NCBI GenBank assembly: GCA_963780185.1
Contig: CAWABA010000006.1
Location: 640,001-704,000 of the forward strand
Source of the DNA: Candidatus Bathyarchaeota archaeon
GTDB taxonomy: Archaea > Thermoproteota > Bathyarchaeia > Bathyarchaeales > Bathycorpusculaceae
DNA length: 64,000 nt
Reading direction: 5' to 3'
Shown: positions 1 to 64,000 of the stretch, piece after piece
Numbering within the stretch: position 1 is the first letter of the stretch
Layout: each line of letters starts with the position of its first letter
The notes under the pieces: model-generated
Told to the model about the DNA's origin: nothing
The model's input: the letters and a program-made list of their open reading frames with translations, nothing else
Database searches by the model: none
Position numbers and translations under genes: made by a program

Positions 1-120
1 AAAGACAACATCTTTTACTGCTGCGGACCGCCTGGAATGGTTACCGCCATGGGGAAGCTCATTGATAGCTTTGGATTGCCGAAAGCTCAGTTAAAACTGG
101 AGTTTTTCACAGGCTACTAA
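1..120 (+). CDS. C-terminal fragment of FAD/NAD(P)-binding oxidoreductase (ferredoxin-NADP reductase family), partial at window edge
   Basis: Frame 1 reads KDNIFYCCGPPGMVTAMGKLIDSFGLPKAQLKLEFFTGY*, with the FNR-family CGPPGM and terminal E-x-F motifs. Confidence 0.8.
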   Translation, partial: KDNIFYCCGPPGMVTAMGKLIDSFGLPKAQLKLEFFTGY

Positions 121-171
121 TAAACAGCCTTTGGCTTAATTCTCTCCAAGAAAGGTAGGGAAAAGGGGGAG

Positions 172-1464
172 TTATGGGTAGAATCGTCGGGTTGTTCTCG
201 GGAACGGGATGGCGTCGATGATGTTGTCTAAGTCAAGCATCCATGTCAAGAGGCGTTCAAGCCCCATTCCGAAGCCCACATGCGGCACCGTGCCGTAGCG
301 TCTCAAGTCAAGGTACCACTCGTACTCTTCAGGTTTGAGCCCCTGCTCCTTCATACGTTGAATCAGGACGTCTTTGTCTTCTTCCCTTGCGCCGCCCGTG
401 CTGATTTCACCGATCCGCGGCACCATCATATCCACTGACATCGCGATTTCAGGGTGCTCACGATAGGTCTTGCAGTAGAACGCTTTAATCGCCGTCGGGT
501 AATCGTAGACGAAGAAGGGTTTGCCGAAGTCTTCAGCCAGAACCTTCTCATCCTCATAGCCTAAATCAGCGCCCCAGCTCAGCAGGGGGTTCTTTACTTT
601 TAGCCTGTTGATTGCTTCGGCGTAGGTTATGCGTGGGAACGGCGTTTTCACCGTTTTCAGCTTTTCGATGTCGGCGCCGATTTCCGTGAATTCTTTTTGG
701 CAGTTGTCTCCGATGGTGTGGCAGACATGCTCCATCATGCCTTCTTCGAACTTCATCAAATCATTCATGTCTGCGAAAGGCCATTCCGCCTCCATATGCC
801 AGTACTCGGTCAGGTGCCTGATTGTTCGGCTTTTCTCAGCGCGAAAAGACGGCGCAATGCAGTAAACGTTTTCCAGCGAGTAGATGAGGATTTCAAGGTA
901 AAGTTGGCTGCTCTGGGTCAAGTAGAGGTCTTGGTCGAAGTATTTTAAGCCGAAAAGAGTGGAGCCTCCTTCAACCGCCGCAGAAATGAACATTGGCGGA
1001 GAAACCTCAGTGTACCCTTGGCTTTTGAAGTACTCCCGCGTTGCCTCCAACGTTTCGGCGCGGACCTTCATCATCAGGTTCATTTTTCGGCTTCTGAGCC
1101 AAAGATGCCGCATGTCACGGATGAACTCTTCGCTTTTGTCTTTGGCAATCGGGAAAGTCTCAGCCAAACCGACGACAGCGACGTTTTCTGCGCTGATTTC
1201 GTAGCCGCCCGGCGCCCGTTTGTCTTCCCGAGCGGTGCCTTCAAGCGTTAAGCTGGATTCAATCGTAACCCGCTGAGCTTCAGCCCATGCAGGACTGATT
1301 TTCTTCACTGTGCATTGGATAAAGCCAGTTGAGTCACGGATAACTAGGAAAATGAGTTCTTTGCCTTCGCGTTTGCGGTAAACCCATCCGCGAACAACAA
1401 CCTTCTGGTCCTTAAAGGAGCCGCCTAATATGTCGCCTATTTTTGCGTAAGCCATCAGCATCAA
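172..1464 (-). CDS. asnS: asparagine--tRNA ligase
   Basis: OB-fold N-terminus (VRGWV..RDSTG), AVEGGSTLF, YLTQSSQLYLE, FRAEKSRT-RHLTEY, YGTVPHxGFGMGLER. Confidence 0.93.
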   Translation of the reverse strand: MMLMAYAKIGDILGGSFKDQKVVVRGWVYRKREGKELIFLVIRDSTGFIQCTVKKISPAWAEAQRVTIESSLTLEGTAREDKRAPGGYEISAENVAVVGLAETFPIAKDKSEEFIRDMRHLWLRSRKMNLMMKVRAETLEATREYFKSQGYTEVSPPMFISAAVEGGSTLFGLKYFDQDLYLTQSSQLYLEILIYSLENVYCIAPSFRAEKSRTIRHLTEYWHMEAEWPFADMNDLMKFEEGMMEHVCHTIGDNCQKEFTEIGADIEKLKTVKTPFPRITYAEAINRLKVKNPLLSWGADLGYEDEKVLAEDFGKPFFVYDYPTAIKAFYCKTYREHPEIAMSVDMMVPRIGEISTGGAREEDKDVLIQRMKEQGLKPEEYEWYLDLRRYGTVPHVGFGMGLERLLTWMLDLDNIIDAIPFPRTTRRFYP

Positions 1465-1638
1465 CCGTTTCCTTAATACCCAAATTCAAACCTAAATGCC
1501 TATCGATTTTAAGATTCAAATTTCAGGTATCCCAAAAAACATTATTCCATTAAAGGCGGCAATTCGGGAGTGCAAGCGTTTCCTGATTTTCATTATTGCC
1601 AATCATTAAGGAGCAAGAATGCACATCTTATATAACTT

Positions 1639-1725
1639 ATGAATGAGATTTTGCATAAAATCCAACAGGCAAAAATGAAAGAGCTATGGGACAACGAGGA
1701 AGATGGGGCTTGGAAAGACGCCTAA
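1639..1725 (+). CDS. 28-aa antitoxin-like peptide (orphan)
   Basis: MNEILHKIQQAKMKELWDNEEDGAWKDA*; the LWDNxEDxxW tail resembles small archaeal antitoxins found before PemK/MazF genes. Confidence 0.4.
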   Translation: MNEILHKIQQAKMKELWDNEEDGAWKDA

Positions 1726-1814
1726 AGCTAACTTGTTTTCTCAAATGCTTTCGCTGGTTTGCGCCCCGCAATTCTTAAATCGCCCTCGCAGAGACGTTTC
1801 TTTAGATTGGGCAA

Positions 1815-3215
1815 ATGCAAGAGTCTGTGGATGGCAAGTATAAGCTTAGGGCGCTTCGAATTGCAGCGGTCGCGATTTTCAGCGTCGTTATTGTTGAAGT
1901 TTCTTTAGGCATTTTCGTTAACAGTTTGGCCATTCTCAGCGACGGCTTACATGCACTCCTCGATGCCGTATCAACCATAATGTTGTTTTTCGCCGTCCGC
2001 GCCTCCATTAAGCCGCCCGATGAAGAACACACCTACGGACATGAAAAATTCGAAACCATAGGAGGACTCATCGGCGGAGTCACCTTAATCGCCGTTGCTC
2101 TCTTAATCTTCTATGAAGCAGCCATGCGGCTTATGTCGAATACTCATATTCATCAGGATGTCGCGTTAGCTGGTTTCGTAGCAGTAGGCTACGCCATCTT
2201 TATCGCCGCACTAAGAGTTACGGTGTTCAGAAAAAGCCAACACATCGAAAGCCCCTCCATGCGGGTTGGTTTTTACGATGCAATCTCAGACCTCAGCTCA
2301 ACACTGCTGGCTTTGGTAGGTTTCAGCTTAGCTACATTAGGCTTCTTTTACGGGGACGCCATAGCATCAATTTTCCTCGGGGCATTGCTTAGTTATTTAA
2401 GCTTTAAACTTGTACGAGTCAGCGTGATGGAACTCAGCGATACCGCATCAAAAGAGCTTGTTCAAAAAACAAGAAGAATCATCGTCCAACATGACGGTGT
2501 CGTCAAAGCCTTAAATCTGAAAGTTCGCAAGGTAAGCTCTAAAGTTTTCATTGACGCAGCCATTCAGGTTCAAAGTCACATGCCGCTGGAAGAAGCTCAT
2601 ACTTTAGCATCTAAAATCGAAGCGGATTTGAAGCAGGCACTAGGCAACGTAGACGCCACAATCCATGTTGAACCATCCGAAAAAGAAAGCACACTGGATC
2701 AAATGGTGAAAAAGCTGGCAACAGTGGATGGCGTAAAAGAGGTACATGAAATATCCACGGTTTACACAGGCGGCAAATTCTACATCACCCTGCATGCTTA
2801 TGTTAACCCTGAACTCTCAGTTGAAGAAGCGCATAAAATAGCGGAAACAATTGAGAAGAGGCTTCAGGCGGAAATTAAGCCACTAGAAAACGTAACGGTG
2901 CATGTTGAGCCTTCAGGCATAGCTGTTCCCGCCACCGAAGTTGACGAATCCCAGCTTAGAAACGCCGTTTACGAAGTAGCTAAAGCCATCGCGGAGAACC
3001 TGCGCGTAAAACGCATTGTAACCTACGCCGCCGACGGCAAACGCTACATCAACATTGACTGCTGCTTCACCAAGCAAATCCAAGTAAAAGAAGCCCACAG
3101 AATCGCATCAGAAATTGAAAAAGAAACCAAGGAACGTTTTGCAGGCGCCGTCGTTACCGTTCACATGGAGCCAGAATGCGTCACTGAACAGCTAGGGAAA
3201 TATCTGCCGAAATAG
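1815..3215 (+). CDS. cation diffusion facilitator (CDF) transporter with three tandem C-terminal metal-binding (ZT_dimer) domains
   Basis: SDGLHALLD, KPPDEEHTYGHEKFE, six TM segments; three repeats of the AHxIAxxIE...VTxHxEP unit. Confidence 0.9.
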   Translation: MQESVDGKYKLRALRIAAVAIFSVVIVEVSLGIFVNSLAILSDGLHALLDAVSTIMLFFAVRASIKPPDEEHTYGHEKFETIGGLIGGVTLIAVALLIFYEAAMRLMSNTHIHQDVALAGFVAVGYAIFIAALRVTVFRKSQHIESPSMRVGFYDAISDLSSTLLALVGFSLATLGFFYGDAIASIFLGALLSYLSFKLVRVSVMELSDTASKELVQKTRRIIVQHDGVVKALNLKVRKVSSKVFIDAAIQVQSHMPLEEAHTLASKIEADLKQALGNVDATIHVEPSEKESTLDQMVKKLATVDGVKEVHEISTVYTGGKFYITLHAYVNPELSVEEAHKIAETIEKRLQAEIKPLENVTVHVEPSGIAVPATEVDESQLRNAVYEVAKAIAENLRVKRIVTYAADGKRYINIDCCFTKQIQVKEAHRIASEIEKETKERFAGAVVTVHMEPECVTEQLGKYLPK

Positions 3216-3388
3216 AGAACGCGAAGAAAAAAGAAAAGAAAAGCCACTTTTTGTTTTTTCTAGTCGACTGGACTGAAAAGATTGACTTTACAGCAACAGC
3301 GGATGTTCCAGCTGGTTTTTCTTGAAAGCCAAAAAGGCTTTAACGTTGTACTATGCATAATAAAGCCTGTAAATGTGAGCGTGGTTTG

Positions 3389-5647
3389 ATGTTTTCCCGT
3401 TCAGCCTCGGTTAAATTGAAAGCAATCCTCATAATTGACCTAATTATCATCAGCGGGGCTGCAGGAGCCTACTTTTACCTTTCAAATCAAGGCGTCATCG
3501 GAGGCGTCACCAAACCCGCAAAGCTCATCCTAACAAACCTAACCATAGACCCGCCTAACGCAACAGAGGGCGACGCGGTGCTAATAGCGGTTAACGTGAC
3601 AAACATAGGCGATTTAGCAGGCAACACCACCATAAACTTCAAAGTCAACAATGTAATAAAAAACACGCAGAACGTAACGCTTGAAGCTGCAGCCACCCAA
3701 GTCCTACAGTACAACGACATTGAAACAACTTACGGAAATTACAGCGTCGAAGTCGGCGACTTAACGGGATCATTCATAATTAACCCAGCGCCCCCGGGAA
3801 CCAGCAAAATAGTCCTATCCGACGTAAATTCTAACCCATACGAGGCTTGGCCAAACCAGCCTGTAAACGTAACGGCTGTCGCCCAGAATCCAACGTCTCA
3901 ACCCGACAAGCTTACGGTCAGAGTCACAGTTGACGGCGTCTGGGTAGAAACCCAAGTTGTTGAGTTGAACGCAAGTTCAACCAGAACTGTAGAGTTCCCC
4001 GTCAACGCTTCCTCTGTATATGGAAGCCATACAGTAAAACTAAACACCTTAACTGGGTACTACACCGTCGTGAAAGAGGGGTATCATACGCTTGAGGTCA
4101 GCAGAAGCGGCGGCGGCACCATACCGTTAAACTTCCAACTAAACGGGGTCAGCCACAATACACCCTTTATTCAGCTTCTTCCAGAGGGACAATACACTCT
4201 GCAGGTGCCTAACCCTGTTACCCTTGCGACGGGCGTGGTGGGCTTCTCAACTTGGCAAGACGGCCTCACCAGCACAACCAGAACCTTCGATCTAAACCAA
4301 CAAACATTCATGATAGCAACTTACGTCATCATCAGCGGCTACGCATCCTGCCCCTCCCTGTTCACGTGGAACGGCACAGGTTACTCGTACGTCACTGACG
4401 TTTCAAATTCAGGGTGGCTCGGCTACATGGGCACCATGTCAAGCAACGGCGCCATAACGTACAGCGGCGGGACGCCTTGGGACTACGTGAAGCTGAACCC
4501 GAACCTGTTAACCCTCAAAAACGTCGGGGGAAACAACTACTACGACATGACTCTTGCCCAGCAATGGGACGAACTTTTCTACTTAGACACCGCCTACATG
4601 GTGGTTGTTGACCATCCAATCGGAACGGACGTTTACTCGACAATGAGCAACTACGTCAACCAAGCCTTCAACGGACAAATCTACACAGTAAACCCAAGCA
4701 ACCTGATAACGCCAGTCAGCGCAACCTACGTTTGGGGACCAGCAGGAACCACCGCAAAAGGGCAAAATGTGCTATCTCAAATTTCTAAGATAGACGGAAC
4801 CTTTACACCGGGCACCAGTGGGGACCTTAGCCCATCATGGAACAAAACCTACCTCAACCAGCTAACATTGGACTTAGGGAACTTATCTGGGGCGAAAAAC
4901 ATCAAACTTGTCGTTAACGGCATCGTGGACTGGGGAGCTTACCAAGACTACAACAATTGGGTAGCCCAGTTCAAGGGCGCCGCTTCAAGCGGGTACTTGA
5001 CGAATGGCACACAGATCTATCCTGGTCCCTTCATGGAAGTTAAGGATGCAAACGGCAACTGGGTAAGGGTAGCGGCGGACAAGCAGATTCCGATGCCGTC
5101 TGACGGGAACGCAAGAACCTTCGTGGTTGATTTGACAGGCGATTTCCCCAAGGGCGTAACTGACTACCAACTCCGAATCAACAACTTCTTCAACGTGACA
5201 TACGACTACGTTGCAGTAGACACCTCCAGCCAGCAGAACACAAAGGTCCAAACAATCTTGCCAATCGCCAATCTTGACGCTTGGGGACCTACTCAGTCAA
5301 CGTCTTCTGGAAACTTCACACGGTACGGCGACGTTTCGGCGCTGCTTTCCAGCGCAGACAACATGTACGTGATTGGGAGACAAGGCGACGAAGTTACTCT
5401 CCAGTTCCCAGTCGGCAGCCTCTCAAAGCTTGCGCCAGGCATGGAAAGAGACTACTTCCTCTTTGTAGCATGCTGGTTCAAGGATCAGCCTGGAAAATGG
5501 GGCTACGGATTCGACTTCACCGTCAACACACTGCCCTACATCGGCATGCCAGGCTACCCGTACACGGCAACGCAAACCTACCCCTACGACGCAGCACACC
5601 TAGCATACCTCAAAACCTACAACACACGCACCATACCGCCCCCATAA
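3389..5647 (+). CDS. membrane-anchored/secreted CARDB (Ig-like) domain protein with large C-terminal domain (SCPxLFTWNG motif)
   Basis: N-terminal hydrophobic anchor, two CARDB-like repeats (VNVTNIGD; VTAVAQNP), many NxT sites; ATG 3389 preferred over 3353. Confidence 0.75.
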   Translation: MFSRSASVKLKAILIIDLIIISGAAGAYFYLSNQGVIGGVTKPAKLILTNLTIDPPNATEGDAVLIAVNVTNIGDLAGNTTINFKVNNVIKNTQNVTLEAAATQVLQYNDIETTYGNYSVEVGDLTGSFIINPAPPGTSKIVLSDVNSNPYEAWPNQPVNVTAVAQNPTSQPDKLTVRVTVDGVWVETQVVELNASSTRTVEFPVNASSVYGSHTVKLNTLTGYYTVVKEGYHTLEVSRSGGGTIPLNFQLNGVSHNTPFIQLLPEGQYTLQVPNPVTLATGVVGFSTWQDGLTSTTRTFDLNQQTFMIATYVIISGYASCPSLFTWNGTGYSYVTDVSNSGWLGYMGTMSSNGAITYSGGTPWDYVKLNPNLLTLKNVGGNNYYDMTLAQQWDELFYLDTAYMVVVDHPIGTDVYSTMSNYVNQAFNGQIYTVNPSNLITPVSATYVWGPAGTTAKGQNVLSQISKIDGTFTPGTSGDLSPSWNKTYLNQLTLDLGNLSGAKNIKLVVNGIVDWGAYQDYNNWVAQFKGAASSGYLTNGTQIYPGPFMEVKDANGNWVRVAADKQIPMPSDGNARTFVVDLTGDFPKGVTDYQLRINNFFNVTYDYVAVDTSSQQNTKVQTILPIANLDAWGPTQSTSSGNFTRYGDVSALLSSADNMYVIGRQGDEVTLQFPVGSLSKLAPGMERDYFLFVACWFKDQPGKWGYGFDFTVNTLPYIGMPGYPYTATQTYPYDAAHLAYLKTYNTRTIPPP

Positions 5648-5700
5648 TTCACCTTTTTTGCTCATCATGGAATCGGGTAGTTGGGCGGCGAAAACTGTGC

Positions 5701-5744
5701 AAGATTTAAATGGTGCACTCCCGTATTTTCAGTAATTAAATCTT
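5701..5744 (+). promoter_or_regulatory. TATA-like box overlapped by 9-bp inverted repeat upstream of the Fe-S operon
   Basis: AAGATTTAA (5701-5709) and TTAAATCTT (5736-5744) are exact reverse complements; ATTTAAAT is TATA-like. Confidence 0.45.
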
Positions 5745-5899
5745 CAACGAGACCATGCACATGCCGTTAAAAACTGAAAACTCAAATCCGTGCCGTGGGG
5801 AACCTACCCGTTTGATAGGGGTTAGTTGTGCGTGCCGTTTCTTTTTCCCTGTCTGAAGCAGCAGACGTCTCATCACAGTAACTGAAAGGCGAGAAAACG

Positions 5900-6883
5900 A
5901 TGACTTGGGAGATAGTAGGGGACGCACTAAGACTAATAGTGCTTGGAGGGCTTGGGGCAGCAGGGATACTTACAGTTCTGCTTTGGAAAAAGAACCTAGC
6001 CACCAAAGTAACTTACCTGCGTTTTGTGGTTCAAGCAGTCGCCTTCGCCACGCTGTTCTACTTGTTCTCGCTGAAGCTTCCGAACCTGTACTTCTTCATC
6101 GTCATCTTCGCCATGACCCTTTTCATAGGTCGCTTCTACTGCGGATGGCTCTGCCCCTTCGGCCTCATAATGGATCTTGAAGTTATGGCCCGAAAAGCAT
6201 TGCGGGTACGTTACCGAATCGTTCCCGACCGACTCAACAAGGCTCTGCACAAAGCAAGATACGTCATACTTGTCGTTTTCCTCGCTCTGCCCATCCTTGC
6301 ATGGTATTTGGCGCCCCCGCAGAACCTGGATTTCGCGGCGGCTATGGCTCGTCTTCTAACAGGGCCGTTTCGACCATACACAGCCACAATAGACCCATTG
6401 GTTCCCTTCATCGTTCCGTGGTCAACCAGCGCAGTAAACGTGTTCCATGTCAATTTCACTTACCCTTACGTCTTAGACATCATCTTCTGGGCGGGAAACA
6501 ACGTCGGGGAAGCCTTAGCCATCGCGTTCGTCGCCTTGACCTTGGTCTCGTCGTTTACTTTTAGGCGGTTCTGGTGTCGCTTCTGCCCCACAGGCGCGTC
6601 GTTAGCCGTCGTCAATAGGTTTAAGGGTTTCAAATGGGCACCTTTACTGCATATTGAAAAAGACGAGGAAAAATGCACTAAATGCGGCGTCTGCAAGCGG
6701 GTTTGCCAGGTGCAGGTAAATGAGGTGTATGAGCAGAAAGGCGGGAAAATCGCCACTTCAATGTGCATGCTTTGCCTGCGGTGCGCCGAAATGTGCCCCT
6801 ACGCCGAAGCACTCAAAGTAAAGTTCGGAAACAAAACAGTGTTCAAATCAAGAAACTGGCTTGAACCATCAAGCGCTGAGTGA
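5900..6883 (+). CDS. membrane 4Fe-4S binding protein (NapH/MauN-like polyferredoxin)
   Basis: GRFYCGWLCPFG, RFWCRFCPTG, two CxxCxxCxxxC motifs, several TM helices. Confidence 0.88.
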   Translation: MTWEIVGDALRLIVLGGLGAAGILTVLLWKKNLATKVTYLRFVVQAVAFATLFYLFSLKLPNLYFFIVIFAMTLFIGRFYCGWLCPFGLIMDLEVMARKALRVRYRIVPDRLNKALHKARYVILVVFLALPILAWYLAPPQNLDFAAAMARLLTGPFRPYTATIDPLVPFIVPWSTSAVNVFHVNFTYPYVLDIIFWAGNNVGEALAIAFVALTLVSSFTFRRFWCRFCPTGASLAVVNRFKGFKWAPLLHIEKDEEKCTKCGVCKRVCQVQVNEVYEQKGGKIATSMCMLCLRCAEMCPYAEALKVKFGNKTVFKSRNWLEPSSAE

Positions 6884-6890
6884 AGAAACG

Positions 6891-8222
6891 ATGAAAAACG
6901 AGAAAATAGAAAAGAAATACACGCCTGAAATCCCAGCGAAAGAAATCGAGGAACTTAAAGCAACCATCCAAACTTCTTCCGAGAAGATTATGGCTGAAAA
7001 CATCCAACGCATGAAGAAGGCTGACCCGAACAGACCAGAAGCCATGAAGTACTTCGACGAAATCTCAAACCTGTTTGGGCAACGCCAAAAGGAGCTTGCG
7101 GCTGAGAAGGGGAAGGGCAAAAAAATCATCGGTTACATGTGCCTCTTCGCGCCGACTGAACTTATCCTGGCGGCAGACGCAATCCCCGTGCGCGTCAACA
7201 GCGGCTGGTACGACACATCCAAAATCGGCGACCGCGTCGTCCCCGTCGAAGTCTGCCCAGTAATCCGCTCAACCATAGGCGCAAAAATGATCGGGCTCTC
7301 GCCGTTTCTGGAGCAAAGCGACGCCTTAATCAGCGTTTTGACCTGCGACGGCATGACTAAGCTGGGCGAAATCCTCAGCGACTTCAAACCCGTCTGGGAA
7401 ATGAACATTCCCCGAGTCAAAGACGCCGCGCATAGCCTGCGGTTTTGGGATGACGAAATCGTTAACATGAAAAAACAGCTTGAAGCCTTCACAGGCAACA
7501 AAATCACCCGCAAAAGCCTCAAAGCAGCCATCGAGCAAACGCAAGCTGCCACACGGGTTTTCCGTCGATTGCAAGATTTGCGCAAAGGCAACCCCGTGAT
7601 TATGGGCAGAGACGCCATGCTTGTCAACCAAGCCTACATGTGGGACGACAAGGAACGATGGACACAGAAAGCCACGGCGCTATGCGATGAGTTGGAGGCG
7701 CGTGCTGCGCGGAAGGATTGGGTTTGTCCGCCTGATACTCCTCGGGTTTTGGTGACGGGTACGCCGATGTTTTGGCCTGACAGCTGGAAAGTGCCGAATC
7801 TGGTGGAGGAATCGGACCCGAAAGGCATCATAGTCGCTGACGAGCTATGCTCAGGCGAACGCATCCTAAACGACCCTGTCGGCGTCGACGAATGGACCAT
7901 GGACGACATGTTAAACGCCATCGGAGAACGCTACCTCATGGCTTCCACCTGCCCCTGCTTCACGTCCAGCGACGGCAACGAAGACCGAATCAACTGGCTC
8001 CTAAACAAAGTCAAAGAATCCAAAGTCCAAGGCGTCATTTACTACGTAACCCGCGGCTGCATGCTCTACGCCATGGAGTATACCCGAATCAAAAAGGCGC
8101 TGGACAAAATCAACGTCCCCACATACTACCTTGACACCGAATACACCCGCGAAGACGTCGGGCAAATGAAAACCCGCGTAGAAGCCTTCCTTGAAATGCT
8201 TACCGCCCGAGTAGACCTGTAA
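6891..8222 (+). CDS. double-cubane cluster protein (DCCP)-like reductase, 2-hydroxyacyl-CoA dehydratase/HgdAB superfamily
   Basis: Cys pattern GYMC, VCPVIRS, TCDG, ELCSG, TCPC, RGC and C-terminal GQMKTRVEAFLE in a single ~440-aa chain. Confidence 0.75.
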   Translation: MKNEKIEKKYTPEIPAKEIEELKATIQTSSEKIMAENIQRMKKADPNRPEAMKYFDEISNLFGQRQKELAAEKGKGKKIIGYMCLFAPTELILAADAIPVRVNSGWYDTSKIGDRVVPVEVCPVIRSTIGAKMIGLSPFLEQSDALISVLTCDGMTKLGEILSDFKPVWEMNIPRVKDAAHSLRFWDDEIVNMKKQLEAFTGNKITRKSLKAAIEQTQAATRVFRRLQDLRKGNPVIMGRDAMLVNQAYMWDDKERWTQKATALCDELEARAARKDWVCPPDTPRVLVTGTPMFWPDSWKVPNLVEESDPKGIIVADELCSGERILNDPVGVDEWTMDDMLNAIGERYLMASTCPCFTSSDGNEDRINWLLNKVKESKVQGVIYYVTRGCMLYAMEYTRIKKALDKINVPTYYLDTEYTREDVGQMKTRVEAFLEMLTARVDL

Positions 8223-8233
8223 GGAGCAAGCCG

Positions 8234-9019
8234 ATGATAACTCTGGGAATGGACTTAGGCACTCAGCGCGTAAAAGCAGTTATCCTGAAAGACGGCGCCG
8301 TTGTTGCAAGGAGGCAGGCTTTTTCTGGCTTTGACGCGTCGGCAGCGGCGCAAGAGGCAGTTGCGGAGGCTTTGAAAGACGCGAACCTTCAACGCAAAGA
8401 CATCGCCTACGCGGTTGCCACGGGTTCATCGATGGAGAACGCTCCTCAAGTGGACGGTACCGTGAGCATGATGGGTGCAGACGCCAAGGCAGGTGTGTAT
8501 CTTTTTCCGAAAGCCCGCACGATAATTGACATAGGCGCCGAAGAAGCCCGAGCGGTGAAGTGCGACGACAAAGCCGTGATGGTTGACTTCGTCGTTAACG
8601 AACGCTGCGCGGCAGGGGCGGGTGCATTCATTGAGGCGATGGCACGGGCGCTGGAAGTCAAACTTGAAGACATGGGTCCCCTCTCGCTTAAGGCGGAACG
8701 CGCCAGCCCCATAAACGCCTCCTGCGTCATCTTCGGCGAATCCGACGTCGTCTCACTCATCCACCGCCAAGAATCCAAACCCGAAATCGCCCGCGCCGTC
8801 TTCGACGCCATGGCAGACCGCATCAGCTCAATGGTCCACCGACTAGGCGTAAACCCCGACGTCGTGCTCATCGGCGGCGTAGCTAAAGATGTAGGCTTCA
8901 TTGCAGCGCTGAAAAGAAAGCTGGGCGTAGAAATTCTTATTCCCGAGTTTCCCGATTACGCGGGCGCCTTGGGAGCGGCTTTAACAGCGGCAAATAAAGC
9001 GAGGGAGGCACAGAAATGA
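8234..9019 (+). CDS. ATP-dependent CoA-enzyme activase subunit (BzdP/BcrD-like, ASKHA fold)
   Basis: GMDLG, IIDIGAEEARA, NERCAAGAGAF, INASCVIFGES. Confidence 0.85.
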   Translation: MITLGMDLGTQRVKAVILKDGAVVARRQAFSGFDASAAAQEAVAEALKDANLQRKDIAYAVATGSSMENAPQVDGTVSMMGADAKAGVYLFPKARTIIDIGAEEARAVKCDDKAVMVDFVVNERCAAGAGAFIEAMARALEVKLEDMGPLSLKAERASPINASCVIFGESDVVSLIHRQESKPEIARAVFDAMADRISSMVHRLGVNPDVVLIGGVAKDVGFIAALKRKLGVEILIPEFPDYAGALGAALTAANKAREAQK

Positions 9020-9927
9020 AGGAGCCAAGCAGCGTGAAAGAGGAATTGGAGTTTTGGCGTTGGCGGGAATACAACCGCATCGTCGAAGGCATGGAGTGGA
9101 AAAGCAAAGACACAATCACCGCAGGCGTAGACGTCGGCTCCGTCGGCTCCAAAGCAGCCATCATGGTCAACGGCAAAGCCTACTCATGGGGCATCACGCG
9201 CACGGGCTCCAACAGCCCCGAATCCGCAACCAAAGCTTTAGGTTTGGCTCTGCTGGGCACGGGTCTCAAGCACAGTGACCTCAAATACATCGTCGGCACC
9301 GGGTACGGACGCGTCAACGTTCCCATGGCGAACAAAGCCATCACCGAAATCGCCTGCCACGCAAAAGGCGCCAACTTCATCTGGGGACCCACCGTGCGAA
9401 CCGTGCTCGACGTAGGTGGACAGGACATTAAAGCCATCCGCAGCGACGAAACAGGGCGGGTGGTTTCGTTTTTGATGAACGACAAATGCGCCGCAGGAAC
9501 AGGCCGAGGCATGGAAGTCTTCGCCGACCTCATGAAAATCCCCATCGAAGAAATCGGCGCCATCTCACTCCAAGTAGCCGAAGAACCCCCACCAGTAAGC
9601 TGCACCTGCGTCGCCTTCGCAAAAACCGAAGCCATCGGGCTCCTACGCAAAGGCTGGACAAAAGAAAAAGTCTTAGCCGCCTACACACGGGCAATGGCGG
9701 TGCGCATGGCGAATTTAATCAACAGGGTAGGCTTAGAGAGAGAACTCGTCATTACAGGGGGGCAGTCCAAAAACATCGGAATCGTCAGCCGCATCGAAGT
9801 CATCCTCGGCGTCAAATGCCTACCCATGCCCAACTGGCGAGAAGGTGCATTAGACCCCATGGTTGCAGGCGCTTTCGGCGCGGCACTTTTCGGCAAAGCC
9901 CTCTACGAGAAAGCACAGAAAAATTAG
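9016..9927 (+). CDS. ATP-dependent activase subunit (BzdQ/BcrA-like)
   Basis: N-terminal EFWRWRE extension typical of BzdQ; GVDVGS, GTGYGR, EIACHAKGA, DVGGQD, MNDKCAAGTGRG; ATGA overlap with upstream gene. Confidence 0.85.
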   Translation: MKEPSSVKEELEFWRWREYNRIVEGMEWKSKDTITAGVDVGSVGSKAAIMVNGKAYSWGITRTGSNSPESATKALGLALLGTGLKHSDLKYIVGTGYGRVNVPMANKAITEIACHAKGANFIWGPTVRTVLDVGGQDIKAIRSDETGRVVSFLMNDKCAAGTGRGMEVFADLMKIPIEEIGAISLQVAEEPPPVSCTCVAFAKTEAIGLLRKGWTKEKVLAAYTRAMAVRMANLINRVGLERELVITGGQSKNIGIVSRIEVILGVKCLPMPNWREGALDPMVAGAFGAALFGKALYEKAQKN

Positions 9928-9934
9928 GAGGCAA

Positions 9935-10228
9935 ACGGGAATAATCACGCATTACGGCTACAGCGACGGGTCAGGCGAATATTACGTAACCATCGACACC
10001 GACAAATGCAGCGGCTGCGGCAAATGCGTTAAGGCGTGCCCGATGGGGGCGCTTCAGTTGGAAGCCATGTTCATAGACCTCGAAGACAAAACAGTCGTTT
10101 CAGTCACCGAGGAGCAACGAAAAAAAATCAAATACACCTGCGGCACATGCAAACCCGAAACCAACCAAACCCCATGTGTGCTGGCTTGCGACGGCAAAGC
10201 AATCCGTTGCACATGGAAACCCCAATAA
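9935..10228 (+). CDS. ferredoxin (BzdM-like 4Fe-4S dicluster), start codon uncertain
   Basis: HYGYSDGSGEYYVTIDTDKCSGCGKCVKACP...CGTCKP...PCVLAC; RBS GGAGG at 9927-9931 followed by ACG/ATA rather than ATG. Confidence 0.85.
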   Translation, partial: TGIITHYGYSDGSGEYYVTIDTDKCSGCGKCVKACPMGALQLEAMFIDLEDKTVVSVTEEQRKKIKYTCGTCKPETNQTPCVLACDGKAIRCTWKPQ

Positions 10229-10271
10229 ATTTCCCTGATTTACAAGGATGTTTAAGGGCAATCAAATCAAT

Positions 10272-10673
10272 TTAAATTAATTCGAGCATTTTTTGAACGG
10301 TGACTATCTTGATTCCTCTGAAATCGTGCAGCGCCAAAAGATGGCTATCTCCACTTACAATCATGTCGGCGTTCGCGTCATAAGCGGTTTCAATAATCAT
10401 ATCGTCTTTAGGATCTGCTTTAACTGCCTCGAGCTTTGACGTTACTCTTACAAATTCGGAAGACCCTTTCAGCGTGAGTATAATCATGTTGATTTCTTCT
10501 TTGCCTATCTTGAATTCTGATCGACTCAGCACGCTTTCAAGTTCTTGCAAAATTAAGTCAGAGATAATGATAGAAAATCGGTTCGCCATTCCTCTTCGTA
10601 AAAGCTCTCTTGATCTACCGTTAGAAATTGTGGCGCTCACTAGAACGTTAGTGTCAAGAACAACCCTGAGCAT
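10272..10673 (-). CDS. PIN-domain toxin (VapC-like)
   Basis: VVLDTNVLVSA, DPKDDMIIETA, IVSGDSHLL. Confidence 0.9.
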   Translation of the reverse strand: MLRVVLDTNVLVSATISNGRSRELLRRGMANRFSIIISDLILQELESVLSRSEFKIGKEEINMIILTLKGSSEFVRVTSKLEAVKADPKDDMIIETAYDANADMIVSGDSHLLALHDFRGIKIVTVQKMLELI

Positions 10674-10686
10674 TTGATCATCCTAA

Positions 10687-10959
10687 TTATTTGCGGTAAT
10701 GCTCTTTCCTAACTTCTGACACTATTTCCTGGATTTCTTCCTCTGAAATGTTCAGATGTTTTTTGTCCATCATTTCAAAGATTTTTTCCCACTCTTTTTT
10801 CATGTCGGGCAGCTCCAGCTTTTTGAGAATGATGGTGTCGCCTTTGCCGTAGACGAGGAACTTGTTTTTCGGTTTTATTTTAAGCTCTTTTCGTATGGAC
10901 TGTGGGATGACTACTTGGCCTTTTTCGCTGATTGTTGTAACTTGTGGCTCTTCTGACAT
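10687..10959 (-). CDS. AbrB/MazE-family antitoxin
   Basis: ISEKGQVVIPQSIRKEL; directly upstream of the PIN gene. Confidence 0.9.
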   Translation of the reverse strand: MSEEPQVTTISEKGQVVIPQSIRKELKIKPKNKFLVYGKGDTIILKKLELPDMKKEWEKIFEMMDKKHLNISEEEIQEIVSEVRKEHYRK

Positions 10960-11024
10960 TTAGCATCAGTAAGAATAGTTTACTTTCACACTATTAATAA
11001 GTTGCGAAAAGAATCCGAGTTTTC

Positions 11025-11255
11025 ACTTTCAGTTACCTCTCCACTGTTTGGAAGTGTCTTTTCTGCAGTTGGCTTATTAGGGAAAGTAGCCAAATCTGCT
11101 CTTCTGCTATGTAAAACGAGGCGTTTAGTATGTTAAAAAGCATCAATTCAACATGCAAACTCACGCAGTCAACTTCTATGTTGAACCATGTTGAATCATA
11201 TTTGAAGCATATTAGAAGCATCTAGTTGACCGAGGGGTAGCTGTTGCATTCAAAC
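11025..11255 (+). repeat. 231-bp inverted repeat, left copy (partner 17188-17418)
   Basis: Reverse complement aligns without gaps to 17188-17418; 11102-11226 is identical to 17217-17341; about 22 mismatches overall by hand count. Confidence 0.95.
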
Positions 11256-11288
11256 GCCAACGGGCGCGAGGGCGCTTTGAATCTTAAA

Positions 11289-12107
11289 TTATGGAGCGAT
11301 TTTTATTGATGTCATTGTTAGTGAGCCTGCGACTGGTTTGTCGTTGAAGAACGTTATTATCTCGTTTTTTTCTTTCAGCGCCAAGGCGTAGAGCAGGGGC
11401 AGATAATGTTCGGGCGTGGGTATAGCCAAGTTGAACGCGGTGCCTTGGGAGCGATAATTAATTAGCTGCTCATGCTCGCCGTTTAGGATATGTTTCTTCA
11501 TTTTCTCGTTGGCTTCAAGAGCCCAATCGTACCCGTACCCTGCCATGTCCATGTTCTCCCAGTCAACCAGTCCCAGATTATGCACCATGTTCCCGCTTCC
11601 AACAATCAACACGCCCTGCCTGCGAAGCGACGAAAGCTGCCTAGCCAGCGAGTAATGAAATTCCGCGTCTTTGAAGTGATCCAGGCTAAGCTGCACAATT
11701 GGGACATCGGCGTCGGGGTAAAAATGTTTCAGCACGATCCAGCAGCCGTGATCGAGACCCCACTCGTAATCCAGCTTTACGTCGGCTTTTTTGACGGTGT
11801 CCGCGACTTCTTTGGCAATGGCTAGACTGCCTGGTGCGGGGTATTGCACGTTGCAGAGTTCTTGTGGGAACCCGTAGAAGTCATGGATGGTTTTTGGTTG
11901 ATCCATCGCGGTTACAGCGGTGCCGCGTGTTTCCCAATGAGCCGACACACACAGCACTGCGGTAGGCTTGGGAATCGTCGCCGCAGCCTCCCTGAAGCCC
12001 TCTACAAACTCGTTTTCTTCGATGGCGTTCATGGGGCTGCCGTGACCTACAAACAGCACAGGCATCGGCTTTTCGCCTTTTGAGCCGCTGGTTTTTTCAT
12101 TTGCCAT
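11289..12107 (-). CDS. ygiD: 4,5-DOPA extradiol dioxygenase family protein (YgiD/LigB class)
   Basis: FVGHGSPMNA, VSAHWET, TIHDFYGFP, GLDHG, GSGNMVHNL, PTPEHYLPL. Confidence 0.9.
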   Translation of the reverse strand: MANEKTSGSKGEKPMPVLFVGHGSPMNAIEENEFVEGFREAAATIPKPTAVLCVSAHWETRGTAVTAMDQPKTIHDFYGFPQELCNVQYPAPGSLAIAKEVADTVKKADVKLDYEWGLDHGCWIVLKHFYPDADVPIVQLSLDHFKDAEFHYSLARQLSSLRRQGVLIVGSGNMVHNLGLVDWENMDMAGYGYDWALEANEKMKKHILNGEHEQLINYRSQGTAFNLAIPTPEHYLPLLYALALKEKNEIITFFNDKPVAGSLTMTSIKIAP

Positions 12108-12329
12108 TCTGTTAGCCGATAGATACAGGCGGAGAATGTTTCAATAAACTTTTCTTTAGCAAGATGTAACAAGCCAAATTGGACAGACGCGTCACGGTTT
12201 TTGCGTCTATTTGGTTCATCTAGATGTCCCTATTTGGATCCTATAGAAAACCGTCGGGGGGCTGGGTACGAAAAAATAAAAAGCTGCCCGTGGAAAAACC
12301 AGCCCGAAAAAACAAGCCAGCCCTTTTCT

Positions 12330-12569
12330 TCAGCTTTTTGCCGAGGTTTTGGAGGTTGCCATTTCGGCGAAGTCGTAGCGTAGGAGTCGGTGTTTGCATT
12401 TGGTGTTTTTGCAGCCGTAGAGGAATAGGTTGGGGTTGCCGTGGTTGACGGTTAGGGCTTGGGTGGTGGATTTGCAGTTGGCGCAGGGTGCGGCGCGGAC
12501 TTGATCGTTTGTTATGTAGCCTTGGAGGAGCCTGACGCTCCATGGTTTATCCTTAAAAGAAGTCAACAC
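12330..12569 (-). CDS. small zinc-ribbon-like hypothetical protein
   Basis: CANC...CKNTKC; GAGGTGA RBS-like sequence upstream on the minus strand. Confidence 0.55.
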   Translation of the reverse strand: MLTSFKDKPWSVRLLQGYITNDQVRAAPCANCKSTTQALTVNHGNPNLFLYGCKNTKCKHRLLRYDFAEMATSKTSAKS

Positions 12570-12882
12570 AAAAAATCACCTCAGCAAAACGGGGTTGCCA
12601 CGTGTGGGGACCGCCAAATCCAGCCAACACCATATGTTTAGACAAATAAATCGGTTTGTGACTGTCAAATCACAGCAACGCCCAACAAACCACGCGCCGA
12701 AGAGAAACCAAAGCATGCCTTCTCAAAAACCAAACCCAAACCCGCCAAACCCAAAACCCAAAAACCAGCAAAAACAAACTTTTCCTCCAGCTTCGGCGTC
12801 CTGATTCTGGATACTGACGGCGATTTCATAAGTTAGTTAAACACCGTCAACCAACAAGTCAGCGTAATATGGAGGAAAAAAA

Positions 12883-13062
12883 ATGAAAAATCTTGAAGAA
12901 AAAGACCGAAAACAGTTAGAAGCCAAAATGGCAAACGCCTTTCAAGAAAATATTCGTCAATTGTCAACAGAATTGCGTGAAATATTGCTAGATGACATGG
13001 TTACAGCATTCGAAAATAGACTAAAAGTGTTAAACCGCATAGGCAAAGAACCCCAAAACTAA
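12883..13062 (+). CDS. 59-aa helical hypothetical protein (below ORF-track cutoff)
   Basis: GGAGG RBS then MKNLEEKDRKQLEAKMANAFQENIRQLSTELREILLDDMVTAFENRLKVLNRIGKEPQN*. Confidence 0.7.
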   Translation: MKNLEEKDRKQLEAKMANAFQENIRQLSTELREILLDDMVTAFENRLKVLNRIGKEPQN

Positions 13063-13148
13063 CGCCGACAATGGACACCAATATTGATCCTCAATACATA
13101 AATGATTTATATATAAACCGATTACTAACTAAAAAAAGAGGAGTATAA

Positions 13149-13442
13149 GTGCGTCGATCAAAACTCGAAATGTATGTAGACATCCTATCAGTACTCGCCC
13201 ACAGAGGACCACTAAAACTGACACACGTAATGTACAAAGCAAACGTCAACTGCAGCGTCCTCAAAGAATACCTCGACTTCCTCATAAAACAAGGCCTAGT
13301 AGAAGAACGCACCGCAGGCAAACACCGACTCGTCTACGCAGTAACACAACGAGGCATAACAGTACTGAAATACTTCAAAGAACTAAAACAAGTCCTACCA
13401 ATAGTAGAGGAAGCCCGAAACCAAACACCAATCCCCTACTAA
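13149..13442 (+). CDS. winged helix-turn-helix protein (archaeal RRSKLE type)
   Basis: MRRSKLEMYVDIL...LTHVMYKANVN...YLDFLIKQGLV...YAVTQRG. Confidence 0.85.
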   Translation: MRRSKLEMYVDILSVLAHRGPLKLTHVMYKANVNCSVLKEYLDFLIKQGLVEERTAGKHRLVYAVTQRGITVLKYFKELKQVLPIVEEARNQTPIPY

Positions 13443-13613
13443 ACCTCACCACCCAATTTACCTCAATTCCAGCGAATCGTTTAATTTTCAATCAATTGTT
13501 TAATACTGAAAACATTGTTTTTTTTATTTGCTGTTTTGCGGTTGTGACTTAGTTGTTTGAAATATGTACTTCTGTTTCGTAATACTTAATAAACACTTAA
13601 GGGAACTGTAGAT

Positions 13614-14021
13614 GTGCAAAACAAGTCAGGGGGTCTTGGTATTAAAGAGCAAATGACGACCAAAGGGCCGATAGCCATTCTTGAGAAGATTGAGGAGAGT
13701 CTTGAGAGGTTGAATGAGAAGATGGAGGTTATTATTGAGATTCAGAAGAGTGGTGGTGATGGTGGGCGTGGGTCTGTTGTGTTGCCTGATGCGTCTTTGG
13801 ATGTTATGACGCTTTTGTCTATGCCGGATCATTTGCGTAAGACTGCGATGACGATTTGTCGTTGTGGTCGTGCGACTGCTGAGGAGATTTCTGTGTCTAC
13901 TTGTCGTGCGCGTGCGGTTGAGAGTGCGTATCTTAATCAGTTGGTGCTTATGGGGTATCTCAAGAAGGAGCGTAAGGGTCGGAAGGCTTATTTTTTTGTT
14001 GATGTTGAGGGGAGGAGTTGA
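13614..14021 (+). CDS. coiled-coil + winged HTH protein coupled to MinD/ParA
   Basis: LLSMPDHLRKTAM...ATAEEIS...RARAVESAYLNQLV.MGYLKKERKGRKAYF; stop overlaps the next start. Confidence 0.8.
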   Translation: MQNKSGGLGIKEQMTTKGPIAILEKIEESLERLNEKMEVIIEIQKSGGDGGRGSVVLPDASLDVMTLLSMPDHLRKTAMTICRCGRATAEEISVSTCRARAVESAYLNQLVLMGYLKKERKGRKAYFFVDVEGRS

Positions 14022-14806
14022 TGGGTTTGAGTAGGGTTATTGCTGTTCATTCGTATAAGGGTGGGACGGGTAAGACGTTGTTGTCGGTGAATTTGGCGGC
14101 GACGCTTGCGAAGGCAGGTAGAAAAGTCTGTGTTTTTGACCTTGACTTTCGTGCGCCAAGTCTCTTCGCTATCCTTAACGCTGAATCCGCCGGGCACTGG
14201 TTTAACGATTACCTCAACAACACTGCTGACATCGGCTCAGTTATGGTGGATTTAAGCGGACGCATCTCGGGCGGAGGCAAATTTTATGCTGCTTTGGCTA
14301 ATCCGGCGACGGAGGCGATCCGTGACATGTCATCGAAGGATCGGAAATGGGAAATGCGCGCGCTGGGCCGCCTGCTTGCGTTGAAGGAAACGTTGCTTGC
14401 CAGCCAAAAATTCGATTACCTGTTCTTCGACACGAGTCCAGGCTTGCAGTATTCGTCGATAAACGCGATTGTCGCGGCAGACTTTGTGATTGTGGCGACC
14501 ACAGGCGACCGCTCCGACGTGGACGGAACCAAACGCATGCTTGCCGAACTGTATAACCTGTTTGAGAAGAAGACGGGGTTGGTTCTGAACAAAGTGCTTG
14601 ATGCATCTGCCACCGCCAAGAAAGCGGAGATGGCTGCAAAAATCAAAGACGCCTACCAAGTGCCCCTGCTCGGCTTAGTGCCCTGCTTCTGCGAAGTTCT
14701 CCGCGCCGAAGGCAACTTCATATTCGCCGAAGACAAACCCAACCACCCATTCACCAAAATCCTCACGGAAATGGCCAAAAAAATAGAAACCCACGAACTA
14801 GAATAA
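14018..14806 (+). CDS. MinD/ParA family ATPase
   Basis: Deviant Walker A KGGTGKT, DLDFRAPSL, FDTSPG, VLNK. Confidence 0.9.
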   Translation: MMGLSRVIAVHSYKGGTGKTLLSVNLAATLAKAGRKVCVFDLDFRAPSLFAILNAESAGHWFNDYLNNTADIGSVMVDLSGRISGGGKFYAALANPATEAIRDMSSKDRKWEMRALGRLLALKETLLASQKFDYLFFDTSPGLQYSSINAIVAADFVIVATTGDRSDVDGTKRMLAELYNLFEKKTGLVLNKVLDASATAKKAEMAAKIKDAYQVPLLGLVPCFCEVLRAEGNFIFAEDKPNHPFTKILTEMAKKIETHELE

Positions 14807-14897
14807 CCCAACCCACACCCACCTTTCTTTAGGCATCCAACACTTCCACTGCCTTTCACGTGTACCCAGCCGACCACCCAACGTTTTCCTTAACTGC

Positions 14898-15164
14898 CTA
14901 CGCAAAGACCCGCATTTCACCCGGCTTCGTTTTAGACCCAGAAATCAACAACGACCCATTGTCTTCATCCAAAACAAAACCATGTTTCCTCACAAGCGCC
15001 TGCACATCCGTAAGGTTCCTTCCGTCAAGAAAATCAACATTTATCTTCAGCTCAAAATCCTTCCGAGAAACCTTATTCGGCGACAACGAAATGCTGCTTA
15101 CAAAAGCGTCTGGCATACACTTGCAAATCTCTTTGAAAATCTTAACAGCCTCGCGCCTACGCAT
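14898..15164 (-). CDS. hypothetical protein (88 aa)
   Basis: MRRREAVKIFKEIC... from ATG at 15164; the longer upstream extension in the ORF track looks non-coding. Confidence 0.65.
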   Translation of the reverse strand: MRRREAVKIFKEICKCMPDAFVSSISLSPNKVSRKDFELKINVDFLDGRNLTDVQALVRKHGFVLDEDNGSLLISGSKTKPGEMRVFA

Positions 15165-15451
15165 GAAGCACACACGCAAATCACAAAGTATACAGCGACA
15201 GCTTAAGACAATTACTGACAAGCAAAAGTCAAAAAACACACGCGGGAACCTAAGCGTCAACATTCTTTTTGACAGGGCGTAATGGAAATTTTGCCTGAAA
15301 GAGAAATCGACGTACTTACTGGACAAAGTTAACTCATAGATGAACAATTGGCTGTCTCTGCATGCGCCATTTGCCACTTTTGTGGCAGACGTTTGGTTGA
15401 CTTCAGGGATAACTTCTATGCTATTCTGCCATCCAAGCGTCAACAAGCCTC

Positions 15452-16921
15452 TTAAAGAATGAAGGCTCCTACACCCGGCGGCGCCGCGCTCCCAGCAGCC
15501 TTACACGCCAGCGCCAACGCCATCAACTGGTCATCATGCTTCCCAATCGGATGCCAAAACTTTAGGTGAATCCGCTCCTGAGCCGTCCTCGGCTGCAAAT
15601 ACGCATACTCCTGCTCGTTAAGCTGCACAACCAGCGCCTTGTCGTCTCCAGCAATTTTGAGGCGCTTCTTCTCCATGAAGAGTTTGAGCTGGTTTAGCAT
15701 GTTTTCTTTTTCTGCGTCCGTGAAGAAGACGCCTTCAACCGAAGGAATGCTGATGTTGTTGAGTTCATCCACGATGGCGTCACCTATCCCGCCCTTATCA
15801 ACGTTTAGCCGCTCAAAATGGAAAACCTGCTCTGCCCGAGCCACGTAGCCGATGACCTCGGGGTAGCTGGTTCCCAGCGGAAACTGCCGCTTGTGGACAA
15901 GCCTTACGTCGCCGTTGTAGCTTTTCTGAACCACGGCAAGCACGCTAAAATCCATCTGTTTGCCAAGGTCTAAGCCCGCGTAGCAGGGTCCGAGGAGCTT
16001 CTGTTCGGGCTTGAGTTTCTCGATGTCTTCCACGTAAGCTTTGGCTGAATCTGGGTTGCCCAGCTCGGGATCAACACAGCCCACAATCAAGTCCATCGGG
16101 AAAAACGTATGCGTCGCCTCAACCCACAACCCCTCAACCTCACGCTGCCACTCCTCATGAGTCATAACCTCCTTCCACTCGTCAAGTTGGGCGGGGCTTA
16201 CCAGCGGGCTTTGGTAGCTGGCATAGTGGTGTACGCTGTAGCGTTTGGTGTCCAAAAACGCCTTGCGGAAAACATGGTCAGAACCCATCGGCGTCCCACT
16301 CATAACCAAGCTTGCGCCGGGTTTGGTGAGCATCATCATTATCTCGCTGGTTATCATTTCGCCTGGAACGATTGATGCCTCGTCAATGAAGACGTAGTCG
16401 GGGTGGTAGCCTCTGAGCCTATCTTTAGAGCATGGAAGAGCAACAATCCTCCCGCCCAAAGGCCGCTTCAGCCTTATTTGAGTGCGGGTTGTTCCAGGCT
16501 TCAAAACCATTTCCCTAAGCAACGGGTTACCATGGATAGTTGAGTAGCAGTAATCAAACATAATCATCGATTGCCGCTGAGTGCTGCTAATGATAAGGCT
16601 CTCTATCTTCGGCTTCGTGTATAAGAGCCAAAGGTTTTTTCTGCTAAAAACAAGGCTTTTACCCCAACCTCTCCCGCAAACAGCCACCTGCCTCGGGCTA
16701 CTATCCCGAAGGAGTTTCTGATGCTCAGGCGCGTTGATTAGCCATTTGTCGCCGCACATCAAAATGGCGAAGAAAACAGGGTCAGCGACAAGTTTAGATG
16801 CTACCTCTTTATGGGAAAGCAACTCTTTTAGGGCAGCTGGCTTTTCCAGCAACCTCTCGCAAATGGACGCCGCAAACGTTGGGTCGCTTGTTACCTGTGA
16901 TATGAAAGCCGTCTCTTCCAA
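15452..16921 (-). CDS. terminase large subunit-like protein (ATPase + RNase H-like nuclease)
   Basis: Walker A VCGRGWGKS, LRG then Walker B VFIDEA, motif III SGTP, nuclease AGLDLG..DFS, VDKGGIG, HDDQLMALALA. Confidence 0.9.
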   Translation of the reverse strand: MEETAFISQVTSDPTFAASICERLLEKPAALKELLSHKEVASKLVADPVFFAILMCGDKWLINAPEHQKLLRDSSPRQVAVCGRGWGKSLVFSRKNLWLLYTKPKIESLIISSTQRQSMIMFDYCYSTIHGNPLLREMVLKPGTTRTQIRLKRPLGGRIVALPCSKDRLRGYHPDYVFIDEASIVPGEMITSEIMMMLTKPGASLVMSGTPMGSDHVFRKAFLDTKRYSVHHYASYQSPLVSPAQLDEWKEVMTHEEWQREVEGLWVEATHTFFPMDLIVGCVDPELGNPDSAKAYVEDIEKLKPEQKLLGPCYAGLDLGKQMDFSVLAVVQKSYNGDVRLVHKRQFPLGTSYPEVIGYVARAEQVFHFERLNVDKGGIGDAIVDELNNISIPSVEGVFFTDAEKENMLNQLKLFMEKKRLKIAGDDKALVVQLNEQEYAYLQPRTAQERIHLKFWHPIGKHDDQLMALALACKAAGSAAPPGVGAFIL

Positions 16922-17199
16922 GTCTTATAGTCCCTTCTGATTAACCTGCGCGCCTGAGGAGTAACGTCTCGGATAAAGTCGCCGAGAGTCGAATCGCTGA
17001 ACTCTGATTCTAGCCCTTTCTGATTTATCAACTTGTTCAAAAGGCTCGCATGATAGGCAATAGCATTTGCAACCCGCGTCTTCTCCTCTATGGAAAGCTC
17101 TTTCTTCTTTAGAGTCCTCTTCAATTCACGAAGAATCTCCCACTCAAGACTGATTAGTCTATCCTGATTAGGTGGCGGTCGCCTTGTGTTTGAATGCAA
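16891..17199 (-). CDS. small helical protein overlapping the terminase gene (candidate TerS)
   Basis: 102 aa, basic and helical, GGAGGT RBS, 31-nt overlap with terL; TerS role inferred from position only. Confidence 0.6.
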   Translation of the reverse strand: MHSNTRRPPPNQDRLISLEWEILRELKRTLKKKELSIEEKTRVANAIAYHASLLNKLINQKGLESEFSDSTLGDFIRDVTPQARRLIRRDYKTWKRRLSYHR

Positions 17200-17418
17200 C
17201 GTCTACCTCCCGGTCTACTAGATGCTTCTAATATGCTTCAAATATGATTCAACATGGTTCAACATAGAAGTTGACTGCGTGAGTTTGCATGTTGAATTGA
17301 TGCTTTTTAACATACTAAACGCCTCGTTTTACATAGCAGAAATGTCGAGTCGGTTGTTTTCCCTAATAAGCCGACTACAGAAAAGACATACCCAACCAGT
17401 GGAGGGATAACTGAAAGT
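17188..17418 (-). repeat. 231-bp inverted repeat, right copy; contains promoter-like region, RBS and first 4 codons of the candidate terS
   Basis: Aligns to 11025-11255; TATA-like TTAAAAA at 17304-17310 (minus strand). Confidence 0.95.
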
Positions 17419-17566
17419 AAGCTATCTTATTTTTTGAACCGCACACCTTTTTTTACTACAGGGTCTGTAGTGCTACAGGGTGTTTAGTAAATGCCGAAAA
17501 AACTTTTTGTTCTAGTCCTGATTCAATAGCAAACTTTATTTCCAGAAATAAGAGAATGAGACGGCT

Positions 17567-20392
17567 ATGGACAAGAACTTCGCTTTGGAAAAAGTCAAAG
17601 CCCTCACCGAAAAATATCAAGAAGCTGTGAAAGAGGGAAGGATCGCAAAGTACAATGAGGAAATGACTAAGAAGGATTTCATTCTTCCCTTGTTTGAGGC
17701 TCTCGGCTGGAAAACCACAGATTCAAGAGAAGTAACAGCCGAAGAGAAAATATCCAAGAAGAGAGTTGATTACGGTTTCAGGATTAACGATATTCCAAAA
17801 TTCTTCCTAGAAGCTAAATCGTTCAAAGAAGACCTGGACGAGAGAAAATACATTGAACAAGCCATAAGTTATTCTTGGCATAAAGGATGCACTTGGGCAG
17901 TATTAACAAATTTTGAAAGCGTAAAAATCTTTAATGCCGAAGTCAAAACCGAACACCCCTAGATGAGTCAACTTAAACCAACACTCCATTGTAACGAGTT
18001 TTTGGATAAATTTGATGAACTTTCGCTTCTGTCAAGAGAAAGTTTCGAAAAAGAACTTTTAGATAAAGAGGCAGAGAAATGGGGCAAAAAAGCAAAGAAA
18101 ATGCCCATCGATAAGCAACTGTTGGCTGACTTTACGCATTTCCGAGATATTCTTTCCAGGAACATTACAAAGCTCAATGGAAATAAGCATTTGAGCGAAG
18201 AAGAATTGGATGAATCGGTTCAGAGAATCTTAGACAGGCTAATTTTTATTAGGAATTGTGAAGATCGGGAACTTGAGCCTAAGATTCTCATCTCGAATTA
18301 TAGAGAATGGGAAAGTAAAGGCAGAGGGCAACTAATCAATAGTCTAAGAGAAACATTTTCTCACTTTGACGATGAATACAACAGTAAGATATTTGCTAAG
18401 CGCTTATGTGATGACTTGGATGTAGACAATGAAGTTCTGCATGAGGTAATAGAAGGGTTATACCGCAACAAAGACAATGAACCTTATGATTTTGCAATAA
18501 TTGATGCGGATGTTCTTGGGACAATTTATGAACAGTATTTAGGACATATTCTAAGAAAGACGGAAAAAAGAGCAAAAGTGACTGAAAACCATGCTCATAG
18601 GAAGGAACAGGGCATCTATTATACCCCAACTTTCATTGTAAAATACATAGTAGATAAAACCTTAGGAGAATTATTAAAAAGTAAAAAAATAGATGTTGAG
18701 AAAATCAGGGTTCTAGACCCTGCTTGTGGGTCTGGAAGCTTTCTGATAAAAGCTTTTGATGTGCTGAATGATTATTACAAAGAACACGACGAGAACTATA
18801 AGCAAACTCGACTAGATTTGGAATCAGGTATCCTCTTTAAAACAAAAAGTAGAATCTTGCAGAATAACATCTTTGGAGCTGACTTAGATAAGCAGGCAGT
18901 TGAAATTGCACAGCTTAATCTGCTATTAAAAATAGCAGAAAAAGGGCATCGTCTCCCATTGTTGGAACAAAACATCAAAAAAGGTAACTCAATAGTTGAT
19001 GAGGAAAAGACAGCAGGTTCAGTTGCCTTTGATTGGAACCAAGAATTCAAAGCAATTATGGATGAAGGTGGCTTTGATGTCGTAATTGGGAACCCACCGT
19101 ATGTTCGGCAAGAGGAATTGACTGAAATAAAGCCATACCTTGAGGCAACCTACGAAACCTACCATGGAATGGCGGACTTGTTCGTATATTTCTTTGAAAA
19201 AGAATTGAAGATACTTAAAGAAAATGGTTACTTTGGCATGATTGTTTCTAACAAATGGCTTAGAGCAGGTTATGGACGGAATCTTAGAAAATTCTTATCA
19301 GAATTCTGGATTGAAGAATTAATTGATTTTGGAGATTTGCCAGTATTCCCTGATGCGACAATATACCCTTGCATAATTCTAATGAAGAAAATTAAGAAGC
19401 AAAATCCGAAAATAAGAATCTGTAAAATGCAAACGTTGGAATTTGGTTCTCTTGAGGCTTATGTAAAAGACAATTCCTATTCAATTAACCAACCCGACTT
19501 GAGCGAAAAAGAATGGAACATTCAGAATAAAGGGGGGAATGAGTTACTTAGGAAAATACGGAATACAGGGATTTTAATTGAAGAGTATGTTGGCTCCAAT
19601 GTGTATTACGGTATCAAGACAGGTCTAAATGAAGCATTTATTATTGATGCGAAAAAGAGAGATGAGTTAATACATGAAGATTCAAAAAATCAGGAAATTA
19701 TCAAACCAATCATTAGCGGGGCGGAACTAAAACGGTATTCAATTAGGTCAAAGAAAAACTACATACTTTTTGCAAGAAGAGGTGTGGATATATCCCAATA
19801 TCCGTCCATTTTAAAACATCTGGAACAATTCAAAAATCAATTAACTCCTAAAAGAAGCAGAGACCAAGAAATTGGGCGAAAGCCTGGTCATTATAAATGG
19901 TATGAAATGCAAGACCCCACTGATTATTATAAGAAATTTGAAGAACCAAAGATACTGTGGGGAAATCTTACAACAAGGTCATCATTCTCTCTTGATGAGG
20001 TAAGCGGATTTTATGTCAATAATCCCGCATGTATTTTGCCAACCAATTCTAGATACGTTCTTGGCATCTTAAATTCTAAGCTGATGTCCTATTTTCTGAA
20101 ATCTATCTGTGCAGAAAGGCAGGGTGGCTTCATTGAGCAGAAGCCCGTTTACGTTTCTCAAGTTCGAATTAAGAAACCGACTGAAGCGCAAGAAATTGGT
20201 TTAACCCTGCAAGTGGAAAAAATGCTTCAGCTTAATGAAAAGCTACTTGAGATTGGCGACAAATTAACAGATGAACGCGCAAAAATTGAAAACGAAATAA
20301 AGAAAACTGATTCGACAATTGACGATTATGTTTACGCGATTTACGGCATAACTGACGCAGAGAAGAAAATCATAGAAAGTAATTCACAGTAA
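17567..20392 (+). CDS. type IIG-like restriction-modification fusion (HsdR_N-type nuclease + N6-adenine MTase + TaqI_C-like TRD), interrupted by in-frame TAG at 17960-17962
   Basis: RVDY..FFLEAK nuclease; GIYYTP, LDPACGSGSF, IGNPPY; both ORFs are in one frame (CCC TAG ATG). Confidence 0.85.
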
Positions 20393-20420
20393 GAAAATTA
20401 CCTAATCGGATGGATAATCT

Positions 20421-20855
20421 GTGGATAAACGAGTCTTGAATTGGTTACTAGAAAACAAAGGCAAAGTCTTTCCCTCGCCTAGAGATGAGGCGTTTGGAAG
20501 CAATACCAAAGATTTTGAAATAAGCAGTATTACGCAAGGTCGGGTCTACATAAAATTTGGCGGAAATAAATACGAAGCTTTACCGTTAGTTTTCCCAATG
20601 TTTGACCGCATTTTGGACTACTTGGCGAAAAACAAAACTAGGGCAGTTCGTATTGGTGCAAAAATCATTCCGCCGTACGACAACGACTCTCTTGAAGGTG
20701 CCATTTGGAAAGAACCGTATCCAGTTGGCACTGTTCCATACAAGGCATCCCCGCATGTATGTGACATTTTGTGTTTAGCTGGTTTAATCAAGTACGTTTC
20801 TGCGATTAATCCGATGACAGGCAGACGAGTGCAAGCCGTCAAGCTCAGAGAGTGA
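20421..20855 (+). CDS. hypothetical protein in defence-like island
   Basis: 144-aa ORF with GTGA coupling to the next gene. Confidence 0.7.
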   Translation: MDKRVLNWLLENKGKVFPSPRDEAFGSNTKDFEISSITQGRVYIKFGGNKYEALPLVFPMFDRILDYLAKNKTRAVRIGAKIIPPYDNDSLEGAIWKEPYPVGTVPYKASPHVCDILCLAGLIKYVSAINPMTGRRVQAVKLRE

Positions 20856-21755
20856 GTGTCTTGGATATCAAAGTTGCAGACGAAGTTTGGATTGGTTGTG
20901 CATTTCTTCATAAAGAAAACCCTCAAGAACTCGGATTCTCAAACAGTCAAATCGTAGACCGCATAAGGCAGGAGAACATCTTTGGGTCAATTAGACCTGG
21001 AATCCAAATACACATCTCAACACACTGCGTCGCCAACACTCCGGCCCAACCCAACAAATGCCGCATGTTATACAAACTGCCCGATGGAAGAAAACGCCTT
21101 TTTAAAGAAACGGACGACTTTCACGAAAGTCGTCAAAATGGAAAAACAACTCCAAACACGGAAGATATCCCTAAGAAATACCTTTTCCTGATAGATTGGT
21201 ACGTGAGTGAATACAATAATGAGAGCAAGAGAACTGAAATTCCGCCCCCTCTTCCACAGCCGCCTATTCCTACCAAGATTATTTCGTTGAAAGAAAATCA
21301 ACTTCAAGAGTTTACTTACAAATGTCCGAAGCCAACAAAGTCTAGGTCCTGCAAAGATTGTGCGCTATTCTTAGGGGAAGATACCATAAAGAGGTCTCTT
21401 GAAGCCGCGCTATCAGCTGAAGGCTGGAAAGTAAAGACATCAATGGGCAGGAAACACGGCATAGACATAATCGCGACAGACAAACAAGACCATGTAATGC
21501 TCATAGAAGCAAAAGGTGAAGGCTCAAGAAATGCAATGCGAGTCAACTACTTTCTAATGGTTCTCGGTGAGTCTGCTACAAAAGATGGATTCATCAAACA
21601 AAATTTACGGGTTGGCGCTTCCTGCATACCGGCAGTATGCAAATCTTGTTATTAATTTGCCTGATTGGATAAAGCACCAATTGAAACTTAGAATTTATTT
21701 GGTTAAGCAACAAGAAAGCGGCGAATATCAGATCGGCTTGGTTGAATACAATTAA
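20852..21755 (+). CDS. unknown N-terminal domain fused to PD-(D/E)xK nuclease; +1 frameshift near 21571
   Basis: HGIDIIA...LIEAKGEGS; removing one T in GAG-T-CTG joins LGE to LLQKMD...YGLALP. Confidence 0.7.
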
Positions 21756-21889
21756 GCCAAGTTTGCGCGCAAAAACGGGTGGATTAGGTCAGTTTGAACC
21801 CCCGCCCGAATGGAGACGCCACTCCCAAAACCCATTTTTCTAAAGATTAAATAGATAATCCGTTCAATTGGTTGGTAATGGCGGGTTAA

Positions 21890-23167
21890 TTGGATAGAGA
21901 TTTTCTCGTAGATTACAAATACAGAGAGGATGAATACTATACCAGATTTGTTGAGGACATCTGCAACCGAAAGTTCGTCATCGGGAAAGATGAATCACCT
22001 TACAAGAATAGGTACGTAAACCTTCAAAGACCTGTTACAGAGTTGAACAGATCGAATGAAAACAAATTCAAGGAGACTATGTGGGCCCAGATTCCTTTCA
22101 GCGGCTCCTCAATTATTGCTTTGCCCGCCTTTTCTAAGGTTGATTTTGAGGAACAGTTCTTTGACACAAGAGATATACCCAAAATTGTAGATTTCATAAA
22201 GGAAACGGGAAGGCTTCAATTTGCCCTTCCAGATTACATATTAGATTATGAAGGGCTTGATTTCTTGGACCCGATATTTCTCGAACTAAAGCCTCCTGCA
22301 TATCATTTGACGCCTATGGGAGCATTTGCGTCGGACGAGGAAATACGAAATGCAATCAACGAGTTTACGACGGTTGCAGAAATCAACTTTACAAAGTTTT
22401 TGGATTTTCGCAAAGCAGAAGGAGTACCACTACGAAATCTCGTGTCTGCTTATGTAGGCGCTCAGATGACTTTTGTGACCCTTAAACTAACCAAAAATTC
22501 TCTCGCCAGAGAGGCTGAAAAGCTTTTGGTTGATGATCCAGTTCAAGCCATAAGGCTCTTGGCGCTTGCTAATATTTTTATTGAAATTCCTGCGTTTAAT
22601 TTGCTTGTAAATAGTTTTAATTTTCCAATGGATCGAATCAAAGAAGCAGAATTGTATCCTGTGAATGTTCACCCAAAAAACATTCAATTTGAACATGAGA
22701 TAGGGAAGTTCTTGCTAACAAAACTGACATATGCCCCTCAAGGTTTGGATGCATGCAAAGAAATAATGTATCGATATGACAAAAACGACCTGCGAAAAGT
22801 GCAAAAATCCTTGAATCAATCCATAGTAGAAAACAATCCTCAAGCTGTTAACTCAAGCGCCATCGAGTTATCAGAGATTCTCGGAAACGTTTGGGACGAC
22901 AAAACGATACCCCTAAGAATTAAAGGCTTGAAAATCGGTCTACCCCTTTCAATGGCCGCGATTGGAAGCGTTGCGGCTGGACCGATAGGCACAGCAAGCG
23001 GCTTGCTCGCTGGACTTGGATTTGATGTCTTAAACCAGATGATAGACCTGAAGACCGATGGACTATCGGAAAAACTTGCAAAAATTAAAACTAAAAGCTA
23101 TCAAGCAAACATTTACGATTTCAAGGCAAAATATAAAGACCGAATGGTCTTAGATCGCCCAACATAG
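21890..23167 (+). CDS. hypothetical protein with C-terminal glycine-rich hydrophobic hairpin
   Basis: 425-aa AT-rich ORF; GLPLSMAAIGSVAAGPIGTASGLLAGLG near the C-terminus. Confidence 0.75.
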   Translation: MDRDFLVDYKYREDEYYTRFVEDICNRKFVIGKDESPYKNRYVNLQRPVTELNRSNENKFKETMWAQIPFSGSSIIALPAFSKVDFEEQFFDTRDIPKIVDFIKETGRLQFALPDYILDYEGLDFLDPIFLELKPPAYHLTPMGAFASDEEIRNAINEFTTVAEINFTKFLDFRKAEGVPLRNLVSAYVGAQMTFVTLKLTKNSLAREAEKLLVDDPVQAIRLLALANIFIEIPAFNLLVNSFNFPMDRIKEAELYPVNVHPKNIQFEHEIGKFLLTKLTYAPQGLDACKEIMYRYDKNDLRKVQKSLNQSIVENNPQAVNSSAIELSEILGNVWDDKTIPLRIKGLKIGLPLSMAAIGSVAAGPIGTASGLLAGLGFDVLNQMIDLKTDGLSEKLAKIKTKSYQANIYDFKAKYKDRMVLDRPT

Positions 23168-23323
23168 CAACAGAGGATTTGGTCCAAAGAGTAGGAGAGG
23201 AAATTCACCCCCAATGCATCTGGAGATTTCAGCTGCGAGACACATCTTTTTAATTCTTGTTTGCGTTTGCTCCGTATGTTTTTTTAACTGGTTTTGCAAT
23301 TTATGGGTGGAGAGTTTGTTTGC

Positions 23324-23953
23324 ATGGATAGATCTGCTATTATCTTGGCTGTGGATTCGCGGGGCGAGTTCAGTGAGGACAAGGCGTTTTTGAAAGTTGA
23401 CGGCAAGCCTTTGCTGAATCGCGTTGTCGACGCGGTTAAGGGCATTGTCGGCGAAGTCTTGGTGGTTACTGCCTCAAAGGAGCAGTCGGACTTGTATGGC
23501 AAGTTGGTTTCGTCGGCTAACGTTCAGTTTGCCGAAATTGATGATGCGCCGAAGGGGGATTTGGCTGCTGCACTGGCGGGTTTGGAGGTTGCGCAGGGCG
23601 ATTATTCAGTGCTTTTGCCATTTGATGCGCCGTTTATTTCCAGAGAGGTTGTGTCGCTGCTTTTCGACTTGTCACCACGCAAGTCTGCGGTTGTGCCCCG
23701 TTGGCCTGACTGCTTGTGTGAGCCTTTGCAGTCGGTTTATCATTCTGAGTTGGCGATGGCGGCGGCGCAAAAAGCGTTGGCTGCAGGCGAGTCTGGGGCA
23801 GAGGCAATCGCTGGCTGTCTGCGTGGGGTACGCTATATTTCAACGTTGGTTATTGAGCAGTTGGATCCTGACTTCAAAACTTTCTTTCGGGTTACCACGC
23901 CTCTGGATCTGAAGCAAGCCGCGGTGATGGCTAAGCCTCGAAGGCACCAATAG
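23324..23953 (+). CDS. mobA: molybdenum cofactor guanylyltransferase-like NTP transferase
   Basis: SAIILA...DKAFL.VDGKPLL, LPFDAPF, EPLQSVY; the canonical AGG.S.R loop is degenerate. Confidence 0.75.
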   Translation: MDRSAIILAVDSRGEFSEDKAFLKVDGKPLLNRVVDAVKGIVGEVLVVTASKEQSDLYGKLVSSANVQFAEIDDAPKGDLAAALAGLEVAQGDYSVLLPFDAPFISREVVSLLFDLSPRKSAVVPRWPDCLCEPLQSVYHSELAMAAAQKALAAGESGAEAIAGCLRGVRYISTLVIEQLDPDFKTFFRVTTPLDLKQAAVMAKPRRHQ

Positions 23954-24023
23954 CTTGCCTGCTTGTTGTAGTGCATATACAGTCACATTGTTTTTTATGC
24001 TTGCATTAGGCATTAAATGTGAT

Positions 24024-24157
24024 TAAGCGCAGAGGCGATAAGTTCTTTGCGTTTAGCAAGTGAATGGTTGACTGTGACGCAAGCTGTTAAGTAATGTTCC
24101 CCACTCTCTCTTCCGAACACCTTTTTGGCTTGCGCCATAGTCAAAACCATCATTTGC
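24024..24157 (+). ncRNA. candidate structured RNA leader (two long hairpins) upstream of tfs
   Basis: 12-bp stem 24024-24035/24044-24055 and ~28-bp stem 24056-24085/24127-24157, with six G-U pairs on the + strand. Confidence 0.55.
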
Positions 24158-24188
24158 CAAATAATTTTTAAAAAAGGAGACTTAAACT

Positions 24189-24533
24189 ATGGATTTTTGT
24201 ACCCAATGCGGTTCACGACTAGTCCCGAAAAAAATTAACTTGGGAACGCAAGAGATGCTTATGCTTGTCTGCACCAAATGCCACTTTAAAAAACAGGACC
24301 CCGCCGCGGCAGCTCGCAACGGCAAAGTCTTTGAGCATGACCCGAAGCAGTTTGTCGCCGTCATAGGCAAAGAAGAACAGCTTAACACGTTACCAACGCT
24401 GCAAATCAGCTGCCCCCAATGCGGAAACAACACCGCCAACGTCTGGCAAGTGCAAACACGAGGATTGGATGAGTCGTCAACCCAGTTTTTCCGATGTATA
24501 CAATGCGGCTACACCTACCGAGAAACCACCTAA
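24189..24533 (+). CDS. tfs: transcription factor S (TFS/RpoM)
   Basis: FCTQCGS..CTKC; CPQCGN...QTRGLDESSTQFFRCIQCGYTYRE. Confidence 0.92.
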   Translation: MDFCTQCGSRLVPKKINLGTQEMLMLVCTKCHFKKQDPAAAARNGKVFEHDPKQFVAVIGKEEQLNTLPTLQISCPQCGNNTANVWQVQTRGLDESSTQFFRCIQCGYTYRETT

Positions 24534-24616
24534 AGCGGCTTCTGAGGCTGGCGAGGCACAGCGACATGCGCCTAAAACCGCGGGTTTGCCTCTTTCCTCG
24601 ACAGTTTTTAGCATTT

Positions 24617-24943
24617 TCAGCGTTGAGCTTGGTGTGCCTCGGATTCCTTTATGCGCCGGTTAACGGCGTCTACTTTGTCTTGCATAGTTCTGGGTTTGTC
24701 TCTTCGGTCATCAATCCGCAAGCTTGACGATATTCGTTTGGCTCCCATGGCTGCGAGGGCTTCGTGTGCTTTTCCTACAGCTTCAAATATGGTGTCCAAG
24801 CTGTTCGCGGCGAGAATAGTACCCATAGATGTAACTTCAAAATCCAGCCCCGCCACACTGCGAAACGCCAAAACCGCCTCCGCCACGTAACGGCTGACAC
24901 TTGTTTCGCCAGAGCCGACGGGCACAATGCTGAACTCAGCCAT
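24617..24943 (-). CDS. MTH1187-family thiamine-binding protein
   Basis: AEFSIVPVG..TSVSRYVA...SMGT...LRIDDRRDK. Confidence 0.88.
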   Translation of the reverse strand: MAEFSIVPVGSGETSVSRYVAEAVLAFRSVAGLDFEVTSMGTILAANSLDTIFEAVGKAHEALAAMGAKRISSSLRIDDRRDKPRTMQDKVDAVNRRIKESEAHQAQR

Positions 24944-25012
24944 CACACAATAACTCTTAACCAAACAGGACGCCTCAGCCTGAACTATTTTTGGCTTGCC
25001 ATATTAAGTTTC

Positions 25013-25717
25013 TCAGGGTCTCTTTGCTGCGTCATTAACCGCGCCTGTGCTTGGCTTGCGTTTCCGCGTCAAAAGCATGGCTGCCAAGATGCAGAAAACA
25101 ACCAGCAGCGCCAGCGTCAGCCCCGTGTATGCTAGCCCGATTTTGCCGCCCAGAACCTCGTAAATGCCGACAAGCCCGAACACGATGAAAATCAGGGCTG
25201 AAGCCCACTTGAGGATTTTTTCTGGGATATGCTTGCCTAAGACGACTCCGATTGCGATTCCTAATCCGTCGGCAACCAGCATGCCCAGCACCGCCCCAAG
25301 CAACACCGCCACCGCGCTCTGGTATTCAGCGGCTAAACTGATGGTTGTAAGCTGGGTTTTGTCTCCGAATTCGGCGATGAAGAAGGCGACGGCGACTGCT
25401 CCGACGACTCCGAAGCGGCTTGGCTTGGGGTTTTCGTCTTTGGGTTTTTCAGGTCGCAGGGTCCATAATCCGAAGCCGATGAATGACAGCGATGCGGCAA
25501 GTGAAATCACGTCAAGAGGCACGACGGTGGTTATGAGTTGACCGACGACCACCATGATTGCAAAGTTAGCCATTGTCGCCAGAAAGATTCCGAAGAGCAC
25601 TTTGTAGGGGTTGTGTTTAGCGGCAAGCGACATAGCTATAAACTGGGTTTTGTCGCCCATCTCAGCCACCAATATGAGACCAAAAGAAGCCGTAAAGGCT
25701 GCAACGCTAAACGCTAA
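25013..25717 (-). CDS. TMEM165/GDT1 family Mn2+/Ca2+ transporter (start uncertain)
   Basis: Two E-x-G-D-K-T-Q motifs (AEMGDKTQ, AEFGDKTQ); frame stays open upstream of the 25672 TTG. Confidence 0.88.
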   Translation of the reverse strand, partial: LAFSVAAFTASFGLILVAEMGDKTQFIAMSLAAKHNPYKVLFGIFLATMANFAIMVVVGQLITTVVPLDVISLAASLSFIGFGLWTLRPEKPKDENPKPSRFGVVGAVAVAFFIAEFGDKTQLTTISLAAEYQSAVAVLLGAVLGMLVADGLGIAIGVVLGKHIPEKILKWASALIFIVFGLVGIYEVLGGKIGLAYTGLTLALLVVFCILAAMLLTRKRKPSTGAVNDAAKRP

Positions 25718-25797
25718 CCACGTGTTCCATCGACGCCTATTGTTTGATGGGTTATTTTTTTGCCCGCCTCTTTATTTACCTTCCACCCGCTGGCAGA

Positions 25798-26802
25798 CTA
25801 AACGGGTGGTTTAGCAATGTTTCGACTGCCCAAAGTTTTAGTCCACTGCATGAACTCGTCCGTGGGCGGAGCTTCTCGGTAAAGCTGGGTGCGTTTGGAC
25901 TCCAAGAAAAGGTTCGCTTCGCCTGCGTACTCTGCCGCGGTCACGACGCTGTGCCCCGCCGCCGAAGCCGCCGTGAAAACCCCGTTAAGCTTACTTTTCC
26001 ACGCTTCATCCCGTAGCGCATGATGCTCAACAATCGTCACTGGCACTGAGGCAGCAATGCGTTCAAGATTCTGCAGAGCCCGCTCCAACTGCGACGCCGC
26101 AACCTTGAAGCCTTCCAGATACGTTGGCGGACCACCCAGCATGACCACGGTCGGCTCAACCTCCAAAATGGCTTCAAGCGTCGTCTGCGTCATGGGTCCT
26201 TGCACGTCAGGCGCAAACATGAACCGCTCATCCCCGAACTCAACAACCGCCATGATAACCCAGCCCAACATCGAATCCTGCGAGCCATGCGCAACGGGTT
26301 CCGAGAAACGGAGCTTTGTCTTGCCGTAGGTGAAGGTTTTGCCGTCTGCCGCCGCGAAGGTTTTGGCGTGTTTACCGCCTGTCTGCTGGAAAATCCATGC
26401 CCGCTGCCTCTGGCTCGCGTTGATTTTTTCCTTCGGGTTCTTGGCAAGCACCTCTTTGCCCAGGTAGATTTGCTTTGCCGTCTCGGTTGCCTCTGTCCAG
26501 TTGACCACCCAGTCTTCGAAGGATGGTGTGTGATGGTCAAAGTGGTAGTGGCTAATGGTCACGACCTGCGCGCGTTCGGCTGCCTCAGCGATTTTTTGGC
26601 GCATCTTGATGATAGCTTGGAACTCCGTGGGGTGCGGCGGCAAACCGAAGCGCCAGGGGCAAAGCGAAACCCCCGCGTCCAAAAGCATCACAACGTCAGG
26701 CGTCTCAACCTGCGTGCACATGCTGCGGACGCCGAAGCTTTCCGCTGCCAAAGGCGTTACCTTGATGCTGCAAAGGGGGCTGCTTGCGGGTTGGTTTGCC
26801 AT
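25798..26802 (-). CDS. MBL-fold metallo-hydrolase (UPF0282-like)
   Basis: PLAAESFGVRSM, ISHYHFDH, DVQGP, EHHALRD. Confidence 0.85.
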   Translation of the reverse strand: MANQPASSPLCSIKVTPLAAESFGVRSMCTQVETPDVVMLLDAGVSLCPWRFGLPPHPTEFQAIIKMRQKIAEAAERAQVVTISHYHFDHHTPSFEDWVVNWTEATETAKQIYLGKEVLAKNPKEKINASQRQRAWIFQQTGGKHAKTFAAADGKTFTYGKTKLRFSEPVAHGSQDSMLGWVIMAVVEFGDERFMFAPDVQGPMTQTTLEAILEVEPTVVMLGGPPTYLEGFKVAASQLERALQNLERIAASVPVTIVEHHALRDEAWKSKLNGVFTAASAAGHSVVTAAEYAGEANLFLESKRTQLYREAPPTDEFMQWTKTLGSRNIAKPPV

Positions 26803-26862
26803 TTTCCGTGTGAACCTACGCTATTTGCCTATGCGGCTGGATGCTAAATGGGTTGTGCCTCG

Positions 26863-26897
26863 CCATTTTTACTTTGAAATTTTGATGTAAAAAATAG
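26863..26897. repeat. dispersed dyad CCATTTTTAC-N14-GTAAAAA(A)T, copy 1
   Basis: Same left arm and 14-nt spacer ending in GAT as 53654-53687. Confidence 0.55.
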
Positions 26898-27104
26898 ACC
26901 CCCCCCTACCCAACGCCAAGCAGGGCTTGTTCCATGCTGTTTTATTGGTTTAGCGTTTGCAGGGGACTCAGAATTTTAGCAGGTCAGAAAAAGGATTGCA
27001 AGCACCACGGAAGAATCTTTAGCGTTATTGCACGTAGTAGCTTTTGTACGGCACCTAAAAAAAGCAACTTTCTTGACAAATCTATTGTTTCCGCAAAAAA
27101 GTCT

Positions 27105-28364
27105 CTATGCATGTCGCTTGAGTTTCAATTTAAAAATGAAGAATAACACGAGGGATGAGACTACGATAATCGTCCCGACGGAGGCAAGCAAAACTACAGC
27201 ACTAAGATTATACTTGGGACTTGCTGCTGTGGAAGCAACTGCGTATGTGAGGTCATAGTCGCGTCCGACTCCCCCTATTCCGCCGCTTTCAGAATGCTTC
27301 TGGTAAATGACACTGGGAATGCCATGCGCGTCTAAGGCTAAGGGAGCAGCCCTTGTCACGCTTGTATCCACGGTCTGAACGCTCCATTTGCTTCCAACCT
27401 GGACTGCGTAGTTTAAGGCGCGTATTTGGTCGTACGCTTTATCCTTGATGTAACCGTCAACAAAGTAACTTACGTGAGGGTTGTTGCTTGAATCCAATTT
27501 AAGGTAACTATCTCCGACATACTTGTTCGGGTCAATCGTCTGAATATCCCAAGAGATGCCGTTCCAGCTTGCATACTTCAAACCGTTATTGGCGTAACTT
27601 ATGTGGGGGTAACCGTTGGAATTTACGGCGATAGATGGCTGAGGCGCAGAAACTTGCATGGAGTCTACTGTTTGAATGTTCCAACTACCATTTCCGCTTA
27701 GGGTAGCATACTTCAGGAGACCTGTGCCGTTGCTGTCGCTGAGGCTGCTCTCTCCGAAATAACAAAGATGCGCGTTTCCTGAGATGTCCAGGCAAATTGA
27801 AGGGTACCAATATACTTCTTGACCCGAATCCACTGTTTGAACATCCCAGCCAGACCCATTCCAAACGGCGTATTTCAAATCCAAATTTCCAGGAACTGTG
27901 CCGTTACTTTCTTGGTAACTATAAGCGACATGTGGATTCCCACTTGAATCCAGAGCCATAGCAAAATAGTACGGTCTGATTGTTGAGGCAACAGTCTGAG
28001 TGGTCCAACCTGAACTATTTGAAGAGGCATACCGAATCCCCCAAGAGTTGCCGTTTACATAGGCATAAATCACATGTGGGTTGTTATTTGAATCTAACGC
28101 CAGTTGACCGTTGCTGCCTGAAGAGTCTATGCTTTGGGTGACCCAGTCGCTGCCTGCTAACACGGCGTAGTTTAAGCCGTTTGCATTATCGTAGCAAATA
28201 TGGGGATTATTATCAGAATCTACGGCGACAGCGGGCAGTATGCCGATTGGGTCCACAATCGACGTGGTCCACGCCAAGCGCCCGTGGGCTTGAGTTACGC
28301 ACTGGGCAACTAGCATTATCAGTAGAATTGCCGAAACCACTTTAGCCTTCGCCATGTAGCTCAA
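27105..28364 (-). CDS. secreted beta-propeller-like repeat protein with C-terminal membrane anchor
   Basis: Signal peptide; about 7 repeats of LDSxxNPHxxY...LKYA..W..QTVD; C-terminal TM plus basic tail. Confidence 0.82.
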   Translation of the reverse strand: MSYMAKAKVVSAILLIMLVAQCVTQAHGRLAWTTSIVDPIGILPAVAVDSDNNPHICYDNANGLNYAVLAGSDWVTQSIDSSGSNGQLALDSNNNPHVIYAYVNGNSWGIRYASSNSSGWTTQTVASTIRPYYFAMALDSSGNPHVAYSYQESNGTVPGNLDLKYAVWNGSGWDVQTVDSGQEVYWYPSICLDISGNAHLCYFGESSLSDSNGTGLLKYATLSGNGSWNIQTVDSMQVSAPQPSIAVNSNGYPHISYANNGLKYASWNGISWDIQTIDPNKYVGDSYLKLDSSNNPHVSYFVDGYIKDKAYDQIRALNYAVQVGSKWSVQTVDTSVTRAAPLALDAHGIPSVIYQKHSESGGIGGVGRDYDLTYAVASTAASPKYNLSAVVLLASVGTIIVVSSLVLFFIFKLKLKRHA

Positions 28365-28702
28365 ATTGATTATGTTGGCAAAGTGTATTTTAGGTTATCT
28401 GAATATCCAGCTCTCACGATACAACAGCAATCTTCGGACATTAACCTCGACTTGCGATGTATTCTGGGTTCGGTATGTCTGCGCCGGATTTTTGGCATTT
28501 GTAGCTGCGGATTTTTTGCTGCAGCTTTGGCATCGGCTTTGATCACTGAGGTACCGCATTTAGGACATTACAAATCAACTTCCTTCTTGAGCTGGCGTTG
28601 CATCGGGCTTGTTGCGTGTTGCTTTTTGACTTTGGGGGCTGTAGAGGGTTCAGAATTTGAAGTGAGCGTAGGAACATCTGGGGAGAAATCTGCCGCTTCC
28701 GG

Positions 28703-29554
28703 CTAACGACTTCTTCGATGCCGTCTGTAAAGCAAACCTACGGTTAAGCACGCCGCCGCAGTTATGACAGCTGTAGCTACCGCCATGTTTGTGTTGCTGA
28801 AGAGTCCAGTTTTTGGCTTTTCAACGGTGAAGCTGACTGTTTGGCTCCCAACGTTTCCATAAGCGTCGTCCGCATAGATGATAAGGTTATGTAAACCACT
28901 GGGTAAGTTGGCAAGTGTGGTGTTTCCGTTGATGGCCACGTTGTTTTCTCCGTCAATGCTGTAACCTAACCAACGTACCTCTTTGTTAAGCGTAAAATTC
29001 AACGGAACCGTAGAAGAACAGACGCTATCATTTAACGGAGACACGACTGAAATCTTGGGAGAAGCCGTCACGGTAAAATTCACTGTGCTACTGCTTGATG
29101 TAAAAAAGAAATATTCTGTTCCTTCAGGAGTCTCCTCAGGTGTATCAGCGTAAGAACCGCAACCGTGAGCAACTATCTGTATTGTTTGATTGCCTTCTGG
29201 CACACCAGAAAACGTATTGTCATATTCAACGCTGATAGGGAAACGGCTTTGATTAAAAACAGTTACATCATCTGTCAACCAACTTGCCTTAAACGAAACG
29301 TCATATAATGTGTAAACGATTGTTCCCTTAGTGGGTAAGCTAACGGTGAATGCAACGGTCACGTTGGTTAAGTTATAGATGTGGTTGCTAATTGGAGAAG
29401 TTACATCGATTACGATTGGCTTAGCATCTGCTGGCGGGTCACCCCAAACGTAATTTTGGGCGTTTACAGGTCTGGCTTTTAAGCTAAAGCAAGATAACAA
29501 AAGAAATGAAAGAAAGATAACGAGCCTTATCTGCCCTCTGCTTATGTTGCCCAT
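28703..29554 (-). CDS. secreted Ig-like domain protein with C-terminal anchor
   Basis: Signal peptide, two SP..N...V.F / GxHxLxxYAxD units, C-terminal TM + RRHRR. Confidence 0.8.
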   Translation of the reverse strand: MGNISRGQIRLVIFLSFLLLSCFSLKARPVNAQNYVWGDPPADAKPIVIDVTSPISNHIYNLTNVTVAFTVSLPTKGTIVYTLYDVSFKASWLTDDVTVFNQSRFPISVEYDNTFSGVPEGNQTIQIVAHGCGSYADTPEETPEGTEYFFFTSSSSTVNFTVTASPKISVVSPLNDSVCSSTVPLNFTLNKEVRWLGYSIDGENNVAINGNTTLANLPSGLHNLIIYADDAYGNVGSQTVSFTVEKPKTGLFSNTNMAVATAVITAAACLTVGLLYRRHRRSR

Positions 29555-29643
29555 AGCCGCTCAGAACGATTTTTGTCTCTTACGAATAAAAGCGTTCTTG
29601 TATAGGTTTCTTGACAAAGCCTATGTCAAGGTTTCTTGACTTG

Positions 29644-30918
29644 TTACTGTATCTTTTCCGCCACTCTTTGAGGGGCACAACGGTTTGTTCCCGTTTCGCG
29701 AGGTTTTTGAGCGTGACTGCGCCTTCTTTGAGTTCGCGTTCGCCGACGATGACGGCGTAGTCCACTTTGCGTTTATCAGCATCCTCCAGCGCCTTGCCCA
29801 TCTTGCGCCCCATAACCTCAAACTCCACGGCAACACCTAAGCTGCCTAAGCTGCTGCGCGATTTTCAGCGCCTCAACTTTGAGGGCGTCGTTGACGGCGA
29901 GCACAAGAACCCGTTTTGCTTTCTCGCGCCTGCGACGTGCTTTTTGGGTTTCAAGCGCCAGTGCAATGCGGTCGATTCCATGTGCGCAGCCCACTGCGGG
30001 GGTTGGTTCGCCGCCGAACAGTTCAATTAGCCTGTCGTATCTGCCTCCGCCGCCTAACGCAATGTCCAATTCGGGAATGTAAATCTCAAAAATCATGCCT
30101 GTGTAGTATTCGAGTCCCCGTGCGAACGCGGGTTCAACAATTCTGGATGGGGCAGCCGCTTTCCACGACGAGTTTCACGATTTCGCCGAGGTTCTCCGCC
30201 GCAGCCTTCGCCTTCTCATACCCCGCCACGTAAGCCTTAATTTTCTCAACGGTTTCAAAGCAGTCGGCGCCCTTCAGATCAAGCAAACCCTCAAGCATAA
30301 TGCGGCATTTCTCCGTCGGCGCCAACTTGAACGCTTCCTCATACTCTTTTTTGTCCATGAGCTGCAGGATGGCGTTCTGGGTTTTTTCGTCGACGGCCTC
30401 TTGGCTCAGGATTCCTCGGACGACGCCGATATGGCCGATTTTAAATGCGTAACCCCGCAGCCCAGCGATTTCATGACGTTGTCTGTTAGCAATACGATTT
30501 CGGCGTCGGCTTCAGGTCGGTTGCGAACCCATCAACTCGAAGTTCGACTGGTAAAACTCGCGGTACCTGCCCTTCTGCGGCTCATCGTAGCGGTAGACGC
30601 TGCCTGCGCTGAAAAGAGGCGGAGCGGTTTAGGCTCGCTTCTGAGTGCGGTGGTGGCTAGCCGCGCGATTGATGCGGTGAATTCGGGTCGCAACGCCACT
30701 TGTCGGTCGCCGAGGTCTTTGAATATGAACATGCGTTGGCGGATTTCCTCGCCTGACTTGGCGCTTAGAAGCTCAAAAGACTCTACGACGGGTGTGATGA
30801 CTTCTTTGTAACCGTAAAGCAGGGCTGTTTCCCTGGCTTTGCTGATGATGCCTGTGAAGGCTTGGGCTTCTTCGCCGAGCAAATCGCGCATTCCGCGAAC
30901 AGTCTGGAAAGAGGGCAT
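29644..30918 (-). CDS. hisS: histidine--tRNA ligase, broken by several frameshifts (probable sequencing errors)
   Basis: [43 protein letters not shown] in successive frames. Confidence 0.9.
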
Positions 30919-31033
30919 AGCGTATTCTCCTTTGCTTAAGATGATGTAATTATTCTTTTAAACTCTCGCTCACCTGTAAGTCAATTAGGAAGTTTTAAAT
31001 GCAGCGTCTATCCCACTCAGTATTGGTGGGAAA

Positions 31034-31288
31034 ATGCAAGCGCAAGAACAATTTACCGTTAAAATGGACTCAAAAGGCAGAATCTGCATCCCAGCAGAAA
31101 TAAGAGAAGAAATCGGAGACACCGCCACCATTAAAAAAACCCCCAAAGGCTACCTCTTAGTTCCAGGCAAACGCGAGGATTTTCTGGAAGAATTCCGCAA
31201 GGTAATCACCTCTAAGCATCGTAGAACAGGCAAGCCTGAAAATTGGTCTCCCGAAAAAATGAAGTCCATTTGGAGCAAAACTGAATGA
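31034..31288 (+). CDS. AbrB/MazE-family antitoxin
   Basis: VKMDSKGRICIPAEIRE. Confidence 0.85.
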   Translation: MQAQEQFTVKMDSKGRICIPAEIREEIGDTATIKKTPKGYLLVPGKREDFLEEFRKVITSKHRRTGKPENWSPEKMKSIWSKTE

Positions 31289-31751
31289 TTATTGGCTTAG
31301 ACTGCCAACATCATCTGCTATGCCCTTGACGAAAATTACCCTGAAAATGAAAAACTCGAGGTAACTTGTTTTTCACTTTATCTCCTGACAATAGGATTGC
31401 CCTAAACCCAACAACGCTCCATGAGGCATACCATACATTGGTTTATAGCCAGAAATGGATTTCCAGAGGACGCTGCCAAGGAATTAAAATTACTGCTCAA
31501 GCATCGAATACACTGTATTTTTTAACCAAACAAGAAAAAACTGCACCATAGCCCTCAACTTATCTGTCCATTATAAGATGGGCGGAAGAGACGCCCTCAT
31601 CATAGCCAACTTCGTAGCAAACAAAATACCGCTCATGTACACTCATGACAAAGAGATTCTAAAAATATGAAAAATCACATGGAAAAAAAGTAGTTTAACA
31701 TTCAAGGATCCGCTAACTGAAAACCAAAGAATCCTGAAATCGGGAACATAA
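31285..31751 (+). pseudogene. PIN-domain toxin, frameshifted
   Basis: MIIGLD/ANIICYALD, TTLHEAYHTL, GGRDALIIAN, YTHDKE in different frames; ATGA overlap with the antitoxin. Confidence 0.75.
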
Positions 31752-32182
31752 AAAAATAGGGAAAAGTGTATTTGGCGGGTCAAAGCACGTTTCGGCTCAG
31801 ACGCGCAGGGGTCTTGTGTTTGGGCTAAGTAGCCTCCGTGTCTTGCCAATGTTGACCCAGCCAAACGTTTTCCCTCTAAGGGGCGTTTTTCCCGTTTTAG
31901 TTGTAGCGGAATCTTTGGATAAAGGGGTTTTTGATGGTTTTTTTGTACTTCGAAGTTTAAGAAAATTAATCGCGCAAAAAAACAATGGCAGCTAGAGGAG
32001 AGAAGCCGACTTGCCATGGTAAATTCACGTTTTTATGGGATGACTGCTGCGAAAATAAGGCTATTACGTTTATTTTTGCTGCGTGCAAGTGCCGATTTTT
32101 ATGCTGTATTATAGAATTTTTGGCAAGCCGTTTTCGAATCACAGTCGAAGGCTGGATTTCATGAAAAAACTGGATCAACATC

Positions 32183-32987
32183 TCATGGCTTGTGCGCTTC
32201 GGCTTCTATACGCATCATTCCAACGTGAACTGTGCCTTCGGCGTCGGGAGGGTGCCTTTTGAGGTAGCGGTCAACTATTTCTTGGACGAATTTCGCTCTG
32301 AAGTTCAGCGGGTAGCCTGTCGGTGAAGGGGAGCCATGTTGTGCGTACCCATCCAGCTAAGCCTTCTGCGCCGTTGTGCTTCATGTCTTTGGGGAAAAGC
32401 TCGACCCGTTCAGCAACCAAGCCTGCTTCTTTCAGGAAAGCGCTGTACTCTTCGGGGTCGTAGAAGCCGTAGGGAAACGCCATGTTGTCAAAGAAGCCTT
32501 TCCAAGGCTCCACATCCTCCAAGCTCGTTTATGATGTTTAGTACGTCTTTGGCGTTGCCTTTGCCAGCCATCTGAAACAGCAACCTGCCGCAGGGCTTCA
32601 GGCTTCTTTGAACGCCCGCCAAGGACAGCTTTTTGGTCAACAATCCAATGCAATGCGGCATTAGAGAAAGCCACGTCAAATTCTGATTGGAAAGTCAATT
32701 TCCTTGCATCCATCACTTGAAAAGACAGGTTCGGAAAATCTTTCTGCGGGAAGCTGGTTTTTGCCAGGTTTATCATTTTTTGTGAGCTGTCCACGCCGAC
32801 TGCTCTGCCGTAGGGATAGGCACCGTGCGAGTTCCGCCGTGATTTTTCCGTCTCCGCAGCCGATGTCCAGCAACGCTTCGTTTCCTCGAAGTTTCAGTTT
32901 CGGTATGAGTTCTTTTGCCCATTGGAACTGGTTTTGGCTGTTTTTGGCGTAGTCTTGGGCGTTCCAGTTGTATGGTTGGTTTGCCAT
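32183..32987 (-). CDS. class I SAM-dependent methyltransferase (Tam-like), frameshifted
   Basis: WNAQDYAKNS, LLDIGCGDGKIT, FSNAALHW, GWVRTTWLP across frames. Confidence 0.82.
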
Positions 32988-33000
32988 GTTTTGCGCCTGC

Positions 33001-33578
33001 TTACTTGAATGCCATCTGCGAGACGGAGTAGTAGACGATTTCGCCTCTGCGGTTCATGACGGCGAGGACCATCTCTTTCTTTTGGCTTTGGCATTGCCGC
33101 AGTGCATCTGCCATCTGGTTTATGCCGAGGGGTTTGCCTTCTTGAATGCTAAGCACCAGGTAGGGTGCTGTGTCTTTTCCGTAGGCTCCGCGTTCGTAAA
33201 CTCGAAAGTCAATTCCGCCGCCGAAACCTTCCCGCGCCACGTATCCTCGGCTTCTCAGGTCGCGGTAAACGATGTAGCTGACCCAGGCGTTCTCGTTGAC
33301 GGCTTCGTAGCAGCGCAGAGGTCTTGGAAATTCATGGCTTTGCCTTTTTCGCCTTCCACTTCCAGCATGCCCTTATCCGCAAGATACAATGCCTCAAAAA
33401 AGGTGAGCGTGAAAACCTTATCCTCCGACGTGCCGTATCCCCGTTGGGTAAGCGCGTCGATGCTGCTTTGCTCAGCTACCACTATGCCTTTTTTGCGAGG
33501 ATGCCGCTGGTTCGGAATTCTGGAGACGGAGTTTTTTTGTTCTCGGTCATGAGTTAAATCAACCGTAATAGACTCCAT
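33001..33578 (-). CDS. endA: tRNA-intron endonuclease, frameshifted
   Basis: RGYG...LTFFEALYL..KG, YRDLRSRGY, GFGGGIDFRVYERG, RRGEIVYY. Confidence 0.85.
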
Positions 33579-33724
33579 TTTAGGGTTGTTGGCTCTTTAA
33601 CGTTATGCTGGGCAAAACCCATTTTTTCGGCTGCTATAAGAAAACTGATAAATGGGTTCTGGAATAACTAGTGTTGGGTGTCAATTTGGTTTCTGAAAGA
33701 GTAACACATTTTCTTGGATGTCAG

Positions 33725-34983
33725 ATGGCTACCTCTAATTCCGTGAAACTGCACAAACTAAGAAAGTTCATCGCATCGATGTCAACTAAAGAGGCAAGGG
33801 GATTGGAGTTCGTCTCGCTCTACATACCTCAGAGACTTCAGTGGATAACGTTGTGGCAAACCTCAAGTGCGAGCTTGAATCCGCAGCCGCAAAACCTGAC
33901 GGAGCAAGGGACGTTAGGAATCGTCTTGAAGACGCCTTCAAAAACGTAATCCAGCGTCTGAGGCTGCAGAAGGAAATTCCTGAGAACGGGCTCGCATTTT
34001 TTGCAGGAACTTACGTCGCCGGTGGGTCAGGAAACGAAGTTTTAAACGTTGAGGAACTTGCCCCGCCCGAGCCAGTTGCGACCTATCTTTACGAGGTTGA
34101 CAACCATTTCCATTTAGAGCCGCTCAGAGAAATGTTAAGAAGCCAAAAGGTTGTGGGGCTTATCGCTATGGGTTCCAAGGAGGCTAGCTTCGGCGTAGCC
34201 AATGGTGAACGCTTCGAATTTCTCGAAGATATTACGTCGGGGATTCCTGGGAAGTCGGGGAAGGGCGGGTCAAGCCAAAGACGCTACGAGAGAGAACGCG
34301 ACATGGAAGTCACATACTTTTTCCATCGAATTGCAGAGCACGCAGCAAAGGAGTTTCTTGAAAACAACAAAGTCACTGCCTTGGCAGTGGGAGGACCGGG
34401 ACAAACGAAACAGGATTTTTTGAATGGCGATTTCCTTCATTACGAGCTAAAGAACGCACTCCTAAGCGTAGTCGACACGCAATCGGTCGGCAAAGAAGGG
34501 GTGCGAGAGGTGCTTGAAAAATCTTCTGAAACAGTGAAGAATATGTGTGCGCCCGAGGAGAAGATGGTTGTTCAACGGCTTTTGGCGGAGATGAACAAAC
34601 AAAGCGGTTTAGCCACTTACGGACTGGATTCGGTGTTGACGGCGCTTAAGGCGGGTGAAGCCGAAGTTGCATTGGTGACAGATTGCACAGATGTGATGGA
34701 AATTGTTGCGGTTTGCCAGAAATGCGGAAATTCAAAAGCCAAGATTGCGCGTAAAGCAGAGAGCAGTCAAGCTATGCAGGAAATAAGGTCAAGCCCCTGC
34801 GAGAGGTGCCGCGGAATTGAATACGTGGTGGAGGAAAAAGACATGGTGGATGTTTTGGAGGATTTGGCTTCGCAGACAAACGCGACAGTTGAAGTGATAT
34901 CTACAGAATCGGAAGAAAAAGCAAAGCTCGCGGCTTTGGGAGGTTTTGCCGCCCTCTTAAGATACAAACCAAAAGTCACCTGA
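33725..34983 (+). CDS. aRF1/eRF1-like paralogue lacking NIKS and GGQ; frameshift near 33830
   Basis: EFVSLYIP, PENGLAFFAG, FHLEPLREML, GKGGSSQRRYER, VGGPG.TK, Zn ribbon, LGGFAALLRY. Confidence 0.85.
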
Positions 34984-35046
34984 GCAAAACCGCCAAAACC
35001 TTTTCCGCAGGTTATCCGCAAACAACCCAGCTATGGTGACGCATGT

Positions 35047-36091
35047 TCACTTGGCTGGCTTTGTTTTCTTGAATTTGCCGTAGTCTTTGGGGTAGTAGAC
35101 TTGGGTTTCGCAGATTATCGCTGACACGTACTTTAGGGGTGTTATGTCGAAGGCGGGGTTCATGACTTTAACGCCGTCAGGGGCAATTTGTACCGAGCCG
35201 ACATGGGTAACTTCTTCGGGTTTGCGTTCCTCAATAACCACGTCCGCCGCCTTGTGCAGGTAGGTCGAAAGTAGATTTCGGCGCCGCCACATAAAATGGA
35301 ATCCCGTGTTCATGCGCCAGCACCGCCACGCTGTAAGTGCCAATTTTGTTGACAACGGCGTCTTGGACGATTCGGTCTGAGCCCACGATGACTTTGTCGA
35401 CGAGACCTTTGCTCATGACGTAGCCCGCCATGTTGTCCGTTATCAAAGTCACAGGTATCCCGTCCCGCATAAGCTCGTAAGCTGTGAGCCTTGCGCCTTG
35501 AAGCAGCGGGCGGGTTTCGTCAGCGATTACGCGGATTTTTTTGCCTTCTTCCCAAGCCGCGCGGATGACCCCCAATGCGGTGCCGTATTCCACGGTCGCC
35601 AACTCGCCCGCGTTGCAATGAGTCAAAATCGTGTCGCCGTCCGCTATGAGCACGGAGCCGTTTTTGCCGATGGCACGGTTCTGCGCCGCGTCTTCGTCGG
35701 CAATTTTCTGCGCCTCCAAAATAACCGCTTGCTTGACGGCTTCAACGTTGCCAGTTTCGCTTCGCGCTTTGCTAAGAACGCGGTCTACGCCCCAGAACAG
35801 GTTTACGGCGGTGGGACGCTGCCGCTTGATGATTGCGCCTGCATCTTCAAGCTCAACGAGCAGTTTTTCTCGGCTTTGCGCCTTTGAATGGTAAGCTGCC
35901 AAGGCGACGCCGAAGCCTGCCGCTGCACCCAGCAGTGGGGCGCCTCTGACTCGCAGTGTTTTTATGGCTTCAGCCATCTGCTCGACGGTTTTGATTTCCA
36001 AAATGACTTCTTGTAGGGGAAGTTTGGTTTGGTCGGGTGTGATTACTGTCCCGTTTTGCCACTTTATCATCCGCATGTTTCTTGACTCCAA
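35047..36091 (-). CDS. mtnA: S-methyl-5-thioribose-1-phosphate isomerase (eIF-2B family), frameshift near 35262
   Basis: DQTKLP, VRGAP, RPTAVNL, LTHCNAGELAT..YGTALG, ETRPLLQGARLT, NKIGTY, NPAFDITP. Confidence 0.9.
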
Positions 36092-36141
36092 ATGAATAGT
36101 ATTTGCCTAGTTGTTCGGATAATGTTAAAGATTTTCTGTAG

Positions 36142-36531
36142 CTAATTCTGGGTCCGTTGAACCAAGTCGTAGAGGTTGCCGTAAAGGTCTTCGAAAACCA
36201 CGTCGACACCGTACATTTGCTGAGTTGGGACGCCGTAGAATTTGACACCTTTCGCCTTCAATGCTTCGTAGTCTCGTCGACAATCGTCCGTCTGCAAAGT
36301 CAAAAAAACATGGTCGCCAGCCTGCTTCCCCAACGCTTTCCGCTTCACTTCAGTGTTGGCTAAAACAAAAGTTAACTCAAGGTCAGACTGGTCTTTGGGC
36401 GAAACAGTAACCCAACGCATGCCGCCCCCGAAATTATCGTCCCGTCTTTTTTGGAACCCCAACTTTTCAATATAGAAAGCTATTGCTTCATCAAAATCCT
36501 TCACTAACAAGGTAACGTGACCTATTTTCAT
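36142..36531 (-). CDS. VOC/glyoxalase family protein
   Basis: HVTLLVKDFDEAIAFY..KLGF, FEDLYGNLYDL. Confidence 0.9.
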   Translation of the reverse strand: MKIGHVTLLVKDFDEAIAFYIEKLGFQKRRDDNFGGGMRWVTVSPKDQSDLELTFVLANTEVKRKALGKQAGDHVFLTLQTDDCRRDYEALKAKGVKFYGVPTQQMYGVDVVFEDLYGNLYDLVQRTQN

Positions 36532-36602
36532 GCCATCCGCTCCTGAAATCTTCGAAGATGGAAAGAAAATGTTTGCCTAAGCATATAAGCTTAAGCGGGG
36601 GT

Positions 36603-37355
36603 TTATGCGGAGTTGTCGAATGGGGATTTTAGGTTTGTGACGACTTCGACGGGTGATTCTTCGCCTGACTTTAGCCGTTTTTTCCATTCTTCCCCGACTG
36701 CGATTAGCGAGAAGATGCCTGAAACTTCAGCTTTGGACTTCTTCACAAGGGTAACGAGCGCTTCTTGGGTTTCGCCGCTTTTAATCATGTCGTCTACGAT
36801 GAGCACGCTGTCGCGTTTTTTGATGGCTTCTTTTGGGATGTAGAGGGTGACGGTTACGCCTGAATCCCGCCCTAAAATGTAGGTTTCGTCTAGGAAGGCT
36901 TTAACGCCGACTTCCTTGTTGCGTTTGGCAACGATAAGGTTTACGCCAAGCGCGTTGGCAACCATGGTGGCTAACGGGATGCCGTCTACTGCGGCGGTTA
37001 AGACTTTGGTGACACGTTTTCCCGCGAAGTTTGCGAGGGCGTGGTTGGCGGCTTGCTGCAGGATGTTGTAGTCGCCGACGATTTCTGTGTTGTCAAAGTA
37101 GCCTGCGTCGTCGAATTTTATTCTGCTGCGTAATTCAGCTTCTAAGCCGACCATTTTGTTTAGGACTCGCCATAGCTGTTTGGCTCTTGCGGTGTTTGGC
37201 AGTACGTGTCCTTTTGCATAGCGACTTAGAACAGTGACGGGCAGGTCGGTTTTTGAGGCTAATTCACGGTAGGTGATGTTTCGTTTGTATTTTGCTGTTC
37301 GAAGCAGTTCAATGGTCATTAATCGTAGTTTCAAATCTTCTGCGTGAGTGCTCAA
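36603..37355 (-). CDS. HTH + phosphoribosyltransferase domain protein (archaeal PurR/Apt-like)
   Basis: TYRELA...VLSRYAKGHVLP; VLTAAVDGIPLA; VLIVDDMIKSGET. Confidence 0.88.
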   Translation of the reverse strand: MSTHAEDLKLRLMTIELLRTAKYKRNITYRELASKTDLPVTVLSRYAKGHVLPNTARAKQLWRVLNKMVGLEAELRSRIKFDDAGYFDNTEIVGDYNILQQAANHALANFAGKRVTKVLTAAVDGIPLATMVANALGVNLIVAKRNKEVGVKAFLDETYILGRDSGVTVTLYIPKEAIKKRDSVLIVDDMIKSGETQEALVTLVKKSKAEVSGIFSLIAVGEEWKKRLKSGEESPVEVVTNLKSPFDNSA

Positions 37356-37543
37356 ACCTTATCCCCTATTTTGTACATTTATAAGTTAATTAATCGACGT
37401 TTAGTTACTATCGCAGCGATACAATTTATGGGTTTCTGTCTATAAGAGGCACTGCATGAATCCACATGCCTAAAAAAGTGCAGAAAGACACAAGACAGCA
37501 TACTTAGGCGCCTTTACATTAAACTTTTTAGACACCGCGCCAA

Positions 37544-38113
37544 GTGCTATACCAAAGGGGAAGATTCACGCAGAGGCTCAACCGACTATTCATAACCGCG
37601 CTTTTCGGCTCAATAATCTTCGTCGTCAACGCTTTTCTGCCGCCCCCCATAAACTATGTGCTAATAGTAGTCCAAGCAGTCATCCTCGCCCTAAGCGCGT
37701 TGTTCGTCAAAAGATTGGGCGCAACCTACGTCGGAGCAGTCGGCGGACTCCTGTCGGCGCTTTGGAATCCAGCGTTGGGTCCTTTCACCTTTGTTTTCGC
37801 AACTCTTTTCGGCGTTTTCGTCGACGGGTTCATATTCATCTTCAGAATCCAGGCTTCAAGCGAAGGCGTGAACCGTAACAGGCTGATAGCCGCAATGGCG
37901 TTTGCCACGATGCTTATCGGGTTAGCAAGCTATTCGGCGTTTGCTGTTTTTCCACAGTTCGTTCCTTTTGCCAAGGGACTCTTCGGTTTATTCATCGAAA
38001 GAAGCGCGATGCTTGATTTTCTTGTCCTGTTTATGGGTCCAGCTACAGGTATCGTTGCGGGTTACGCCGCCGCTTACCTGTGGAACAAGTACCTGAGGCA
38101 CATCCACGTCTAA
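37544..38113 (+). CDS. integral membrane protein (ECF S-component-like)
   Basis: 5-6 TM helices, GATYVGAVGGLL. Confidence 0.65.
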   Translation: MLYQRGRFTQRLNRLFITALFGSIIFVVNAFLPPPINYVLIVVQAVILALSALFVKRLGATYVGAVGGLLSALWNPALGPFTFVFATLFGVFVDGFIFIFRIQASSEGVNRNRLIAAMAFATMLIGLASYSAFAVFPQFVPFAKGLFGLFIERSAMLDFLVLFMGPATGIVAGYAAAYLWNKYLRHIHV

Positions 38114-38379
38114 ACGCCTAGCTGTTTTATTTTTTCGTCAACCAACTGAGCAATCATCAAATTGGAGACAAAAACGCATTTCACACCAAGCAACTGCGCC
38201 AGCTCAGCAGGCTTCTGGTCCTCCGTTACCAGGAGCAAATTGTGTTTCCCAGCATACTCTACGATTTCACGGTCTTTAGCGGCCTTCAAGCCTGCCTCGT
38301 GGGCAGTCAGCACCTCGTAGCCTAAACTCTCAAAATATTCTTTGAGACCTGTGTACATCTCATCCAGCAATAACTTCAT
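38110..38379 (-). CDS. DUF5615/Mut7-C-type PIN-like protein
   Basis: KLLLDEM...GL..AKDREI..YA....LVTED. Confidence 0.8.
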   Translation of the reverse strand: MKLLLDEMYTGLKEYFESLGYEVLTAHEAGLKAAKDREIVEYAGKHNLLLVTEDQKPAELAQLLGVKCVFVSNLMIAQLVDEKIKQLGV

Positions 38380-38520
38380 GCGCTAACCCATTTCAGTTTC
38401 CGCGCCAAATTATTTAGCCTTTCCTAACCACTAGCATCGCATGTGCTAGGCGGACACGCAATAATTTTAAGCAACATGCTTCTAGCAATTCAGTCAGCGA
38501 TTGCGTTTGATGTGATGCAA

Positions 38521-39885
38521 ATGACCAAGCTGTTTGGAAGTTCAGGTGTTAGGGGTCTGGTGAACGTTGATTTGACGCCCCAGTTAGCGTGCAAGGTCGG
38601 CTTAGCCGTAGCCACGTACTCCAAAGCCAAAAAAACCGTGGTCGCCTGTGACACGCGGGTTTCCGGCGGCATGCTGCAGGATGCGTTGGTTTCAGGTTTG
38701 CTTTCAAGCGGTTCAGACGTCTATTTAGCCGACATCGTTCCAACGCCCGCTTTAGCCTACGTTACCCGAGCGTTGGGGGCAAACGCGGGATTCATGCTTA
38801 CAGCTTCACATAATCCGCCTCAGTACAATGGGATAAAAGTGTTCAAACCTGACAGCCTATCGTACACTGACATGGATCAAGACGCCGTCGAAAAAAAAGT
38901 ATCAGACGGCACCTACGCCCGGGCTGATTGGCAGAAACTTGGCAAAACCATCCCCGTCAACGCAAGCCAAATCTACCTGGAAATGGCTTCCAAAGCCGTC
39001 AAGCTCAAGCGACATTGGCGCGTCATCGTTGACCCTGGATGCGGCGCCACCTTCAACGTTGCCCCCACATTACTCAAAGCCTTAGGCTGCAAAATCACCG
39101 CGCTTAATGCTCAAGCCGACGGATATTTCCCAGCCAGAAAATCCGAACCCACCGCCGAATCGCTCAAAGATTTAGCCAGCATCGTCAAGGCGCTTGGGGC
39201 GGATGTCGGAGTGGCTTTCGACGGAGACGGTGACCGAGTGGCATTTGTCGATGAGAAGGGCGAGTTCGCGAATTTTGATCGTTCGTTAGCTGGGTACGCC
39301 GCTTACGCGCTCAAGCAGGGTGGCGGCGGAACGGTTGTAACCAATGTTGAGGCTTCTATGTGTGTTGAAACGATGGCGCAGAAGCAGGGCGGCAAAGTCA
39401 TCCGCACCAAAGTTGGAGACATCTACGTTTCCGAAGCCATAAAGCAGTCAGGCGCGGTTTTCGGCGGCGAACCCTGCGGCGCATGGGTACACCCCAAACT
39501 TCACTTTTGCCCCGACGGACCCCTCTCGGCAGCACTTATGCTAAAAGCTCTGGAGGACACGGGTCAAACCTTGAGCCAATTCATAGATGCCGTGCCCGAG
39601 TACATAACCCAGCGAAAAAACATTTCAGTCAAGAACGAACAAAAATACAAGACGATTGCAAAACTGGAGTCAGCCCTGAAGGCGACGTTTCCTGATTACA
39701 CGGATTTCTCGACGGTAGACGGCGTTCGGCTGGCGCTTAAGCATGGGTGGCTTCTGGTTCGGGCTTCTGGAACGGAGCCGCTTATCCGCTTAACTGTTGA
39801 AGGAGAATCCACGGCAGTGGCAAACGATATAACCCAAAAGGCTACTGCATTAATACGTAAGCAAGTTGAGGCTGAAGTGACATGA
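38521..39885 (+). CDS. glmM: phosphoglucosamine mutase
   Basis: LFGSSGVRG, TASHNPPQYNG, FDGDGDR, VRASGTEP; coupled to glmU. Confidence 0.9.
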   Translation: MTKLFGSSGVRGLVNVDLTPQLACKVGLAVATYSKAKKTVVACDTRVSGGMLQDALVSGLLSSGSDVYLADIVPTPALAYVTRALGANAGFMLTASHNPPQYNGIKVFKPDSLSYTDMDQDAVEKKVSDGTYARADWQKLGKTIPVNASQIYLEMASKAVKLKRHWRVIVDPGCGATFNVAPTLLKALGCKITALNAQADGYFPARKSEPTAESLKDLASIVKALGADVGVAFDGDGDRVAFVDEKGEFANFDRSLAGYAAYALKQGGGGTVVTNVEASMCVETMAQKQGGKVIRTKVGDIYVSEAIKQSGAVFGGEPCGAWVHPKLHFCPDGPLSAALMLKALEDTGQTLSQFIDAVPEYITQRKNISVKNEQKYKTIAKLESALKATFPDYTDFSTVDGVRLALKHGWLLVRASGTEPLIRLTVEGESTAVANDITQKATALIRKQVEAEVT

Positions 39886-41168
39886 AAGCTGTATTGTTAG
39901 CGGCTGGCGAAGGCGTAAGGCTCCAGCCCATAACTGCCACGCGCCCCAAACACCTCATCAAAGTAGGCGGCAAACCGATCCTACAATTCTGCCTAGAAGC
40001 GGTCAAGAACGCGGGAATAAGCGAGGCAGTCATAGTTACGCATTATATGGGAGATGCCATACGCCAATATTTTGGAAACGGCGAAAAACTCGGCTTAAAC
40101 ATTAGCTATGTTGAGCAAAAAGCGGTTCTCGGCACGGGAAACGCTGCGGCGGTTGCCGAGCCTAACGTGGATGGAGACTTTGTTCTGGTTTACGGGGATT
40201 TGCTTTTCGGCATAGATGCGGTGAAGGATACTCTGCGTCTGTTTGAACATGGCAAAACGGCGGCGGTAGTCGGCGTCGTCCCAGTTGATAACCCTGAAAG
40301 CTACGGAATAATTGCGTTGGATGAGAAGAAAAGGGTCAAAGGCATAGTTGAGAAGCCAGCTGCTGGAAAAGCACCGTCAAACCTAGCTAACGCAGGAGTC
40401 TACGTGTTTTCACCTGAAGTTTTTGACAAGATACGCCAAACCGAAGCCTCGGTCCGTGGCGAATGGGAATTAACGGACGCTTTTACGCTTCTTGCAAAGG
40501 AGGGCAAAACTGTTTTGGCTGCGGAGCTTTCGAAGGACGACTGGTTTGACGTGGGCAGACCATGGGATTTGCTGGACGCAAACAATTGGGCGCTCAAACG
40601 CATGGACCACAAAGTTTTAGGCACTGTTGAGCAGGGAGCCCACCTCATCGGGCAAGTCACGGTTGCAGAGTCTGCGCGCATACGTTCAGGCGCCTACATT
40701 GAAGGACCATGTTTCATTGATGACGAATGCGATGTCGGACCAAACTGCTACATCCGCCCAGGCACCAGCCTCGGCAGAAAAGTCCGCGTTGGAAACGCCT
40801 GCGAAATCAAAAACAGCATCATCATGGCTGGCACGCATGTCGGGCACCTATCCTACATCGGAGACAGCATCCTCGGCGAACACTGCAACCTTGGCGCGGG
40901 AACCGTAACGGCTAACTACCGCATGGACGCAGGCTCCATAAAAATGATGGTGAAAGACCAGATGGTCAACACGGGAAGAAGAAAACTCGGCGCAGTCTTC
41001 GGCGACAACGTAAAAACGGGGATTAAATCGCTGTTTATGCCAGGCGTAAAGGTCGGTGCGAACAGCTGGGTGGGACCAGGCTTCATGGTGGAACAAGACT
41101 TACCTGCCGACACAATCGCTTACCAAAAGCAAAACTGCAGCATACAAGAAAAGAAAAATAAGCAATAG
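39882..41168 (+). CDS. glmU: bifunctional sugar-1-phosphate nucleotidylyltransferase/acetyltransferase
   Basis: LAAGEGVRLQPIT..RPK, RGEWELTD, hexapeptide repeats, HLSYIGDS. Confidence 0.9.
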   Translation: MKAVLLAAGEGVRLQPITATRPKHLIKVGGKPILQFCLEAVKNAGISEAVIVTHYMGDAIRQYFGNGEKLGLNISYVEQKAVLGTGNAAAVAEPNVDGDFVLVYGDLLFGIDAVKDTLRLFEHGKTAAVVGVVPVDNPESYGIIALDEKKRVKGIVEKPAAGKAPSNLANAGVYVFSPEVFDKIRQTEASVRGEWELTDAFTLLAKEGKTVLAAELSKDDWFDVGRPWDLLDANNWALKRMDHKVLGTVEQGAHLIGQVTVAESARIRSGAYIEGPCFIDDECDVGPNCYIRPGTSLGRKVRVGNACEIKNSIIMAGTHVGHLSYIGDSILGEHCNLGAGTVTANYRMDAGSIKMMVKDQMVNTGRRKLGAVFGDNVKTGIKSLFMPGVKVGANSWVGPGFMVEQDLPADTIAYQKQNCSIQEKKNKQ

Positions 41169-42024
41169 GCAGAGTTCAAAAAGCTTGGAAACCCCGTTTT
41201 ATGAATTCTGAGTTCATAAAGCTTTAGAAGTAAATCCTCGTTTTTGGAATTGGGTCCAGAGGGAAATGCATTTGATGGTTCGCCATCACCTTTTGCATCT
41301 TCCGGAAAACTCTGGAACCCACTCCCGATAATCCAACGGTTAAGATTTTTACAAGTGTTGTTTTCTGCAGATTTCCTTTTTGTCGGCTTAGACATAGGCA
41401 AGACTGAATAAGGGTGCGAGACACTTGAGTGGTGATGGAAGGTCAGGAGGGCAATCAAAATAAAGAATAAAGCGAAAAATAAACCGAAAAGCGAAGTAAA
41501 AGGTCAAACAAAAAACAAAGGAAAAAAGACTTGGAAGCAACAATAAAGCTTCCTTGGGCAAGCAAAGTAAGCTTGGCCCATTTTTGGCGACACGTGAAAA
41601 CAGGGATAGCCCTGATGATTCAAAAATATGAAGACAATGTCTTCAGGCTTTTGCAATTTTGCTTTTGATTTGAAATTGAGCCTCTTTGCGCCCTTAACTA
41701 GAAGGCCGCTTGCGAGGATGTTGTCTTTCACTCTAAGAAACTATCTACTCTTTTAAAGTCATTTTAAATTGAATTGTAAACCTGTTTATCATCAATTATC
41801 CAATAACGATGACTCAGCTAATTCCCAGTCGAACCAGTACGATTAATTCTTTGTAATGGCATTAGCCATCCGCACCGATAAGGAAACAGAAAAATAAGCG
41901 AAAGCTCTAACGGAGTCAAAATCAACAAGACTAAAAAGCAAAACGACCTCTAAAATAATAAGCGACAGAGGAATAACTCGTTTCCGCAACAAGAACATCA
42001 TCATTCCAAGAAAATCAACTTCAT

Positions 42025-45021
42025 TTGCTTGTAGAAGACCTAAAGAAATGCAATCTTGAGCACTCTAATTTGAAGAGTAAGAAACAACTCCGCAGCATCT
42101 TAAAGTTCATTGGCATTGGCTTCTTGTTATACAGGGACATTGATAATCAACTCGTTGAGAACCAAACAAAGAAACTCTCACTGCTGAAAAATGCTTACCC
42201 GATCTCGAATGCGTACTCGGTTTACCTCAAAGTACAGCTCAACACAATCGAAAAAGCCAGTCGCTTTCTCTCAAGCTCAGAAGAGAACAACTGGTCTGCA
42301 TCCATAGAGTCAAGTAAAGCAGATATAAACTATCTTCTTTCTTTCCCAAACCAACAACAACTGTATGATACTGAGATTATAAGTCAATTAGACAACGGAA
42401 AACAGTTCTTACTGAACTTCAACTCAAACTTAGAGAAAGCTCAACTTAGAAACAGATTGCGTGAGTTGAAAAGCGACATCATAAAGGCAAAACAAGAATA
42501 CGATGAACTGTACCAAAGACCCTTTTACTTCTCAAAAAGTGAATCCCAAAAATGGCATAGCAACAATTCCTCTCTTAGAGACCCGATTAAAAACGCACTG
42601 AACAAAGGAATTGTCGGATTAGACTTTCAAGACTCTCTCCATCAACTCAGAGATGTTTTTGAAAATGGTGAAAGGCTAGTCACAGAACGAAACCAGCACT
42701 TCATTGAAAGCGAAATACGAAAGGAAGAACTCTTCCCACCAGTTGAAGGTCAAACCTTAACGGAAGAGCAAAGAAGAGCCATAGTCGTTGATGAAGCTAA
42801 CACTCTTGTTGTTGCTGGTGCTGGAACAGGAAAAACAACCGCACTTTTAGGAAAGGCTCAATACTTAATGGCAAAGGGGTTAGCTCCACCTCAAGAAGTA
42901 TTGATTGTATCCTTTTCAAAAGCTGTTGCTGAGGAAAATAATACCAAAATTAATCATAACAGAAAAAGGAAGTTTGAGGTAAGAGACTACCACAGTTTAG
43001 GATTAAAACTCATCAGAGAATCAGCAGATGACGTTCCGAGCGTTTCCAAAGTAGCTGAAGATAAAATAGCTAACTCAAGAACCCTTCTTGAACTAATAGA
43101 AGCAAGGATAGGTGAAAATAGCTTTACACAACTCATCACCAACTACTTCCTCTTCAACTTCCAAGAATACAAAACCGTTTTTGATTTCGAACAGGAAGGC
43201 GACTACTTTTACTACTTAAAGAACAATGAAATTAGAACTCTGCAAGGGCACCGAGTAAGAAGTCTTGAAGAGTGTGAAATCGCCAACTTCCTCTACATCA
43301 ACGGAGTGAAGTATGAATATGAAAAACCCTTCAAAACTCCAAATCAAAGCAACGAAAGGATGCCTTACAGACCCGACTTCACCCTAACAGAATATGACAT
43401 ATGCATCGAACACTTTGGCATCGATAAAAATAACAAGACTGCACCGTGGGTCAACCAAGAGCAATACCTAGCAGACATGAAATGGAAGATAGAACAACAC
43501 GACTCAAACAAACTAATCAAAACATACAGTTATGATAAACAGGAAGGTCAGTTAATAGAAAGACTCAAAAAAGAACTAATCACACATGGAGTTGTCTTCA
43601 ACAGAATCCCCAACGAAGACATATTCAAAGAACTAAACAAATGGAAAAGAGTCAACTCCTTTGCGTCTTTTCTCTCCAAGTTCCTCAACCTCTACAAATC
43701 AACAGGAAAAGACGTTGAAGTCCTAAAGCAACAAAGCAACTCTAAGAGAACAAGCGCATTCTTAGAAATATTCTCAATCATCTACCAAGACTATGATGAA
43801 CAGCTACGCAAGTATAACACCATTGACTTTAACGACATGATAAACAAAGCAACCAATTCAGTTCAGCAGAATAAAACCTATTCAAGATTCAAGTATATAC
43901 TCGTTGATGAATTCCAAGACACAACCCAAAGCCAATATCGATTACTCAAGGCACTTCTCGAACAGAATAATGCGCGACTCTTCTGTGTAGGTGACGATTG
44001 GCAATCCATAAACCGTTTTGCTGGTGGAGACCTCTCAGTAATGACCGAGTTCGAAGAGAACTTTGGAAGCTCCGAAAGAAACTTTATTCAAGAAACCCAC
44101 CGTTTCTGTGACAAACTATGCATCTTCTCATCGAAGTTCATTCTTGCTAATCCTAACCAAATTCCAAAAGAAATAACAAGTAAACAGAAGGAGACAGGAC
44201 CAGCAGTCACAATCGTCTCTGACTGGACTGAGATGGCACTCGAAAAGATACTAAACGAAATATCTCAAAACCCAAACAAGAAAACCACTGTCCTAATAAT
44301 GAATCGCTACAGAGACATCGGAAAACCCTCTAACTTGGAAACTCTTGCTAAGAACTATCCAAACCTCTCAATCAATTACTCAACGGTTCACAAAGCAAAA
44401 GGACTCACAGTTGATTATGGAATAGTCATAGGTTTGAGAGGTGGACTAATGGGTTTCCCATGCCAAATAGAAGATGACCCATTGCTAAACTTGGTTCATG
44501 CTTGTGATGAGTATTATCCACACGCAGAAGAGAGAAGACTCTTCTACGTAGCATTAACCAGAGCAAGAAAACACGTCTACTTAGTAGTTGACGACCCAAG
44601 CAATGTCTCACAATTCGTTAAGGAGATTCAAGATAATGGGTATGAAGTCAATGATAATCTGCATAGAACTAAGCCGATTAGGTGTCCAAAATGTAAAACA
44701 GGGTTAACGCTTTGGCGATTGAAGTCTACAATCCGACCAGATGATGTCTACAAAGGATGGGGAGAATGTAGTAATGCTTCTTACTGTGATTACAGACCGA
44801 GGACGTGTCCCGAATGCAGGAACGGTTTCTTGTACAAGGATGGCTTAAATTTCACTTGTTCTAACGAACAATGCACTTACACGGAAAAAGCATGTCCTGA
44901 CTGTGAAGACGGTCATCTTGTAGAGCGAACCAGAAGAAGAGACGGAGCGGTGTTTCTCGGATGCTCAAATTTTGGGATAAATGGTTGTCCACACACCGAA
45001 GAACTCCCTGATAAGGCTTAA
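42025..45021 (+). CDS. UvrD/helicase IV-like SF1 helicase with inserted PD-(D/E)xK-like domain and C-terminal zinc ribbons
   Basis: AGAGTGKT, VDEFQD, VGDDWQSI, STVHKAKG, EERRLFYVALTRA; RS.EE..IANFL..YEYE..Y.PDF..IEHFG insert; three Cys clusters. Confidence 0.9.
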   Translation: MLVEDLKKCNLEHSNLKSKKQLRSILKFIGIGFLLYRDIDNQLVENQTKKLSLLKNAYPISNAYSVYLKVQLNTIEKASRFLSSSEENNWSASIESSKADINYLLSFPNQQQLYDTEIISQLDNGKQFLLNFNSNLEKAQLRNRLRELKSDIIKAKQEYDELYQRPFYFSKSESQKWHSNNSSLRDPIKNALNKGIVGLDFQDSLHQLRDVFENGERLVTERNQHFIESEIRKEELFPPVEGQTLTEEQRRAIVVDEANTLVVAGAGTGKTTALLGKAQYLMAKGLAPPQEVLIVSFSKAVAEENNTKINHNRKRKFEVRDYHSLGLKLIRESADDVPSVSKVAEDKIANSRTLLELIEARIGENSFTQLITNYFLFNFQEYKTVFDFEQEGDYFYYLKNNEIRTLQGHRVRSLEECEIANFLYINGVKYEYEKPFKTPNQSNERMPYRPDFTLTEYDICIEHFGIDKNNKTAPWVNQEQYLADMKWKIEQHDSNKLIKTYSYDKQEGQLIERLKKELITHGVVFNRIPNEDIFKELNKWKRVNSFASFLSKFLNLYKSTGKDVEVLKQQSNSKRTSAFLEIFSIIYQDYDEQLRKYNTIDFNDMINKATNSVQQNKTYSRFKYILVDEFQDTTQSQYRLLKALLEQNNARLFCVGDDWQSINRFAGGDLSVMTEFEENFGSSERNFIQETHRFCDKLCIFSSKFILANPNQIPKEITSKQKETGPAVTIVSDWTEMALEKILNEISQNPNKKTTVLIMNRYRDIGKPSNLETLAKNYPNLSINYSTVHKAKGLTVDYGIVIGLRGGLMGFPCQIEDDPLLNLVHACDEYYPHAEERRLFYVALTRARKHVYLVVDDPSNVSQFVKEIQDNGYEVNDNLHRTKPIRCPKCKTGLTLWRLKSTIRPDDVYKGWGECSNASYCDYRPRTCPECRNGFLYKDGLNFTCSNEQCTYTEKACPDCEDGHLVERTRRRDGAVFLGCSNFGINGCPHTEELPDKA

Positions 45022-45216
45022 ACAACTCTCGCATACTTACCAGAGACATTTAAGCTCCGAGAGTGAATGGTTAAAGCCAAAATCGAGATAACGCCGAAGG
45101 ATGAAAAAACTGTCTATGACAGCTTGGTCAGAATTCAAGAGTTAGGCATACTGCACAAAAAAACCGCCCATATTCGACAATACGCGACAATAACTTTAAC
45201 ATAGCGTCAACATACA

Positions 45217-45345
45217 AAGTCGCAATCCGCCCATAGCAAAGTCGCAACTCGCAAGCAGGCTCCAGCCCCAAAGCAAAAAAGCAACCCAAAACATCAAAAG
45301 CCAACGCGGGAAGTCGCAACTTTCACCAAACCAAAAGTCGCAACT
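45217..45345 (+). repeat. four direct repeats AAGTCGCAA(C/T)
   Basis: Copies start at 45217, 45239, 45311 and 45335. Confidence 0.75.
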
Positions 45346-45483
45346 TATTTATTTTCACAAAAAAACCAAAAAACCAGCGCTTCCACGAAACGAAATCAAG
45401 CATGCAACCGTTTTCTAGCGTTTAAGGCGTATTAAAGATAAATACTGGTAATGCAATCTCGTATCCGTAAGGAGAAAATAAAT

Positions 45484-45906
45484 TTGTCTGTAGCGCAAAG
45501 AAAGTATTTCACTGAAGTCTCATTACTCGCAGATAAAACAGTTTCTGTAGCAACTAATAACGGAAAAATATTCATCGGCACACTCCTCGGCATCAACCCA
45601 GACAACATGAGTCTCGTTCTAGCTGACGCAAGGGACGAAGCTGGAAAAACACTTCACCGGCTTTTCCTGAACGGAAGCGGGGTTTCTCAAATTTCAAGCG
45701 CAGAAAAACCCTTCGACCTCAAAGCCTTAGCCACAAGACTTGAAAAAGTCTTTCCGACTATGGTTAAACTGTACGAGGACAAGGGCTTCATCTGGGTCAT
45801 GGACAAAGTGAAACTGACGGAAAAAGGCGTCATTGAAGGTTCAGGTCCAGCAGCCGACCGAGTACAAAAGGTTTACGACCAGTTCATGAGCGAAGTTAAA
45901 CCCTAA
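45484..45906 (+). CDS. Lsm family RNA-binding protein with C-terminal domain (SmAP3-like)
   Basis: Sm1-like G.L.G.....SLVLADA, LNGS, extended C-domain; TTG start. Confidence 0.85.
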   Translation: MSVAQRKYFTEVSLLADKTVSVATNNGKIFIGTLLGINPDNMSLVLADARDEAGKTLHRLFLNGSGVSQISSAEKPFDLKALATRLEKVFPTMVKLYEDKGFIWVMDKVKLTEKGVIEGSGPAADRVQKVYDQFMSEVKP

Positions 45907-46652
45907 ATAAACCAGCGCAACTGCTCTTCTTCTTTCTTCTTTTCTTCTGTAATGCTTCTAATGATGCCGAATGATTCTAGGACCTTTTTGATTTCATCGC
46001 CGGTCTCCTCCAGACGAGACATATCCACATTTAGATTAAGGTACTTTCCCAAAGTAATCAACGCGTAGCGAGCAGCGTTCACATCGGGATTCATGCCAGG
46101 CGTGTCAACAAGCAAAGAGAAACCTTTCAAATCCCTAACTCTCGCTAAACCAATGGATAACCCCGCGATACCGAAAACATGCCCAACCATCACCTTCGTT
46201 CCTAAATCAAGCGCCACCTGCATCGTATCCAAGTCTGTGGCTGTGCTGTAGATTCCAGGCACAGGTTGAGCCTCGTCTTTTTTGAAGCCGCCGATCGAAA
46301 TTACAAAGCGACATCCGAACTCCTGAGCTAAATCAAGAACCTTGCCGACAAGCTCATACTGCCCCACAGTCGTCAGCGCCTGAGTGTTACCGTACCAGAT
46401 AATCAAGTCGCGACCGCCCTCCAGTTTGGCGTAGTAGAGTTCGTTTCCAGGCGAAAGTGCTTTACCGTCTCCAGTGGTTACCGCGAAATCCTGAAAGGAC
46501 GACGAAAAAATCTGAACGAACCGGGTAGCTTTTAGCTCTTTTATCAAGTGGAGTGCTGCGATGTTTGCTACGAATCCTATACCAGGCAATCCTTCGATGA
46601 GGATTGGGTCGTTTAGTTTCGGTTTTTCGCTGATGTCGATGGAGCAGACCAT
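45903..46652 (-). CDS. PAC2 family proteasome assembly chaperone
   Basis: LIEGLPGIGFVANIAA.HLI, ISIGG, GIAGL, PDVNAA. Confidence 0.88.
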   Translation of the reverse strand: MVCSIDISEKPKLNDPILIEGLPGIGFVANIAALHLIKELKATRFVQIFSSSFQDFAVTTGDGKALSPGNELYYAKLEGGRDLIIWYGNTQALTTVGQYELVGKVLDLAQEFGCRFVISIGGFKKDEAQPVPGIYSTATDLDTMQVALDLGTKVMVGHVFGIAGLSIGLARVRDLKGFSLLVDTPGMNPDVNAARYALITLGKYLNLNVDMSRLEETGDEIKKVLESFGIIRSITEEKKKEEEQLRWFI

Positions 46653-46983
46653 GGTTAACATCTCTTTTGTCAAGTATAGACAAACTTTGCGATATAAGGA
46701 TGCTGACATTTCGGATAAAGACGTTCGAAACTGCAACCCCGTTGCCCTTCAGGTTTTTTGAAAAGAAGGAAAAACCTCTTCATCATCAACATCATCAACA
46801 ACAATGGCAGGGCTGCTTAGAAGAGGAAACACCAAATAGCAAACAAGAAGCATCAGGGCAATAGCTTTTCCACAGTGCGGAGCTTGTGCAAAATAAATCA
46901 GCATGGTTTTCTTTAAGTTGCAACATGCTCCAGAGGTAAGAAAGGCATATAAGAGCTAGGGGTGAAACGGTAATAGACCAGCT

Positions 46984-48252
46984 ATGCATATGCAAAAAAC
47001 ATCTGTCGCCCGCATTGTTCTTCTAACGCTGATGCTGCTTGCCGCTGTTTCTCCCGTTTTCATCGCTAAATCAGATGCGCAAACCAACCAGAATTACTGG
47101 GTAACGGTGAAGCCGACAGGTGGCTCTCAAATGTACACTACGGTTGATAGAAATTGGACCTTATCGTTTGAGGCGCGGTGGAGCTACGGTAACAGTTCTG
47201 GTCAACTCATCAGCAACGCGGTGGTCACAATGAAGGTTTCTGGAGCGTCGGAGGGATCGTTAGGTACGCTTCAGCTGAACACGACTTCTGGAAACTTTGT
47301 CTTCAACTATTCTTCATCCGTCGCCGACAAAATAACTTTTACACCCACCCAATTAAAAACACAGGATGGAACAAAATATGCTTCCGCCCTTGTGACAGAT
47401 AGTGGGGCAGAGGCTTACGGTTTGCAATCGGCAGCGGTTACAGTTTGGTGGGATACCTTCCATGTGTCTGCAACAAAAGCGAACACAAGCAGCTCGAAGA
47501 CAGTCGACGTGTCAGTGAACGTAACCTATCTGCTGCTCCCTCAAGAAGGCTTAACCCTGCCCGCACAAGACACCTATTCAAACCAGACAGTCCTGCCCAA
47601 GATAGCAAGTGGCGCTGACGTAACCATTAATGGGATTAAAGCCCAAGAAACTGGATCAACAGGCGTCTACTCAGCACAGACCTCCACAATATTCCCCTCA
47701 GCCTACCTGCTGGTAGCAGTTTCACAAAACGGGTGGACAACAACCCAAACAGCGTTCAGCTTCACCCAGAAAGCAAACCAAGCAATCTGGAACTACGCAA
47801 TAATAATCATCGTTATCCTTGCCGCTGCATCGTTAACGCTGTACTTTTTTATGCATAAAAAGCCCAATCAACCTTCTTCATCGCCAAACCGACCAATGCT
47901 TCCCTTAATCGGCGGCGTTTTGCTGCTGGCGACTTCTGTTGTCAGCCTTTACTGGGGCGCCCTTGCAATTGAAGCCTCATCACATGGGTTTAGCTGGCTT
48001 ATTTTGGCAGTAACGGGTGTAAGCTCCTTCGCCGTGGGTGTTTTAGGCGGCGTTATGGCTTTGAGGCGGAAGAATCAGGCATTAGCTATCTTTGCCGCAT
48101 GCATCCCGTTGACAGTTAACGTCAGCATGGTGACTTATGCGCTTGGCGCTTACTCCTTAGCGGTTCCGTGGGTATTCATTTTCGCGTCAACTCTCGCTTC
48201 CATAATAAGCGGGGTGTTGATTGCACGCTTTGATGACCAATTCCCAAAATGA
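46984..48252 (+). CDS. secreted-domain membrane protein
   Basis: Signal peptide, S/T-rich beta ectodomain, five C-terminal TM helices. Confidence 0.78.
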   Translation: MHMQKTSVARIVLLTLMLLAAVSPVFIAKSDAQTNQNYWVTVKPTGGSQMYTTVDRNWTLSFEARWSYGNSSGQLISNAVVTMKVSGASEGSLGTLQLNTTSGNFVFNYSSSVADKITFTPTQLKTQDGTKYASALVTDSGAEAYGLQSAAVTVWWDTFHVSATKANTSSSKTVDVSVNVTYLLLPQEGLTLPAQDTYSNQTVLPKIASGADVTINGIKAQETGSTGVYSAQTSTIFPSAYLLVAVSQNGWTTTQTAFSFTQKANQAIWNYAIIIIVILAAASLTLYFFMHKKPNQPSSSPNRPMLPLIGGVLLLATSVVSLYWGALAIEASSHGFSWLILAVTGVSSFAVGVLGGVMALRRKNQALAIFAACIPLTVNVSMVTYALGAYSLAVPWVFIFASTLASIISGVLIARFDDQFPK

Positions 48253-48378
48253 CCAATGGCATTTGCGCTCAATAATAGTTAGATGAATCAAAAGCATTTT
48301 TCAATCAAACCAGCCACGTAGGTTTGCGGGCTAGTTGTTTTTTATAGGCGAGCCGTGATTCTTGTTTAGGCTTCAACC

Positions 48379-50004
48379 TTGAGTTTCGAAATAAAACAGA
48401 AAGACCTGCTGGGTAGAATAGGTAGACTGAAAACTAAAAGCGCAACAGTGGAAACCCCACTTCTGTACCCCGTAATTAACCCCAGCATCCAACTTGTGAC
48501 GCCCAAGAAACTTAAGGAAACATTCGGGTTTGAAGCTGTCATAACAAACTCCTATATAATCAGAAAACGCTTCGGCGACAAAGTCATCGACGAAGGCTTA
48601 CACAAGTTTCTGGGTTACGACGGCGCCATCATGACTGATTCCGGAGCGTACCAAATTCTTGTCTACGGCGAAGTTGAGGTGAGCCAGAAGGAAATTGTGG
48701 CTTATCAGGAAGGCATAGGCAGCGACATCGCCACCATGCTTGACATACCGACAGGCTGGAAAATAACAAAAGAGCAAGCGCAGGTTACTGTGGATGAAAC
48801 GCTGCGGAGGGCAAAAGACTTCTTCAAAATCAAGACCCGCGACGACATCTTGTGGGTTGGTCCAGTGCAGGGTGGAAGGCATCTGGATTTGGTGGCTAAC
48901 TCAGCGGTTGAAATGGGAAAACTTCCCTTTCAAATCCACGCGTTGGGAAGCCCCACGGAAGTGATGGAAAGCTACCGTTACGACGTCTTGGCAGACATGA
49001 TTTTAACCGCTAAAAAAGGCTTACCTGTTGACCGCCCGCTTCATCTGTTCGGCGCAGGGCACCCAGCCATGTTCTCTTTGGCTGTGGCTCTAGGATGCGA
49101 CCTTTTCGACTCAGCCGCCTACGCCCTGTACGCCCGCGAAGACCGCTACATGACTGACACCGGCACATGGCGGCTTGCAGAGCTAGATTACTTCCCATGC
49201 TGCTGTCCCCGATGCTCAACCGAAACTCCAAAGAGCTTACTGAAAAAGCCGAAGGAGGAGCGGGAAGTTTTCTTAGCTGAACATAACCTTTACGTTTGTA
49301 TGGCGGAGCTCAAAAGCATCAAACAAGCCATCAGGGACGGCAGACTGTGGGAGCATACAGAGATGCGGGTCCACGGTCACCCAGCGCTGCTTTCAGCCCT
49401 CAAAAAACTCCGCAGCCACGCTGACTTCCTTGAAACGTTCAGCCCCACAGTTAAAAGCAGCGGATTCTTCTATTTCGACTCCGTCGGACTGGCACGTCCC
49501 GAAATCACCCATTACCGCAAACGCATAGCCGAACGCTACGACCCGCCTAAAAAAGCCAAAGTTCTCTTCCTCGTACCCCAAACAAGAAACAAGCCTTTCC
49601 ACAAAGCGCCCGAGTTCAAGAAGATTAGGCAGCTTTTCCGAATTTTAGGCGAGGAGTTGGCGCGGCAAGTTCACGTTTGCGTTTACGCTGCCCCATTCGG
49701 GGTTATCCCGTTGGAGCTTGACGAGGTTTACCCGCTGAGCCAGCATGAGACTGCGTTGCCGCTTGACTTGGAAACCGGGAATTACGTGGCTGACCAAACG
49801 GCTGAATACATTAAACGTTCATCTTATGCAGGTGTGGTTTTGCTTAATGACCCTAAACTCTGGCAGGACAAGGTTAAATCGGCAACGGCAGCAGCTTGCG
49901 ACGTGAAAGGGTTGCTGTTTGACTCGGTTGACGCGGATGCAGGGAAGACCCAAGAGGTCATAGTTCGCCTAGAAAACATTTTGCGGAAGCAGTTAAGCGA
50001 ATAG
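48379..50004 (+). CDS. tgtA: archaeosine tRNA-guanine(15) transglycosylase
   Basis: VETP..PVINP, MTDSGAYQ, GPVQGG, HLFGAGHP, DLFDSAAY, CCCPRC..HNL. Confidence 0.93.
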   Translation: MSFEIKQKDLLGRIGRLKTKSATVETPLLYPVINPSIQLVTPKKLKETFGFEAVITNSYIIRKRFGDKVIDEGLHKFLGYDGAIMTDSGAYQILVYGEVEVSQKEIVAYQEGIGSDIATMLDIPTGWKITKEQAQVTVDETLRRAKDFFKIKTRDDILWVGPVQGGRHLDLVANSAVEMGKLPFQIHALGSPTEVMESYRYDVLADMILTAKKGLPVDRPLHLFGAGHPAMFSLAVALGCDLFDSAAYALYAREDRYMTDTGTWRLAELDYFPCCCPRCSTETPKSLLKKPKEEREVFLAEHNLYVCMAELKSIKQAIRDGRLWEHTEMRVHGHPALLSALKKLRSHADFLETFSPTVKSSGFFYFDSVGLARPEITHYRKRIAERYDPPKKAKVLFLVPQTRNKPFHKAPEFKKIRQLFRILGEELARQVHVCVYAAPFGVIPLELDEVYPLSQHETALPLDLETGNYVADQTAEYIKRSSYAGVVLLNDPKLWQDKVKSATAAACDVKGLLFDSVDADAGKTQEVIVRLENILRKQLSE

Positions 50005-50058
50005 CCTAAGTACAGAAATAAGGCGTTTTATGATCCAGCCCATTATTTTGAAGGTATC

Positions 50059-50466
50059 TCATTTTCCTACTTGTGAAAAAGGTGTAATTGTTACCTGCGT
50101 CGGTTCATATTTTTGGCAAAGACAACTACCCGATTTCTGGCTTTTTTCGCAATACAAGTAACTTTTGTTGTGATCATTTCTGGGATGCCCGCATTTGCAC
50201 ATTTTCGAATCTATGAATGTAAGTTCCGAAGCCTCGAATGTTGCGTCGCAGTTTTGACATTTATCCCCCTTTTTACCTGTAGAATCTATAATAACATCAG
50301 AGCTGATGGACCAGTAGCCGCATAACGGGCAATAACCATTAGATTCTTTGTCCAGTTTTTTAATTGCGTGTGCTTTAGGATCAGGGAGATTTTTCAACAT
50401 CCAATAATAAGTAAATAGCGAGCGATCAAAGTCAGATGACATTAAATTCCTCAACATGGTAATCAT
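50059..50466 (-). CDS. Cys/His-rich zinc-finger hypothetical protein
   Basis: CPLC, CQNC, CKCGH..H, C..C.C; AT-rich. Confidence 0.65.
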   Translation of the reverse strand: MITMLRNLMSSDFDRSLFTYYWMLKNLPDPKAHAIKKLDKESNGYCPLCGYWSISSDVIIDSTGKKGDKCQNCDATFEASELTFIDSKMCKCGHPRNDHNKSYLYCEKSQKSGSCLCQKYEPTQVTITPFSQVGK

Positions 50467-50614
50467 AATTGTTCTTTTAATTATTCCTACGAGTGAGTCG
50501 GTAAACTATATAGATTTCCATTTCTCGCTGTACCATCATGAACCAATCTTTTTTCAGCTAGCGCAACCTAATTGACTTTAGACTCTAGTCTTAAAGCATT
50601 AATGGTGAGGAAAC

Positions 50615-51214
50615 ATGGAACCGACGTATGCTGACTTACATATTCACACTGTCTATTCAAGTGATTCTCTTATTCAACCCAAAACCTTGGTTGACATGCT
50701 TTCCGCGCACGGCTTCATCAAGGTTGCAGCTGTAACGGACCATGATAGCGTTAGAGGCATCAAAGCAACGGTTGAATTAGCCAAGGCTTATCCTGACGTT
50801 CTCATCATTCCAGGGGTTGAAATCAGCACGCCGCAGGGTGACGTTTTGGTTTTGGGAACGGATGAGTTGCCGCCGAAACCTTGGAGCCCCGAATGTGTGG
50901 TTGACTACGCGAAAAGCGTCGGAGCGGTGACTTCTGTTGCGCATCCGTTCCGCGAGTACGGCATGGGCGATTTAGCGAGAAACTACAACTTCGACGCGGT
51001 CGAGGTGCTTAACGGGAACTCGTCGGCTCAGGCGAACAGCGAGGCGAAGGCGCTTGCGAAAAGCATGGGTTTGCCTGGCACCGCAGGCAGCGACGCTCAT
51101 CAAGTGTCAGAGTTGTTTCGGGTGAACGCGAAAATTGACTGCGACTTGAGCGTTGAAGCTGTTTTGAAGGCGATTAAGAAGGGTTTCATATCTGCTCAGG
51201 TGACGAAGGGATAA
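50615..51214 (+). CDS. PHP-domain metal-dependent phosphoesterase
   Basis: DLHIHT.YS.D, VTDHD, GVEIS, AHP, GSDAH. Confidence 0.9.
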   Translation: MEPTYADLHIHTVYSSDSLIQPKTLVDMLSAHGFIKVAAVTDHDSVRGIKATVELAKAYPDVLIIPGVEISTPQGDVLVLGTDELPPKPWSPECVVDYAKSVGAVTSVAHPFREYGMGDLARNYNFDAVEVLNGNSSAQANSEAKALAKSMGLPGTAGSDAHQVSELFRVNAKIDCDLSVEAVLKAIKKGFISAQVTKG

Positions 51215-51295
51215 ATATGTTTTTAAAAGAGCAGAGTTTAATTTCTAAATGTTAAGGGGAAACTCAAAGACAAAGCTACAAAGGATTGGTTTTAT

Positions 51296-52552
51296 TTGCA
51301 GATTGGATTTTTAGGCGGCGCAAGAGAAGTCGGTAGAATGGGCATATCTGTCAAATCAGAGAAAACACAGGTCATACTGGATTACGGCGTTATGCTTGGC
51401 AATGAGCCTGGGTTCCCAATGCATGTTCCACCCAAAGACGTTGACGGGTTAATTCTAACTCATAGCCACCTGGATCATTCAGGCGCGCTACCGATCTTCT
51501 ACATAAACGACAAAAAGCCTCTGTATACGAACATGCTTAACCTTGAGTTGACGGAGGTTCTGATTCAGGATTTTATTCATCTGTCAAGTTACTATTTGCC
51601 GTTTGAGTATCTTGAACTTAAAACGTTGATGCGAAGCAACAAGCATCTGAATTTCGGCGTTGAAGAAACCGTCGGCGACATGAAGATTAAACTGCTTGAC
51701 GCGGGACACACTCCTGGAAGCGCACAGGTGCAGGTTGAAGCAGACGGCAAAAGGCTTCTTTTCACTGGCGACTACAACATGGAAGACACCATGCTGCTTA
51801 AAGGCGCAACCATGGATTACGGCGACTTCGACGCAGTCATAACAGAAAGCACCTACGCAAACGAAGACCACACTGCGCGGCCTGAACTTGAGAAAAGCTT
51901 CGCCGAGGCAGCGACCGATATAGTTGAACGGGGCGGAACGGTTCTGGTGCCCGCTTTCGGCGTGGGACGTGCACAGGAAATCGCCTGCGTGTTGTCAGCC
52001 CATCATTTTGAATTCCCGATAGTTTTGGACGGGATGGCCAGGGAAGCCAGCAGAATAATAATGGATCACAAAGAATTCCTCAGAGACCCGAAGCTCTTCA
52101 CGAACGCTATGCATTCGCTTGACTGGGTTGACGGGTGGCGTGACCGTCGCAGAGCAACGAAGGATCCCTGCGTGATCATTTCGCCTGCAGGCATGTTAAA
52201 GGGCGGTCCATCGCAGTTTTACGTTTCCAAAATCGGCAAGAAGGCGGCCAACGCGATTTTCCTTGTTAGCTACCAGATTCCTGGAACGCCGGGTAAACAG
52301 CTGCTGGATAAGGGTGTGACCACGATTGACGGCAGAGTGCAAAAGGTTAAGGCGCAATACAGGCATTTTGACTTCTCATCGCATTGTGGAGCAAGCCATC
52401 TTAAAGAAGGCTTAAGACGCCTCGGCGGCAAACCAAAAGTCTTCGCGGTTCATGGTGCAGAAGGCAATTGTGAGTTGCTTGCGAACTGGGCGAAAACCGA
52501 GCTGGGACTGGATGCTGTAGCGCCGAAAACTGGAGAAACTTACCAGATTTAG
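51296..52552 (+). CDS. MBL-fold beta-CASP ribonuclease
   Basis: FLGGAREVGR, THSHLDHSG, AGHTPGS, TGD, ESTY, FGVGRAQE, FSSH, VHG. Confidence 0.9.
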   Translation: MQIGFLGGAREVGRMGISVKSEKTQVILDYGVMLGNEPGFPMHVPPKDVDGLILTHSHLDHSGALPIFYINDKKPLYTNMLNLELTEVLIQDFIHLSSYYLPFEYLELKTLMRSNKHLNFGVEETVGDMKIKLLDAGHTPGSAQVQVEADGKRLLFTGDYNMEDTMLLKGATMDYGDFDAVITESTYANEDHTARPELEKSFAEAATDIVERGGTVLVPAFGVGRAQEIACVLSAHHFEFPIVLDGMAREASRIIMDHKEFLRDPKLFTNAMHSLDWVDGWRDRRRATKDPCVIISPAGMLKGGPSQFYVSKIGKKAANAIFLVSYQIPGTPGKQLLDKGVTTIDGRVQKVKAQYRHFDFSSHCGASHLKEGLRRLGGKPKVFAVHGAEGNCELLANWAKTELGLDAVAPKTGETYQI

Positions 52553-52699
52553 CCTGTTCTGGCGCACTGACAAAGGGTTGTGCACCATGCATTTTTAATA
52601 TTCTGCTTTCCGCTTTATTACGGATAAAAAGGAAACCTTATTCTGTGTGCAATCCTATTTGCACGGATTATTAGCAACAGTAAACGTTAGGGAAACATT

Positions 52700-53575
52700 A
52701 TGAGTGAGCCGCAGCCGACTAAGACGCCGTCTAAGCAGCAGGATCGATTCAGCTTCGACGTCGTATATTTGATTCCGATACTGGCAAGCCTCATCTTCGG
52801 TTTGCTTTGCGCTTCGCTTCTCCGTACTCAGGAGCCCGCAACGATCCCTGTTACGCCTCTGCCTCAGAACACGGCTTCAGGGTCTTTTGGCAACGCGTTT
52901 TACTTCGTTATTTTGGTGGCTGTTGCAGCAACCGTGTTTTATCTTCTGCTCAAACGTAGAAGCAAAAAAATCATCAAAGGCTTAATCGTCGTCGCCATGA
53001 CCACCGCCGCATTGCTGCTCTCGCTTGTCTACTTAGCCGCAGTCTTACCAAGCAACCTCAGCATCCTGTGGATTCCTCTGTCCTTAATCATCACGGCGCT
53101 GTTTGACTTCGCCGTTTTCCGACTGGGCAGCATGGCAAGAAACGTGGCGGTTATCGGGATTGGAGGCGCACTCGGGGTCTTCTTCGGGTTTGAAATCCAG
53201 CTTTGGACAGCTGTGCTGATTTTGGCTTTCTTGGCGATTTACGATGTGTTCGCGGTTTATCGGGGTCCAGTTGGCAAAATCGCTCAGAGCCAAGGCGGAC
53301 TTGATGACCTGCAAGGTTTAAGCTACGACTTTCGAGACATCCAGATGGGGCTGGGCGACTTGGTGTTTTACTCGATGCTCAGCGGCGTCATGTTCTTCAG
53401 CTTTCCAACCAGCGTACTGCCCTGCATAGCTGCGATAGTCGGCATCATCGCGGGTTCAATCGTCACGTTCTTCATGCTTGAACGCAAAGGCATCTTCCCC
53501 GGCTTGCCGTTCCCAATCATGCTTGGCTTAGCAGGCGGCTTGATTATGGGACTGGTTATTCTGCCGATTCTCTAA
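52700..53575 (+). CDS. presenilin/A22 GxGD intramembrane aspartyl protease
   Basis: AIYDVFAVY, MGLGDLVFY, PGLP (PAL-like), about 9 TM. Confidence 0.88.
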   Translation: MSEPQPTKTPSKQQDRFSFDVVYLIPILASLIFGLLCASLLRTQEPATIPVTPLPQNTASGSFGNAFYFVILVAVAATVFYLLLKRRSKKIIKGLIVVAMTTAALLLSLVYLAAVLPSNLSILWIPLSLIITALFDFAVFRLGSMARNVAVIGIGGALGVFFGFEIQLWTAVLILAFLAIYDVFAVYRGPVGKIAQSQGGLDDLQGLSYDFRDIQMGLGDLVFYSMLSGVMFFSFPTSVLPCIAAIVGIIAGSIVTFFMLERKGIFPGLPFPIMLGLAGGLIMGLVILPIL

Positions 53576-53653
53576 GGCTTTCGGGCTGCATCGGCGCTTT
53601 TTGTGGTTGGTTTTTGATCACAAATACTAGACCCCCTCCCCTTGTCTTTGAAG

Positions 53654-53687
53654 CCATTTTTACCTCGGTTTTTAGATGTAAAAATGG
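53654..53687. repeat. dispersed dyad CCATTTTTAC-N14-GTAAAAATGG, copy 2
   Basis: Perfect 10-bp inverted arms; adjacent AGACCCCC tract, as at the 26.9-kb copy. Confidence 0.55.
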
Positions 53688-53973
53688 GGTACCCCTCATT
53701 GGGTGAACTGCCCTGCTTGGGGCTTGTTTTGGGTTGATTTTTTGATTTGGGGTTTTTTTCAACCGTTTCTAATTCAGCGAAAGGCAGGTTTCATGTTGGA
53801 ACCCAAATCTGGGGGGTTTGACCTTTTCTGCAACAATTGATACAGCAGGTTTACCGCTATGTTGTCTCTGCCAATCAGGGAAAGAGGGTAAATCGGCAAA
53901 AGATTAATTATTGATGCATGAATGATAGAGCGTAAAATAGCGTCAAACGCTTAGAGGGAAGACCGCGATTGCG

Positions 53974-55192
53974 GTGAAGAGAGGGGGGAAGCAAACGCTG
54001 TATTCGCTATCTAACAGCATAAACGATGCAAAGCAGCCAGTCCGTAACCATAAACGTCCAAGCCGACGGCAATGCCTAGTCGTAGGCTTCATCATGGTTA
54101 CGATTTTAGCAGCAAGCTTCTTTGTACTGTACAGTGTGCCACAGGAGACCTATGCCCAGAACCCCACACAGTACACTGTATCCTCTAACATTCAATACCC
54201 TCCAGCCGCATCCGCCCAGCTGAATGTTCCCTTCTGCGACCAAGACGAATCTGTGAATAAACAGCACAACCTGGTCGGTTCATGTTGGGATGCATCTGCA
54301 GAGATGATTCTAAATTACTGGCATAACCAAGGGTACTTGGCGTCTGTCCCGTCTCAAGGCGAAATCTATTTGGGCACAATGTCCTTTGGCGCAGGCGGCA
54401 ACTTGAACGCTGAGTTAGCAGCCTTAGGCTTCTACAGCGCAGAATACTATCCACTTCAAACATCATACGCCAGCTACAGCGATTACCAGCAACAATGCAA
54501 CGCCTTCAACGCAAGCCAAATGATCTACAGCGCCCAAGTCGCCTTGTCGTTGGGGGTGCCGCTGGAAGCGACAGTGGAGACTCAACCGTACCCGCAAGCA
54601 AACGTGACCACTGGTGGAATAATCTGCGATTCAAGAGGACCAGACCACGCAATAGTCATAACGGGCTACAACCAAACAGGCTTCATATTTAATTCGGCAA
54701 CAAGCGAAAAATCTCAATCCCGCGTTTGTAACCGATGATAGGATGAATAAATACTCGAATGATGGGCAAGTAGTCAACGGCTACATGCTATATTGCCCGT
54801 ACCAAGAGTTCATAGACGCCTACAACAGCGAAATCTGGAGCTTCAACGCCATTTTTCCGCTTAACTACTCGGCCATCATGCGCCAACAAACCATGCAGCT
54901 TGTCAACGAAAACAAACAGGCAATATCTGGAATGCTAGTTTCATCTCCTTTCTCATCGGCAACAACCAACACAGATGGATATGCGACGCTGACCATCACA
55001 TTGTTGGGCACACCTATAGCCGTAGGCTACAACATGCAAACAAACGCCAACGGCAACTACTGTGGCCAATACAATGAGACGCACCAACTTAACCGCAGCT
55101 TCAGCGAAGACTACGGCATCTACATGCTATACCCGACAACCACGGAAAATTCGCAAGCGACAACAACGAAACAAATAGAATACGTTGAATAA
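53974..55192 (+). CDS. membrane-anchored papain-like (C39-type) cysteine peptidase; frameshift in A-run near 54708
   Basis: TM anchor, VPFCDQ..SCWDASAEMILNYW, DHAIVITGY; removing one A joins the 54743 ORF. Confidence 0.7.
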
Positions 55193-55495
55193 CTTTAACT
55201 TATCCCCTTCGCGAGGTTGGAAGGAGGAAATCTCCAGAAAAGAGCTTCTGGAGCCTATACACGGTATAACTTCAACTTCACCAAAGTCATCTTCTTCAGA
55301 CTCGATGTAACTGGATTCTCCAAAATTTGTTAACCAATGCATTTCGTCAGATTGAGGATCGGCTTGTTTTTGGTTTGTCGCATCTAAATATTGGAAAAGT
55401 TGTTGAGCTATTTTGCCAGCATCGTTTATTTTGGCAGCATCTGATATTTGATATTGCGTTTCCGAATCGAGATGTTTACTTTCTCCTTGAAGCAT
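55127..55495 (-). CDS. hypothetical protein
   Basis: 122-aa ORF with GGGGT RBS-like site; 3' end overlaps the peptidase gene. Confidence 0.4.
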   Translation of the reverse strand: MLQGESKHLDSETQYQISDAAKINDAGKIAQQLFQYLDATNQKQADPQSDEMHWLTNFGESSYIESEEDDFGEVEVIPCIGSRSSFLEISSFQPREGDKLKLFNVFYLFRCCRLRIFRGCRV

Positions 55496-55873
55496 AGTTA
55501 CCCCAAAAGTAGAATGTGGTTTGAAATACTTAGTTTTTCAGGCGGAGTCAGTATGCACTTTATCGCTGCCGCTACGTCTTTTCTGCTTTCAATATGCTAG
55601 ATTCAGAGTAAAGTTCGAGGTAAATTTTGTGGAGATGAATACATTTGAATCAACAACGACAAGAATTTGGAGACACAGCTGCAATATTCTACCGTCACTA
55701 GACTCGGATTCTCTTAAGTAACAAATATGCATCTGTCGGTGAGATATGTCTAAAATGTTGTACAGCGTGGGGACAGAGAAAGAAAGGTAAGCAAATTTGA
55801 ATAGAGATTTACGAGAGAGAAAGACTAAATTTTAACGCCCACTCACTATGCTGGCGTGTGAGAAAAGGCTGAA

Positions 55874-56365
55874 TTAAGTTGGATGACTTGTGATTGGTTG
55901 TCCTTTATAATGGTAGGTTATTTTATTTTTATACTGATTGTATCCACAAAAAATACAAATGTCGGCATAGTCTTTTGGCAAAACCTTTTTGCAATAAGGG
56001 CAGACCGAACATGCTCGTTGCTCGTTAGGAATAATAGTTAATTTTCTATAATAATCCTTACATTGACCATTATAATGAATACCTGCGATAATTGAGCCCA
56101 CAATTAAAAAAGGACCAGATAATGCAATCAAAAAAGAAAATCCGGTTACAAGTGCAATCCAATATGAAACATCGCCTCTATAAATTACAGTAGTTCCTAT
56201 CGTGATTAAACTGAAAGCTACAGAAAGGTATGTTGTAAGCGCTCCAAAAACGAAAAGGAATACCCATCCCAGTATCAATATTTTTCCTGTTTTTTTAATG
56301 TTTATTTTAGCTGCTTCAATTTTCTTTAGCAGATAAGCGTCGTTCGTTTCTTCAGACAAACCCAA
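55874..56365 (-). CDS. two-TM protein with C-terminal zinc ribbon
   Basis: Two TM helices then CPYC...CIFCG; very AT-rich. Confidence 0.7.
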   Translation of the reverse strand: MGLSEETNDAYLLKKIEAAKINIKKTGKILILGWVFLFVFGALTTYLSVAFSLITIGTTVIYRGDVSYWIALVTGFSFLIALSGPFLIVGSIIAGIHYNGQCKDYYRKLTIIPNEQRACSVCPYCKKVLPKDYADICIFCGYNQYKNKITYHYKGQPITSHPT

Positions 56366-56694
56366 ACACTCACAGTATCAATAATTTAATTGAGCTTAAG
56401 AGATTTGCGTTAGTCTTGCAGCTGAACTTTGAGCATGAAGGTTATCTTCCATATTTTTCTGACGAACACGTTTGTTCAATCATCATTTAATCTTAGGTTA
56501 ATAACAGTTTGACTGTTAGGTTGATACGAACTGAACGCATCACTCTCCCAGTTTGATAGGTCAGCATCATGAACATTTGCAGGACCCATTACAGCGTCAA
56601 AGTTTACGTTTGATGGGTCATTATCGCTTTTTCTTATTCAAAATATTTAGAGGTGCGCATAATTTTAAAATCTAGTTAGCGCTTATTTGTATTC

Positions 56695-56947
56695 ATGGAA
56701 GCCTGTGAGATCGTCAAGCTTTTTCGTCAATAAAGCAATAGTTCCAACCGAGCTTAAAAGACGCGGCAATCCTGGTTATAGCAGATTCAAGGCACTTAGA
56801 ATTCTCATCTACTTCAGATTGAAAAGACTCGACAACGACACATGCATAGTTGAACATCTAAAGAAGCACAAAGTGGTTTCTAGAACCTTTAGGTCTTTAC
56901 AGAGTTTCAGAAAACTTAAACTTGAAGAACCGACTCTTTGGATTTAG
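56695..56947 (+). pseudogene. truncated transposase N-terminus (IS5/IS4-like) remnant
   Basis: MEACEIVKL/FVNK..KRRGNPGYSR..ALRILIY..L.....IVEHLKKH....RT; frameshifted, no DDE domain. Confidence 0.55.
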
Positions 56948-57000
56948 TGAAAGGTTAAAAGGTTAAGTTGACTTTGGGCTTATAGAAAGCGGCGTCTTAT

Positions 57001-57843
57001 ATGGATAAATCATGTGTTGCTCTTGTTAAGGGTGAACGGGGACATGAACCCGTTTGGAAAGCCTTAGATTTAATCGATTACAAATCAGCCTTGGCTGGTT
57101 GCAGTCGGGTTCTCATAAAAGTCAACTTCATAAACACCCAAACATGGGACACGGGTGCTACAACCGACCCAATGGTGGTTGAAGCCATAATCCTGCGGCT
57201 AAAAGAGCTAGGCAAAGAAGCCATCGTTGTTGAGTCAGACGCAACCGTAACCAACGCTGACAAAGCCTACGAAGCCACAGGCATGAAGGAGATGGTTGAA
57301 CGCAACGGCGTCAAATTCATCAACCTGCGCTACGAAAAAGACAAAGTCAAAATCCCCATCCCCGACTGCGAAACCCTCAACAGCATCACGGTGCCCCGCA
57401 TAGTCACGGAATCAGCCATAATCAGCGCTGCCAAACTGAAGACACACATGGCAACCAAAGTCACGTTGGGCATGAAAAACATGTTCGGATTGATGCCTGA
57501 CAAGTTCAAGGGAAAGTTCCACATGAACGGCATAAGCAAAGTCGTAGTCGACATCAACACCGTAATAAAACCTGTCTTAACCGTGATCGACGGCTTCGTC
57601 GCGATGGAAGGCAGAGGACCAACCGACGGCACCCCAGTCAAGATGGATTTGATAATCGCGGGAAGAGACGTTGTCGCCACCGACGCAACAGGCGCCAGAG
57701 TTATGGGACTTGATCCCCATGAAATCAGCCACATCCGAACCGCCGCCGAGAAAGGCTTAGGCAACATCGACAACATAGAAATCCTCGGCTCAAAACTCAA
57801 AGAGGTAAAACGCACATTTAAGCCAGCCAAAATGGTAAGATAA
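57001..57843 (+). CDS. DUF362 domain protein
   Basis: VLIKVN, TTDP, KLKTH...VTLGMKNMFG, IDGF.AMEG.GP, DVVATDA. Confidence 0.88.
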   Translation: MDKSCVALVKGERGHEPVWKALDLIDYKSALAGCSRVLIKVNFINTQTWDTGATTDPMVVEAIILRLKELGKEAIVVESDATVTNADKAYEATGMKEMVERNGVKFINLRYEKDKVKIPIPDCETLNSITVPRIVTESAIISAAKLKTHMATKVTLGMKNMFGLMPDKFKGKFHMNGISKVVVDINTVIKPVLTVIDGFVAMEGRGPTDGTPVKMDLIIAGRDVVATDATGARVMGLDPHEISHIRTAAEKGLGNIDNIEILGSKLKEVKRTFKPAKMVR

Positions 57844-57852
57844 GCAGATCGA

Positions 57853-58794
57853 TTAACTTTCCTTGGCTGGATTTGCTTCTTTTCTGGAAACTGAATCGTT
57901 TATTGGTTCTAATGCTTTTTCGATGAATTCAAACTTTATCAACTTCAGAAGGCCTAACGTATCTTTAAAAAGATCTTTTTTTACTTCTTTCAGGGCTTGC
58001 GTTTGTTCCATATTTTCTGTTCCCTTTATTTTGGCGTGAGACAAATTATTTCGAATATTCGATAATCTTCCTAGCTCACTTTCGCCAACACCAATCGGAT
58101 AAATTCTTTTAAACGCTTTTCCATAATCATCGATGACCTTGAATGCATCAATGTAACTTCTATCAAAATCCCCGTTAACAAAGGCGTCCAAGGAAGAGCT
58201 TAGATAATATGTCAACAAATCGATATCCTTGAGTGCTTCTTTGCTAGTATATCTTTTCTTCAGTTCTTCTTTTATTATTTCAAGGTAGCGTTTTCGATTG
58301 CTTATTTTCAGAGCCTTGTTTAATACCAATGTTCTCCAAGAAATATTCAAACCAAAAATTGATGTAATAACAAAAATAATTATGGCTACGTTGAAGATAG
58401 CGCTTAAACTGGTTTTTACCAAACTCGTTGAAACAATCCCTGAGGTGCTAAGAATGATAAGAAGCCCTAAGAAAAATATTGAGTATATGGGAATGAGAGG
58501 GACCGCCCCCGCTCTTTTTCTGGTTTCCCAATGAATAGCAAACGGAACTCCAACAAGTAAGCCTACAATAACAAGGTAAGGACCGTTACTAAAATTTGAG
58601 TTTGAAGCCATCCAGAACAAGACAGACAAGGCGATGGCTATCACGAATGAAATGCCATAGAAAAAATATGCCAAACTAAAATCCGTTAAAAGAAGCGCCT
58701 GCCCTACAAACATCATCACGAGATAAAAAAACATTAAATATGATAACCAACCTGTGAGGGTAAAACGGGTTATCGCAATAAAAGCAATAGTCAA
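57853..58794 (-). CDS. multi-TM membrane protein with C-terminal HEPN-like RxxxxH domain (start uncertain)
   Basis: About 5-6 TM segments then a helical domain with IRNNLSH. Confidence 0.65.
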   Translation of the reverse strand: MTIAFIAITRFTLTGWLSYLMFFYLVMMFVGQALLLTDFSLAYFFYGISFVIAIALSVLFWMASNSNFSNGPYLVIVGLLVGVPFAIHWETRKRAGAVPLIPIYSIFFLGLLIILSTSGIVSTSLVKTSLSAIFNVAIIIFVITSIFGLNISWRTLVLNKALKISNRKRYLEIIKEELKKRYTSKEALKDIDLLTYYLSSSLDAFVNGDFDRSYIDAFKVIDDYGKAFKRIYPIGVGESELGRLSNIRNNLSHAKIKGTENMEQTQALKEVKKDLFKDTLGLLKLIKFEFIEKALEPINDSVSRKEANPAKES

Positions 58795-59012
58795 AACTAT
58801 GAAGAGAAGTACTCCGTAATCAAGATTCTTAACAAATTCCCGTCTTAGGCACTCTGATAACTTACTGAGACATCTTCAAGACTGTTCTATTTCTACTTTC
58901 TTTTTCGGTATTATGCCTTTGCATTATCGGATGCAAAAACTCAATTCGAATAATTTCTTGAAAAGCGTTTCAGCAAGGGCTTTATTAGGTGAACCGCGGA
59001 ATAAGCACTCTT

Positions 59013-59776
59013 ATGGATGAATGGATAAGTGCCTTGCTGATTCCCTATCTCACGATTTTAGCAGTGCTCGTTTTCGTGCTATTACCGCCAGTTCGGAAAG
59101 GCCTATACCTTCTACCGCTGCCGTCCAAACTCCAAAGGCTGAATTACGAACCAAAAGTTCACTACTACGTTATTTCTAGGCAAATCTTGTTATTTTTCTT
59201 TCCATTTGGCGTCGCGCTCGGTATTTTTGGGTTTGATGTAGTAAAACAGCAGCTTGCAAGTTTATTCGTTCTTGGATTATCAATCAATGTTGCTTGGGTT
59301 GCGTATTTGTCAATGGTAACAAAAGCCCGTCTTACATTGACTTTGCGGTTGATAAACTTGAAGGCAATTTAAAGTCAGAAGTACAGATAGAACCGGGTAG
59401 CGAGCATGTTCTTTATACCCGAATTTACAATTTAGGGTTTAGTACATTAAAAAATGCAATTGTTTTGATTTACCTAGGCGAAGGATTTGAAATAATTTCG
59501 GTCGATGATGACAGATATAAGCAATTAGATTTTAGCAAGTATTTTAGTCTTCAAAAGACCAATTTTGGTGCTGCCTTTCCGCCAACGCACGAAAATTACC
59601 AAAGTCTGCCGCCACAAGAATGGTTTTTGTTTCCCTTAATTATCAGAGCACCGAAATCTGAGGGCATTCGAAAAATAGAAATTCAATTATACTCTGAAAC
59701 CAGTTGGGGATTAACAAAATACCCAGCCATGGTTCACGTAATAAAAAACGATTCAAATACAATTCATGCAAAATAA
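59013..59776 (+). CDS. three-TM protein with C-terminal Ig-like domain; frameshift near 59333
   Basis: Adding one T (CGT CTT TAC ATT) joins the two ORFs; RIYNLG..LKN motif. Confidence 0.6.
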
Positions 59777-59859
59777 GAAAAGAATTGTTATTGATGACTC
59801 GGACCGTTTGAGCTGAATTATATGAGGATTGATGGATAACAAGATAATGTAACGTAAAG

Positions 59860-60050
59860 TCAGTTTGTTTGTTGGCTTCGGTTTTCTTTTCCTCTGGTTG
59901 CCGAGAGCACCGCGGCTACTGCGAGTATGGTTACGGAGGCGTAGAGTGCGGCTTGTATGCCTGTGATGAAAGATGCGCTTAGGTCGCCTGAGAGTTTCAT
60001 GGTGCCGATGAATTCTTGGGCCGAAAGGTTGAAAGCGACAGGGTAGATGT
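59860..60050 (-). pseudogene. C-terminal remnant of MFS (DHA2-like) transporter
   Basis: SFITGIQAALYASVTILAVAAVLSATRG resembles the last helix of MFS drug exporters; no upstream part. Confidence 0.55.
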
Positions 60051-60061
60051 AACTTTGTTGG

Positions 60062-60658
60062 ATGCTGATGGTTGACACGTTTTATCTGCATTTAGAATTC
60101 GCTGGCAAAGAAGGCGGCTGGTCCGTTAACTTGCCTTTTCTGTGTACCCGATGCGGCGTCTGCTGTACGCTGGACGATTTCTTGACGGCGGGAGAAATCA
60201 CTGCCACGCCCAAAGAGCACCCGCAGGTTCACGCCAAATTAAAAGCCCTCTTCGACGAGCTCGGCAAGATGTGGGAGACGGACGAAGCAAAATACGACCA
60301 ATACACCATGCACACGCCCTGCCCCTTTCTCGTAAACAACGCCTGCAGCATCTACGAAATCCGACCCGGCGGCTGCCGACTCTACCCAAAAACCGCTTTT
60401 GGCATGCAAACCAAAGACTGCCCAGCGCTCACCCGATTCAAAAAACAGCGCCTCGCCCTCAAAAAAGGGAAAACCTGCAAGGAAAACTACTACTTTGTGG
60501 GGAAAACCGCGGGTTCAGCTAAAAATGGAGAAGCAGTCAAACCTGCGGTGCTAACTGAAAAACAGTTTCAAGCGTGCATCGCAAAGCTGCGAGAGGCAGG
60601 TGTCACGGATGAAGAATTAAAGCTCTTCAACGACTTCAACAAGGCACGTAAAAAATAG
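60062..60658 (+). CDS. YkgJ family cysteine-cluster protein
   Basis: FLCTRCGVCC, PCPFL..N.CSIYEIRP.GCRLYP. Confidence 0.85.
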   Translation: MLMVDTFYLHLEFAGKEGGWSVNLPFLCTRCGVCCTLDDFLTAGEITATPKEHPQVHAKLKALFDELGKMWETDEAKYDQYTMHTPCPFLVNNACSIYEIRPGGCRLYPKTAFGMQTKDCPALTRFKKQRLALKKGKTCKENYYFVGKTAGSAKNGEAVKPAVLTEKQFQACIAKLREAGVTDEELKLFNDFNKARKK

Positions 60659-60666
60659 CCAGACGC

Positions 60667-60925
60667 CTATTGGGTAGGCTCAGTGACTATTTCGGCGTCT
60701 GCACAGCCGCTTTCCAGATGCGTTATCCTAACTTTTAGGTGTTCGTTGAGTTTTGCGTTGCCGATGAAGATTAGAAAGTTTTTGATTTTGGCTATGCCTT
60801 CTCCGTTTGGACTCATCTGTTCAATGTCCACTTCGTATTCGTCTCCAATTTCAAATGGGTAACCAAAACCTCTTCCGCGGTTTTTTGCGTTTCTTGGGGC
60901 TCGTTTTTTTGGGCTAATAGTGCAT
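60667..60925 (-). CDS. single-TRAM-domain RNA-binding protein, 1-nt frameshift near the start (missed by ORF track)
   Basis: PFEIGDEYEVDIEQMSPNGEGIAKIKNFLIFIGNAKLNEHLKVRIT...ADAEIV; ATG CAC TAT (T) AGC. Confidence 0.8.
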
Positions 60926-61062
60926 CTTCCTCGATTTTGACATACAAGCTGTATTTAAAAGCAAATCTTGATTCTTTAAGGTTTCCTCTCTTCGGTGTCT
61001 CAGAGGCTACATACACATTCTCTAATGGGTACCTCACCATTTAGCTGTAGGCGTAAACAACT

Positions 61063-61857
61063 ATGGTAACTATCTTAATGCGTATTTCATGCGAAGACAC
61101 GATGTCGGCGGCAAGGTCAATTTGGGTAAGCCGAGAAACAGCCGACGTCGTCGGCGCAAACGCATTTCAAATCCTCGTCAGAGCCTCAGATGCCAACATC
61201 AGGTTCTTCAGCGGGAAAGCATCAAAAAGCCTCCTAGGCGGCTTGTTTTACCTTTTAGGACACAGATTCAACGCGGAAATGACGCAGAAGCAAATCGCGA
61301 TGCAACTAGGCATCTCAGAAGTTTCAGTCAGAAGATCATACAAAGACTGGCTCAACATGTACCCGTATTTTTTCATGGATTTAGCATCCAAAATGAAAGC
61401 GCCCCACACCACAACAAAAAAGAGCATGCCGAAAAAGAAACCTGCCCTCTCTGCCGAACGCCTCTACATCAAAGCCTGCGCCACGCCCTCCTTCAACGAT
61501 CTGCTGCTTGAAGCCGTTGACGACTCATTATCTATCTTAAGCAAAACAGTAAAAATTGCCTTGTACAACCATCTGGAAAACAACTTCCAAATCAAAAAAG
61601 AAGATATCCCCGTTAAAATCGGTGCATTCTCAAACGCGCTTGAAGGCATATTCGGCGAAATCGGTTCAAGGCACATAGAAATCCTCATCATGAAAAAACT
61701 CTTTGAAAAACTCAAAACCAAATACAAATGGGCCGCCTTCAAATTATCCTCCCGTGAAATGCTTGCTCCAGGAGTAACCTTCAAAGGATACATCATGCTG
61801 GCTCGACAGAACTTCGAAACAAAAAACAGCGGCAAAACCGAAATAGCCCTGACTTAA
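61063..61857 (+). CDS. TFB C-terminal cyclin/HTH-like domain fused to DUF3227/NitrOD5-like domain
   Basis: GK....L.GGLFY...TQKQIA..LGISEVSVRRSY; LLEAVDDSLS.L...IP.KI..FSNALE.IFG. Confidence 0.65.
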   Translation: MVTILMRISCEDTMSAARSIWVSRETADVVGANAFQILVRASDANIRFFSGKASKSLLGGLFYLLGHRFNAEMTQKQIAMQLGISEVSVRRSYKDWLNMYPYFFMDLASKMKAPHTTTKKSMPKKKPALSAERLYIKACATPSFNDLLLEAVDDSLSILSKTVKIALYNHLENNFQIKKEDIPVKIGAFSNALEGIFGEIGSRHIEILIMKKLFEKLKTKYKWAAFKLSSREMLAPGVTFKGYIMLARQNFETKNSGKTEIALT

Positions 61858-61922
61858 AAAAACGAAATCCGCGTCTTTGAAAGAAAAAGAAGCGGCGAAA
61901 AGTCTGGGAAAACCTTTGCCGA

Positions 61923-62747
61923 TTACGGTTTGGATGCTGAAACGCTTATGCTTACAACGGTGTTTGCGGCTTGCTTCACTTCTTCAAGCGTCATTCCCAG
62001 GTGGCTAATCGTTTCTTTGGTTTCAGGTTCGCTTATGATGTAGTCAAGCGGGTAAACTTTTTCCTGCAGAACCTTCACGTCCACGAACCCAGCCTTGCGA
62101 ATCAACTCAAGGTATTTGTCTTTGATTTCGGCGCCTGAAATGCATGCCGCGTAGGCTTCAACGTTTTTCTGGATAGCTTCAGGCAACGCCTTCAACAGCA
62201 CAATGTCTGAAACCATCAAGCGACCCTGTGAAGCAAGAACCCTGAAGGCTTCCTCGAAAACCCGTTTCTTGTTCGGCGCAAGGTTGATGACGCAGTTCGA
62301 AATTATCACGTCAACAGAGTTGTCTGCCACAGGCAGGTTCTCGATTTCTCCTAGCCGGAACTCGACGTTTTTGTACTTGCCTTTTGCCGCGTTTGAGCGG
62401 GCTTTATCAAGCATTTCCGCAGTCATATCAACCCCGATTACCTTTCCGCTCTCACCGACTTTTTTGGCTGCTAAGAAACAATCAAAGCCGCCGCCTGAAC
62501 CCAAATCCAAAACACGCTCACCCATTTTCAGGGAAGCCAACGCCGTGGGGTTGCCGCAGCCTAAGCCAAGGTTTGCTCCGTCTGGAACCGCCTTCACGTC
62601 GGCGTCGGTGTACCCGATCATTTTGCTTACTTGCGGGTCGGCTGCTGCTGAGCAACTGCATCCGCTTGATGCGCAACTTGAACCACGGGTTTTAGCTGCT
62701 TTCGCATAACGTTTTCTAACTATTTTTTTGACTTGTTCTTCGTTCAT
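61923..62747 (-). CDS. arsM: arsenite methyltransferase
   Basis: ANLGLGCGNP, VLDLGSGGGFDC, IISNCVINL, AACISGA, Cys-rich N-terminus. Confidence 0.92.
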   Translation of the reverse strand: MNEEQVKKIVRKRYAKAAKTRGSSCASSGCSCSAAADPQVSKMIGYTDADVKAVPDGANLGLGCGNPTALASLKMGERVLDLGSGGGFDCFLAAKKVGESGKVIGVDMTAEMLDKARSNAAKGKYKNVEFRLGEIENLPVADNSVDVIISNCVINLAPNKKRVFEEAFRVLASQGRLMVSDIVLLKALPEAIQKNVEAYAACISGAEIKDKYLELIRKAGFVDVKVLQEKVYPLDYIISEPETKETISHLGMTLEEVKQAANTVVSISVSASKP

Positions 62748-63001
62748 TTTTCTGTCTCCTGTTTGGTGACTCCTTTAAGCATTGGACCAAGCGTTTTGGT
62801 TACGGCACCTGCCAGCTTTTCGGCTTTCATAAGCATGATGCAGCAGACCTCCCCGTTTTTTTCTGAGGCTACGACGGCGATTTTGTCGCTTGGTTTGAAG
62901 TTTGCTTTTTCCCGTAGGTCTTTGGGGAGGACGATTTGTCCTTTGGAATCCATTGTGACTATTGCATCTATTCTGCAGGTGTCGCTATCGCATTCAGTCA
63001 T
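62744..63001 (-). CDS. Cys-rich AbrB-family protein (HgcC / HgcAB-associated type)
   Basis: CRIDAIVTMDSKGQIVLPKDLREKA...GEVCCIML.KA; ATGA-coupled to arsM. Confidence 0.8.
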   Translation of the reverse strand: MTECDSDTCRIDAIVTMDSKGQIVLPKDLREKANFKPSDKIAVVASEKNGEVCCIMLMKAEKLAGAVTKTLGPMLKGVTKQETEK

Positions 63002-63174
63002 CTTTTCACCAAAACATGGAATGTGCGTTTATGGATTTAAGGTTTTCTGAAAAATAAGAAAAATCTGAATCGGCAGCTTTGTGTTGATTCTACCCAAAAA
63101 AAGAATTTTCTTACCAATCAACTTAAATATTCGCTCCCTGACCTCAATATCCCTTATTCAAGTGAGCGCCTAAG

Positions 63175-64000
63175 ATGGATAAACCCAAACCCCGCCTTTC
63201 ATGGCTCAGTAAATTCCTGACACTTTGGATATTTGTTGCAATGCTAGCAGGAGTCCTCATCGGCTACGCTTACCCGCAAACCGCCACAACCATAGGCTCA
63301 CTGAGCATCGGAACAACCTCAATTCCAATCGCGGTCGGACTCATCTGGATGATGTACCCGCCGCTGGCAAGAGTCCGATACGAAGACCTAAAAAAAGTAG
63401 TCACGGCAAAAGGATCAAAAACCATGTTTGCCGAATCAATTTCACTGAACTGGGTAATTGGTCCTCTGCTAATGTTTGTTTTAGCTTGGGTGTTTCTTGG
63501 GAATTACCCTGCACTTAGAAACGGCATAATCCTCATCGGCTTGGCACGTTGCATCGCGATGGTCATCGTTTGGAGTAACCTAGCTGAAGCCGACAATGAG
63601 TGGACAGCCATACTTGTTGCGGTAAACTCGGTTTTTCAAATCGTTATGTACTCCGTTCTCGCCTTCTTTTACATAACTATTGCGAGTTCTTGGATTTCGG
63701 GAACAGGCCAAGTCGTGAACATTTCCCTGTTGCAGGTTGCTCAATCCGTGGCTATTTACCTGGGGGTCCCGTTCTTCGCGGGTGTCATAACACGCTTCTA
63801 CTTCTTAAAAACCAAGGGAAAAGACTGGTACGAAAACCTGATACGAAAACTTGGGCACACCTCATTGATTGCTTTGCTGTTCACCATAGTTGTTATGTTT
63901 TCGCTTAAGGGTCAATTCATCGTGAGTTTGCCGTTAGATGTTGTCAGGGTCGCCATTCCGCTCTTGGTGTATTTCGTTGCGATGTTTTCCGTAGCTTTCA
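63175..64000 (+). CDS. acr3: ACR3 family arsenite efflux transporter, partial at window edge
   Basis: KFLTLWIF.AM, IPIAVGLIWMMYPPLARV, LNWVIGP.LMF, GLARCIAMV.VW, YLGVP. Confidence 0.92.
   Translation, partial: MDKPKPRLSWLSKFLTLWIFVAMLAGVLIGYAYPQTATTIGSLSIGTTSIPIAVGLIWMMYPPLARVRYEDLKKVVTAKGSKTMFAESISLNWVIGPLLMFVLAWVFLGNYPALRNGIILIGLARCIAMVIVWSNLAEADNEWTAILVAVNSVFQIVMYSVLAFFYITIASSWISGTGQVVNISLLQVAQSVAIYLGVPFFAGVITRFYFLKTKGKDWYENLIRKLGHTSLIALLFTIVVMFSLKGQFIVSLPLDVVRVAIPLLVYFVAMFSVAF

What the first reader, a model, noticed from the sequence alone, without database searches (positions are those of the whole stretch)
11025..17418. 6.4-kb segment bounded by long inward-facing inverted repeats and carrying a capsid-less terminase module
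Seen: 231-bp ungapped inverted repeats (~90% identical by hand count; 125-bp core 100% identical, outer 77 bp ~78%) enclose ygiD, small hypotheticals, two HTH genes, MinD/ParA, an intact TerL and a small overlapping partner. Each repeat comprises the upstream region, RBS and first four codons (MHSN) of the partner gene; the left copy dies after 21 codons (11244-11309). No portal, capsid, integrase, transposase or TSD is visible, and the outer neighbours are a TA pair and an R-M gene. Inference: (a) a satellite- or GTA-like unit whose ends are terminase recognition sites, (b) an invertible segment homogenised by recombination, or (c) a remnant of a second terminase cassette. I know of no described system with this architecture.
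Basis: partly seen in the sequence, partly recalled or inferred. Interest (0 to 1): 0.85.

Follow-up and report, generated by a model that had tools for sequence, protein, structure and literature searches.

The report
Repeat-flanked orphan terminase in Bathyarchaeia
Two inverted copies of an upstream-region repeat, part of which is scattered through this archaeal genome, bracket a virus-derived DNA-packaging gene pair that related archaea also carry, with no capsid genes found nearby.

Summary
The inverted repeat is real: 218 of 248 nt match, with a 125-nt mismatch-free core. It is not the end of a mobile element. Each arm is a copy of the upstream region of the small-partner/TerL operon. The inner ~150 nt of each arm belongs to a dispersed intergenic repeat family with 28 module hits in this Bathyarchaeia genome and matches in 11 of 81 genomes of the genus. 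That family does not track the terminase. Five related MAGs hold the same cluster beside the same host genes, and in four of them it is again bracketed by inverted repeat modules. The PIN-MazE flank sits at the opposite end in two of them, so the arms mark a recombination or rearrangement point and evolve in concert. No recombinase, integrase or target-site duplication was found. The more interesting result is the cargo. An intact TerL and a four-helix partner predicted to bind it co-occur in about 40 of 45 Bathyarchaeia loci. TerL dN/dS is 0.05-0.07. No structural genes were recognised within 10 kb, although one viral contig shows the pair beside tail genes. The readers' reading (b) is favoured; (a) and (c) are not supported. 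Function is unknown, and a retained or exapted packaging operon is plausible.

The parts
10272..10959 (-). Left flank: PIN toxin (10272-10673) and MazE/AbrB-type antitoxin (10687-10959). It is contiguous with the left arm, as in relatives.
   Evidence: Pfam PIN_3 E 2.3e-19 and MazE_antitoxin E 4.4e-7. Window 10264-11265 aligns collinearly at 76% with G019:C9 32429-33440, where the arm runs straight into the small partner gene.
11008..11255 (+). Left arm of the inverted repeat, a copy of upstream region 'U' of the small-partner gene. The outer part (11008-11127) is found only around this cluster. The inner part is module A of the dispersed repeat.
   Evidence: 218/248 matches; identical at 11102-11226. 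The outer part is conserved upstream of the partner gene in L051, L053 and L089.
11128..11276 (+). Module A plus the start of the linker of the dispersed intergenic repeat. It includes the SD-like GGGAGG and TTGCATTCAAAC.
   Evidence: nhmmer model positions 3-152, E 2.8e-29.
11289..12107 (-). LigB-family extradiol dioxygenase (ygiD-like). It lies inside a ~915-nt insert that splits a dispersed-repeat copy in its linker.
   Evidence: Pfam LigB E 9.5e-23. Module A ends at 11276 and module B resumes at 12192.
12192..12279 (+). Module B of the same dispersed repeat, in the same orientation as the left arm.
   Evidence: nhmmer model positions 146-233, E 1.1e-23. 93.6% identical to the module upstream of the partner gene in L082.
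12883..13062 (+). 59-aa ORF, the first gene of the conserved four-gene block.
   Evidence: No family hit. Conserved at 63-93% aa in L052, L053, L054, L082 and L089.
13149..13442 (+). Winged-helix DNA-binding protein (HTH_45).
   Evidence: Pfam HTH_45 E 6.9e-17. 94-99% aa identity in five relatives.
13614..14021 (+). 135-aa protein, probably a second winged-helix regulator. It overlaps the ParA start by 4 nt.
   Evidence: Weak SoFic-like_C wHTH hit, E 0.0069. Atlas neighbours are Bathyarchaeota clusters with TrmB/MarR/IclR-type HTH, score 0.98 (a lead only).
14018..14806 (+). ParA/MinD-type deviant Walker ATPase.
   Evidence: Pfam AAA_31 E 4.1e-20, CbiA, ParA; PHROG 164 ParA-like partition protein E 1.7e-28.
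14898..15446 (-). 182-aa ORF directly downstream of TerL, function unknown.
   Evidence: No hit in Pfam, PHROGs, PADLOC or the Atlas. Partial homologues of 50-55% in L053, L054, L082 and L089.
15452..16921 (-). Intact terminase large subunit (ATPase + RNase H-like nuclease).
   Evidence: Walker A CGRGWGKS, Walker B VFIDE, and nuclease D318, D375/D381 and H462-D463-D464 are invariant in 33 sequences. The best known virus is Halogranum tailed virus 1 at 26.7%.
16891..17199 (-). 102-aa small partner in the TerS position, a four-helix protein that overlaps TerL by 31 nt.
   Evidence: Family present in 41 of 45 loci. Model pLDDT 85.5. Predicted to bind TerL: score 0.73 against a best control of 0.00. 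282 database clusters, all 'hypothetical', none with a Pfam domain.
17188..17435 (-). Right arm of the inverted repeat: the upstream region, RBS and first codons of the partner gene. Module A lies at 17179-17315.
17567..20392 (+). Right flank: a type IIG restriction-modification gene in two ORFs (131 + 809 aa) separated by one in-frame TAG. It is part of a low-GC island (about 17.0-23.2 kb) that is absent from the closest relative.
   Evidence: Pfam HSDR_N, Eco57I, N6_Mtase, TaqI_C, MmeI domains. PADLOC REase_MTase_IIG E 1.6e-19. TAG at 17960-17962. GC 0.36-0.42. Absent in L082.

Best explanation
The 6.4-kb segment is a resident chromosomal gene cluster of a Bathyarchaeia lineage, not a transposon, satellite or programmed invertible element. 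It holds two convergent units. One is a virus-derived packaging operon: a four-helix protein in the TerS position, an intact TerL, and a 182-aa ORF. The other is a partition-like cassette: a 59-aa ORF, a winged-helix protein, a second probable winged-helix protein, and ParA. The two arms are copies of the ~250-bp region upstream of the partner gene ('U'). The inner ~150 bp of U is module A of a modular, lineage-restricted intergenic repeat family that is scattered over the genome. The left arm is a repeat copy whose linker was later split by a ~0.9-kb insert carrying the LigB gene. The right arm is fused to the partner gene and supplies its Shine-Dalgarno-like sequence and TTG start. Shown: the repeat; its dispersed nature; conservation of the cluster and its chromosomal site; concerted evolution of the arms; the different attachment of the PIN-MazE-U block in relatives. 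Inferred: homologous recombination or gene conversion between the inverted copies produced the 125-nt identical tract and at least one rearrangement (an inversion, or an inverted duplication of U with its MazE flank). Such an exchange has no obvious regulatory consequence, because the genes lie inside and both arms point inward. The packaging operon is kept by selection in the host chromosome with no capsid genes found in cis. Its cellular role is unknown.
For: - Repeat: 248 nt, 88%; 218/248; identical at 11102-11226.
- Dispersed family: blastn finds the core at 11 other places on 7 contigs. An nhmmer model gives 28 hits: 9 near-full, 5 with module A only (including both arms), and 14 with module B or partial. 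By my crude ORF calling, 24 of 28 have no overlapping ORF of 90 aa or more. No terminase lies near the 11 other copies.
- Lineage restriction, and no link to TerL: the element is in 11 of 81 genomes of the genus. G010, G012, G013 and G023 have a TerL orthologue at 68-78% but no element. G003 and G016 have the element but only 33-40% TerL relatives.
- Same site in relatives: L082 has the cluster between the same ferredoxin/BcrAD genes (87.6% nt) and the same MobA-like/TFS genes (86-88% nt), in the same orientation. It lacks PIN-MazE, LigB and the restriction-modification island. L052, L053, L054 and L089 also lie beside the same right-hand host genes.
- Inverted repeat modules bracket the cluster in four of the five relatives that hold the ParA block: L053 A/A, L054 B/A,A, L082 B/B,B, L052 B/B. 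The window has 3 module hits, all within 6.4 kb, against 28 per 2.75 Mb genome-wide.
- Concerted evolution: the window arms match at 208/231, against 145/234 and 141/234 to the orthologous G019 arm. The two G019 arms match at 160/217.
- Rearrangement: in G019 (L053, also metagenome contig L145) and G047 (L054, also L146 and L143), MazE abuts the partner-gene end. In the window it abuts the other arm.
- No recombinase: Pfam on 30 window ORFs between 3.3 and 28.4 kb gave none.
- Viral origin of the pair: IMG/VR contig L095 has the partner plus TerL (73%) directly after tail-tube, HK97-gp10-like and YQBQ-like genes. It has the same gene order as 46 further viral contigs with 30-41% TerL.
- Retention: the partner family is in 41 and TerL in 40 of 45 loci. 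TerL dN/dS is 0.047 and 0.066 against L051 and L052. Catalytic residues are invariant in 33 sequences.
- Predicted partner-TerL binding: score 0.73, best of 3 controls 0.00. That mark was reached by 58 of 80 solved complexes and 2 of 110 mismatched pairs. The runs agree in at least 84% of contacts and the partner pLDDT is at least 77. My own alignments were used, so the counts hold only roughly.
Against: - The history is not resolved. Relative to the right-hand host genes the cluster has the same orientation in the window, L082, L089, G019 and G047. A single arm-by-arm inversion therefore does not convert the G019 state into the window state. Two inversions, or an inverted duplication or acquisition of the PIN-MazE-U block, are needed.
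- The MazE region is 91% nt identical to G047 while the rest of the cluster is about 74%. This could mean the block was transferred rather than flipped.
- The left arm as a whole (outer and inner parts) is closer than the right arm to the native upstream region of L051, the closest partner orthologue. A simple crossover model does not predict that.
- I have no read-level support for the assembly across the arms or for either orientation. The identical core (125 nt) is short, but a mis-oriented assembly cannot be excluded by me.
- The strong local enrichment of repeat modules around this cluster in several genomes is not explained by 'just a dispersed repeat'.
- 'Capsid-less' rests on sequence searches that can miss divergent archaeal capsid and portal proteins.
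- dS is saturated for most pairs.
Confidence: 0.6

Rival explanations
1. Exapted or parasitic packaging operon. The small-partner/TerL pair is functional with no capsid genes found in cis. It may act on infecting or resident tailed viruses, either as satellite-like hijacking of helper capsids or as interference with helper packaging, that is, defence. Alternatively it may act on host DNA. The fast-evolving partner would set the DNA or target specificity. This concerns what the cargo does and can coexist with the best explanation of the repeat.
For: TerL is under strong purifying selection with invariant catalytic residues. The cluster sits at a conserved chromosomal site in 5 relatives. The partner evolves much faster than TerL: dN 0.24-0.59 against 0.09-0.25. 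Partner alleles appear to be swapped: TerL is 85-88% identical but the partner only 47-48% in L082 and L052, and homology to L082 ends inside the TerL N-terminus at window 16783. Neighbours here are a toxin-antitoxin pair and a type IIG restriction-modification gene. The genome has two more intact solitary TerL genes, each with a small gene directly upstream; one of these pairs lies inside the ribosomal-protein/SecY operon. None of 26 conserved gene families of the related viral contigs (TerL itself excluded), apart from V1, V3, V7 and V20, has a homologue in the genome, and none has one in the 44 MAG loci.
Against: No PADLOC hit for TerL, the partner or the 182-aa ORF. No integrase, replication gene or att site. 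No expression data. Low dN/dS could partly reflect repeated recent capture from active viruses. Defence-island context is present in this genome only: L082 lacks both the toxin-antitoxin pair and the restriction-modification gene.
Confidence: 0.2
2. Satellite- or GTA-like mobile unit whose inverted ends are the sites that its own terminase recognises.
For: The arms evolve in concert. Inverted repeat modules bracket the cluster in several genomes. The arms lie directly upstream of the TerS-position gene, where pac sites often lie (recalled general knowledge). ParA and winged-helix genes suggest a former episome.
Against: The core is a dispersed repeat unlinked to terminases. The bracketing modules differ between relatives: A/A, B/A, B/B. 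The chromosomal site is the same in relatives. No integrase, replication gene or target-site duplication (bases read). No capsid or portal family in the genome with PF05065, PF04860 or PF05133 (genome 93% complete). No homologues of the structural families of related viral contigs.
Confidence: 0.07
3. Programmed invertible segment (phase variation or shufflon-like) driven by a site-specific recombinase.
For: Long inward-facing inverted repeats with an identical core. The attachment of one flank differs between species.
Against: No recombinase among the 30 ORFs scanned between 3.3 and 28.4 kb. The arms are long and diverged rather than short crossover sites. The genes and their upstream regions lie inside or within the arms, so flipping would not switch expression. 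Four of six 15-20-kb loci with orthologous TerL have no inverted repeat of 40 nt or more.
Confidence: 0.05
4. Remnant of a second, inverted terminase cassette (PIN-MazE-U-partner-TerL) whose genes were deleted, leaving U and four codons.
For: The left arm with its MazE flank is collinear with the G019 and G047 arrangement in which U drives the partner gene. Over both its outer and inner parts, the left arm is closer to the native upstream region of L051.
Against: The four codons and the SD-like sequence belong to the repeat consensus. After them the left arm continues as the repeat's own linker and, 915 nt later, as module B. This is the structure of an ordinary repeat copy, not of a truncated gene. 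No trace of partner or TerL coding sequence lies to the right of 11255.
Confidence: 0.05
5. Assembly artefact: a false inverted duplication, or a mis-oriented internal segment.
For: The window comes from a MAG. I could not check spanning reads: only two low-share runs were found.
Against: The arms differ at 30 of 248 positions and are 5.9 kb apart, which is unlike a fold-back artefact. A comparable inverted pair flanks the same genes in MAG G019, whose record title carries a different isolate series from the other MAG titles listed. One contig of run X2 spans 16953-17221 without a difference, joining the partner gene to the inner, arm-specific part of the right arm (this run may be the source sample).
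Confidence: 0.03

Closest known systems
TerS-TerL packaging operon of tailed archaeal viruses (Caudoviricetes), here the Bathyarchaeia-type viral contigs in IMG/VR
   Same: A small gene overlapping an intact TerL with Walker A/B and RNase H-like nuclease residues. The same pair sits after tail genes in viral contig L095, with the gene order of 46 other viral contigs. The partner is predicted to bind TerL.
   Different: Here and in the 44 MAG loci there is no portal, capsid or tail gene of the related viral families within 10 kb. The partner has no sequence or fold match to any known TerS. The cluster is inherited at a fixed chromosomal site.
Defective-prophage remnants and domesticated viral genes (for example gene transfer agents; recalled, not tested against a reference here)
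   Same: Viral genes kept in a host chromosome without a complete virus, under purifying selection.
   Different: GTAs keep the whole head-tail module. Here only the packaging enzyme pair is kept, and no structural cluster was found elsewhere in the genome.
Phage satellites that carry their own packaging genes (PICI / cfPICI type; recalled)
   Same: A small island with packaging genes, DNA-binding regulators and no full virion module, in a defence-rich neighbourhood.
   Different: No integrase, replication module, att site or variable insertion site for the whole unit. Satellites of archaeal viruses of this kind are not described in the papers my searches listed.
Recombination between inverted dispersed repeats (IS copies, REP/BIME-like or MITE-like elements, rRNA operons) causing chromosomal inversions and concerted evolution (textbook knowledge, recalled)
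   Same: Inverted copies of a multi-copy intergenic repeat at the borders of a rearranged block. An identical conversion tract lies inside otherwise diverged arms.
   Different: The repeat family has no terminal inverted repeats or target duplications that I could see, no Rfam match and only a weak consensus fold, so it is not a recognised MITE or RNA family. The arms also contain about 120 nt that occur only around this cluster.
Site-specific invertible segments (Hin/Gin/Cin, shufflons; recalled)
   Same: Inward-facing inverted repeats around a few kilobases of genes.
   Different: No invertase. The arms are long and imperfect. There is no promoter-outside or gene-outside logic that would make inversion a switch.

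Membership tests
Terminase large subunit (TerL) | Sequence membership in TerL profile families | tested here: met
   Pfam Terminase_6N at 24.5 bits (cut-off 22). PHROG 2 'terminase large subunit' E 2.9e-33, plus 6 other TerL PHROGs. tblastn to annotated TerL of 20 phage records, best 26.7% over 87% of the query.
Terminase large subunit (TerL) | ATPase Walker A and Walker B motifs and RNase H-like nuclease acidic residues present | tested here: met
   CGRGWGKS, VFIDE, and D318, D375/D381, HDD462-464. These align to the Thermus phage TerL nuclease and ATPase structures 5m1f, 5tge and 4zni. They are invariant in 33 aligned sequences. The motif names are recalled.
Terminase large subunit (TerL) | Encoded with portal and capsid genes of a virus or provirus | tested here: not met
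   No such gene in the segment. No gene family other than the partner, TerL and a 115-140-aa RHH-like protein is shared by more than 7 of 45 loci. No homologue of 26 viral-contig families in the 44 MAG loci.
Terminase small subunit (TerS) | Small gene immediately upstream of, or overlapping, TerL and conserved with it | tested here: met
   31-nt overlap. Family in 41 of 45 loci, directly before TerL. It occupies the slot of the V1/V27 small genes in viral contigs.
Terminase small subunit (TerS) | Binds TerL | tested here: inconclusive
   Prediction only: score 0.73 against a best control of 0.00 (3 controls). The mark was reached by 58 of 80 solved complexes and 2 of 110 mismatched pairs. Contacts agree at 84% or more and partner pLDDT is 77 or more. 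The interface is TerL 222-268 with partner 9-49. The model supports binding but does not show it.
Terminase small subunit (TerS) | Sequence or fold similarity to known TerS; DNA-binding HTH plus an oligomeric ring | tested here: not met
   No Pfam or PHROG hit. PDB profile search: best hit E 0.14, to ferritin. Foldseek: best E 0.58 (PDB) and 0.19 (BFVD), with no TerS among the top rows. Oligomer state and DNA binding were not tested.
Phage satellite (PICI/P4-like) | Integrase or excisionase and att sites; variable presence with an empty site | tested here: not met
   No integrase family hit. No flanking direct repeat. The closest relative, L082, has the cluster at the same site.
Gene transfer agent | Head-tail structural gene cluster in the same genome | tested here: not met
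   PF05065, PF04860 and PF05133: 0 matches in the genome (93.5% complete), with positive controls ringing. Only a probable decaying provirus with a split TerL and tape-measure-like ORFs on C5 and a remnant on C12. Divergent archaeal capsids could be missed.
Site-specific invertible segment | Adjacent invertase or recombinase gene | tested here: not met
   None among the 30 ORFs scanned with Pfam between 3.3 and 28.4 kb.
Site-specific invertible segment | Both orientations present in one population | not testable with these tools
   Only two runs with word shares of 0.10 and 0.05 were found. Their contigs do not span an arm with both flanks.
MITE / composite transposon | Terminal inverted repeats plus target-site duplication; transposase | tested here: not met
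   For the 6.4-kb unit: inverted arms yes, target duplication no, transposase no. For the 233-nt dispersed element: no terminal inverted repeats or target duplication seen on 9 copies.
ParABS-type partition cassette | Deviant Walker ParA with small DNA-binding partner genes in one operon | tested here: met
   ParA hits. An HTH_45 protein and a probable winged-helix 135-aa ORF lie upstream, the latter overlapping ParA. A centromere site was not identified.

The most novel reading that the evidence does not exclude
Bathyarchaeia keep packaging operons with no capsid genes found in cis (a fast-evolving, swappable four-helix TerL-binding subunit plus an intact TerL) as vertically inherited, selected chromosomal genes. 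That would be an exapted terminase system. It would either hijack or sabotage the capsids of infecting tailed viruses, or act on host DNA. The U-type and dispersed repeat modules that are concentrated around it would serve as its recognition sites.
Probability: 0.15. Interest if true: 0.8.

Novelty: new variant of a known kind. Interest (0 to 1): 0.45.

Why it matters
The inverted repeat itself turns out to be ordinary genome mechanics: inverted copies of a dispersed repeat that recombine and rearrange a locus. What deserves follow-up is the cargo. A terminase is normally useless without a procapsid. Here an intact TerL and a new partner family are conserved across dozens of Bathyarchaeia genomes. 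They are inherited at a fixed chromosomal site in one clade and are under strong purifying selection. The partner subunit evolves several times faster than TerL. The genome carries two more solitary TerL genes, each with a small gene directly upstream. If these are functional, they would be a first case of a retained or exapted terminase in an uncultivated, globally abundant archaeal class. Possible roles include satellite-like parasitism of archaeal tailed viruses, interference with virus packaging, or a cellular DNA translocase-nuclease. Practically, a TerL hit in these MAGs should not be read as evidence of a provirus.

Tried and rejected
- **Reads.** The look-up of sequencing runs found only two runs, with word shares of 0.10 and 0.05. 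Laid at 85% likeness, they gave short low-depth contigs, no joints, and nothing spanning an arm with both flanks. This says nothing about orientation, ends or coverage steps.
- **Metagenome scan.** A scan with a conserved 32-mer of the MazE gene gave 5 contigs. The two that reach past MazE on the arm side (L145, L146) show the G019-type or G047-type arrangement. None was a near-identical strain of the window.
- **RNA.** No Rfam match in window 9-20 kb at E up to 1. In six loci with repeat copies the only match was an unrelated tRNA. RNAalifold on 8 full copies gave weak consensus folds of -18 and -14 kcal/mol. I therefore dropped the 'small RNA gene' idea. A first script for this timed out.
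- **Promoter-cassette idea for the repeat.** Only 4 of 8 full copies have a co-oriented gene downstream, which is chance level. A peptide reading is also rejected, because the frame after 'MHSN' is not conserved across the variable linker.
- **MITE idea.** No terminal inverted repeats or target duplications.
- **Defence-system idea for the cargo.** PADLOC gave only weak ParA or winged-helix hits and the flanking type IIG restriction-modification gene.
- **Fold of the partner.** No significant match in PDB or BFVD.
- **Atlas.** Nothing usable for the 182-aa ORF.
- **PHROG scans.** Scans of candidate provirus remnants on C12 and C5 were mostly blank.
- **TAG recoding** as an explanation for the split restriction-modification gene: no suppressor tRNA was found by ARAGORN, and TAG ends 239 of 970 long ORFs. 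Rejected.
- **Conservation of the TerL copy in the ribosomal operon.** Its 69-83% orthologues in G019 and G003 are not next to SecY. G047 has a different 43% paralogue 1.7 kb after SecY.
- **Literature.** Four searches returned no listed title or abstract describing solitary or exapted terminases in archaea: 'Bathyarchaeia + terminase' (18 papers held the terms, 15 listed), 'terminase large subunit + archaea + domesticated' (6), 'terminase + archaea + capsid-less' (6), and six phrases for orphan or stand-alone terminase (14). I saw search listings only, except for two papers. For PMC11697101 and bioRxiv 10.1101/2023.08.24.554615 I read the passages returned by 'find'. Those describe complete proviruses or viruses with terminase, portal and capsid. 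Supplementary tables were not consulted and may list such loci.

Full report
**1.

- The repeat finder reports one long inverted pair, 11008-11255 and 17188-17435: 248 nt, 88% complementary, 5932 nt between the arms.
There are no mismatches between 11102 and 11226 (125 nt), and 17 mismatches in the 77 nt outside it.
- The inner end of each arm carries an SD-like GGGAGG/GGAGG and TTG CAT TCA AAC. On the right this is the start of a 102-aa ORF that overlaps TerL by 31 nt. On the left it stops after 21 codons.
- Gene content and flanks are as described:
  - LigB-type dioxygenase
  - an HTH_45 protein
  - a 135-aa ORF
  - a ParA-type ATPase
  - a 182-aa ORF
  - TerL and its small partner
  - PIN + MazE on the left
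  - a type IIG restriction-modification gene on the right

**2. The core of the arms is a dispersed repeat**

- A search of the window's own genome (2.75 Mb, 13 contigs, 93.5% complete) found the inner 80-150 nt of the arm at many other places. blastn gave 11 further copies on seven contigs at 74-89% identity.
- Aligning them showed a modular element of about 233 nt. It has module A, a variable hairpin-plus-T-run linker, and module B, with further similarity beyond B in some copies.
- An nhmmer model built from 8 full copies finds 28 hits in the genome: 9 near-full, 5 with module A only (the two arms among them), and 14 with module B or partial.
- 24 of the 28 have no overlapping ORF of 90 aa or more by my crude ORF calling.
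- None of the other copies is near a terminase.
- The 'MHSN' codons are part of the consensus: 8 of 13 aligned copies carry them, and the 12-mer occurs 9 times in the genome, 8 of them in repeat copies. The reading frame after them is not conserved.
- I found no Rfam match, only a weak consensus fold, no terminal inverted repeats or target duplications, and no orientation bias toward downstream genes (4 of 8).
- I therefore call it a dispersed intergenic repeat of unknown function.
- Within the genus it is present in 11 of 81 sampled genomes and does not track this TerL. G010, G012, G013 and G023 have the orthologue but not the repeat. G003 and G016 have the repeat but not the orthologue.

**3. 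The arms are more than a repeat copy**

- The outer ~120 nt (11008-11127) occurs elsewhere in the genome only as one 60-nt partial match.
- It is conserved upstream of the partner gene in L051, L053 (G019) and L089, and partly in the far arm of G019.
- The unit that is duplicated is therefore 'U', the native upstream region of the partner-TerL operon, which has module A built into it.
- The left arm continues as an ordinary repeat copy. Module A runs into the linker up to 11276, and module B resumes at 12192. The two are separated by a 915-nt insert that holds the LigB gene on the other strand.

**4. Organism and relatives**

- Ribosomal proteins S4e, L32e and L5e mark an archaeon.
- Titles of related records name Candidatus Bathyarchaeia/Bathyarchaeota MAGs.
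- 44 loci with TerL at 47-88% identity (41 of them at 62% or more) were fetched with 10-kb flanks.
- Clustering ORFs of these plus the window (45 loci) showed which families are widely shared. They are the small partner (41 loci), TerL (40), and a 115-140-aa RHH-like protein, usually convergent behind TerL (23, not in the window). Every other family is in 7 loci or fewer.
- The ParA block (59-aa ORF, HTH_45, 135-aa ORF, ParA) accompanies TerL only in the window and in L052, L053, L054, L082 and L089.

**5. The cluster is resident, not mobile**

- L082, the closest relative, has the cluster in the same orientation between the same host genes. On one side are the ferredoxin/BcrAD genes (87.6% nt over 4.6 kb). 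On the other are the MobA-like, TFS, thiamine-binding and GDT1 genes (86-88% nt). The cluster itself is 84% identical.
- L082 lacks PIN-MazE, the left arm, LigB and the low-GC restriction-modification island (GC 0.36-0.42).
- L052, L053, L054 and L089 also have the cluster beside the same right-hand host genes, with local rearrangements; L052 needs at least two inversions.
- Synteny in this genus is otherwise scrambled: one 68-kb G019 contig maps to more than ten places in the window's genome.

**6. Repeat modules bracket the cluster repeatedly, and the arms evolve in concert**

- Inverted modules lie upstream of the partner gene and beyond the ParA block in four relatives: L053 (A/A), L054 (B/A,A), L082 (B/B,B) and L052 (B/B).
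- The G019 pair is reported as 63 nt at 86% without gaps but aligns over about 200 nt with gaps.
- Four of six orthologous loci searched have no inverted repeat of 40 nt or more.
- Arm similarities:

| Comparison | Matches |
|---|---|
| Window left arm vs right arm | 208/231 |
| Window left arm vs orthologous G019 arm | 145/234 |
| Window right arm vs orthologous G019 arm | 141/234 |
| The two G019 arms | 160/217 |

- Greater similarity within a genome than between orthologues, plus a 125-nt perfect tract inside 78-90% arms, is what gene conversion or crossover between the arms would give.

**7. A rearrangement at the arms, with an unresolved path**

- In G019 (also metagenome contig L145) and G047 (also L146 and L143), PIN-MazE is joined through U to the partner gene. 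In the window the same block (76% nt, collinear over 1037 nt with G019) is joined to the other end, next to LigB.
- Relative to that flank the cluster is inverted. Relative to the right-hand host genes it is not.
- One arm-by-arm crossover alone is therefore not enough. Either two inversions occurred, or there was an inverted duplication or acquisition of PIN-MazE-U.
- The MazE region is 91% identical to G047 while the cluster is about 74%. The left arm resembles the native U of L051 more than the right arm does. Both points leave the acquisition route open.
- No recombinase gene is present among the 30 ORFs scanned from 3.3 to 28.4 kb.
- Both arms point inward and the genes lie inside, so a flip would not switch expression.

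**8. The cargo**

- TerL is intact. It has Walker A (CGRGWGKS), Walker B (VFIDE) and three nuclease acidic sites that align to Thermus phage TerL structures. All are invariant in 33 sequences.
- Known viruses are at most 27% identical.
- dN/dS is 0.047 against L051 and 0.066 against L052; dS is saturated for the other pairs.
- The partner is a four-helix protein with pLDDT 85.5. It has no Pfam, PHROG, PDB-sequence or fold match. Its 282 database clusters are all 'hypothetical', and the named ones are from Bathyarchaeia.
- A complex prediction supports binding to TerL residues 222-268. The score is 0.73 against a best control of 0.00 among 3 controls. The mark was reached by 58 of 80 solved complexes and 2 of 110 mismatched pairs. 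Contact agreement is at least 84% and partner pLDDT at least 77. I used my own alignments.
- The partner evolves faster than TerL: dN 0.24-0.59 against 0.09-0.25. In L082 and L052 it is only 47-48% identical while TerL is 85-88%. Homology to L082 breaks inside the TerL N-terminus.

**9. Viral origin, but no structural genes found here**

- One IMG/VR contig (L095, 7 kb) has the partner and a 73% TerL directly after tail-tube, HK97-gp10-like and YQBQ-like genes.
- A profile search found 46 more viral contigs with 30-41% TerL. They share conserved gene orders in which a small gene precedes TerL. L095 fits this order.
- I searched 26 conserved families of these contigs (TerL itself excluded). Only four have homologues in the window's genome, and none has one in the 44 MAG loci:
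  - V1, the small gene before the TerL paralogue on C5
  - V3 and V7, on C12
  - V20, also on C12, interrupted by an in-frame TGA
- PF05065, PF04860 and PF05133 found nothing in the genome, with positive controls ringing.
- Divergent capsid or portal proteins could still be missed.

**10. Verdict**

- The repeat is explained by duplication of, and recombination between, inverted copies of an upstream region that contains a dispersed repeat. This is ordinary mechanics, and I give it about 0.6.
- Reading (a) meets its own refutation criterion. Reading (c) is unnecessary. Reading (b) is partly right, but without evidence of a programmed switch.
- The lasting point of interest is a selected terminase pair with no capsid genes found, present in Bathyarchaeia chromosomes. 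My four searches did not turn up a description of it in print. I saw listings only, plus passages of two papers, and I did not see supplements.

Noticed in passing
G000:C5:118610-120374 (locus L014 10610-12374, minus strand): A second intact TerL (39% identical to the window's) has an overlapping 145-aa small gene upstream; the small gene is 59% identical to the small gene preceding TerL in viral contigs. The pair sits on the opposite strand inside the ribosomal-protein operon, between the L18/L5e-side genes and SecY. Its 69-83% orthologues in G019 and G003 are not next to SecY. G047 has a different 43% TerL 1.7 kb after SecY.
   Followed up: partly
G000:C6:376774-378804 (locus L015 9774-11804): A third intact solitary TerL (40%) is preceded by a 196-aa gene with no Pfam match. 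It lies among housekeeping genes (methyltransferase, LysE, macro domain, NAD(P)H-hydrate dehydratase).
   Followed up: partly
window 17567-20392: The type IIG restriction-modification gene is in two ORFs (131-aa HSDR_N nuclease part, 809-aa methylase/TRD part). They are separated by a single in-frame TAG followed at once by ATG. A relative (L060) has a fused 1166-aa form. No suppressor tRNA was found, and TAG is a common stop here.
   Followed up: partly
window 17000-23200: A low-GC island (0.36-0.42 against about 0.47 for the genome) holds the restriction-modification gene and three ORFs without a Pfam match (20421-20855, 20852-21655, 21890-23167). The whole island is absent from the closest relative, L082.
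   Followed up: partly
own genome, 28 sites (for example G000:C4:70957-71189, C6:84369-84600, C12:39254-39488): A modular ~233-nt intergenic repeat family (module A, a variable hairpin + T-run linker, module B, and a further shared stretch beyond B in some copies). It is present in 11 of 81 genomes of the genus and has internal CTATTTGG...CATCTAG sub-repeats. No Rfam match, no terminal inverted repeats or target duplication. Function unknown.
   Followed up: partly
window 11277-12191: The LigB (ygiD-like) gene lies in a 915-nt insert that splits a repeat copy between its hairpin and T-run. LigB homologues (38-48%) also lie within 1-3 kb of the TerL orthologues in L059 and L060.
   Followed up: no
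G000:C6:740232-741001 (locus L017): A paralogue of the small partner (44%) stands without a TerL, directly followed on the same strand by a member of the RHH-like family. That family lies behind TerL in 23 of 45 loci and has 4 copies in this genome.
   Followed up: no
G000:C12:1-11661 (locus L096): A probable provirus remnant at a contig start. An 885-aa ORF and small ORFs are followed by homologues of the two small genes that precede TerS-TerL in viral contigs. About 3.6 kb later comes the gene that follows TerL there, interrupted by an in-frame TGA. The TerS-TerL slot is occupied by unrelated ORFs.
   Followed up: partly
G000:C5:145035-146443 and neighbours (locus L016): A TerL split into two ORFs (220 + 260 aa) is followed by a 472-aa ORF and tape-measure-like ORFs. 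This is probably a decaying head-tail provirus.
   Followed up: partly
loci L082 and L052 versus window 16783-17199: TerL is 85-88% identical but the small partner only 47-48%. Nucleotide homology to L082 ends inside the TerL N-terminus. This looks like allele replacement at the 5' end of the operon.
   Followed up: partly
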